From contig JBMFKU010000012.1 in assembly GCA_049971805.1 (NCBI GenBank), positions 1-38,802 on the forward strand: 38,802 nucleotides of DNA, written 5' to 3'. Position numbers and translations under genes: made by a program. The notes beneath the pieces are model-generated. The model had not been told where the DNA came from, did not search any database, and worked only from the letters and a program-made list of their open reading frames with translations. Below, piece by piece: positions 1 through 38,802 of the stretch (positions within the stretch are counted from its first letter, which is position 1; every line of letters starts with the position of its first letter). Source of the stretch: Caldisphaera sp. GTDB lineage: Archaea; Thermoproteota; Thermoprotei_A; Sulfolobales; Acidilobaceae.

Positions 1-65
1 GATTATTTTTAAAACAAACCTTAAAAGCATTACCCCCTAGAAGGGTGAGGCTTGTCATTTGTTTT
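1..65 (-). mobile_element. Left end of an IS200/IS605-family element, cut by the window edge
   Basis: TTATTTTTAAAACAAACCTTAA..GCATTACC is shared with 36961-36992. The minus strand aligns with 23782-23840 and carries an imperfect hairpin. TGAC flanks it at 66-69 (minus). Confidence 0.75.
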
Positions 66-124
66 GTCATTTTATTTATAGCCATATTTATTAATATTTT
101 AATTAAAAATTTATAATCAATCTA

Positions 125-460
125 TTATGTTTTTATAACCCTCTTTGCTAATCTTATTGCTCCATTTATATATTTACTTGAATTGTTTGGATAAAATAAT
201 TTTCCTTTAAAATATTTATTATAACAATCTATACAAACTCTCCTAACATTATCTATCTGAACTGAATCTTTATCACATATTAACCTTCCACATATAGGAC
301 AAAACGTTATTGATAATCGCTCATGACATATTTCACATAACAGCGATGAACATATCTTGCATATTCCTTTATTTTTATTATAGTCGTCTTCGCATACCTT
401 TCTTTTACATATTTTGCATTCATATTTAGCCTCCTTTTCATCGCAAATCTCGCATTTCAT
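125..460 (-). CDS. Small multi-zinc-finger protein
   Basis: 111 aa with repeated CxxC pairs (CEIC, CKIC, CKIC, CEIC, CPIC, CIDC) in two similar modules. Confidence 0.8.
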   Translation of the reverse strand: MKCEICDEKEAKYECKICKRKVCEDDYNKNKGICKICSSLLCEICHERLSITFCPICGRLICDKDSVQIDNVRRVCIDCYNKYFKGKLFYPNNSSKYINGAIRLAKRVIKT

Positions 461-524
461 TCTTTTTACTCACTTCTTGCTCTACTTGAACTTTTCCCTA
501 AGGTCAAGATTTGTCTTTATTTTA

Positions 525-583
525 TCAGATGGATTAGGACTCCTCATTGGTTTCCCTTGGCCAGTCCGGGTTCTTCTCTTCAT
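525..583 (-). ncRNA. Candidate box C/D guide sRNA (alternatively a 33-aa basic micro-ORF at 482..583)
   Basis: Minus strand: ATGAAGA (C-like), 12 nt, CTGG (D'-like), linker, ATGAGGA (C'-like), 12 nt, CTGA (D). Locally GC-richer, with TTTTAAAC about 25 nt upstream. Confidence 0.45.
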
Positions 584-681
584 TCCAAATTTCTTATTAA
601 TATTAGACGTTTAAAACTATTTCTAAAAATAACGAACCAAAAACATATTAAAACATGAAAGCAAACTGTAAGAATGCATTA

Positions 682-1926
682 TTATTTACATTTGAATACT
701 TCTTTTGAATTAACATCCCTATCAACTACACAACCTGGATATATTAAAGCATATGATCCTATCTTTTTTCCAGGCAAAATAGAGACATTAATTCCAGTTT
801 GCGAATTTCCACCCATAACAACACCAAGTTTTTCCATCTTAGTATCTATAATTTCATTTTTTACCATCATCTTTATTGGTTTATGATCAAATCTTAGATT
901 AGCAGTTATAGTTCCTGCACCTAAATTTACATTTTCTCCTATTATGCTGTCTCCAACATAATTAAAATGCGGTAATTTTGCTTCTTCCATCACTATAGAT
1001 CCTTTTACTTCAACAGAGTAACCTACTTTTGCATTACTAAGTATAACAGTATATGGTCTAATATGTGTACATGGTCCTATCTTAACGTTTTCAGAAATAT
1101 ACACTGGTCCTTCAATTACAACATATGGTCCGATTTTAGATCCCTTTCCTATAAGCACATTCCCATCAATTACAGCTGTCTTATCAACCGTGCCATTGAT
1201 TTCTGGTTTTGTAATTTCTTCATCTATTGCAAGCCTATTAGCGATTAATAAATCCCATGGCTTGCCTATATCCTGCCAACTATTTTTATCAATTTCTAAA
1301 ACATCTACATCAAACGACGATATTATTTGCTTTAAAGCATCAGTTACTTCATATTCTCCTCTTAGAGATTTTTTTAAATTGTCCAAATAATGTTTAATTT
1401 CATATGGTAAATTTAATATACCACCAAAAATTTTATTTGAGTTAAAATAATTCTGGCTTTTTGGTTTTTCGATAATATCTTTCAATATACCATCTTGAGT
1501 TTTTATTATACCATAATTCCATGGATCATCAACTCCCGTTGCTACTATTCCAGGGTTTTTTAAACTAACAAGTCTTTCATAGATTTTTTTAGATAAATAA
1601 ACATCTGAATATACTATTAAATAATCAGCATTTCCGCCATTTTCCATAGCAATTTTTATAGCATGCCCTGTTCCTTTTTCTTCTATTTGATCAACAAATT
1701 TTATATTATTCAAATTTGAGCAACTTTTAATTGCATTAATTACTTGATCCTTCATATAAGAAACAATAACTATTATTTCATCAAAATTAAAATACTTGGT
1801 TATTTCATTGATATGCCTGCATATTAAAGGTTGCCCCAATATAGGCATCAGTGTTTTTTGTCTGGTTTCTGTAAGCGGTCTGAGCCTTTCTCCCTTTCCC
1901 GCTGCCATTAAAACCAGTTTCTTCAT
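682..1926 (-). CDS. glmU: Bifunctional sugar-1-phosphate nucleotidylyltransferase/acetyltransferase (archaeal GlmU-like)
   Basis: LMAAGKGERLRPLT nucleotidyltransferase motif plus C-terminal hexapeptide repeats (HFNYVGDSIIGENVNLGAGTITANLRFD). Confidence 0.85.
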   Translation of the reverse strand: MKKLVLMAAGKGERLRPLTETRQKTLMPILGQPLICRHINEITKYFNFDEIIVIVSYMKDQVINAIKSCSNLNNIKFVDQIEEKGTGHAIKIAMENGGNADYLIVYSDVYLSKKIYERLVSLKNPGIVATGVDDPWNYGIIKTQDGILKDIIEKPKSQNYFNSNKIFGGILNLPYEIKHYLDNLKKSLRGEYEVTDALKQIISSFDVDVLEIDKNSWQDIGKPWDLLIANRLAIDEEITKPEINGTVDKTAVIDGNVLIGKGSKIGPYVVIEGPVYISENVKIGPCTHIRPYTVILSNAKVGYSVEVKGSIVMEEAKLPHFNYVGDSIIGENVNLGAGTITANLRFDHKPIKMMVKNEIIDTKMEKLGVVMGGNSQTGINVSILPGKKIGSYALIYPGCVVDRDVNSKEVFKCK

Positions 1927-1938
1927 AATTTACACCTT

Positions 1939-2823
1939 TTAATATGCTCTTCTCACTAACCATGGATACTGATTTCTATCTATTTCTATAAATTTCATAG
2001 ATTCTAGAGAGCCTAAATAACCCATAATACTTCTAGTAGCTACGAATAAAAGCAATCCGCCTAAGCTTGGATATAACTTAGGCAACAACATTGTTACAGG
2101 AATCCAATCGTAGCCAATCATAGAGTTTAATTGAATAAGCTTTTTTTGTTTTCCTAAAATAATATCGCTCAGCCATTTTACTGCCTCACTTCTATTAATA
2201 TCAGGTCCGTGACCTGGATGCACATATAGCCAATCAATTCTGCTTAATAGATTCATCATTGATTCATAGTATTTTATAAAGTCTAGAAGAGTTATACCCC
2301 CTCCGGGTAATATGTTGTCACCAGGAAATAAGTGATTTCCTATAACATAACATAAATGATCGTCACTGTGACCTGGGCATTGTATGTAATTTACTATATT
2401 TCCTTGTATTGGTGGGCATTCATTTATTGTTAATATAGTATTATAATCAAGGGCTTGTTGAATTTCATCATAGTAATAAGATGTTTTATCTACAATTTCT
2501 TCAATATCACTTGGCAAGGCGTCTTTTTTATAACCGAATATATCCGCAATTCTTATTAAGCTTTCTTTAAAGCCTCCCTTTTTGATCTGTGCATATGTTT
2601 CTTTTCCCATACAAATTGTTTTATCCTTTAAACCTGCTATACCATAAGAATGATCCCAATGACCATGAGTAAGCAAAATATAATCTATTTTACCAAAATC
2701 TTTAAGCGAACTTTTTGTTGCACCTGCATCTATAGAAAGCGTCAAATTATCTGCTCGTATTATATAATTATTTGCAGGCCTATCTAATGGTACATTATAA
2801 CTCTCAAGCTTTTCTATTTTCAC
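1939..2823 (-). CDS. Metallo-beta-lactamase fold hydrolase
   Basis: THGHWDH, PGHSDDH, FPGD and PGHG motifs. Confidence 0.85.
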   Translation of the reverse strand: MKIEKLESYNVPLDRPANNYIIRADNLTLSIDAGATKSSLKDFGKIDYILLTHGHWDHSYGIAGLKDKTICMGKETYAQIKKGGFKESLIRIADIFGYKKDALPSDIEEIVDKTSYYYDEIQQALDYNTILTINECPPIQGNIVNYIQCPGHSDDHLCYVIGNHLFPGDNILPGGGITLLDFIKYYESMMNLLSRIDWLYVHPGHGPDINRSEAVKWLSDIILGKQKKLIQLNSMIGYDWIPVTMLLPKLYPSLGGLLLFVATRSIMGYLGSLESMKFIEIDRNQYPWLVRRAY

Positions 2824-3008
2824 TATTTTATCCCGATAGAGATCATGATAAAAAGGAGTTAAAAAACAATATATTTTTATTTCAAAATCAACTTTTAGCT
2901 AAAATTTTTTATAATCTTTAAGTCTATAAATTTTTTATTAAATTTAATTATATTTGTACCATAGTGCTTATAAATAAACTATACAGTTAATTTGATGGTG
3001 AAAAGGTT

Positions 3009-3431
3009 TTGGTAGAAAGAACCCTGCTCTTGGTAAAACCTGATGGAGTTCGTCGTGGTTTAATTGGAGAAGTAATTTCAAGATTAGAGAAGAAAGGACT
3101 CAAAATAATAGCTTTAAAGATGATAAAAATGGATAAAAATATGGGAGAGGAATTTTACTCTGTACATAGAGACAAGCCATTTTATGATGATTTAGTTAAC
3201 TTTATAATAAGTGGACCGATTGTAGCAATAATTTTAGAAGGTGATTCGGCCATATCAGTCGTTAGATTAATTATAGGAAGTACTGATGGCAGAAAAGCCC
3301 AACCAGGCACAATAAGAGGGGATTTTGCTCTATCAATACAAGACAATGTAGTACATGCTAGTGATTCTCAAGAAAGTTTCGAAAGAGAATATAAAATCAT
3401 ATTTAAAGAAAATGAAATTATTGACTACTAA
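3009..3431 (+). CDS. ndk: Nucleoside diphosphate kinase
   Basis: [13 protein letters not shown] and NVVHASDS (phospho-His) motifs. Confidence 0.97.
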
Positions 3432-5295
3432 TCTTTTTTTCCATAACGTCCTTTATTTTTGATAAAACCAGATTATAATCTTTATTGCCAGCATTTTTCT
3501 TAATTTCAGAAATTTCTTTCAATATCAAAATTTCCTCATCACTAATAATTGATTTAAATTCTGTTAATAGCTTTAATGCATGATCTGAAGGTACATCAGT
3601 ATAAATTATATCACCTTCGCTTATATGCCTTCCAACCAATATTTTGCCTTCTATAGATACTGCAATAGACATACCTGTCCTTGCCAAATTAAGACTTTTT
3701 TCTCTATCTTTTATTGCCATTATCTTGCCAACTTCCTTACCTTTTTCATTGATCAAAGGATAACCGGGCTTAATAATGCCACCCTCTACTTCCACACCTA
3801 CAATAGCAGGATCGCTTCTTCTAAACACGTAACCCGGTAGAACTTTGAATTTCCCAGGCCTAATCAGGGAATCTAGTTGTTTTTGAATTTCTTCATATTT
3901 CAATGAATCTCTCCATTGCTTGTAATCATCTAGCAAATGATATATTATATTATTTTGAAATATTTTCACATTACTTAGGCTTGCTTCTTGTTCTGCTTCT
4001 GAAAGCACCTTTACATTAAAAGCTAGGATAGCACCCAATGATCTATCCTTTTTAGATGTAAGATGTGCCTCTAATATATCGGATTTTGTCACATTTCCTA
4101 TATCCGCTATTCTTATTGGTATATTCATTCTTTTTAAAGCCTCGATCAATGCTTCTAAGGTTCCTAAGGTATCTGCCTTAACTACTATTCCATTTGTATC
4201 TGCCTTAAATATTAGTTCTTTAACTTCATGTTTTAAGCTATCCGCTAAAGATTTTGCTTCAATAAGATCATTAGCAACATAAATTGAAGAACCTGCTAAT
4301 GCATCATCTAAGCCTGATGCAGAAATCCTTACTCCAGCCGCAGCATAAACTTCTGGAACACTTATAAATCTTGTTCCCTTTGCCCTTATATCGCTAAGAG
4401 GTGCTGGCATTAATAATGATCTGACAGTAGTTATGATAGGTTCGTTTTTCCCATTTAATACTATTATATCACCTGTTTTTATTACGCCCTCATATATTAT
4501 TACATCTATAGCTGTGCCTAAACCTTCTATTTCTTTAACCTCTAATATAGAACCCTTTGCTGGTCCTACTGCAAAAACTAATTTATTTTTAAGATATTGC
4601 TGAGTTAATCCAGCTAAAACAGCCAATAAATCTGGAATACCCTCTCCTAACTTGGCAGACACTGGTACTATTGCTATAGTTTTTGTAAAATCTTTTATTT
4701 TAGAATACATATCTGATTGAAATCCAGCCTCAGAAAGTTTTGAAACTATTTCTCCATATATGACCTTTTCTAGCTCTTCCTTTGCTCTGTTTGATTGTCT
4801 TTGGTAAGAAACTATAAAAGGTTCATCTGGTGAAGCTTCCCAGCCAGGAAGTCTATCAATTTTATTTGCGGCAACCAAAAATGGTACCTTTTTGGATTTT
4901 AAAAGATCTATAGCCTCATAAGTTTGATCTTGTAATCCTTTTGTCAAATCTATAACTAATATAGCAAAATCTGCTATACTTCCTCCTCTCTTTCTAAGAT
5001 TTGAAAATAATTCATGGCCTGGAGTATCTATAAAAAGCAATCCTGGAATGTTAAGTTTTATTGGAACGTATTTTTTTAAAGGCTCAGCAATTTTTTCTAT
5101 AACTTCTGATGGCACAACGCTGGCTCCTATATGCTGAGTTATTCCGCCAGCTTCTCTTGCAGCTATGGCAGTACTTCTAATCTTGTCCAACAAGGTTGTT
5201 TTACCATGATCTACATGACCTAACACCACTACTATTGGTTGTCTTAATTTTCTTTTTTGTTCATCTTGTTGATCAATTTTACTCATCGCTAACAC
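3418..5295 (-). CDS. infB: Translation initiation factor aIF5B (IF-2)
   Basis: [36 protein letters not shown] and [12 protein letters not shown]. Confidence 0.97.
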
Positions 5296-5339
5296 CTAAA
5301 ATAACTTATTTTTATAAAGTTTAATATTAGCTAGGAATT

Positions 5340-6068
5340 TTATGCTTGCTGAGCTTCTTGGCTGATTTCAGGATAGCTTATTTCAACATTCAATTGAGCA
5401 AGTGCTGTTTTTCTCCTTTCTGCTCTTGGATCTGGAACCATACGACCTCTAACAGTTTTCTTTTTTCTTAAACCTTTTTCTGTTGGATGAAATCCTGGAG
5501 GACCTGATAATAATACCTTCTTTCTTACTGCTCCTGGTATGCCTGGATGCATGGGAAAACCAGTGGCATCGCTTCCTCCCCTAATTTTTAGCTTAATTTG
5601 ATCAAAACCTATTAATGATCCATCAAATTCGTCCCCTATTTCTAAACCAGAAATCTTAATCATTATATCTTCTGGAACTGATAACTGAAAAGCTTTAGCT
5701 CTAAATGCATATGCATCGGCTTCATTAGCTCCTGCAATCTCACCTAATAGTTCAGAATTAATCCAAGCCTCATTTTCAGGAACATCATCAGATATAATAA
5801 CCCTAAATGATAGGTTAGTTTTTCCTCCTTCTTTTTTAATGCTAAGTGTTAAGACTCCTACCTCATTTAATTTTAACTCATCAGCAACCTTTTTGCTAAC
5901 TTTAGCCTTTGGCAGTTCTCTTCTTTCTTGCTCTTTGGTTTTTTTCATTTCGTTGGTAACTTTTAATGCTTCATCATTAGATCCCTTTACTTTTACTTCA
6001 ACTTTTTTATTTCCTGCTTTTGGATCTGAAACAACTATCCTTAATGGTGGTCTTTCTTCAGCTGGCAC
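5340..6068 (-). CDS. rps6e: 30S ribosomal protein S6e, long crenarchaeal form (GTG start at 6068 inferred; ORF open to 6107)
   Basis: IVVSDPK ... LKIRGGSDATGFPMHPGIPG ... GLRKKKTVRG ... QLN. GGTGA SD lies before the GTG. Confidence 0.92.
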   Translation of the reverse strand: MPAEERPPLRIVVSDPKAGNKKVEVKVKGSNDEALKVTNEMKKTKEQERRELPKAKVSKKVADELKLNEVGVLTLSIKKEGGKTNLSFRVIISDDVPENEAWINSELLGEIAGANEADAYAFRAKAFQLSVPEDIMIKISGLEIGDEFDGSLIGFDQIKLKIRGGSDATGFPMHPGIPGAVRKKVLLSGPPGFHPTEKGLRKKKTVRGRMVPDPRAERRKTALAQLNVEISYPEISQEAQQA

Positions 6069-6315
6069 CTTTTTCACCCAACTTGTACTTATTACTCTCT
6101 CCCTCATTAAACATAAAACGCTGCTTTTAAATGCTTTTAGTCTTACACATTTAGTTTAATAAACAATAAAATAGCTGAAATTAAATTGTTTTTAAAGAGC
6201 CTTTGTATCTATTCGGTTTGCATCTTTTTGAAAATATAAAATAATAACCAAATAATTCTACCATTTCTTATACAACTTGTTTGAAACAAAGATATTTTTA
6301 AATAATTTTATTGGT

Positions 6316-6981
6316 TTATTGATGTGCTGCTACCTGCTCCTCTTCTCTTACCTCTGTAGCTTTAGAAGCAAAATTAGGTATCTCAACAACCTTTTGTTTT
6401 ATTATTTCTACTTTCCTAACATTGCATATTTTCTTTACCCCTTTAGCTATATCCTGTGCAATGCTACCTTCTTGTTCGCTAAACACTGAGACCTTTACAA
6501 ATTCATCAAAGGTTGACTGACTTGCTTTACTTTCTATCATATCTCTCATTAGTCTTCTTATGGTTTGTTTTTGGCTTGTTTTGCATCTGTATTGAGTAAA
6601 TACAGCTGCAGTCACTCTTATCTTAACATTATCTTTGGTAACTACATTTAATATTATCGATATTTTGCTACTTTTTCTTCTAGTTAAACTCCTTAAATAA
6701 TCTCTTAACAACTCATGACCTTTAAATACCGTATAAGCATTTCCTTCACTAATATTAATTACCTGAAACTTTAGTTTTGTATTTACATGAGAATAATCTC
6801 CAGTTATATCAAATAACGTTACTTCAACCGTACGTCTTAATAACTTCTCCTCTGAATCGGAAGGGGTCATTCCTATTTGAATTTTTCCAAATACCTCTGG
6901 AGAAATTACATTGTACCACTTCTTTAATTTCCATGTATCCTTAACTGCAGCTTTAGACTTCTGCCTTGGCAAACCAAACAC
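6316..6981 (-). CDS. rps3ae: 30S ribosomal protein S3Ae
   Basis: KDTWKLKKWY, RTVEVTL, FKGHELLRDYLRSLTRRKSSKI and RKVEIIK. Confidence 0.95.
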   Translation of the reverse strand: MFGLPRQKSKAAVKDTWKLKKWYNVISPEVFGKIQIGMTPSDSEEKLLRRTVEVTLFDITGDYSHVNTKLKFQVINISEGNAYTVFKGHELLRDYLRSLTRRKSSKISIILNVVTKDNVKIRVTAAVFTQYRCKTSQKQTIRRLMRDMIESKASQSTFDEFVKVSVFSEQEGSIAQDIAKGVKKICNVRKVEIIKQKVVEIPNFASKATEVREEEQVAAHQ

Positions 6982-7201
6982 ACCTAATTTCTGTTCGCTT
7001 TTTTTAGGTTAAAAATTAGAGCTTTTAAATGCATTAGGTTATATTAAAGAAATTTTAACGTCTGTCTATATATTAAGGCAAGATTTTATGCTTACCTATA
7101 ATTACGATATTTTGTTTAAGTTATTGATCGCAACAACTTTTATTAATTTACTCACCTAATAAATGTAGAAGTTTGTCTTTACTTTATCATGATACTAAAA
7201 A

Positions 7202-7909
7202 TTAAAATAATCCTCCCATTTGGTTAAGCTCGTTTGAAACTTCATCTAAGTCTTTATGTGTGTCTATACTCCTCCAATAATACTTAGGTAATTCAAATTT
7301 GATTGCTACCATTTTCCCTTCATTGGCTAGCTTAGGAAATGTTGTAGATTCTATATCACCATTATCAGGCAAATACTCAGCTATTTGAGGTCTAAATGCA
7401 TAGACTCCTGCGTTTATCCAATAGTCATAAAGGATAGGCTTTTCTTTAAATCCTTTAACTAGACCACTACTATCAATATCTAATACACCGTATGGGCTCC
7501 TTAATGGCACTACAGCCATTACAGCTATTATTTGATTATCAAGTGCATCAAATAGCGTATTTGGATTTATATTTGTAATTATATCTCCATTAGTTACTAA
7601 AAATTTCTCTGTATTTTTAAAAATGTATTTTGCTTTTTTTAATGCACCCCCTGTACCCAGAGGTTCGTCTTCAACAACATATGATATTGAAACCCCATAC
7701 TTAGTTCCGCTCCCTAGCTCTTCTATTAATTTCTCCTTATGATATCCAGCAAGCATTATGATTTCGTCTACACCAAAGTGCTTAAGCCATTCTAATTGAT
7801 AGACAACAACAGGCTTGTCATTAATTGCTATTAAAGGCTTTGGTTTATCTAATGTTAGAGGTCTAAGTCTTTTCCCATACCCCCCAGCCAATATCAATGC
7901 AAGACTCAT
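7202..7909 (-). CDS. NDP-sugar synthase / sugar-phosphate nucleotidyltransferase
   Basis: LAGGYGKRLRPLT..PKPL, EDEPLGTGG, NGD, FKEKP and INAGVY. Confidence 0.9.
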   Translation of the reverse strand: MSLALILAGGYGKRLRPLTLDKPKPLIAINDKPVVVYQLEWLKHFGVDEIIMLAGYHKEKLIEELGSGTKYGVSISYVVEDEPLGTGGALKKAKYIFKNTEKFLVTNGDIITNINPNTLFDALDNQIIAVMAVVPLRSPYGVLDIDSSGLVKGFKEKPILYDYWINAGVYAFRPQIAEYLPDNGDIESTTFPKLANEGKMVAIKFELPKYYWRSIDTHKDLDEVSNELNQMGGLF

Positions 7910-7932
7910 CTATATTACCTCTATAAAATTGA

Positions 7933-8004
7933 TGCCGCCGCGGGGACTTGAACCCCGGACCGCCCGGTCTTCAGCCGGGCGCTCTCCCACTGAGCTACGG
8001 CGGC
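7933..8004 (-). tRNA. tRNA-Phe(GAA), intronless, CCA not encoded
   Basis: Cloverleaf with acceptor GCCGCCG/CGGCGGC, D arm GCTC/GAGC, anticodon arm CCCGG-CTGAAGA-CCGGG and T loop TTCAAGT. Confidence 0.97.
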
Positions 8005-8030
8005 CCCATTCTTGTATTTTAGCAACTGAA

Positions 8031-8038
8031 ATTTAAAA
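8031..8038 (-). promoter_or_regulatory. TATA box of tRNA-Phe
   Basis: TTTTAAAT about 27 nt upstream of the mature 5' end, preceded by a purine-rich stretch. Confidence 0.5.
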
Positions 8039-8079
8039 GCATCTTACTTCTTAAAATTTTATGAAAATTTAAAACTTCT

Positions 8080-8490
8080 TTAAGAAACATTATCCCATTC
8101 CAATTCTAATCCGGATCTTGAATTTCTAAAATAAATGGTAGGAACTCCTATTAATCTAAGCCTGCCCCTGAGCTCTTTATCACTGGTAACAACATAGACA
8201 TCGTTTTCATTGTTTCTTAATGAGTAAGCAACATAAAATATAGAATCATCCGCATCTGCTATATTATCTGTGTTTATTATAGTTAGTTTATCTTTCACCA
8301 AACTAAGTGCAAATTTTATTGCTTTTGATATCGCTTTTGAATTATTTTCTGATAAGTTGTTTAGCTCATTTATTACAGTAGATGTTGTTACTAAATCAAA
8401 TCTTCTTTCTATTAATCTTTCAAGCATAGAGCAGGTAATTATACCTTTTCCCATCATTATTATTGTATTTGAATCTAAAATAACTTTCAC
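8080..8490 (-). CDS. PIN-domain ribonuclease (Fcf1/Utp24-like)
   Basis: ILDSN, NEL, ADD and VTSDKELR acidic motifs. Overlaps the aIF2-gamma stop, a common archaeal pairing. Confidence 0.85.
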   Translation of the reverse strand: MKVILDSNTIIMMGKGIITCSMLERLIERRFDLVTTSTVINELNNLSENNSKAISKAIKFALSLVKDKLTIINTDNIADADDSIFYVAYSLRNNENDVYVVTSDKELRGRLRLIGVPTIYFRNSRSGLELEWDNVS

Positions 8491-9752
8491 TTATTTATTA
8501 GCCCCCAACCTATTAATCTCCATCTACCAGCTATTCTTCTGCTTATAGCAACTCTTAAACCCTTCCATGCAACCACGGGTCTTTTAAGCTTTATTTCCAC
8601 AAGCTCTTTATTGAACGATATTACAGAACCTATAGTTAAATTTGATCCTACTGCCAGCATAAGACTCTCTCCTTTAGCAATAGGATCAACCTTAATCTCT
8701 TCTTTTGTGCCTACAACGTTTTTAAATAAGTTATATGTTATTTCTATCTCTTCATATGTAGGAGGTATTGAACCTGGCTTTCCTACAACGTTCCCAACTA
8801 AGTTATCAGACCTTGTCATAGAAGGATCAAGTTTGGTACATATAGCTACTAAACCACCAGGCCTTGCCTCATTAACTTCATACTTTCCAAATCTCAGACT
8901 AACTATTTCTGATCTAATTGGCTCGTATTTAACTTGACCACCTGATCCCTTAACCATTATGCCAGGACTTATTTCTATCTCATCTCCAACCTTAAATTTC
9001 CCTTGTATTATGGATCCGCCTAAAATCCCTCCAGATAAATCTTCAGGTTGGGTTCCTGGTTTATTAACATCAAAACTTCTTACAACAAACATTAATGGGT
9101 CCTTCGATTCATCTCTTTTTGGAGTAGGAATAAAAACCTCAATAGCTGCCAATAATGCATCGATATTAACCCTTTTTAATGAACTAACTGGTATTATTGG
9201 AGCATTTTCAGCCCATGTATTGCTCAAAAACTTTTTTATTTCATTATAGCTTTCTTTTGCTCTTTCTTGCGAAACAACATCTATTTTATTTTGCACTACT
9301 ATCAAGTTTCTTATACCTAATATATCTAGTGCCAAGAAATGTTCCAATGTCTGCGGTTGTGGAGCATTTTCGTTAGCTGCTATAACCAATATTGCACCAT
9401 CCATTAAAGCAGCCCCTGAAAGCATAGTTGCCATAAGAATTTCATGACCAGGCGCATCAACATATGATATTCTTCTTCTTAATATAGGATTTGCTTGAGG
9501 TGAGCATTCGCACACTGGCTCTGGCGTATATTTTTCTGGAAATTCACATTCTTTGCACTCCCATATATCGCCGTCGGCATAGCCAAGCTTGATTGTCATA
9601 CCTCTCTTTATTTCTTCACTATGCCTCATCGTCCAAATTCCAGTTAACGCTTGTACAAGTGTAGTTTTTCCATGATCTACATGACCAACTATTCCAACGT
9701 TTACTTCTGGTTGCATTTTTTCTTTCGGTATTTCTGGCAACTCTCTCCCCAA
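8487..9752 (-). CDS. eif2g: Translation initiation factor aIF2 gamma
   Basis: [28 protein letters not shown], Zn knuckle, DAPGHE, RSFDVNKPG and WRLIGWG. Confidence 0.97.
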   Translation of the reverse strand: MGRELPEIPKEKMQPEVNVGIVGHVDHGKTTLVQALTGIWTMRHSEEIKRGMTIKLGYADGDIWECKECEFPEKYTPEPVCECSPQANPILRRRISYVDAPGHEILMATMLSGAALMDGAILVIAANENAPQPQTLEHFLALDILGIRNLIVVQNKIDVVSQERAKESYNEIKKFLSNTWAENAPIIPVSSLKRVNIDALLAAIEVFIPTPKRDESKDPLMFVVRSFDVNKPGTQPEDLSGGILGGSIIQGKFKVGDEIEISPGIMVKGSGGQVKYEPIRSEIVSLRFGKYEVNEARPGGLVAICTKLDPSMTRSDNLVGNVVGKPGSIPPTYEEIEITYNLFKNVVGTKEEIKVDPIAKGESLMLAVGSNLTIGSVISFNKELVEIKLKRPVVAWKGLRVAISRRIAGRWRLIGWGLINK

Positions 9753-9925
9753 TTACTAGTTAACTTGATACCAATTTAAGGGAACAACATTTTTAAATTT
9801 AACCCTAAAGTGATTTCACAGAGTTTAACTGTCATAAAATTGTTTTAAAGATAAACTAAAAATATTTATTAAAATTTAAAATTTCTGCGGTAACGAAATC
9901 TATGAGATACTAAGGTGAAATTAAT

Positions 9926-10402
9926 ATGCCCTTAAATGAAGGAATGGAAGCACCAGATTTTGAGTTAACAACTAGTAATGGAGATAAATTTAGACTTTCA
10001 GACTACAAAGGAAAATTTGTCATACTATATTTTTATCCGAGAGCATTAACATCTGGATGTACAAGAGAAGGTATAAGATTTAATGAATTATATGACGAAT
10101 TTAAGAAGCTTAATGCTGAAATATTTGGAATCTCTAGTGATCCAATCGAGAGGAACAAAAAATTTGCAGAAAAGTATGGATTTAGGTTTCCGTTATTGAG
10201 TGATCCTGATGGTAAAATAATCAAATTATATAAAGTTAAGAAAGAAAACACAAGCTCTTTATCTGCTGAAAGAACAACATATATAATTGATCCTATTAGA
10301 ATTATAGTAAAAGTACTCTATAATTTAAGACCTGCTGAAAAACATGCAGATCAATCACTAGTCGAGGTTAGGAAATTGCTAAATCGCAACGAAACTTATT
10401 AA
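9926..10402 (+). CDS. bcp: Peroxiredoxin, Bcp family
   Basis: YFYPRALTSGCTRE (PxxxTxxC), FPLLSD and ERTTYII. Confidence 0.93.
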   Translation: MPLNEGMEAPDFELTTSNGDKFRLSDYKGKFVILYFYPRALTSGCTREGIRFNELYDEFKKLNAEIFGISSDPIERNKKFAEKYGFRFPLLSDPDGKIIKLYKVKKENTSSLSAERTTYIIDPIRIIVKVLYNLRPAEKHADQSLVEVRKLLNRNETY

Positions 10403-10455
10403 ATTCCAATAAAAATTTATAAAAACACATATCATAATAATACTTGGGAAATAAT

Positions 10456-10719
10456 ATGGATTCAAACAGTAACAATATAAAATGTGTTGCTACATTACGC
10501 ATAGAAAGCGAAGATTCCAATAATATAGTTAAATCGTTAATTCCTGATAATATAAAGGATTTGCCTCCCTTTATTAAGATTAAATGTGATGACATCAATA
10601 ATGTTATATTATGTAATATAGAAATAACTGATTGTAATGATCCAAAAAGAATATTGAGTTTAAAAAATACAATAGATGACATATTAATAAACATAAGAGC
10701 CATAATAGATAGCATTTAA
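10456..10719 (+). CDS. pcc1: KEOPS complex subunit Pcc1 (ATG at 10456; ORF open from 10444)
   Basis: Small size, SLIPDN and SLKNTIDDIL pattern, and position next to the GAN-like gene and rps15. Confidence 0.7.
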   Translation: MDSNSNNIKCVATLRIESEDSNNIVKSLIPDNIKDLPPFIKIKCDDINNVILCNIEITDCNDPKRILSLKNTIDDILINIRAIIDSI

Positions 10720-10800
10720 AATTGTAAAATAAATATCAAATCTAATTTTAGAATATGAAGATCCTAGAAATTATTTAATATTAATTATATTATAATTATG

Positions 10801-12072
10801 TTATGAAGATATTTTTATATTTATAAAGCCGTCTTTAAACTCCCCTTTTAATGATTGCAAAAAATTATTTATAGAATTATAACCAAAAATTTGTTCTAAT
10901 TGAATTGCAGGTATTGATAAAATGCTATCATTTGATTTGCAAACTAATGCGTCTTTTTCTATATAACCTAATGATCTTAAAGAATTTGCTACGGGACTTA
11001 ATGGTAAATTATCCTCTTCCAATACATAAACCTTGGCAAAGTTTACTGATTTAACCCTAACAAACTTATTGCTTAGAATTATTTCAGAAGCTTTTTCTAC
11101 ATTACTTTTTAGATATTTTATTACTTGCGGATACTCATTTTCATAATCTGCTATCATCGCTAAAGCTGATTCTACACCAATGGTTTCTATTAATGAGTTA
11201 ATCACCGTCATAACTTCTCTGGGATCCTCTAAAACCAAATTTGCAGAAGATGATTCAATACCTCCAACATAATCCGTTATTTCTATTTCTTTTCTTGAAT
11301 ACTTCTTTAATTGATTCAATACCATCACTGTTAATTCTTTTATAGTATTTTCATCTAACTTTATTATAGGATTTTGAAGAGCTTTATCTAAATTAGCTTC
11401 TTTAAGTTGTTTTCTACAAATATCTTCATCAGTGAAAGTTAAATACAATGGATTTAATGTTATAGAAGAAGAATGGCAGAAATCCATAGTTAGAGGCCTA
11501 AATAGCTTTAGACCTGTAAGCATTTCAAGTTTTAAATTATTGTCTTTATTTAATATGTTAAGAAGTATGTAATCTAATGAGTGGAATTTACCACTACTAT
11601 CAACATATTTGCTCGAATATGAAGATGCAAGCGAAATGATTGCATACTCTGGCTTCATTGGTATAATATTAGAATACTTTAATCCAAAATAAATACTTGA
11701 TCCAATGCTACCATCAACTTCTATGTATGTTGAATTTGATATTGGTATTGAATCTATTTTATTTGAAATTGCTAGCAAAAAACTGTTTATATCTGATACA
11801 TTATAATTCAAATTGCTAAAACCTATTAATATAGTAGGATCAGAAATTTTATGCGGAGGTAGATTTGTTATCTTAAATGATGGTTTTACATTTAAATTTA
11901 TTGCTATATTAAACATAAGTAGTCCTGCAATAATTCCATCTAATGAGGGGTATACCAAAATTTTTAGAATACCCGAATCTTTCCCGTCTTGAAAAAGTTT
12001 GCTTAAATTGGATGAAAATGTCGTTAATTGCTTTTCATAATTTTCTCCTGGTTCTAGCTTTATCTTTAACAA
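10801..12072 (-). CDS. Degenerate DHH-family RecJ/Cdc45 (GAN)-like protein
   Basis: VYPSLDGIIAG resembles motif I (HxDxDG). The DHH motif is absent. Lies between rps15 and pcc1. Confidence 0.6.
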   Translation of the reverse strand: MLKIKLEPGENYEKQLTTFSSNLSKLFQDGKDSGILKILVYPSLDGIIAGLLMFNIAINLNVKPSFKITNLPPHKISDPTILIGFSNLNYNVSDINSFLLAISNKIDSIPISNSTYIEVDGSIGSSIYFGLKYSNIIPMKPEYAIISLASSYSSKYVDSSGKFHSLDYILLNILNKDNNLKLEMLTGLKLFRPLTMDFCHSSSITLNPLYLTFTDEDICRKQLKEANLDKALQNPIIKLDENTIKELTVMVLNQLKKYSRKEIEITDYVGGIESSSANLVLEDPREVMTVINSLIETIGVESALAMIADYENEYPQVIKYLKSNVEKASEIILSNKFVRVKSVNFAKVYVLEEDNLPLSPVANSLRSLGYIEKDALVCKSNDSILSIPAIQLEQIFGYNSINNFLQSLKGEFKDGFINIKISS

Positions 12073-12150
12073 TACTACCCACCTGTATTAAAAATATTCT
12101 TTTTCAAATATTAACTTTTATAAATTTAATAAAACTAAAACGCTTATAAA

Positions 12151-12636
12151 TTAACTAGAAGATCCAGCAACTAAAAGTTTGGCTGTTTGAGGATCATATT
12201 CCCAACTGTAAGGCAATTTGCCAACTTTTTTATAATATCTGGTAAGCCTTCTAATTTTTGATTCTGTAAATATTAATCCACGCTTGCTTAACTCATCTTT
12301 TGGTTGCTCATCTATATGCCTTCTTAAATTAACTGCCCTTTTTATTAAATTAAATAAATCTTCAGGTATTTTTGGGGCCAAGCCTCTTTCTTCTAATACT
12401 TTACCTATTTTCTTTCCTATAACGGTTTTTGCTAGAGGTACTCCAAATTGATCTCTAAGGACTACCCCTATTTGACTAGAGGAATAACCTTTCTTAGCTA
12501 ATTCTTCAATAATTAACTCTATTTCTTGCTGACTATAGCCAAGCCAATTAGGCGGGCTAGGTGTTGCAGGCCTTATAGAGTGTGATCGACCTCTTCTACT
12601 GTTTTTATGCAACCTTTTCACTCCCTTTTCTTCCAC
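12151..12636 (-). CDS. rps15: 30S ribosomal protein S15 (uS15/S13e)
   Basis: GRSHSIRP, IGVVLRDQFGVP, IPEDL and ESKIRRLTRYYK. Confidence 0.97.
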   Translation of the reverse strand: MEEKGVKRLHKNSRRGRSHSIRPATPSPPNWLGYSQQEIELIIEELAKKGYSSSQIGVVLRDQFGVPLAKTVIGKKIGKVLEERGLAPKIPEDLFNLIKRAVNLRRHIDEQPKDELSKRGLIFTESKIRRLTRYYKKVGKLPYSWEYDPQTAKLLVAGSSS

Positions 12637-12724
12637 TACCGCTATAAAGATTCTGCAATTTATTAGTTTTAATATTTTATGCTAGATAATTTTGAATAAC
12701 AAATTAAAAATTTCATTATCCTTA

Positions 12725-13024
12725 TTATACCTGATCTCCATATTCTCCCATTTGATCTAGGACCAGTTCATAATAATCTTCCTTGGCCTGCTCTAGCTCT
12801 TCCTTATTTTCTTCTTTATTGACATCTTGTTCTTGACCAACAGTTTTAGTTGTTAACACCTTTTCCTTCTCAGCCGCTTTCGTCACACTTTTATATTCTT
12901 TTACAGCTTTATCCGGAGCTTCCATTTCGTATCCACATTTAGTACATTTCATTATTACTTTTCCATCCTTTTTAATAGGTATCATTACTCCTCCACATTT
13001 AGGACAAAACATCATATTTTTCAC
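12725..13024 (-). CDS. TFS/RpoM paralog with only the N-terminal Zn ribbon (TFS2-like)
   Basis: FCPKCGGVM...CTKCGY followed by an acidic helical tail. No C-terminal ribbon or RSADE motif. Confidence 0.75.
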   Translation of the reverse strand: MKNMMFCPKCGGVMIPIKKDGKVIMKCTKCGYEMEAPDKAVKEYKSVTKAAEKEKVLTTKTVGQEQDVNKEENKEELEQAKEDYYELVLDQMGEYGDQV

Positions 13025-13182
13025 ACCAGTTTTATCTATTGCCCTATCATTTTTATCCTAGAGAGGTTATAATAATTTCTATCTTGAATTCAAACATTAT
13101 ATATGTATAAAAAATATACAACTATTACACCAAAGATAATACCAAAGTAAATACAGGCTAATATATCAAATTAATTAATAAT

Positions 13183-14292
13183 CTATAAAAATGATATCGA
13201 AAATGGACTAGAAGGTCTATAATTCCCAACTATATCAATTTTCGTTTTACATCTGGGACATCTATTATCTTTTGTTAATCTCCATGCTTTTATGTAAAAA
13301 CCGTATCTCTCTATTAATGGATAGCCACAATTTGGACAGTACGTATTCTCTAAGGCATGTCCTGGTACATTACCGATATAAACATATTTAAGACCTTCCT
13401 TTTTTGCTATATCGGCTAACTTTTCAAGTGTTTTAACTGGGGTATCTGAGCTATTGATCATTTTATAATCTGGATGGAACCTAAGCAATTGGAAGGGGAC
13501 ATTATCACCCAAATTTTCTACAATCCACCTTGCTAATTTCTTTATATCTTCTTCTTTGTCTCCTACATTAGGCACAACTAAGTTTGTAATTTCCATCCAA
13601 ATGTGCTTTTCTTTCATTGCTTTCAATGTAACAAATATGGGTTCAGGATCTGGTACCCCCATGTATTTTCTATAAAATTCTTTGTTACCTCCTCCTTTGA
13701 AATCTACAGTTGCAGCATCTAAAACATTTCCTAACTCATCAACAGCTTCTGGAGTTATATAACCATTTGTTACCATGGTGTTAAATAAACCTTTCCTCTT
13801 AGCCAATACAGCTGTATCGTACATGAATTCATACATAATTGTCGGCTCATTATATGTATACGAAATTCCATCAGCATTTACAGACAGTGCATCATTAACT
13901 ACTTCCTCTGGACTTTTTAATTTACCATACAAACCTTTTTCTAATCTGCTTTGGCTTATTTCCCAATTTTGACAGAATATGCAAAAGAAATCACAACCAA
14001 CTGTTGAGATGCTTAAAACAGAGCTTCCTGGGTTAAAATGCATTAAGGGTTTTTTCTCTATAGGATCGATATTTTCAGCAGTTAATAAGCCATAAACCAT
14101 TGTATATAACTTTCCATTTATATTTTTTCTAACTCCACAAGCTCCCCATGCATTTGGTGCTATGATACACCTTCTATGGCATAAATTACATTTTACCCAT
14201 CCTGGCCTATTTTTTATAGGCTCCCAAAATTTTGCTTCTCTTATATATTTCTTCTCATTTATTTCATCATCACTGCCCTCGGATCGTACCAT
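13183..14292 (-). CDS. amrS: AmmeMemoRadiSam-type radical SAM enzyme (PFL-activase-like family)
   Basis: CNLCHRRC..GACGVR, DPIEKKPL, GCDFFCIFCQNW (CxxxCxxC), TYNEP, RFHP and NTYCPNC. GGAGGTGA SD upstream. Confidence 0.9.
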   Translation of the reverse strand: MVRSEGSDDEINEKKYIREAKFWEPIKNRPGWVKCNLCHRRCIIAPNAWGACGVRKNINGKLYTMVYGLLTAENIDPIEKKPLMHFNPGSSVLSISTVGCDFFCIFCQNWEISQSRLEKGLYGKLKSPEEVVNDALSVNADGISYTYNEPTIMYEFMYDTAVLAKRKGLFNTMVTNGYITPEAVDELGNVLDAATVDFKGGGNKEFYRKYMGVPDPEPIFVTLKAMKEKHIWMEITNLVVPNVGDKEEDIKKLARWIVENLGDNVPFQLLRFHPDYKMINSSDTPVKTLEKLADIAKKEGLKYVYIGNVPGHALENTYCPNCGYPLIERYGFYIKAWRLTKDNRCPRCKTKIDIVGNYRPSSPFSISFL

Positions 14293-15125
14293 ATATTATC
14301 ACCTCCAGTTAATCTCACAAATGTTTTATCTGATTTTTTAGAAATTATATTATAAAAAGGCAATAAATATTTGCAATTCCAACACTTGCCATTTTCCACC
14401 TCAAGAGAAAGTAGAACTCCCTTTTCTCTAAATGCAACAGGTTTTCCACAGTTTGGACAATAAGTATTATATTCTCCATATAGTTCGACATGTATATATA
14501 CGTAAGGATCAAGCTCTTTAATTTGCTCATAGAAATCTTTCACCAACTTACCACCTCTATGGTTTAATAAATAAACATGTATTGGAACCATGGACTCTCC
14601 GGCTGATTTTGCAATAGGCATAAATTTTTCAAATATAGGTTCATCATAGTAAACCTGAATTTCTTTCCAAGGACTCCCTTTATCCTTTATAAACCTAATT
14701 GTATCAATGCTATTAGAAACTGGGTTATCAATAAAATAATCATAGATAATAAAATCGGCATATCTATTAGAAACTGGGTTAAAGGTTCTTATCCCAATTG
14801 GTACTTCTAAGTTATTTTTCATGTCAACTATTTTATTATTTAAAAGATCAAATGATATATTACCTTCCAGAATAATTCCATTAATCTTCCACAACTCTAT
14901 TAATTTTTTAATATCATTTAGTGTAAATTCTTTCAGCGCAACTAGATTTGAATTGTATATAGAACATATATGATATTTTCTACAATTAAAATTTGTTTTT
15001 TCTGGTGGCAAAACCAATCTTAAAACCTTACCACCTGATAGATAATGATATAATGATAGATTTTCTGATGTAGTTACACCAATGCTGGCTATAGACACAC
15101 TTGATAACATGACATTGCTTTCCAA
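14259..15125 (-). CDS. Degenerate paralog of the adjacent radical SAM enzyme
   Basis: Aligns by eye with its neighbour (ENLSLYHYLSGGKVL, WKEI, YVYIH..NTYCPNCG..CWNC) but lacks CxxxCxxC. Confidence 0.75.
   Translation of the reverse strand: MESNVMLSSVSIASIGVTTSENLSLYHYLSGGKVLRLVLPPEKTNFNCRKYHICSIYNSNLVALKEFTLNDIKKLIELWKINGIILEGNISFDLLNNKIVDMKNNLEVPIGIRTFNPVSNRYADFIIYDYFIDNPVSNSIDTIRFIKDKGSPWKEIQVYYDEPIFEKFMPIAKSAGESMVPIHVYLLNHRGGKLVKDFYEQIKELDPYVYIHVELYGEYNTYCPNCGKPVAFREKGVLLSLEVENGKCWNCKYLLPFYNIISKKSDKTFVRLTGGDNIWYDPRAVMMK
14710..14781. repeat. Exact 18-bp direct repeat with 54-bp spacing
   Basis: CTATTAGAAACTGGGTTA at 14710-14727 and 14764-14781; both encode NPVSN. Confidence 0.85.
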
Positions 15126-15205
15126 TTCGACTCTACCTTATATATTTATTTTACCTAAAGGATATTTACTTTTGTTATTACTTTGACTATTATAATCAAG
15201 ATAGA

Positions 15206-15727
15206 TTATTTTAGTAAATCGCTTAAAAAGTTTTTTACTTTAACTTCTATATTATTCTGCCTTGATATATTAATTATTTCATTATAAGTAGAATCCTTTA
15301 TTTGATCTATATTAAATCCTTCTTTTTCATATTTTAATGCAACTAAATAAGTTGCTATAAGGTCGGAAATCTTTGCTATTATTGCTTCTTTTGTTTTTCT
15401 CTCGCTATATCTGAAGTACAATTCTTTAATTAGGTTGCTTATATTAAGATTGTTTATTGCTTCATTCTCTACCTCTTTTTTATCTAAATCTATCCCTTTT
15501 GTTATATCTCCTATAGTTGCTTCACCTATATCATGAATTAATGCTATAGATGCAGCTTCATATGGATTTACATCATCAAATTTTAAAGAAAGCTCTAACG
15601 CAATTAACGATGAAGCAAAGGAATGCATAGAAACTGTTTCTGAACATGCTGGGCATACACCACTTAACATCCACCCAGTCCTAGCCAAAGAGTTTAATGA
15701 ATAAACTATGTCCTTAATATTTTTCAT
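15206..15727 (-). CDS. HD-domain phosphohydrolase (YfbR/HDDC2-like)
   Basis: RTGW, ETVSMHS, LIHDIGE and GDI motifs. Confidence 0.88.
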   Translation of the reverse strand: MKNIKDIVYSLNSLARTGWMLSGVCPACSETVSMHSFASSLIALELSLKFDDVNPYEAASIALIHDIGEATIGDITKGIDLDKKEVENEAINNLNISNLIKELYFRYSERKTKEAIIAKISDLIATYLVALKYEKEGFNIDQIKDSTYNEIINISRQNNIEVKVKNFLSDLLK

Positions 15728-15750
15728 AGTTAATCACCATTAATTATAAG

Positions 15751-18636
15751 CTATCTTTCCAAAAAAAGTGCAGGTCTACCTGGCAAGGAATTTGATTTTC
15801 TCTGCGAGTTGCTTTCTTCTTCTAATTCTATTGATATATCAATATTTAGTTCTTTAGAAATAAATTCCCTTGCTTCCTTTAACGACTTAATTTCTAATTC
15901 TCTATCAACAAATTTATTAACTAACTCAGGGTTCTTTGCTATAGCATCAATTGTTTTTAAAACTTGTTCTTTTTCTACCCCATAGTCTTTGCTTAACAAA
16001 TTCCTTTTTACATCCTTAATAAACATTCCTTTTTCTATATTATCTTTAATATCATACATTAACCTGTACTTCCATTCAGCAGAAACTATTATATGCAATT
16101 TCTTTCCGCTCTTCAGTAACTTCATAAGCTCGCCAGCATCATTAATTAGACTTCTTATTATTTCTTCTGATTTTTCATAGCTTTCATTTATTTTTTTCTC
16201 ATCAACTTCTGGCCACCTATGAAGAGATACAAAATCTTTATTACCCATTAAATGCCATGCTTCTTCTGCTACATGAGGAACTATTGGAGCTATCATTAAT
16301 GTGATAGCTTCAAGGTATTTATTTACAATTTGCTTGTTAGGAATTTTAACTCTCTTTATATACCATCTGTAATTATTTTGAAGATCATAATATGCCTTTA
16401 TTATTGCGCTCTTAAATTTGGTCTCCTCCATGAACTTTGTCACATCTCTTATAGTTTTATTCAAAACACTTTCAAACCAATCATCTATATTAAGCCTTTC
16501 ATTCCTTCCTTTGTTATATTCTTCGGATACCTGCTTTAGCCATAAATTTAGTTCATCAACAGCTTTTGTTGCAACGTTAGTTTCAAAATTAGCATCATCA
16601 AAACCGGAATCTGCTCCAGCTAAAACCTCAGCCCACCTTGTTGCATCCGCTCCCCATGATTCTAAAGCCTGCCTTAAAGTAATGAAATTCCCAGTAGACT
16701 TGCTCATCTTTTCTCCATTGAACAAAACCCAGCCATTTATTCCAATACCTTTAGGCCATTTGCTTTTATCAAATATAGCAGCATGATGAAAAATGTAAAA
16801 CAACAAATGATTTTGAATTAGGTCTTTTCCACTAATTCTTAGATCGACTGGATACCAATACAAAAACTCGTTTCTCATTTTGTTTATAATTTCTTTATCT
16901 AAGCCTATTTTACTAGATATTTGATCTATATCTCCTTTACCTAGAAATATATAATCAAATAGCTCAGGCGTTAATTTCGATTCATCCAACTTGCCTTGTA
17001 TGTAATGCGAGATCGTGTAGTAAGCCATGTAAATAGTCGAATCACTTAAACTCTCAATAACCCAGTCCTTATCCCAAGGTAAAGATGTGCCAAGTTCATT
17101 CATATGAGTAAAGGCCCAATCATCCAGCCAGTCTATTAGTTGCAAAAATTCATTTCTTGCATTTTCTGGATAGAACCTCATCAAACTAACTAATTCCTTT
17201 GCTTTATTCTTCCATTGTTCGTTGCCATATAGCAAGAACCATTGATTCTCGACAAACTTTACATGAGTTCTTGCACCACATCTACAATAAACTTTCGATG
17301 GTAACGTGTAAATTTTTACTGCCGCATTCATTTTTATTAAGTAATCCTCTATTTCATCTTTAACCTCTGCTACCTTCTTCCCAGAAAATTTACCTAATTC
17401 ATTAATCATGATACCATTATAATATTCTTTAGCATAAAGTTCTTTAGTCGCTTTCTCTAGTTGTTCTATATCTTCTTGGTCTTTAACCTTATATTTTCTT
17501 ATCACAATTTTCGCTGGTATTTCTTTATCTAATTCATTAGTTTTTATAATAACTATGGGTTCCAAATTCAATATTTCTTCTTTATCGATCCCAAATTTAT
17601 TTAAAATATTTGAATTCTTTTTCAAATCTTCTAATGCAATAAAATCATAAGGTGCGTGAGCTGGGACGCTCATAACAATACCAGTTCCTTCATCAGGTAT
17701 TACAAAACTTGCTGGAAGTATAATTACATGTTTATTATTTATAGGATTTAATACCTTTTTTCCAATCAGTTCTTTTGAATCAACTTTCCCCTTAATTTTT
17801 ACATTATGCTTTTGATCAGATAATTCATCTGCAATATAATCATTTATTATCCATGTTTCATTATCCACATCTGCAATATTATATGTATAATTTGGATTAA
17901 TCCAAACATTAGTTACTCCAAAAATTGTTTCAGGTCTATATGTTAAAGTTGGTATTATAATCTCTTCATCTGTTTTAAATTTAATTATTGTTGCGCTAAC
18001 TGGCCCTATACCAGCATATTCATCTGGCCTATCGTGGTCTCCCACAACCTTCTTTTCTTTAGGACACCAAACTACTGGATGACTCCCTTTATCTATCAAC
18101 TTAAGATCTCTTAACTTAAAATATTGCCATTCCACAAACTTATTATAATAAGGATTCAATTTTGTCGTATAAAACTTTCTTCTCCAATCTATACTTAGTC
18201 CAAATCTTTTAAAATCTTTTTCCCACTCATTGGTAAAGTAATATACCCAAAATGAAGGATCTTCAAACTTTTCTATCATATTATTAGGTATCCCCATGCT
18301 CTTAAGCTCTTCTATTTTCTTCTGATCCTTCTCCTTTATCCTCCTAGCAGATGATACTATAGGGCCCCCAGTAGCATGAAAACCTTGAGGAAATAATACG
18401 TTGTAATTTCTCATTCTTTTATATCTAGCCATAATATCTACTCTTAAAATAGTAAAGGCGCTTCCAAGATGTGGCAAGCCATTAACATATGGAAAAGGAA
18501 AGGTTATGAAAAATTTCTTCCTTGCATCAGGATTTGACTCATATATTTTTGCTTTTTCCCATTCATTTTGCCATTTCTCTTCAATTTGTTTTAATTTATC
18601 AATAGAATTCATAACATTTTGAGCCATTCTTCTCAC
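15751..18636 (-). CDS. leuS: Leucyl-tRNA synthetase, archaeal type
   Basis: PYVNGLPHLGS (HIGH-like), RPET and GTGIVMSVPAHAPYD editing motifs, IESLSDSTIY, KMSKS and a PGRPA C-terminus. Confidence 0.96.
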   Translation of the reverse strand: MRRMAQNVMNSIDKLKQIEEKWQNEWEKAKIYESNPDARKKFFITFPFPYVNGLPHLGSAFTILRVDIMARYKRMRNYNVLFPQGFHATGGPIVSSARRIKEKDQKKIEELKSMGIPNNMIEKFEDPSFWVYYFTNEWEKDFKRFGLSIDWRRKFYTTKLNPYYNKFVEWQYFKLRDLKLIDKGSHPVVWCPKEKKVVGDHDRPDEYAGIGPVSATIIKFKTDEEIIIPTLTYRPETIFGVTNVWINPNYTYNIADVDNETWIINDYIADELSDQKHNVKIKGKVDSKELIGKKVLNPINNKHVIILPASFVIPDEGTGIVMSVPAHAPYDFIALEDLKKNSNILNKFGIDKEEILNLEPIVIIKTNELDKEIPAKIVIRKYKVKDQEDIEQLEKATKELYAKEYYNGIMINELGKFSGKKVAEVKDEIEDYLIKMNAAVKIYTLPSKVYCRCGARTHVKFVENQWFLLYGNEQWKNKAKELVSLMRFYPENARNEFLQLIDWLDDWAFTHMNELGTSLPWDKDWVIESLSDSTIYMAYYTISHYIQGKLDESKLTPELFDYIFLGKGDIDQISSKIGLDKEIINKMRNEFLYWYPVDLRISGKDLIQNHLLFYIFHHAAIFDKSKWPKGIGINGWVLFNGEKMSKSTGNFITLRQALESWGADATRWAEVLAGADSGFDDANFETNVATKAVDELNLWLKQVSEEYNKGRNERLNIDDWFESVLNKTIRDVTKFMEETKFKSAIIKAYYDLQNNYRWYIKRVKIPNKQIVNKYLEAITLMIAPIVPHVAEEAWHLMGNKDFVSLHRWPEVDEKKINESYEKSEEIIRSLINDAGELMKLLKSGKKLHIIVSAEWKYRLMYDIKDNIEKGMFIKDVKRNLLSKDYGVEKEQVLKTIDAIAKNPELVNKFVDRELEIKSLKEAREFISKELNIDISIELEEESNSQRKSNSLPGRPALFLER

Positions 18637-18767
18637 TCAGTCTCTATAAAAGGCTATTCCAAGTAACATAAAAATTTTTTGTTAATTTAAGAAGGAAACC
18701 TTTTATATTGAAATCAAAACAATTAAACATATTAAATCTAGTCACTGTATTATTTTTGGTGAAATTC

Positions 18768-19097
18768 ATGTCGGAAGGAGAAAAAAATACCATAAAAAAA
18801 GAATTTAAAGGGGAAGCCAAGGTAGGAAAAGTTATGAAAAACTTTGCTTCGATATCTCTTAAACCAGAAGATCTATCAAGCCCAGTAGCTTTCCAAATGG
18901 CTATTTCTAGGTTATATGAATCTCTAATGAAAGTGTTTGAATCAGGAGGTCCAGAATCTACATATATAGCTGAAGTAAGAATAACAGATGATACAGGAAA
19001 TCAAATATCGATAGCTATTGATCTAGGGAATAATATACCACCTTTTTCTTCAGAGAAGGTCAAAGCGGACGTACAAGTAACTCTATATGAGGAATGA
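18768..19097 (+). CDS. Hypothetical protein (ATG at 18768 after GGTGA)
   Basis: SD sequence and typical codon usage; no recognised motif. Confidence 0.7.
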   Translation: MSEGEKNTIKKEFKGEAKVGKVMKNFASISLKPEDLSSPVAFQMAISRLYESLMKVFESGGPESTYIAEVRITDDTGNQISIAIDLGNNIPPFSSEKVKADVQVTLYEE

Positions 19098-19234
19098 TTT
19101 TTTATATTTCTCCAATAAACATTTTTGAATCTTAAATAATGCACTAATTAAAATCTTATAAAATCTAAAAATGAGATATTTTTGGCTTTTCTCTAATCCT
19201 TAGAACTTATAAAATCTCAAAGGTAAAAATAAAT

Positions 19235-20014
19235 TTATTTTAAATCGTTCATAAGATCTATATAATATTTTGAATATATTTGATTTAAATCATCTTTAAA
19301 TGCCCAACGATTCTCAACATAATCCAATAAATCAGGTTCAAGATCTATAGGCAATGCAAAATCCTGGCTCCCTAAGCTAACAAGCATATCGCCGTGAGGG
19401 TTAAACACTATACTTTGCCCCCCAGTTATTCTTCCATCGGGATATACTGTTTTAGTATTGTTAACCCCTATGCTGAAAGACATATTTTCAGATGCTCTAG
19501 CACTTAAAACGGAATGCCAAAGTTTGATGCTATCCTCCGATATACTAGCAGGATTATATAAAATATTGGCTCCGTTAATTGTATGAATTCTTGAAATCTC
19601 TGGATAAAATATATCAACGCAACCAATGCATCCTATCTTCCAATCATCGACGGATATCGGATAAATATATTTACCTTTACTAATAAAACCTCTTTCGTAA
19701 ACAGCTTTAGACGCATTTATTTTTTCACATATCTTAATAACCTTATTATCTATAAAGGCTAAACCCACGCTTTTGATAACGTCTTTTTCGTAAACATATT
19801 GTATACCACCCAAAATGTTTTCTTTTAGCTTATTACCAAGTTTATCAATATAATAATAGTAATCATCAATATTTAATGGCTTATTTAACAACCAATTTTC
19901 ACTAAAAGCTGGTATTCCTTTAAATCCATCTAATAATGTCATGGCTTCCAAAAAATTCTCCTCTGTGGTACTTCTTCTTCTAAATTGTGTTATTACTATT
20001 CTTATTGGCTTCAT
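19235..20014 (-). CDS. Carbon-nitrogen hydrolase (nitrilase superfamily)
   Basis: E-K-C triad (FSEN, EKI, GCVDIFYPE), ARASEN and GQSIVFNPHG. Confidence 0.85.
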   Translation of the reverse strand: MKPIRIVITQFRRRSTTEENFLEAMTLLDGFKGIPAFSENWLLNKPLNIDDYYYYIDKLGNKLKENILGGIQYVYEKDVIKSVGLAFIDNKVIKICEKINASKAVYERGFISKGKYIYPISVDDWKIGCIGCVDIFYPEISRIHTINGANILYNPASISEDSIKLWHSVLSARASENMSFSIGVNNTKTVYPDGRITGGQSIVFNPHGDMLVSLGSQDFALPIDLEPDLLDYVENRWAFKDDLNQIYSKYYIDLMNDLK

Positions 20015-21149
20015 TTGAACCCCCCATTAATATATTGATTCCTTCTATTATAGATACAGCTGCTGCAGGTGTCAATGTGACTGAGTAAAAGCTGTAGAGT
20101 GTATGATTTCCTGCTGCATATACTAACCAAAAACCTAAAAATATAATGATATAAAATATTGCACCAGCATTGTAACAGAACTTCCTTTTATATAAAATAC
20201 AGGAAAGGAATATAGATACTGATGATACTAATGCTGGTATTTCAATAATGGGTGATGTTTCTGCAGCTAATATAGGAGAATATGACAAAACAAATGGATC
20301 GGAATTAATTAACCAACCACTTGGGTTGCTGGCTGGAGGTCCTGGAGGTCTGCTCTGCAAATCCCATCTATAACCACCTAGGGTTTGCTGAATAACATAG
20401 AGAGTTCCAAAATGGTAGAAGAGAGGTATATAAGTGATCAACATGATACCTATAATTATTATAATAGCCTCTAAAATTTTTTTAATGGATTCAATGCTTT
20501 TACCATATTTAGCTACTATAAGTATAATTAAGGCAAGAACTCCAAATAATCCTGTTTCCTTTGATGCAGATGCAAGACCTATGAATGCTGCAGATAATAA
20601 TAACTTCTGTCTAAATGCAAAAATCAAAGATATGGTTAAGAAAAAGGTTGCATATATATCTAATAGTGCAACAGAACCCATAACTATTAATATCTTATCT
20701 GAAGAAGCTATTAAGGCACTAAGTGCTCCTAAAAATATCCATTTAATTCCTTTATTCCAAGAAATGCCTAAATATAAAATTAAAGGGATAAGAGAAGCCA
20801 TAATTACACTTGGTATTCTCCAATTAATTGGTTTATCTCCAAGCAAAGCTATAGATGTAGCAATTATATATTTAGCTAAAGGAGGATGCTCAAAATTATA
20901 ATAGTTTGGCTGAGTTTCCCCACTATAAGGGTATAATGTTCCTTTATATCCAAATACATTAACCAAAATTCTTCTGGCACTATCTACATAATATATTTCA
21001 TCACTTATATACGAATTGTTATATCCTCCACCGCCTGTATATAATGCTATGTGATATGACGACATTCCTACCATTATAGAAACTGCTATTGAAGTGATTA
21101 AACCTATTATAAAGGCTATCTTTTCTTTTGCAGGTATTGAAACTTTCAA
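19980..21149 (-). CDS. GT-C protein glycosyltransferase (PMT/GT39-like)
   Basis: SDEIYYV after the first TM, EHPPLAKY, WRIP, LLD and multiple TM helices. Confidence 0.8.
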   Translation of the reverse strand: MKVSIPAKEKIAFIIGLITSIAVSIMVGMSSYHIALYTGGGGYNNSYISDEIYYVDSARRILVNVFGYKGTLYPYSGETQPNYYNFEHPPLAKYIIATSIALLGDKPINWRIPSVIMASLIPLILYLGISWNKGIKWIFLGALSALIASSDKILIVMGSVALLDIYATFFLTISLIFAFRQKLLLSAAFIGLASASKETGLFGVLALIILIVAKYGKSIESIKKILEAIIIIIGIMLITYIPLFYHFGTLYVIQQTLGGYRWDLQSRPPGPPASNPSGWLINSDPFVLSYSPILAAETSPIIEIPALVSSVSIFLSCILYKRKFCYNAGAIFYIIIFLGFWLVYAAGNHTLYSFYSVTLTPAAAVSIIEGINILMGGSNEANKNSNNTI

Positions 21150-21268
21150 GGTTTAACACCATTTTTATATTTCAGCCTAATTATTTTTTACTTTAACTTA
21201 TAGGCTATTTAAATTTTTACCTTTAATTCTAGCATATACTCTTATTTATCTAAATTATCTAAAAATTT

Positions 21269-22846
21269 GTGGTGGTTAAAATGGATGAAAATATCTATGT
21301 ATCAATAACTCCTGAAATAGCGCTAGACGAAATTTATGGGTATGCAGGAGGTCTTGGAATATTAGAAGGTGACAAATTTTATGCTGCAGCCTCAAGAAAT
21401 ATGAAGTACTATGAAATAACACTTCTTTATAAAAATGGCTATGTTGACTATGATTTTGATGCAAACGATAATATAATACTTAAGCCCCAATCTCAGCCAA
21501 TACCTTTAGAAGACATTTTAAGACCAGAAAAGGAATTTGAAATTACATTAAAAAGGCAGAAGATCAATGTGAGACCATGGATATATGAAAGGGGAAGATC
21601 CAAGGTAATATTTATTGAAGCTGAGTGCCCTAAATGGGTAAGAGGCTTTTGCAACAGGCTATACATAGAAAATAGCTATGAGGAAAAATTGTATAAATAC
21701 ATATTTTTAGCAAAGGCCTCTGCGTATTATATAAAGAATTATATTGGACTTGATAAAATTAAACATATAGATTTGCAAGAGGCTTATACTACATTACTTA
21801 TATTGGCATTACCAGAATATAAAAATTTCAGGTTCACAACTCATACTCCTGGACCATGGGGGCATCCAACTTTTCCAACACCTATATTATATGAAGAGTT
21901 TGAATTCAACTATCCCGAGGACTTTGTTACATTAACTAAAATTGGATTAGAAAAGGCTACAATTACATATACAGTTTCTGCTAAACACGAAGACATTACA
22001 AAAAAGTTATTTGAAGATTATAAAGATAAAATAACCCACATAACAAATGGAGTTAATCTAAACAGATGGGTACACCCTGCTATAAAGAATCTTATAGAAT
22101 CAAAAGGAATTGAAAACATAACAAAAGAAGAATTGTGGGAAGCACATCAAAAGGCTAAAAAAGATTTGATTTATTTATTGAAAAACTATAAGTTTAATAT
22201 AGACAATTTCTCAGAAAGACCCATTATTTTATATGCTAGAAGAATGACATCATATAAAAGACCTTATTTTATTGCAAATTTCATAGAAGAAAACAATTCT
22301 AATAAAGATACTCTGTTTGTTTTAGGAGGTAAAGCCCACCCTAACGATAAGGAAGGATTAGAACTAGTTAAACAATTTAGGAAGCTATCTAAAAAATATG
22401 ATAACGTTATTTTTATACATGATTATGATGCTATCAAAGCCAAGTTATTAGTTTCAGGTACTGATATACAAACATTTACAGCATTTTCTGGCTGGGAGGC
22501 TTGTGGTACATCATATATGAAATCTCTTGCTAATGGAGTCCCAGTAATAGGCTCAAAGGATGGAGGTGCATTAGAAGTAATAAAACATGAAGAGAACGGA
22601 TGGCTATTTGGAGAAGATATAAGAGATTTAATAAACTTCTATACAGATCCTAAGGCAAAGGAAATTGATGAAAAGGATTATAAAGAATTTTCATCGTATT
22701 TAGAAAAAGCAATAAAAATCTATGGAAGCGATGAATACAAACAAATGGAACTAAATGCAATAAAAATTTCCTATAACTTAGTTGATATAAATAATGTTCT
22801 AGATAAATTATATTTTGAAAAAGAAAATACTAAAGAAAAACCTTAA
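21269..22846 (+). CDS. glgP: Alpha-glucan (glycogen/maltodextrin) phosphorylase, short archaeal form
   Basis: YAGGLG, FTTHTP, ITNGV, ARRMTSYKR, GKAHP and EACGTSYMK (PLP Lys). Confidence 0.9.
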   Translation: MVVKMDENIYVSITPEIALDEIYGYAGGLGILEGDKFYAAASRNMKYYEITLLYKNGYVDYDFDANDNIILKPQSQPIPLEDILRPEKEFEITLKRQKINVRPWIYERGRSKVIFIEAECPKWVRGFCNRLYIENSYEEKLYKYIFLAKASAYYIKNYIGLDKIKHIDLQEAYTTLLILALPEYKNFRFTTHTPGPWGHPTFPTPILYEEFEFNYPEDFVTLTKIGLEKATITYTVSAKHEDITKKLFEDYKDKITHITNGVNLNRWVHPAIKNLIESKGIENITKEELWEAHQKAKKDLIYLLKNYKFNIDNFSERPIILYARRMTSYKRPYFIANFIEENNSNKDTLFVLGGKAHPNDKEGLELVKQFRKLSKKYDNVIFIHDYDAIKAKLLVSGTDIQTFTAFSGWEACGTSYMKSLANGVPVIGSKDGGALEVIKHEENGWLFGEDIRDLINFYTDPKAKEIDEKDYKEFSSYLEKAIKIYGSDEYKQMELNAIKISYNLVDINNVLDKLYFEKENTKEKP

Positions 22847-23651
22847 TTCTTTCTGCTAATTTGCTTGCAGCTTTAAAGAAGCTCGGTCCATAGTGGGCTA
22901 GGCTATCATATTCCATTATAACTATTCTGTTATTTTTTATTGCATCTAAATCACCTAAGCCCCTCTTTTCAAAATTTTTTGAAACTTTCTCTGGCGTAGC
23001 ATTTTCTCCTAGTTTTTGCTCATATACCATTATGTCTGGATTAAATTCTTTGATTTTAGATATGTCTGGATTAATCACGTAAGGTGTTCTCTCTTTCTCA
23101 AATGCATGAGAAATACCCATATAACTAAATGCATCACCAATATAACTATAGGCTCCTACGCTAACAGGACCTCCAAGATCTATCTCATAATAAATTTTAG
23201 CACCCTTTAATATATTGTATAATTTTACAACCTGTTCATTTAGTTCATGAGCTAAACCTCTAGCAGATTCCATCTCATTTATTATCATGCCAGTTATAAT
23301 AACATTATCTAATATTCCATAAATGTTCACAGGCAAAGGTATAGGATAAACCTTATACCCTTTTGATTCTAATTCAGCTATTTTATCTCTTTGCGCTCCA
23401 GTTGTTACTAAAAGCAAATCTGGTTGTAGCTTTTCTAGCAAATTATAATTTACATTTAAGTAAGCACCCACTCTAGGTTTTTTATTTACTTCTGAAGGTT
23501 TATCGCAAAAGAAACTTACTCCAACAACTCTTTCTCCTGCCCCTATTAAATATAACGTCTCAGTAATTGCTGGAGCTAGGCTTACTATTTTTTCTGGATA
23601 ATCCTTTATTTCTATTTCCTTGCTTAATATTTCTGAATAAAGCTTAACCAT
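22830..23651 (-). CDS. BtuF-like cobalamin/Fe-siderophore-binding fold protein with no signal peptide
   Basis: PEKIVSLAPAITETL..IGAG.RVVGVS, LQPDL, NPD and AIKNNRI. Confidence 0.8.
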   Translation of the reverse strand: MVKLYSEILSKEIEIKDYPEKIVSLAPAITETLYLIGAGERVVGVSFFCDKPSEVNKKPRVGAYLNVNYNLLEKLQPDLLLVTTGAQRDKIAELESKGYKVYPIPLPVNIYGILDNVIITGMIINEMESARGLAHELNEQVVKLYNILKGAKIYYEIDLGGPVSVGAYSYIGDAFSYMGISHAFEKERTPYVINPDISKIKEFNPDIMVYEQKLGENATPEKVSKNFEKRGLGDLDAIKNNRIVIMEYDSLAHYGPSFFKAASKLAERIKVFL

Positions 23652-23781
23652 TAGTTAAGCACCATTCAACTTATTGCTAATAACAAGGTTTTTATATCTA
23701 TCTTTCTTTATCACCTTATTTGCTAATTACCTCTATAATTGATTTGCTTACCATTTAGACTATGATGAAAAACCTTTTGAT

Positions 23782-24703
23782 AAAATAAACATAAAACCTT
23801 CTCTTTTAAGTTGGTAATGCATTTAAGGTTTTTTTAAGTAAAACATGGGATTATATGCTTCCCTCAGGCATTGCAAGAGTAATAATAATCAGCTCCTGCT
23901 CCTTATCCTTATTAGGTTGACCTGAAGGAATTTATGAAGTTAATTATGAAAAAAATAAGAACAAATGTTGTTTTCCTCCTTAAAAAAAGAGGTTGAGGAC
24001 CTTATCAAATATTTCATCAAATTTAACGAGAATGAAAGAAGATAAAAGTTCTTTAAGGAAGGTAAAGTAGGTTTTAAAAATTTTATATAAAGGGATTAGA
24101 GCTAAGGAAGACTTCTTTTATTTACAAAAGAAAATTTCTGAAATGCAGTCTTTAAAAGATAAGGCAAGAAATGTTAATGAGCATGAGGCTTATTTAGAGG
24201 CAAATAAAGAAAAGAGGAAAATTGTTTAAAAAGTTGTATAACTGTTTCTTCAAATATATAGAAACTTTTCATCTATTGAATAATGATCTAGGTGTTTCAA
24301 CTGTTTATCTGGGATACCCTTTTAACATTATATAAGATAAAGAAAACAAGTTTACTGTAAACATGTAGTCTTATAGAAAACTCATGAAAGCCATTGAATC
24401 AAAAGCAAAAGAATATGGGATAAAGGTATACGAAATTGTTGAAAATAATACATTAAGATATTATGCTTTACACAATATAGAAATAAAAAGAAAAACTTAG
24501 AAGTGTTATAACTTGTCCATTAAATCATAAATTGCATTCAGATCTAAATGGAGCATTAAATATAATGAAAAAAGGAGAAAAAGTTATAGTAAGAAATGTA
24601 AAGAAACCAATATCTTATATGGTATTTCATAACAAAGTAGCTCCCATAGGTAACCCTCAAGAGCTAGGAAACCCTCACCCTGAAGAGCAAAGAGAGAGGT
24701 CAG
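23782..24703 (+). mobile_element. Decayed IS200/IS605-family element carrying tnpB remnants
   Basis: Left end matches the copies at 1-65 and 36961-37025. The right end ...GAGAGAGGTCAG matches the reverse complement of 36737-36795. TGAT flank at 23778-23781. Confidence 0.85.
23946..24660 (+). pseudogene. tnpB: TnpB pseudogene with deletions, stops and frameshifts
   Basis: Fragments MKKIRTNVV; KEDFFYLQKKI; LGVSTVYLGYPFNII*DKENKFTVNM*SYRKLMKAIESKAKEYGIKVYE; HSDLNGALNI (RuvC III). Confidence 0.88.
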
Positions 24704-24841
24704 ATTTACAATTTATACTTTGTTAATATATTACTAGAAATTTAAGTTTCATAGTTTCCATCATTGATAAAAAATATATATAGCGATTACACATAATTAT
24801 AAAAGTTTTCTGTATTACCACCAAATAAATGGGGAAGGCCA

Positions 24842-26542
24842 ATGCCAAGCTTGTATGATAAAAAAAGTCTAAAAGAAATTAAGGAATCTTTGGATAGGTG
24901 GGAAAAAGATGTTTTACCAGTATGGACAAATCAAACGCCAGAAAGAGAAAAAGAATTTACTACATTAAGCGATATATTAATTAAAGAATTATATACACCA
25001 ATTGATTTAGAAAACTTTGATTATAACGAAAAACTTGGTTTTCCTGGAGTATATCCATATACTAGAGGAATACATGCTACAATGTATAGAGCTAGACTGT
25101 GGACTATGAGAATGTTTAGCGGATTTGGAGGACCAGAAGAAACTAACAAAAGATTGAAATTTTTAATTGAACATGGAGAAACAGGTTTAAGTCTAGCTTT
25201 TGATTATCCAACATTGATTGGTATAGATCCCGATGATTCGATGGCTAAAGGAGAAGTTGGTATTGTTGGGGTAAGCGTACCTACCATAGAGGATATGAAA
25301 ATAATCTTTAATGGAATAAATATGGGAGAAGTTACAACAAACATGACCATTAATCCACCAGCTCCTGTTCTGCTTAGTTTTTATGTAGCAACTGCGGAAG
25401 AGCAAGGCGTAAATTATAACAAGATAGGTGGAACCACACAAAACGATCCTTTGAAAGAATTTATTGCACAAAAGAGCTATGTATTTCCACCAGAGCCTGC
25501 AGTAAGAGTAAGTATGGATCTGATTGAATGGAGCGTTAAAAACCTGCCTAAATGGAATCCCATAAGTATAAGCGGTTATCATATTAGAGAAGCTGGGTCT
25601 ACAGCAGTTCAAGAATTGGCTTTTACAATCGCCGATGGAATAGAGTATGTTAGGCAATTAAAAGCAAGAGGCTTGGATGTTGATGATTTTGCGCCTAGAT
25701 TAAGCTTCTTTTGGGATTCCCATATAAATTTCTTTGAAGAAATAGCTAAATTTAGAGCTGCAAGAAGAATGTGGGCAAAAATTATGAAAGAATGGTTCAA
25801 TGCCAAAAAACCAAGAAGCATGTGGATGAGATTCCATACACAAACAGCAGGTGTATCGTTAACAGCTCAGCAGCCATGGAACAACATAATAAGGACTACT
25901 ATAGAAGCAATGGCAGCAGTTCTTGGAGGCACGCAGAGTTTGCATACAAATAGCTTTGATGAGCCCTTTAGAGTACCAAGCGAATTTGCAGCAAAAATTG
26001 CTCTAAGAACCCAGCAAATAATAGCATACGAATCAGGTATAACAGATACCATAGATCCTCTTGCAGGCAGCTATTATGTTGAATGGTTAACAGATGAGGT
26101 AGAAAAAAGAGCATGGGATTATATTGATAGAATAGAAAAATTGGGTGGTATGTTGGAGGCTGTTAAAAAAGGATATCCGCAAAGAGAACTTACTGAAGCA
26201 AGCTATAATTATCAAAAATATGTTGAAGATAAGAAAAAATACATAGTAGGAGTTAATATATTTGAAGATAATCAAATAGATGAGATAAGGAATGTACCTT
26301 TATTAGAGTATGACCAAGAAAGCATAGAAAAAAGACAGAAGGAAAGATTATCAAAAATAAGAAGCAATAGAAATAAGGAATTTTGGGAAAGATCGTTAGA
26401 TGAGCTAAGAAAAGCTGCAGAAAAAAATGAAAATGTTATGCCATACATATTACAAGCAGCAAAAGCTAGAGCAACCTTGGGAGAAATAATGAATACATTA
26501 AAAGAGGTGTTTGGTACTTATGTTGAACCTCCAATTTACTAA
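24842..26542 (+). CDS. AdoCbl-dependent acyl-CoA mutase large subunit with ICM-type signature
   Basis: [42 protein letters not shown] and [14 protein letters not shown]92/Q210 at the specificity positions. Confidence 0.93.
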
Positions 26543-26966
26543 GGAAAAACAATACAAAGTACTAGTAGCAAAGCTTGGAATAGATGGCCATGACAGGGGA
26601 GCAAAAGTTATAGCAAGAGCACTAAAAGATGCAGGATTTGAAGTTATTTACACTGGTATAAGACAGACACCAGAGCAAATAGTGTCTGCTGCATTACAGG
26701 AAGATGTTGATGTAATAGGTATAAGTATATTAAGTGGTGCACACATACATCATATGAAAATATTAATGGAAGAATTAAAAAATGCCAATGCAGAAGACAT
26801 ACCAGTTGTTCTAGGAGGCACAATACCAATAATAGACATTGATCAACTTAAGAAAATTGGTGTTAGAGAGATTTTTTTACCTGGAGATAGCTTAAAAAAA
26901 ATAGCAGATATAGTTAGAGAGCTAGCAGAAGAAAAAAGAAGGAAGGAAGGAAGATATAGAGGTTGA
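26520..26966 (+). CDS. Cobalamin-binding small subunit of the mutase (ATG at 26520; ORF open from 26511)
   Basis: [10 protein letters not shown] (DxHxxG), SILSGAH and GG motifs. GAGGTG SD upstream. Confidence 0.93.
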
Positions 26967-26972
26967 AGCTTT

Positions 26973-27983
26973 TTGTCAAGCGTTTCACAATTAAACATAG
27001 ATGATTTATTGGATAAAGCATCTAATGGTAATATAAGAGCAATAGGCAGGCTATTAAGCTTTTTAGAAGATCCATATACAATGCCTGAAGGGCTTCTAGA
27101 AAAATTAGCCAAGAGAACTGGAAAAGCACAAGTTATAGGAGTTACAGGAATTCCGGGATCTGGTAAAAGCACATTAATTTCTAGACTAATAACCAATTTA
27201 AGAAGAAAAGGATACAAGGTTGCAATAATAGCAATAGATCCAAGCAGCCCTATAAGTGGAGGTGCATTACTAGGAGATAGGCTAAGAATGCAAGAACATG
27301 CTACAGATCCAGGAGTTTTCATAAGAAGCGTTTCGTCTAAAGGCTTAAAGGGAGGATTAAGCCTTGCCGCACTAACAATGATTGAAGCATTTGATGCATT
27401 TGGTTATGATAAAATTATAATAGAAACTGTTGGTGTTGGGCAATCAGAGGTTGATATTATGAGTGTTGCCCATACAATAGTTGTGGTAACTATGCCTGGT
27501 GCTGGAGATGATATACAAGCACTTAAAGCGGGGGTTATGGAAATAGGAGATATCTATGTGTTAAATAAAGAAGATAAAGAGGAAGCTAACAAAACGTTTG
27601 AATATCTTTCCTTCGCATTGGAAAAAGGAGATGTTGGTAAGAGAGATTCATCATGGAATCCAAAACTTATAAAAACTAGTGCAATTATGGGTAGAGGAAT
27701 TGACGACTTAGTTCAGGCAATAGATGAGCACTACGAATATATAAAATCATCTGAAAAACTTTTCAATAAAGCTATAACTAGGAGAATATTGATGATTAAG
27801 CTATTGGCAGAACAACTATTAGTTGAAAGTATTAAAAGGGCATCAACAAGAACTGAGCAGGAATTAGAAAATGCGGCTAAAGATTCTTCGGAAATTTTCA
27901 ATAAATCTGTTGAGTTAGCAAAAGAAGCATGTAACGAAATAAATAATTTAGTTAAGATTAGCCCAGAACTTAGCAAAAAATAA
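26973..27983 (+). CDS. meaB: MeaB/ArgK GTPase chaperone
   Basis: TGIPGSGKST, DPSSPISGGALLGDRLRM, ETVGVGQSE and GDDIQALKAG. Confidence 0.95.
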   Translation: MSSVSQLNIDDLLDKASNGNIRAIGRLLSFLEDPYTMPEGLLEKLAKRTGKAQVIGVTGIPGSGKSTLISRLITNLRRKGYKVAIIAIDPSSPISGGALLGDRLRMQEHATDPGVFIRSVSSKGLKGGLSLAALTMIEAFDAFGYDKIIIETVGVGQSEVDIMSVAHTIVVVTMPGAGDDIQALKAGVMEIGDIYVLNKEDKEEANKTFEYLSFALEKGDVGKRDSSWNPKLIKTSAIMGRGIDDLVQAIDEHYEYIKSSEKLFNKAITRRILMIKLLAEQLLVESIKRASTRTEQELENAAKDSSEIFNKSVELAKEACNEINNLVKISPELSKK

Positions 27984-27988
27984 TTAAT

Positions 27989-28336
27989 TTATAATAGCAA
28001 ATTCATATTATATATTCTTTCCATAAGATCAACTATAGCTTCATCTGCTGCATTTAACGCCCTAATAATTTGATTTGAATCATTTATTTTTAATACTGAT
28101 AGTTCCAAACCCTCTATCCTTCTATAGAGTCTTATATAATCCTCTCCAAACAATTGCTTTGGTATAGAAATTAATAATGCCTTAATACTAGAGATGTAAT
28201 TTTTTAGTGTAATATAAACCTTTTCCAAATCTAGTTCACTGTTGGATAGATTTATTCTAGATCTTAATTCTATTATATTTTTTACTTGAGGTATTACAAC
28301 GACTTTTATGAACTCATCACTTAGTTCTTTTGCCAA
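27989..28336 (-). CDS. Hypothetical helical protein
   Basis: 115-aa ORF filling the intergenic space with typical composition. Confidence 0.6.
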   Translation of the reverse strand: MAKELSDEFIKVVVIPQVKNIIELRSRINLSNSELDLEKVYITLKNYISSIKALLISIPKQLFGEDYIRLYRRIEGLELSVLKINDSNQIIRALNAADEAIVDLMERIYNMNLLL

Positions 28337-28373
28337 TTATTCTCACAACCACCTTTAATTCTTATTCGCTAGG

Positions 28374-28418
28374 TAATTAATTTTATTATAATTAATTTTA
28401 TTATAATTAATTTTATTA
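28374..28418. repeat. Perfect tandem repeat, 3 x TAATTAATTTTATTA
   Basis: Exact copies at 28374-28388, 28389-28403 and 28404-28418. Confidence 0.9.
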
Positions 28419-28459
28419 AGCTATCTTTATTAGGGAAAATAAATACGCGTTGCAATTAG

Positions 28460-28735
28460 GTGAAAAGTTTGAGTGAACAAAGAAAAGCTCAAGAAAAGCA
28501 AGGACAACATGAATCATCTATAACTGAAGAACTAGGTTTTCCAGCAGAAGTAATTCAACTTATCGGAAGAACTGGTGTAGCTGGTGAAGTAACACAGGTC
28601 AGAGTTAGAATATTAGAAGGCAAGGATAAGGGCAGAATTATTACAAGAAATGTTATGGGTGCCGTTAGAATAGGGGACGTAGTAATTTTAAGAGAAACAG
28701 AAAGAGAGGCTAGAAAGCTTACAAGAAAGAGGTAA
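28460..28735 (+). CDS. rps28e: 30S ribosomal protein S28e (start possibly TTG at 28469)
   Basis: [31 protein letters not shown] and ETEREAR. Confidence 0.96.
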
Positions 28736-28744
28736 ATTAATTAT

Positions 28745-29200
28745 ATGAATTTTATCTTAAACAGCATTTTAATTATAATAATATCCATTATAATTTCAAG
28801 CCTTATAGGTTATTTTGTTGGAATTTATTCTTCAAAAAATTTTTTAAAAAAATATAAATTGATATTAAAAATAAAACAAAAAAACAATACAAAAATTAGA
28901 AAACGCTATATAGTTTTTGAAATATTATCAACAAATCCAATTGATATAGGTTTGTTAGAAAGTACAATAATAGAGAAATTTAAAGAGCTCTATGGAACTA
29001 CTATTCTTTCAGATTCTTATATTAAATTGATAGGCTTTAATGAAGAATCAAAAAGAGGTATTATACGTATTAGATCTGAATATGTTAATAATTTAATTGC
29101 AACAATAAGTCTTATAAGAAAAATCGGCAAAGATGATCTAATAATAATTCCAGTAAGAGCAAGCGGCACAATAAAAAAGGCTAAGAAATTTATACTTTAA
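28745..29200 (+). CDS. rnp2: RNase P protein Pop5/Rpp14 with an N-terminal hydrophobic helix
   Basis: RKRYIVFEI, ELYG, GIIR and SGTIKKA. Confidence 0.85.
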   Translation: MNFILNSILIIIISIIISSLIGYFVGIYSSKNFLKKYKLILKIKQKNNTKIRKRYIVFEILSTNPIDIGLLESTIIEKFKELYGTTILSDSYIKLIGFNEESKRGIIRIRSEYVNNLIATISLIRKIGKDDLIIIPVRASGTIKKAKKFIL

Positions 29201-29207
29201 CAGTTTT

Positions 29208-30449
29208 CTAACCCCTTCCTGCTGTTGCTACTATTTTTATTACATCATTTTCATTTAATACATAAGATGCACCTATTCTTTGTTTAGTTTTAGCATTAAT
29301 TGCATATAAAAAAGTATTTGCCAAATCACTATGAATTTTATTTGCCAAATCCTTTGCAGTAGATCCTCTTTCCAATAATATAACATCTGGTAAAATTTTA
29401 TTTTGTTTATCAGTATATTTGTTTATATCTTCTACAGGATATACAGGTATTAAATTAAGGGATTCAAATAGTGCTGTGTTTATTGCCTGTACTACACCGG
29501 TTCCCTTATAGACTTTTAAAATATTTTCTCTGATAAATTCTAGAGCTTGCCTTGTTTTGGAATCTAATTTTTCTTGTAATATGATTTTAAAATCGCTATC
29601 ACCAGGTATATAACTTATAACTTTATTTTTTCTAAGTTTTCTCAATAAAAGTTCCGCAACAGAACTAGCAGGTATTATAGGATATTCCTTGAATGAGCTC
29701 TTAATTTTTTCTAGATTTTTCTTTGACTCTGGTACATCTATTTTATTAGCAACTATAACCATAGGCTTCGTTAACCTTCTCATTTCTTTTACTAAGTGCC
29801 TAAGAGTGTCTTTATCTATTTTAAAAAGCTCATTTTCAGATAGCCTTAATCTATCTAATAAAATTTCAATTTGAGACTTGTTTATTCCAAATCCTGAAAC
29901 CCTTTGCGAAAATGTTTCTATAGGATCCTTTATAGCCCCAATCTCATACTGCTTTATTAGTTTATCCCAATCTTTCTGTATAGATCCATACATCCATTCA
30001 TCAATTTCATTTATAACAAACCCTATTTCGTCGATAGGATCGTATGTTCCAGGTTTAGCAGGTGCACCATCAGGACTAGTGGAACCACTTGCATCAACTA
30101 TTAAAAGAAATACATCAGCCCTTCTAAGGTCATCTAAAAACTTATTTCCTAAGCCCTTTCCTTCATGAGCGCCAGGGACTAAACCTGCCACATCCATTAT
30201 TCTTATTGGGATTAACCTTTCTCCATTTTCACATATGCTGTTTGAAGCGTCACATTTCAGTAAACCTAGTTCTATATGAACACATTTCTTTCTTGCATAT
30301 CCTATACCTATATTGGGTTCAATAGTAACAAATGGTCTATTTTCTATTTGCACCTCTATTTCTGTTGCTGCACTAAAGAAAGTTGATTTACCAACATTGG
30401 TTTTTCCTACCACACCCACAAGCACATTTGTTGGTTCCAAGATTTTCAT
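29208..30449 (-). CDS. ychF: YchF/Ola1 (Obg family) translation-associated NTPase
   Basis: GKTNVGKST, PFVTIEPN, DVAGLVPGA..G.GLGN.FL, NKID and a C-terminal TGS domain. Confidence 0.92.
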   Translation of the reverse strand: MKILEPTNVLVGVVGKTNVGKSTFFSAATEIEVQIENRPFVTIEPNIGIGYARKKCVHIELGLLKCDASNSICENGERLIPIRIMDVAGLVPGAHEGKGLGNKFLDDLRRADVFLLIVDASGSTSPDGAPAKPGTYDPIDEIGFVINEIDEWMYGSIQKDWDKLIKQYEIGAIKDPIETFSQRVSGFGINKSQIEILLDRLRLSENELFKIDKDTLRHLVKEMRRLTKPMVIVANKIDVPESKKNLEKIKSSFKEYPIIPASSVAELLLRKLRKNKVISYIPGDSDFKIILQEKLDSKTRQALEFIRENILKVYKGTGVVQAINTALFESLNLIPVYPVEDINKYTDKQNKILPDVILLERGSTAKDLANKIHSDLANTFLYAINAKTKQRIGASYVLNENDVIKIVATAGRG

Positions 30450-30475
30450 CCTAAATTTAAAGCTTAAATCGAGTG

Positions 30476-31051
30476 CTAAATTTCTTTTACTTTATTAACT
30501 CTTGCTATTATGGAATCCAAATTCTGCGCTTTACCATCTTTACAAATTGTGTATGTAAATAATCCATTAGCTAGAGATATTCTAACTAAAACATTTCCAT
30601 CTTTAAACGTGACTTCATTTTCCATAGATTCTACTTGATATCCCTCCAACTTTAATGAATTTATAATATTATCAATACTTATATTTTCCTTTTTATTTTC
30701 TTGAGGCATTGACAAGTTATCTGAAATATTTTTAGCAATCTCAGCAACTTGTGGGCATGATTGATTGTATTCATTATAAAGCCTGTCAAGTATTGATTTT
30801 AAAATATCATTTAAATGAAGCGATTTGACAAATGAAACTAAATCATTCCACTCTTCGCTTAATAAATAATCTTTTATTTTAATTGGGTTTCCTCCATAAA
30901 TACTGAATTTATATTTTGCTTCTGCATAACCAATCCTTTTTCTAATTTCTTCTGAAACATTTACCGGTATCTTAACAGACAATTCTGATAAAACATTATT
31001 GACTATGTTTCTCATAAAGTCTTTGTTTGGTTTACATTGATTATCACTCAA
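30476..31051 (-). CDS. Hypothetical protein
   Basis: 191-aa ORF with a 4-bp overlap with the upstream gene. Confidence 0.7.
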   Translation of the reverse strand: MSDNQCKPNKDFMRNIVNNVLSELSVKIPVNVSEEIRKRIGYAEAKYKFSIYGGNPIKIKDYLLSEEWNDLVSFVKSLHLNDILKSILDRLYNEYNQSCPQVAEIAKNISDNLSMPQENKKENISIDNIINSLKLEGYQVESMENEVTFKDGNVLVRISLANGLFTYTICKDGKAQNLDSIIARVNKVKEI

Positions 31052-31359
31052 CTATTTCTCTCCTCCACATTTTCTGCGATTCCAACTATAGTGTTGCCTC
31101 TTATAGACTCTATTCTAACATTTACTTTATCTCCTGGAAAAACCTCTCCCTTAACAAAAACCTTATAATTTTTATAAGATGCTAATCCCCTACCGGTTTC
31201 ATCCATATCTCCTATAGTAACTTTAATTAAATCTCCTTGATTTAATATTTTTCTATCGTTCATATCTCTATATGTTGGATAAGAGCTTAGTCTATGGAAG
31301 TCTGTCCTATAAAGATCTTCTTTTTCTGATTGCTTATGTCTCCTGTTCACCATATACAC
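31048..31359 (-). CDS. Single TRAM-domain RNA-binding protein
   Basis: GDLIKVTI..M..TGRGLA....KVFV....PGDKVNVRI. Confidence 0.82.
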   Translation of the reverse strand: MYMVNRRHKQSEKEDLYRTDFHRLSSYPTYRDMNDRKILNQGDLIKVTIGDMDETGRGLASYKNYKVFVKGEVFPGDKVNVRIESIRGNTIVGIAENVEERNS

Positions 31360-31543
31360 CCATAGTTTCCATTTATAAATGTTAAATCTATTGCTTATAT
31401 CCTTTTTTATTTAAAATAAAATGAAAATAGAGATCAAAAAACTAATACAAAATTTTTATCCATTATACGAGCTTCTTTATTAACAAATTGATGCAAAAAG
31501 AATTTAATTAAGTTTTATATGCAATTAAAGATAGGTGTAAAAA

Positions 31544-32677
31544 TTGAAACTGTTTGAGTTTGAAGCAAAAAATATAGTAAAAAATTTTGGATTTGATGTG
31601 CCTCCAAGTGTTTTAATAAAAAAGGGTGATGATATAGAAAAAAAGATCAAAGAGGCTAAAATAGAACCACCTTTGGTAGTAAAGGCCCAAGTGTTAGTTG
31701 CTGGAAGAGGTAAATCAGGTGGGATAAAATTAGTGAAAACTGTTGATGAGGCAGTAAAAACTGCCCAAACTTTATTTGAAACACCAATAAAGGGAATAAA
31801 ACCGACCTTTATATTAATAGAAAAAGCTATACCGCATGAAAAGGAGCTTTATGTTGGAATAGTCATTGATAGAACCCTAAGGAAGCCTATAGTTTTAGCA
31901 TCTCAATTTGGTGGAGTTGATATAGAAGAGATTGCAAGAACAAAGCCAGAAAGCATAATCAGATATCCCATTGATACAGTTATTGGATTAAGAAACTATG
32001 AAGCAAGACTTATAGGAAAGAACATAGGCGTTAAAGGCAAGGCACTAACGAGTTTTGAAAAATTCTTAACTACATTGTACAGGGCTTTCGTTGAATATGA
32101 TGCAGAACTAGCTGAAAGCAATCCTCTAGCATATCTTGATGATAAAGTTTTACCATTAGACCTTAGAATTACAATGGATGATAATAGTTTATTTAGACAT
32201 GAAGACTTTGCAAAGACTGAAGAGGAAAGACTTGGAGAAAATACTGAATATGAAATCAAAGCTCATGAAATGGATTTAGCATTTGTTGAATTAGATGGTG
32301 ACGTAGGAGTTCTAGGAAACGGAGCAGGTCTCACTATGACAACGATGGATTTAATTTATGAGTATGGAGGCAAGCCAGCTAACTTCCTTGATATGGGAGG
32401 AGGAGCTGATGCTGATCATGTAAAAGCTTGTGTTAAGTTTTTACTAGATTATCCAAAAGCTAAAAAAATATTTATAAATATGTTTGGAGGCATTACGAGA
32501 GCTGATGAGGTTGCAAAGGGTGTTGTTATGGCATTAAATGAATCATCAAACAAAAAGCCTATAGTAATAAGATTAACCGGAACCAATGAAGAGCTTGGTA
32601 GAAAGATATTAAAAGAAGCAGGCATAGAAGCGTTTAATGATCCTATAGAAGCTGTTAAAGTTGCAATTAGTAAATGA
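31544..32677 (+). CDS. sucC: Succinyl-CoA synthetase beta subunit
   Basis: [40 protein letters not shown] and NMFGGI. Confidence 0.95.
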
Positions 32678-32687
32678 GGTGAGAAAG

Positions 32688-33569
32688 ATGGGTATATTAG
32701 TTGATGAGAATACTAGGTTAATAGTCCAAGGAATAACTGGCAATGAAGGCTCTTTCCATACTAAGTTGATGCTTGAATATGGGACTAAAATAGTTGCAGG
32801 TGTTACTCCAGGTAAAGGTGGATCAAAAGTATATGATATACCAATTTATGATACCGTTGCAGAAGCTGTAAAAGAACATCCAGAAGCAAACACTTCTATC
32901 ATATTTGTTCCAGCAAAATTTGCAGCAGATGCAGTATATGAAGCCGTTGATTCCAATTTAAAATTTGTTGTAGTAATAACTGAGCATATACCAGTTCACG
33001 ATGCATTGGAATTTGTCAATTATGCTAAATCAAAGGGTACAAATATCATAGGACCTAATTGCCCAGGTGCCATTACACCTGAAAAAGCTAAAGTTGGTAT
33101 AATGCCAGGCCATGTATTTATACCAGGTCCTGTTGGTATTGCTTCAAGAAGTGGAACCTTAACATATGAGGTAAGCTATGCCTTAACAAGAAGCGGTATA
33201 GGACAATCCACGGTTTTAGGGATTGGAGGAGATCCGGTAATAGGTATGACCTTCACTGAAGTAATGGAGTATTATGAAAAAGATCCGCAAACTAAGGCAT
33301 TGATCATAGTTGGTGAAATAGGAGGAGATGCAGAAGAAAGAGCGGCAAAGATGGTAGAAGAAAAACGTTTTACCAAACCAGTGGTTGGATTTATAGCAGG
33401 CAGAACAGCACCAGAAGGTAAAAGAATGGGTCATGCAGGAGCTATAATAATGCTTGGATCAGGAACATATAAGGACAAAGTAGAAACACTAGAAAGCGTA
33501 GGAATAAAGGTAGCTAAAACCCCATTTGAATTACCTAAGTTAATAAATGATGCACTAAAAGGAAAATAA
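32688..33569 (+). CDS. sucD: Succinyl-CoA synthetase alpha subunit (ATG at 32688 after GAGGTGA)
   Basis: [34 protein letters not shown] and RMGHAGA. Confidence 0.96.
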
Positions 33570-33578
33570 AGACAATTA

Positions 33579-35198
33579 TTATAATGCGCTTCTTCTTTTT
33601 TTGGATTGTAATTCTTCGCTAGTTCTACCTACAACAATTTCATATAATATTGATTTTTTACCAGGTAATGGCCTTAAAAGTCTACCTAGTCTTTGTATGA
33701 ACTGCCTCCTAGATCCTGTACCAGATACAAATATACCCACATTTACATCTGGTATGTCTAAACCTTCATCTCCTACCGTTGTTACAACAAGGATAGCACT
33801 TTTTGCTTCTTTGAATTCTTTTAACGTTTCAATTCTTTTCTTCTCGTCAATACTACCATGAATAAGATATGCATTTAATTTATTTGCTAGCTCTTCTGCC
33901 TGATCTTTATATTGCGTAAATATTATTATTTTTGAGCCATTTTTTAATTCACTTAAAGCTAAATCAATAACCTTTTCTAACTTTGCATTGCTATTTTGAA
34001 TCACATGCTGCATTTGGGACTTTATTTTCAATGCATTTATAGCATTAAAATCTCCTTTCTTAGCAGAATTTAGTATTTCTTCAAATGTCCTACCTTTTGC
34101 ATATACAAAATATTGTTTTCTTAAATCATCATATCTTTTCATATCATCTTTACTCAATTCTACCCTAATTCTTCTTATTATGTATGGCGCTAAATACCCC
34201 TCAGACGTTAGTTCGCTTGGAGATTTTTGATATACTATACCTCCTATCAATGGGAAAATTTCCTCTTGTTTTCCATCCTCTCTAACAGCAGTTGCAGAAA
34301 GACCCATTCTAAATGGTGATGGCATTTTTAATGCTATTGCCTTAAACTTTTCCGCTGGTAAATGATGGGCCTCATCAAAAATTAGAAACTTAAAATCTTT
34401 TGCAAATAATTTTATATTTCTAAAGGCACTTTGATATGTAATTATTGTTATTGGTTCTATTTTCTTCTCTTCTCCATAAAATGTACCTATTAGACCTGAA
34501 GCATCTGTAAATTTCTTAATAGCTTCTTCCCATTGTTTTATATGCTCTTTGGTATATACGACTATCAAAGTATTAACATTTAATTGAGAAATTGCGCTTA
34601 TAGCCACAATAGTTTTACCCGCTCCAGTTGGTAAGACAATAACCCCTTTGTTACTATTCTGCTTCCATTTTTCAATAGCATCTTTTTGATAATCTCTGAG
34701 TTCTCCACTAAAAATTAATTTCCTTGGAAAATTACTATTTAAATAGATGCCAGTCTCGTCATCTACAATCAATCCTTTTGAACTTAAATGCTTTTTTAGA
34801 TCCTCATAAACATATGGATCAAATACATATGATCTGAGCGAATAATTATATTTTCCTTTAACTGCAAAGTCTTCCAAATAAGGCTTTAAATATATTTTTG
34901 ACTCTAATAATAGATTTTTTAAATCATACTTAATTTTAACACCAAGATAATTTTTAAAATATTTTTCAATTTCTATTAAATCATCTTTAATAATATCATT
35001 TTCTAGCCCTTTCAAAATTTCCATTATATCTATAGGTGAATAGTTATTCAACTTCATTTTATTTTCATCAATCTCAAAAACAGAAAATCCTTGTAGTCTT
35101 CCAATATAATTAGAAAAACTCGTTAATTCTTTAAATATATCTGTGCTTAACCAACCTTTAATTCTAAACCTGATCACCAAAATCAACACCCGAGTCAT
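33579..35198 (-). CDS. xpb: XPB/Rad25-family SF2 helicase
   Basis: LRDYQ, LPTGAGKT, DEAHH, LSAT..RED, EGLDIPD and QRLGR. Confidence 0.88.
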   Translation of the reverse strand: MTRVLILVIRFRIKGWLSTDIFKELTSFSNYIGRLQGFSVFEIDENKMKLNNYSPIDIMEILKGLENDIIKDDLIEIEKYFKNYLGVKIKYDLKNLLLESKIYLKPYLEDFAVKGKYNYSLRSYVFDPYVYEDLKKHLSSKGLIVDDETGIYLNSNFPRKLIFSGELRDYQKDAIEKWKQNSNKGVIVLPTGAGKTIVAISAISQLNVNTLIVVYTKEHIKQWEEAIKKFTDASGLIGTFYGEEKKIEPITIITYQSAFRNIKLFAKDFKFLIFDEAHHLPAEKFKAIALKMPSPFRMGLSATAVREDGKQEEIFPLIGGIVYQKSPSELTSEGYLAPYIIRRIRVELSKDDMKRYDDLRKQYFVYAKGRTFEEILNSAKKGDFNAINALKIKSQMQHVIQNSNAKLEKVIDLALSELKNGSKIIIFTQYKDQAEELANKLNAYLIHGSIDEKKRIETLKEFKEAKSAILVVTTVGDEGLDIPDVNVGIFVSGTGSRRQFIQRLGRLLRPLPGKKSILYEIVVGRTSEELQSKKRRSAL

Positions 35199-35619
35199 AA
35201 ACTAGCCTGTACGATAGAATTTTCTCGAATTTTATATTAATTTTTTCTAAAAATTTTTTAATCCTAATAATTGGTGTAGAAGGAATAATTAACCTTATAC
35301 AATTACCTTGCATTTCAACCTTTGAGACTTCTGGAAAATCAGCATATTTTTTAAGCATGTCCTTTATATCATTTTCACACGACTCTAGAACACCATCAAT
35401 TATATGCAAGCAATCTATTCCTACAAATGTTCTCAAGTAAAATTCTAATTTTTCATTATCATAGAGCAATATATCCACATAATTTGTTTCTTTATTTTGT
35501 GAAATGCTGTTTATTTCATCTAATTCTTCACTTTTTTTCAAAAATTCTTCAATACAAGGCCCAACTCCAGGCGTGGGTTCGAAATCATCCATATTATCTT
35601 CACTTAAAACCCTCTTCAT
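35164..35619 (-). CDS. Hypothetical protein overlapping the xpb start
   Basis: 151-aa acidic ORF in operon orientation. Confidence 0.65.
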   Translation of the reverse strand: MKRVLSEDNMDDFEPTPGVGPCIEEFLKKSEELDEINSISQNKETNYVDILLYDNEKLEFYLRTFVGIDCLHIIDGVLESCENDIKDMLKKYADFPEVSKVEMQGNCIRLIIPSTPIIRIKKFLEKINIKFEKILSYRLVYDSGVDFGDQV

Positions 35620-35664
35620 TGCTGGGCCCCATTGTTATATCTATAGAAAGACCGATAAATCTTT

Positions 35665-36000
35665 CTAACAAACTTTTGACCCTGGAATAACAGGTTCAAG
35701 AGATGTCAATACTACTGGCTTTTGATTATCTCCGCAAGGTGCGGCTAAAATCATGCCTTGACTCTCTAATCCACCCATTATTTTCGGCTTAAGATTTGCA
35801 ACAACTACAACAAATTTTCCTATCAAGTCATCTGGTTTATACCATTTTTGTAAACCAGCCAATATTTGTCTTTGCTCACTACCAAGGTCAACTATTAACT
35901 TCAATAATTTTCTACTGTTAGGCACTATTTCTACACTCAAAACCTTTCCAACTCTTAAATCAACCTTAGAGAATTCATTATAATCTATTTGTTGACTCAA
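35665..36000 (-). CDS. Stand-alone tRNA-binding OB-fold protein (Trbp111/CsaA/MetRS-C family; TTG start at 36000 inferred)
   Basis: DLRVGKV, KLLKLIVDLG, RQILAG and NLKP..M.GLESQGMILAA. Confidence 0.9.
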   Translation of the reverse strand: MSQQIDYNEFSKVDLRVGKVLSVEIVPNSRKLLKLIVDLGSEQRQILAGLQKWYKPDDLIGKFVVVVANLKPKIMGGLESQGMILAAPCGDNQKPVVLTSLEPVIPGSKVC

Positions 36001-36047
36001 AATCTTCACCCAATAATTATAAGTATAATTTCCCAAGAAAAATCTTT

Positions 36048-36635
36048 CTATTTTTCTTGTTCTTCTGTCTCTTTAGTCTCTTTCTTTTCCTGTTTTTCCT
36101 TTTCATCCAAATTTTCTTTCCCTAAATAAGGTTGTCTCATTGTTAAACCTAGTCTAAATAAAGCCGATTTTTTAGATGCCTTACTTATTTGCGTAACTCT
36201 TACTTTTACAATATCTCCTGCCTCAATAATTGTTCCACTTTCTTTACCCTTAAATCCTCTTCTTTCAGGCAAATATTCTACATCCTCATCAATTATTTGA
36301 CTTCTATGCACAAAACCATCTATTGGACCTAAGTTAATAAAAAGACCAAATTCTCTTGCATCTCTCACAATACCTTTATCTACTTCTAACTGAAGGGGCT
36401 CAAACGCCATCAATGTATATTTTACTGGAAAATATATATCAGGATCTTCTGGTAATAATATACCATCCCCCTCAATACCTGCGTCTAGCACTGCTATTAC
36501 TATTCCTAAATCAGGATCGGCTTGGCCCTCTAATTCTGATCTTAATGTTTCTAGCACAGCTTTTTGTAGATTTTCAGTGAAAGCTATGTCCGGTGAAACT
36601 CCTACCCATTCATGCAATGTGTATTCTACATACAC
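36048..36635 (-). CDS. rpoE1: RNA polymerase subunit Rpo7 (E')
   Basis: FGLFINLGPIDGFVHRSQI, GDIVKVRV and LTMRQPYLGK. Confidence 0.95.
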   Translation of the reverse strand: MYVEYTLHEWVGVSPDIAFTENLQKAVLETLRSELEGQADPDLGIVIAVLDAGIEGDGILLPEDPDIYFPVKYTLMAFEPLQLEVDKGIVRDAREFGLFINLGPIDGFVHRSQIIDEDVEYLPERRGFKGKESGTIIEAGDIVKVRVTQISKASKKSALFRLGLTMRQPYLGKENLDEKEKQEKKETKETEEQEK

Positions 36636-36736
36636 GTTTACTCCCTCTATGAAATATATTTACTCAATATTATAAATGCTATTTAGACTAATGAAAAATA
36701 CTTGATCAAAAATCATTTATATCAAGAAATAAATCA

Positions 36737-37025
36737 CTGACCTCTCTCAACCTGAAGGGCGAGGGTTCCCAGGTCTTGAGGGTTATAGGAGCTACTCTGA
36801 TTCCTACCTATGTGGGAGTAAAGTTACCAACTCTTCATCCTTATTTGATCTGAGGGAGAAATCTCAACCCTTCTTACCTTTTTAGTTTGGTAATGGAGTA
36901 GAGGTCTACTTCATATCACGAATTGGTGAAGAATAACATTGATGACTATTGCTTATCTAATTATTTTTAAAACAAACCTTAAGGGCATTACCTCGCCTTA
37001 AAAGACAAGGTTTGCCGTTTAATTT
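36737..37025 (-). mobile_element. 289-bp non-autonomous IS605 miniature with both ends and gene stubs
   Basis: Both ends are homologous to those of 23782-24703. TGAT flank at 37026-37029 (minus). Internal plus-strand stub ME*RST...VKNNIDD from 36893. Confidence 0.82.
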
Positions 37026-37064
37026 ATCAGATTACCCTAATATTGATCCCTGGAATTAGATATA

Positions 37065-37299
37065 ATGCAAAAACATGGAATAATGAAAGCTCAAGATGCT
37101 TATGAAACAAGCGTTACTGGAAAAGGCTACATTAGCATTAAAAATGCTGGGAAGACCTTCACTCTTATCAAAACTTATTATTGTTGCTGATTATATGAAA
37201 AAAGCACAAAAGGCTACTCAAAGCCCATTAGAGCTTAACGACTGGGTTTCTTATGTTACATCTTTATATAATGAATATAAAACAAAGCTTGGTATTTAA
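37065..37299 (+). pseudogene. Probable C-terminal remnant of digeranylgeranylglycerophospholipid (geranylgeranyl) reductase
   Basis: GRPSLLSKL..VADYMKK...SP..L..W resembles the crenarchaeal GGR C-terminus as I recall it. An upstream piece (MQKHGIMKAQDAYETS) is in another frame. Confidence 0.55.
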
Positions 37300-37300
37300 A

Positions 37301-37350
37301 TAATTTTAACTATAATAGATATTATTAATTTTAACTATAATAGATATTAT
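37301..37350. repeat. Exact 25-bp tandem duplication
   Basis: TAATTTTAACTATAATAGATATTAT at 37301-37325 and 37326-37350. Confidence 0.9.
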
Positions 37351-38238
37351 TAAAGAAATCATAAATAAAATTCCAAAATTCAAAACAAGTTTGGCGTTCT
37401 TTACATCTAAAAGCTCAAAGTTATCCTTTAATGCATTAGAAATTAAATTAACAGCTTGAGGTAACGTTAACAATTCTAAAAATGCATATATTGGAATAAT
37501 TTTTAAGAAAATTAAGAAAATTAATATTATATAGGAAAGAATTAAGAGTGAAATATAAAGATATTTTGATTTATTGTATCCCAAAATAATTGGTAATGTT
37601 TTAACATTAGATACTCTATCCCTATTTATATCCCTTATATTGTTTGCCATTAGAACATCATCTATCAAAATAGAGATCGGAAGACTTATTAAAATTCCTA
37701 CAATTGATATCTTTCCTGTATATACATAAAAACCAGCTAAAGATAGAAGAAGCATTGATATTATAACTGAGAAATCTCCAAGACCATTATATTTAAAATA
37801 TAATGGAGGCGCACTATATTCAATACCCATTATAAAACCTATAAATCCTAAGGGCAGAGCTAATGGTCTTCCCATTAATGCAATAAATATACCTATTATA
37901 ATAGCTATAAATCCTAAAGCCAGTGATATGTTTCTTACTTCTTCAGGATTTAAATTACTATGGAAAACTAGGTGAAATCTTTTGATTGGTATGTTATTCC
38001 TTTTGTCTATATTTTTCACGTAATCATAATAATCATTTATTATATTTGTCATCATATGAAGGAATAACTCTCCAATTGCGCCCATTACTATAAGCAAAAA
38101 TAAATATATATTAAATTCCTTAAAATAATCCAAACCTAAGAAAACTCCTAATAAATAAGTAGCAATAAACATTGATAAGGACCAAGGTCTAGATCCTTCT
38201 ATTATGTTTTTTATATTAGCTTTCCTCATTTTAACCAC
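37306..38238 (-). CDS. menA: UbiA-superfamily prenyltransferase, MenA-like
   Basis: RPWSL, NDYYD, YSAPP..FKY.GLGD, ANNIRD...D...KTL and multiple TM helices. Confidence 0.82.
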   Translation of the reverse strand: MVKMRKANIKNIIEGSRPWSLSMFIATYLLGVFLGLDYFKEFNIYLFLLIVMGAIGELFLHMMTNIINDYYDYVKNIDKRNNIPIKRFHLVFHSNLNPEEVRNISLALGFIAIIIGIFIALMGRPLALPLGFIGFIMGIEYSAPPLYFKYNGLGDFSVIISMLLLSLAGFYVYTGKISIVGILISLPISILIDDVLMANNIRDINRDRVSNVKTLPIILGYNKSKYLYISLLILSYIILIFLIFLKIIPIYAFLELLTLPQAVNLISNALKDNFELLDVKNAKLVLNFGILFMISLIISIIVKINNIYYS

Positions 38239-38323
38239 TATTCAGTGATCAATTTTTATTATCTTTGTAATACCTTATAAATTTTAGCAAATCTTTATTT
38301 TCTATAGATATAAAAAGATCCTG

Positions 38324-38722
38324 GTGGTAACCAATTGTGTTGCATACACAAATCGGAAAAGATTTGAAATATTTAGTTCTTGGAACTAGTCTATAGTAAA
38401 CATGTATGTCTGCGGTCCAACAGTTTATGACTATACTCATATAGGCCATGCAAGAACCTTTGTTGTATTTGATTCCATAAGGAGATACTTATCATTAAAA
38501 GGTTATAATATAATTTATGTTCAAAATATAACTGATATAGATGATAAAATAATTAACAAAGCAAAGGAAACAAACTCTAGCTGGGAAGAAATAGTCAATA
38601 CTTATGTGAAAGATTACCTTAATAATTTAAATAAACTCAACATTAGAATTGATGTACACTCAAGAGTTACCAGCCATATATCAGAAATCATTGATTTTAT
38701 TCAAACCCTAATAAATAAGTGA
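38324..38722 (+). pseudogene. cysS: Cysteinyl-tRNA synthetase N-terminal fragment (5' boundary approximate)
   Basis: [19 protein letters not shown] and [10 protein letters not shown]. In-frame TAG at 38387-38389. The ORF ends at 38722, long before KMSKS. Confidence 0.85.
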
Positions 38723-38802
38723 TTGTAGCCTTTCAAGAGGAGACAAAGGACTACATGAAAGAACTCTTTGAGGACTTTATAGAAATTGTTAAGTCATTTT
38801 CC
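38719..38802 (+). mobile_element. IS607-family serine resolvase (TnpA) C-terminal fragment, running off the window
   Basis: [28 protein letters not shown] matches the ELxEDxxxIxxSF helix of IS607 resolvases. Confidence 0.65.

Follow-up and report, generated by a model that had tools for sequence, protein, structure and literature searches.

Methylmalonyl-CoA mutase (MCM; EC 5.4.99.2) binds the carboxylate of its substrate through Tyr89 and Arg207 (Propionibacterium shermanii numbering), and Phe and Gln at these two positions are the mark of isobutyryl-CoA mutase (ICM). IcmA/IcmB of Streptomyces cinnamonensis is a two-subunit ICM, EC 5.4.99.13, and the Tyr/Arg MCM of Thermoprotei is of the type assayed in Metallosphaera sedula. 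The corresponding residues of 2-hydroxyisobutyryl-CoA mutase (HCM) are presumably numbered Ile90 and Asp117, and the residues themselves are visible in the alignment to structure 4r3u. Literature searches turned up no study of an archaeal ICM, which agrees with the initial annotation of the present locus, whose author knew of no characterised one.

The window, a stretch of 38,802 nucleotides from Caldisphaera sp., contains an operon of three open reading frames, all on the + strand, which encode a split adenosylcobalamin (AdoCbl)-dependent acyl-CoA mutase, with a large and a B12-binding subunit, and a MeaB GTPase. The large, substrate-binding subunit with its TIM barrel (P0001, 566 aa, positions 24842..26542) scores 855.9 bits against TIGR00641 (cut-off 303.8), and its 43-50% identity to solved mutases already fixes its fold. 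The B12-binding small subunit (P0002, 151 aa, 26511..26966; TIGR00640, 156.3 bits, cut-off 57.45) is encoded by a gene that overlaps the 3' end of the large-subunit gene and has an uncertain start, either TTG at 26511 or ATG at 26520. It carries a DxHxxG motif, D25-G-H27-D-R-G30, whose His is encoded at 26589-26591. The third gene encodes a MeaB-type G-protein chaperone (P0003, 336 aa, 26973..27983; TIGR00750, 374.2 bits, cut-off 240.75) with the P-loop GIPGSGKST at 27147-27173. The barrel domain, the B12 domain with DxHxxG and the associated MeaB are thus all present, as in the AdoCbl-dependent acyl-CoA mutase superfamily of PF01642, and the placing of large and small subunits on separate genes is the two-subunit (IcmA/IcmB-like) layout. 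Large-subunit, small-subunit and meaB genes were found together in 22 of the 24 Phe/Gln loci examined. No Rfam family, cobalamin riboswitches included, reached its gathering score in positions 22000-29000, and no epimerase gene lies in the cluster around the operon. Neither a branched-chain nor a beta-oxidation gene adjoins the operon, which counts against an ICM.

The active site of the large subunit carries Phe92 in WTMRMFSGF and Gln210 in KEFIAQK, 118 residues apart. The initial annotation had singled out this pair and its spacing, and both can be read in the translation and in the codons, TTT at 25115-25117 for Phe92 (25112..25117, ATG TTT, together with Met91) and CAA at 25469..25471 for Gln210. 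It had also named the failure of F92/Q210 to align with Y89/R207 as grounds for giving the idea up. Aligned by HMMER to 1req, the MCM of P. shermanii, they sit on exactly these residues, with no gaps over the stretch: wtmrmFsgf falls on wtirqYagf, and the Gln210 stretch on kefmvRntyi. Met91 lies on the Gln (Gln88) that precedes Tyr89 in MCM, as had been proposed as well. The catalytic Gln197 and Tyr243-His244 of MCM are retained as Q200, Y246 and H247. Among the 120 closest database homologues (73-100% identity, the query counted in), Phe92 is present in all 120, Gln210 in 119, with Arg in one metagenome sequence (P0065), and Met91 in 118, with Gln in the other two. The large subunit has the ICM residues, Phe92 and Gln210, where MCM has Tyr89 and Arg207. 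With Phe and Gln replacing the two residues that hold the carboxylate in MCM, the substrate would most likely be uncharged, with isobutyryl-CoA and n-butyryl-CoA as the interconverted pair.

The genome to which the operon belongs (Caldisphaera-like, 96.6% complete) was searched for the partners that either activity would need. The mutase of the Phe/Gln operon is the only one found in it, which answers the earlier proposal to look for a second, Tyr/Arg mutase. The epimerase (TIGR03081), the carboxyltransferase (PF01039) and the biotin carboxylase (PF02785) gave no match in this genome, in searches that were positive in 11, 12 and 13 of 14 control genomes, respectively. Thus, epimerase and carboxyltransferase, the pathway partners of MCM, are both without a match, the lack of an epimerase noted for the cluster extends to the whole 96.6% complete genome, and methylmalonyl-CoA is left without a visible source or sink. 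Genes whose products could use up n-butyryl-CoA are abundant, consistent with the suggested link to beta-oxidation: there are eight matches for acyl-CoA dehydrogenase, eight for enoyl-CoA hydratase, three of them fusions of ~670 aa with 3-hydroxyacyl-CoA dehydrogenase, and five for thiolase. The genome also gave five POR_N matches. A class-IV aminotransferase was not found in this genome, and this counts against an ICM.

A survey of Thermoprotei placed these observations in a wider frame. In the class sample (121 genomes, whose counts by family come from related and not independent genomes), the mutase is present in 19/19 genomes of family f1, 2/2 of f9, 7/9 of f15 and 1/6 of f3, and in 24/24 of f4, 4/4 of f8 and 1/1 of f10. 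Phe/Gln was read directly in 20 f1 loci (the present genome counted in), one of f3, two of f9 and five of f15. The second site is Arg in 13 loci of f4, three of f8 and one of f10, and the first site was read as Tyr in 16 of these 17; in the remaining one, L063, the pattern matched an upstream stretch instead. The epimerase was above cut-off in 24/24 f4, 4/4 f8 and 1/1 f10 genomes of the class sample, within about 20-120 bp of the Tyr/Arg mutase gene where coordinate pairs were compared, and in 0/19 f1, 0/2 f9, 0/9 f15 and 0/6 f3 genomes; one f1 genome, G112, had a single sub-threshold match of 91 bits. The epimerase follows the same family split in the order sample (111 genomes), in which the carboxyltransferase was found in 0/12 f1 and 0/12 f9 genomes as opposed to 11/11 of f4, 12/12 of f8 and 8/8 of f10. 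Neither a small subunit nor MeaB lies beside the Tyr/Arg mutase gene in the six f4 loci examined. The split in Thermoprotei is clean: Phe/Gln families are without an epimerase above cut-off and Tyr/Arg families have one adjoining the mutase.

The careful tree (46 rows) gathers the Phe/Gln enzymes of Thermoprotei in one clade of 15 rows (support 97/95) and the Tyr/Arg enzymes in a separate clade of 11 rows (support 100/100); this tree was built without characterised IcmA, IcmF or PCM and its backbone is unresolved, so that kinship to true ICMs is not read off it. FastTree and a quick IQ-TREE run had nested Sulfolobaceae-type Tyr/Arg MCMs in a Phe/Gln clade. We rejected this arrangement because a tree holding all 21 Tyr/Arg rows together scored a log-likelihood 28.8 above the free quick tree (p-AU 0.896), the backbone of the careful tree being unresolved. 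No claim is made on the direction or the number of switches between Tyr/Arg and Phe/Gln.

Taken together, the active-site residues, the sole mutase, the lack of matches for epimerase, carboxyltransferase and biotin carboxylase and the split in Thermoprotei support the earlier proposal of an uncharged acyl-CoA as the probable substrate. We consider it likely, with a probability of about 0.6, that the operon encodes a mutase of the isobutyryl-CoA/n-butyryl-CoA type with its own MeaB chaperone, a reading drawn from sequence comparison. The re-annotation is well supported, and it points to no new kind of enzyme. Judging from the family, the small subunit would hold AdoCbl with His27 of DxHxxG as lower ligand, and Co-C homolysis would yield a 5'-deoxyadenosyl radical that takes a hydrogen from the acyl-CoA in the barrel of the large subunit, after which the thioester carbonyl group would move to the adjacent carbon. 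MeaB would gate cofactor loading and repair, and AdoCbl would be supplied by a PduO-type adenosyltransferase, of which the genome encodes one, away from the operon. The host, a peptide-using hot-spring archaeon free of biotin carboxylase, could in this way convert valine-derived isobutyryl-CoA into n-butyryl-CoA, which acyl-CoA dehydrogenases, hydratase/dehydrogenase fusions and thiolases may then turn into two acetyl-CoA.

It is possible, though unlikely, that an enzyme of the same class and chemistry prefers another uncharged acyl-CoA, either isovaleryl/pivalyl-CoA or 2-methylbutyryl/n-valeryl-CoA from leucine or isoleucine, with the more apolar Met91 shaping the pocket. Met91 may be a sign of such a preference: it replaces the Gln of MCM, of HCM and of several Phe/Gln clades, and is fixed in 118 of the 120 homologues. 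PMC10481361 states that IcmF, which has Phe/Gln itself, converts pivalyl-CoA and isovaleryl-CoA into each other as well. Specificity is plastic in the family, given the very many signature combinations among acyl-CoA mutase representatives. However, no sequence feature points to a specific C5 substrate, and Met91 is not common to other Phe/Gln clades, where the residue before Phe is Gln, Leu, Pro or Glu; this variation suggests that the position is tolerant and not decisive. Rather doubtful is a broader proposal, that the Acidilobaceae-type enzyme (Met-Phe ... Gln) is not simply an ICM and is instead a thermophilic mutase with a preferred substrate of its own among the branched C4-C5 acyl-CoAs, serving as the sole B12 mutase of heterotrophs free of biotin carboxylase and letting the skeletons of branched-chain amino acids burn fully by beta-oxidation without carboxylation of propionyl-CoA. 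If this were true, the Phe/Gln enzyme and the Tyr/Arg MCM would mark two metabolic designs in Thermoprotei.

A functional MCM with unusual carboxylate-binding residues, as the databases would have it, is improbable. The databases label the clade 'methylmalonyl-CoA mutase (family protein)' and name the enzyme itself 'methylmalonyl-CoA mutase family protein', much as the initial annotation expected of pipelines. Homologues retrieved with the Phe/Gln representative P0146, mostly from Chloroflexi and metagenomes, bear only generic 'methylmalonyl-CoA mutase' names. Among NCBIfam equivalogs the MCM model NF006944 scores highest (621.3 bits), ahead of the IcmF model NF045497 (341.2 bits, cut-off 1500), but both are below cut-off, that of NF006944 being 876; this model describes the fused form of 721 positions, and the shortfall of a large subunit of 566 aa is partly one of length. 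The close homologue P0065, with Arg at 210, and the succinyl-CoA synthetase genes (sucCD) 3.5 kb downstream of the operon also speak for MCM, although sucCD is set apart from the operon by unrelated genes, part of them on the opposite strand. Furthermore, an aldehyde dehydrogenase of the genome passes the methylmalonate-semialdehyde dehydrogenase (MMSDH) model (480 against a cut-off of 448.5 bits), and because such an enzyme could make propionyl-CoA, the genome may still have a classical route from valine to this compound. The MMSDH-like gene sits at the end of a contig with transporters and peptidases as neighbours, an uninformative context. Against MCM, both carboxylate ligands are replaced, the present genome is without matches for epimerase, carboxyltransferase and biotin carboxylase, none of these passed its cut-off in the genomes of f1, f9 and f15 that were searched, and each Tyr/Arg family surveyed carries an epimerase adjoining the mutase.

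A 2-hydroxyisobutyryl-CoA/3-hydroxybutyryl-CoA mutase (HCM/RCM type) is most improbable, for although the large subunit finds its top solved match in HcmA (4r3u; 557.7 bits, against 491.2 for human MCM and 465.0 for P. shermanii MCM) and both enzymes have Gln at the Arg207 position, Ile90 and Asp117 of HCM align with Phe92 and Ala119 here (codon GCT, 25196..25198, glslAfd on gistDfd), and the HCM-like representative P0129 (Ile/Asp/Gln) falls outside the Phe/Gln clade of the operon enzyme in the careful tree. That the best solved relative is HcmA and not IcmF nevertheless counts against an ICM; IcmF ranks eighth among the solved-structure matches, also when a 61-aa fragment around F92 is the query. 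A plasmid gene of Streptomyces parvulus was considered as an ICM reference and rejected, its signature being Tyr/Arg.

The assignment matters for how these genomes are interpreted. When the MCM label of Caldisphaera, Acidilobus, Aeropyrum and their relatives is taken at face value, metabolic reconstructions would draw a link between propionate and succinate whose epimerase and carboxylase are without a match in the genomes searched. An ICM-type enzyme predicts instead a route from valine or isobutyrate through butyryl-CoA to acetyl-CoA. The clean split found in Thermoprotei could also serve as an annotation rule for archaeal genomes, setting a Tyr/Arg mutase with an adjoining epimerase against a Phe/Gln mutase that has a B12 subunit and MeaB of its own and no epimerase. 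As far as literature searches show, an assayed member would be the first characterised archaeal ICM. It would moreover be thermostable, which gives it some interest in the biocatalysis of C4 and branched acids.

Among known systems, the Thermoprotei Tyr/Arg MCMs of f4, f8 and f10 resemble the large subunit of the operon in length, in their split form and in 52-60% identity, and wherever a whole gene was found, it is the genome's one mutase match; they differ in reading WTIRQYAGF and KEYIARKNF. Of the solved entries with a named function, HcmA/HcmB (4r3u) comes closest in both subunits, the large one at 557.7 bits and the small one at 120.8 bits; it is alike in the split form and in Gln at the Arg207 position and different in having Ile and Asp for Phe92 and Ala119. 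The small subunit reaches 205.4 bits over residues 10-146 with PDB 2yxb, a 'Coenzyme B12-dependent mutase' of 161 aa in which DGHDRG is kept. As this name matches the annotation of the large-subunit homologue of Aeropyrum pernix, 2yxb probably belongs, as B12 subunit, to an enzyme of the same clade; literature searches gave no functional study of it, and it is known as a structure only. IcmF of Cupriavidus metallidurans (4xc6; 282.8 bits) shares the B12 domain, the G-protein and the mutase barrel, and residues 598-657 of its chain align with the 61 aa around F92, with equal lengths on either side. However, IcmF is one polypeptide where the operon has three genes, NF045497 stays below its cut-off, and IcmF is far more distant than HcmA or MCM. 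With IcmA/IcmB of S. cinnamonensis the operon enzyme has in common the split into a large subunit of ~566 aa and a small B12 subunit, the AdoCbl chemistry expected from the shared family and, presumably for the ICM side, Phe/Gln at the Tyr89/Arg207 positions of MCM. It differs from that system in being archaeal and thermoacidophilic, in having meaB in the operon and Met instead of Gln before Phe, and in being the sole mutase of its genome.

The mutase operon (24842-27983, forward strand) consists of three ORFs, which were scored with NCBIfam models at their curated cut-offs. The large subunit (566 aa, 24842-26542, +) reaches 855.9 bits with TIGR00641, the acyl-CoA mutase N-terminal domain (cut-off 303.8), the small subunit (151 aa, 26511-26966, +) 156.3 bits with TIGR00640, the acyl-CoA mutase C-terminal B12-binding domain (cut-off 57.45), and the MeaB GTPase (336 aa, 26973-27983, +) 374.2 bits with TIGR00750 (cut-off 240.75). 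The DxHxxG motif of the small subunit is D25-G-H27-D-R-G30 and the P-loop of MeaB is GIPGSGKST. The small-subunit gene begins within the 3' end of the large-subunit gene, at an ambiguous start codon (TTG at 26511 or ATG at 26520). The nearest database relatives, 87-90% identical, are named Caldisphaeraceae or Caldisphaera sp., and the flanking genes are archaeal housekeeping genes (S28e, Rpp14/Pop5, Rpb7-like, leucyl-tRNA synthetase, XPB-like helicase). A divergent upstream gene of the Peripla_BP_2 family (BtuF/siderophore type; 22830-23651, -) might have a role in corrinoid uptake. Upstream of the mutase lies a 1.2 kb stretch devoid of long ORFs; short frame-shifted pieces within it (24198-24726, +), resembling the C-terminal part of IS200/IS605 TnpB (OrfB), e.g. 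...CPLNHKLHSDLNGALNIMKKG, are probably a decayed transposon remnant, the family being assigned by eye and recall.

ICM (isobutyryl-CoA mutase) and its fused form IcmF have Phe/Gln at the specificity positions where methylmalonyl-CoA mutase (MCM) has Tyr and Arg. The large subunit contains WTMRMFSGF and KEFIAQK, and in a HMMER alignment with the Propionibacterium shermanii MCM (1req), ungapped over both motifs, Phe92 lies opposite the Tyr of wtirqYagf and Gln210 opposite the Arg of kefmvRntyi. Met91 matches the Gln that precedes the MCM Tyr, so that both the Phe/Gln signature and the Met replacement claimed by the initial annotation hold, while Q200, Y246 and H247, equivalent to MCM Gln197, Tyr243 and His244, are conserved. 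Among the 120 closest homologues (query included, 73-100% identity), Phe92 is kept in all, Met91 in 118 (Gln in the other two) and Gln210 in 119; thus a large clade has this signature as a fixed trait. P0065, a protein from a metagenome contig (76% identical), keeps Phe92 and has Arg at 210 (KEFIARKTY), which could be a true variant or a sequencing error. Clade members include Aeropyrum pernix, Acidilobus and many 'Desulfurococcales' metagenome-assembled genomes, labelled throughout as methylmalonyl-CoA mutase family protein or coenzyme B12-dependent mutase. The earlier proposal of an enzyme for uncharged acyl-CoAs rather than an MCM is supported by these residues, by missing pathway genes and by a comparison across families. 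We therefore favor, with a probability of about 0.6, an isobutyryl-CoA/n-butyryl-CoA-type mutase as the predicted product of the operon. The main rival, an enzyme acting on another uncharged C4-C5 substrate, is considerably less probable.

The assembly (1.52 Mb, 66 contigs, 96.6% complete) encodes one mutase, that of the window, so the second, Tyr/Arg enzyme that was to be looked for is not there. The epimerase reported missing from the cluster is also missing from the genome: searches found no methylmalonyl-CoA epimerase (TIGR03081; matches in 11 of 14 control genomes), no carboxyltransferase (PF01039, which takes in propionyl-CoA carboxylase, methylmalonyl-CoA decarboxylase and transcarboxylase; 12/14) and no biotin carboxylase (PF02785; 13/14). 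Thus the substrate of an MCM has no visible source or sink here, which makes this alternative unlikely. In its favor counts the presence of succinyl-CoA synthetase beta and alpha genes 3.5 kb downstream of the operon (31544-33569, +); however, unrelated genes on both strands lie between, and the closeness is probably a coincidence. The genome has matches to acyl-CoA dehydrogenase (eight), enoyl-CoA hydratase (eight, three of them within fusions of ~670 aa with 3-hydroxyacyl-CoA dehydrogenase), thiolase (five) and the 2-oxoacid:ferredoxin oxidoreductase alpha subunit (five), besides one PduO-type adenosyltransferase. Two observations are at odds with so neat a picture. The first is an aldehyde dehydrogenase (L072, contig C41, 3-1376), encoded at a contig end next to uninformative neighbours (MFS transporters, S58 and M20 peptidases, an arginase-family gene), which scores 480.3 bits with the methylmalonate-semialdehyde dehydrogenase model, above the cut-off of 448.5; a classical valine route up to propionyl-CoA may therefore exist. 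Secondly, no class-IV aminotransferase was found in the genome, and the Sulfolobus control likewise had no match for that family.

We compared 121 genomes of the class Thermoprotei, whose families are numbered here with f1 as that of the window. A mutase match was present in 59 genomes (f1 19/19, f4 24/24, f8 4/4, f9 2/2, f10 1/1, f15 7/9, f3 1/6), and was absent from f2 (0/24) and several other families. Nearly all had a single match, the exceptions being G119, with two fragments, and the f15 genome G037. The second mutase of the latter (L062, contig C175, 300-2250) is a different paralogue, 47% identical, with WTIRMVSGY (Met-Val replacing Gln-Tyr) and no recognisable KEF..R/Q motif. Counting the genome of the window, 20 f1 loci read Phe/Gln, as do one f3, two f9 and five f15 loci; Arg occupies the second site in 13 f4, three f8 and one f10 loci (WTIRQYAGF with KEYIARKNF or similar), and for 16 of these 17 the first site was read as Tyr, the pattern having caught an upstream stretch in L063. 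The epimerase was above cut-off in f4 (24/24), f8 (4/4) and f10 (1/1), ~20-120 bp from the mutase gene in the coordinate pairs compared, and in no genome of f1 (0/19; one sub-threshold match in G112, 91 bits against 114.95), f9 (0/2), f15 (0/9) or f3 (0/6). Results agreed in another sample, 111 genomes of the order, where the epimerase occurred in f4 (11/11), f8 (11/12) and f10 (8/8) and not in f1, f9 or f3 (0/12 each). In the same sample the carboxyltransferase was found in f4 (11/11), f8 (12/12), f10 (8/8) and several mutase-free families, and in neither f1 nor f9 (0/12 each). Tyr/Arg thus goes with the methylmalonyl pathway and Phe/Gln with its absence, with no exception among the genomes searched, although these are mutually related, so that the family counts lack statistical independence. 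Of 24 Phe/Gln loci, 22 carry the genes for both subunits and MeaB side by side (of the remaining two, one is truncated by a contig end and the other lacks MeaB in 1.1 kb downstream); a small subunit or MeaB was found within 1.5 kb in none of six f4 loci.

An exhaustive profile-free search gave 24,538 relatives at E <= 0.001, and 115 of the best 150 cluster representatives passed a coverage filter. Their three-position signatures were Tyr/Ala/Arg in 49, Phe/Ala/Gln in seven and other combinations in 59. The last (among P0123-P0272) have neither Tyr/Arg nor Phe/Gln and show dozens of other pairs at the two specificity positions, a variety which suggests many unassigned substrate specificities. 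A placement of the Thermoprotei Tyr/Arg enzymes beside or within Phe/Gln groups (FastTree, quick IQ-TREE) failed topology testing: a tree constrained to keep all 21 Tyr/Arg rows in one group reached a log-likelihood 28.8 above the free quick search (p-AU 0.896). In a careful tree of 46 rows, built after removal of the long-branch rows P0146, P0185, P0138 and P0149 and with a bootstrap not fully settled, the Thermoprotei Phe/Gln enzymes (f15, f9 and f1/f3; 15 rows) form a clade with support 97/95, and the Tyr/Arg enzymes (11 rows) a separate one with 100/100. Since the backbone is an unresolved comb and the nesting was rejected, we claim neither an ancestral state nor a relation to bacterial ICMs.

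These results amount to an annotation correction spanning the whole clade and provide a practical rule that tells the two archaeal mutase types apart. The archaeal table of PMC2667541 treats MCM, ICM and MeaA as one group, the mention in PMC7285479 is limited to an 'isobutyryl-CoA mutase subunit B' entry in a Cuniculiplasma proteome, and a 2010 article says of ICM that it 'is only known from bacteria' (PMC2847961). The literature searched, its coverage excluding most subscription journals, contained nothing relevant on Acidilobus, Caldisphaera or Aeropyrum mutases. The Phe/Gln type also occurs outside this lineage. On the Haloterrigena turkmenica plasmid pHTUR01 (619779-629461), the gene for such a large subunit (WTMRQFAGF and KEFIAQREW) has genes for a B12 subunit, MeaB, an acyl-CoA dehydrogenase and a MaoC-type hydratase nearby. 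Two Phe/Gln representatives are apparently fused, P0216 (887 aa, mutase match at residues 12-512) by its length and P0142 (913 aa) by its PDB matches, which run barrel, B12 domain, MeaB-like GTPase, whereas the order in IcmF is B12, G-protein, barrel.

Two of the three residues that mark 2-hydroxyisobutyryl-CoA mutase differ here, which rules out that identity: in the HMMER output that also aligned the P. shermanii MCM, HcmA (4r3u) reads wtmrqIagf, gistDfd and keymaQkeyi where the large subunit has F92, A119 and Q210, and Gln alone is common to both. The predicted archaeal mutase is a further member of an already known kind of enzyme.
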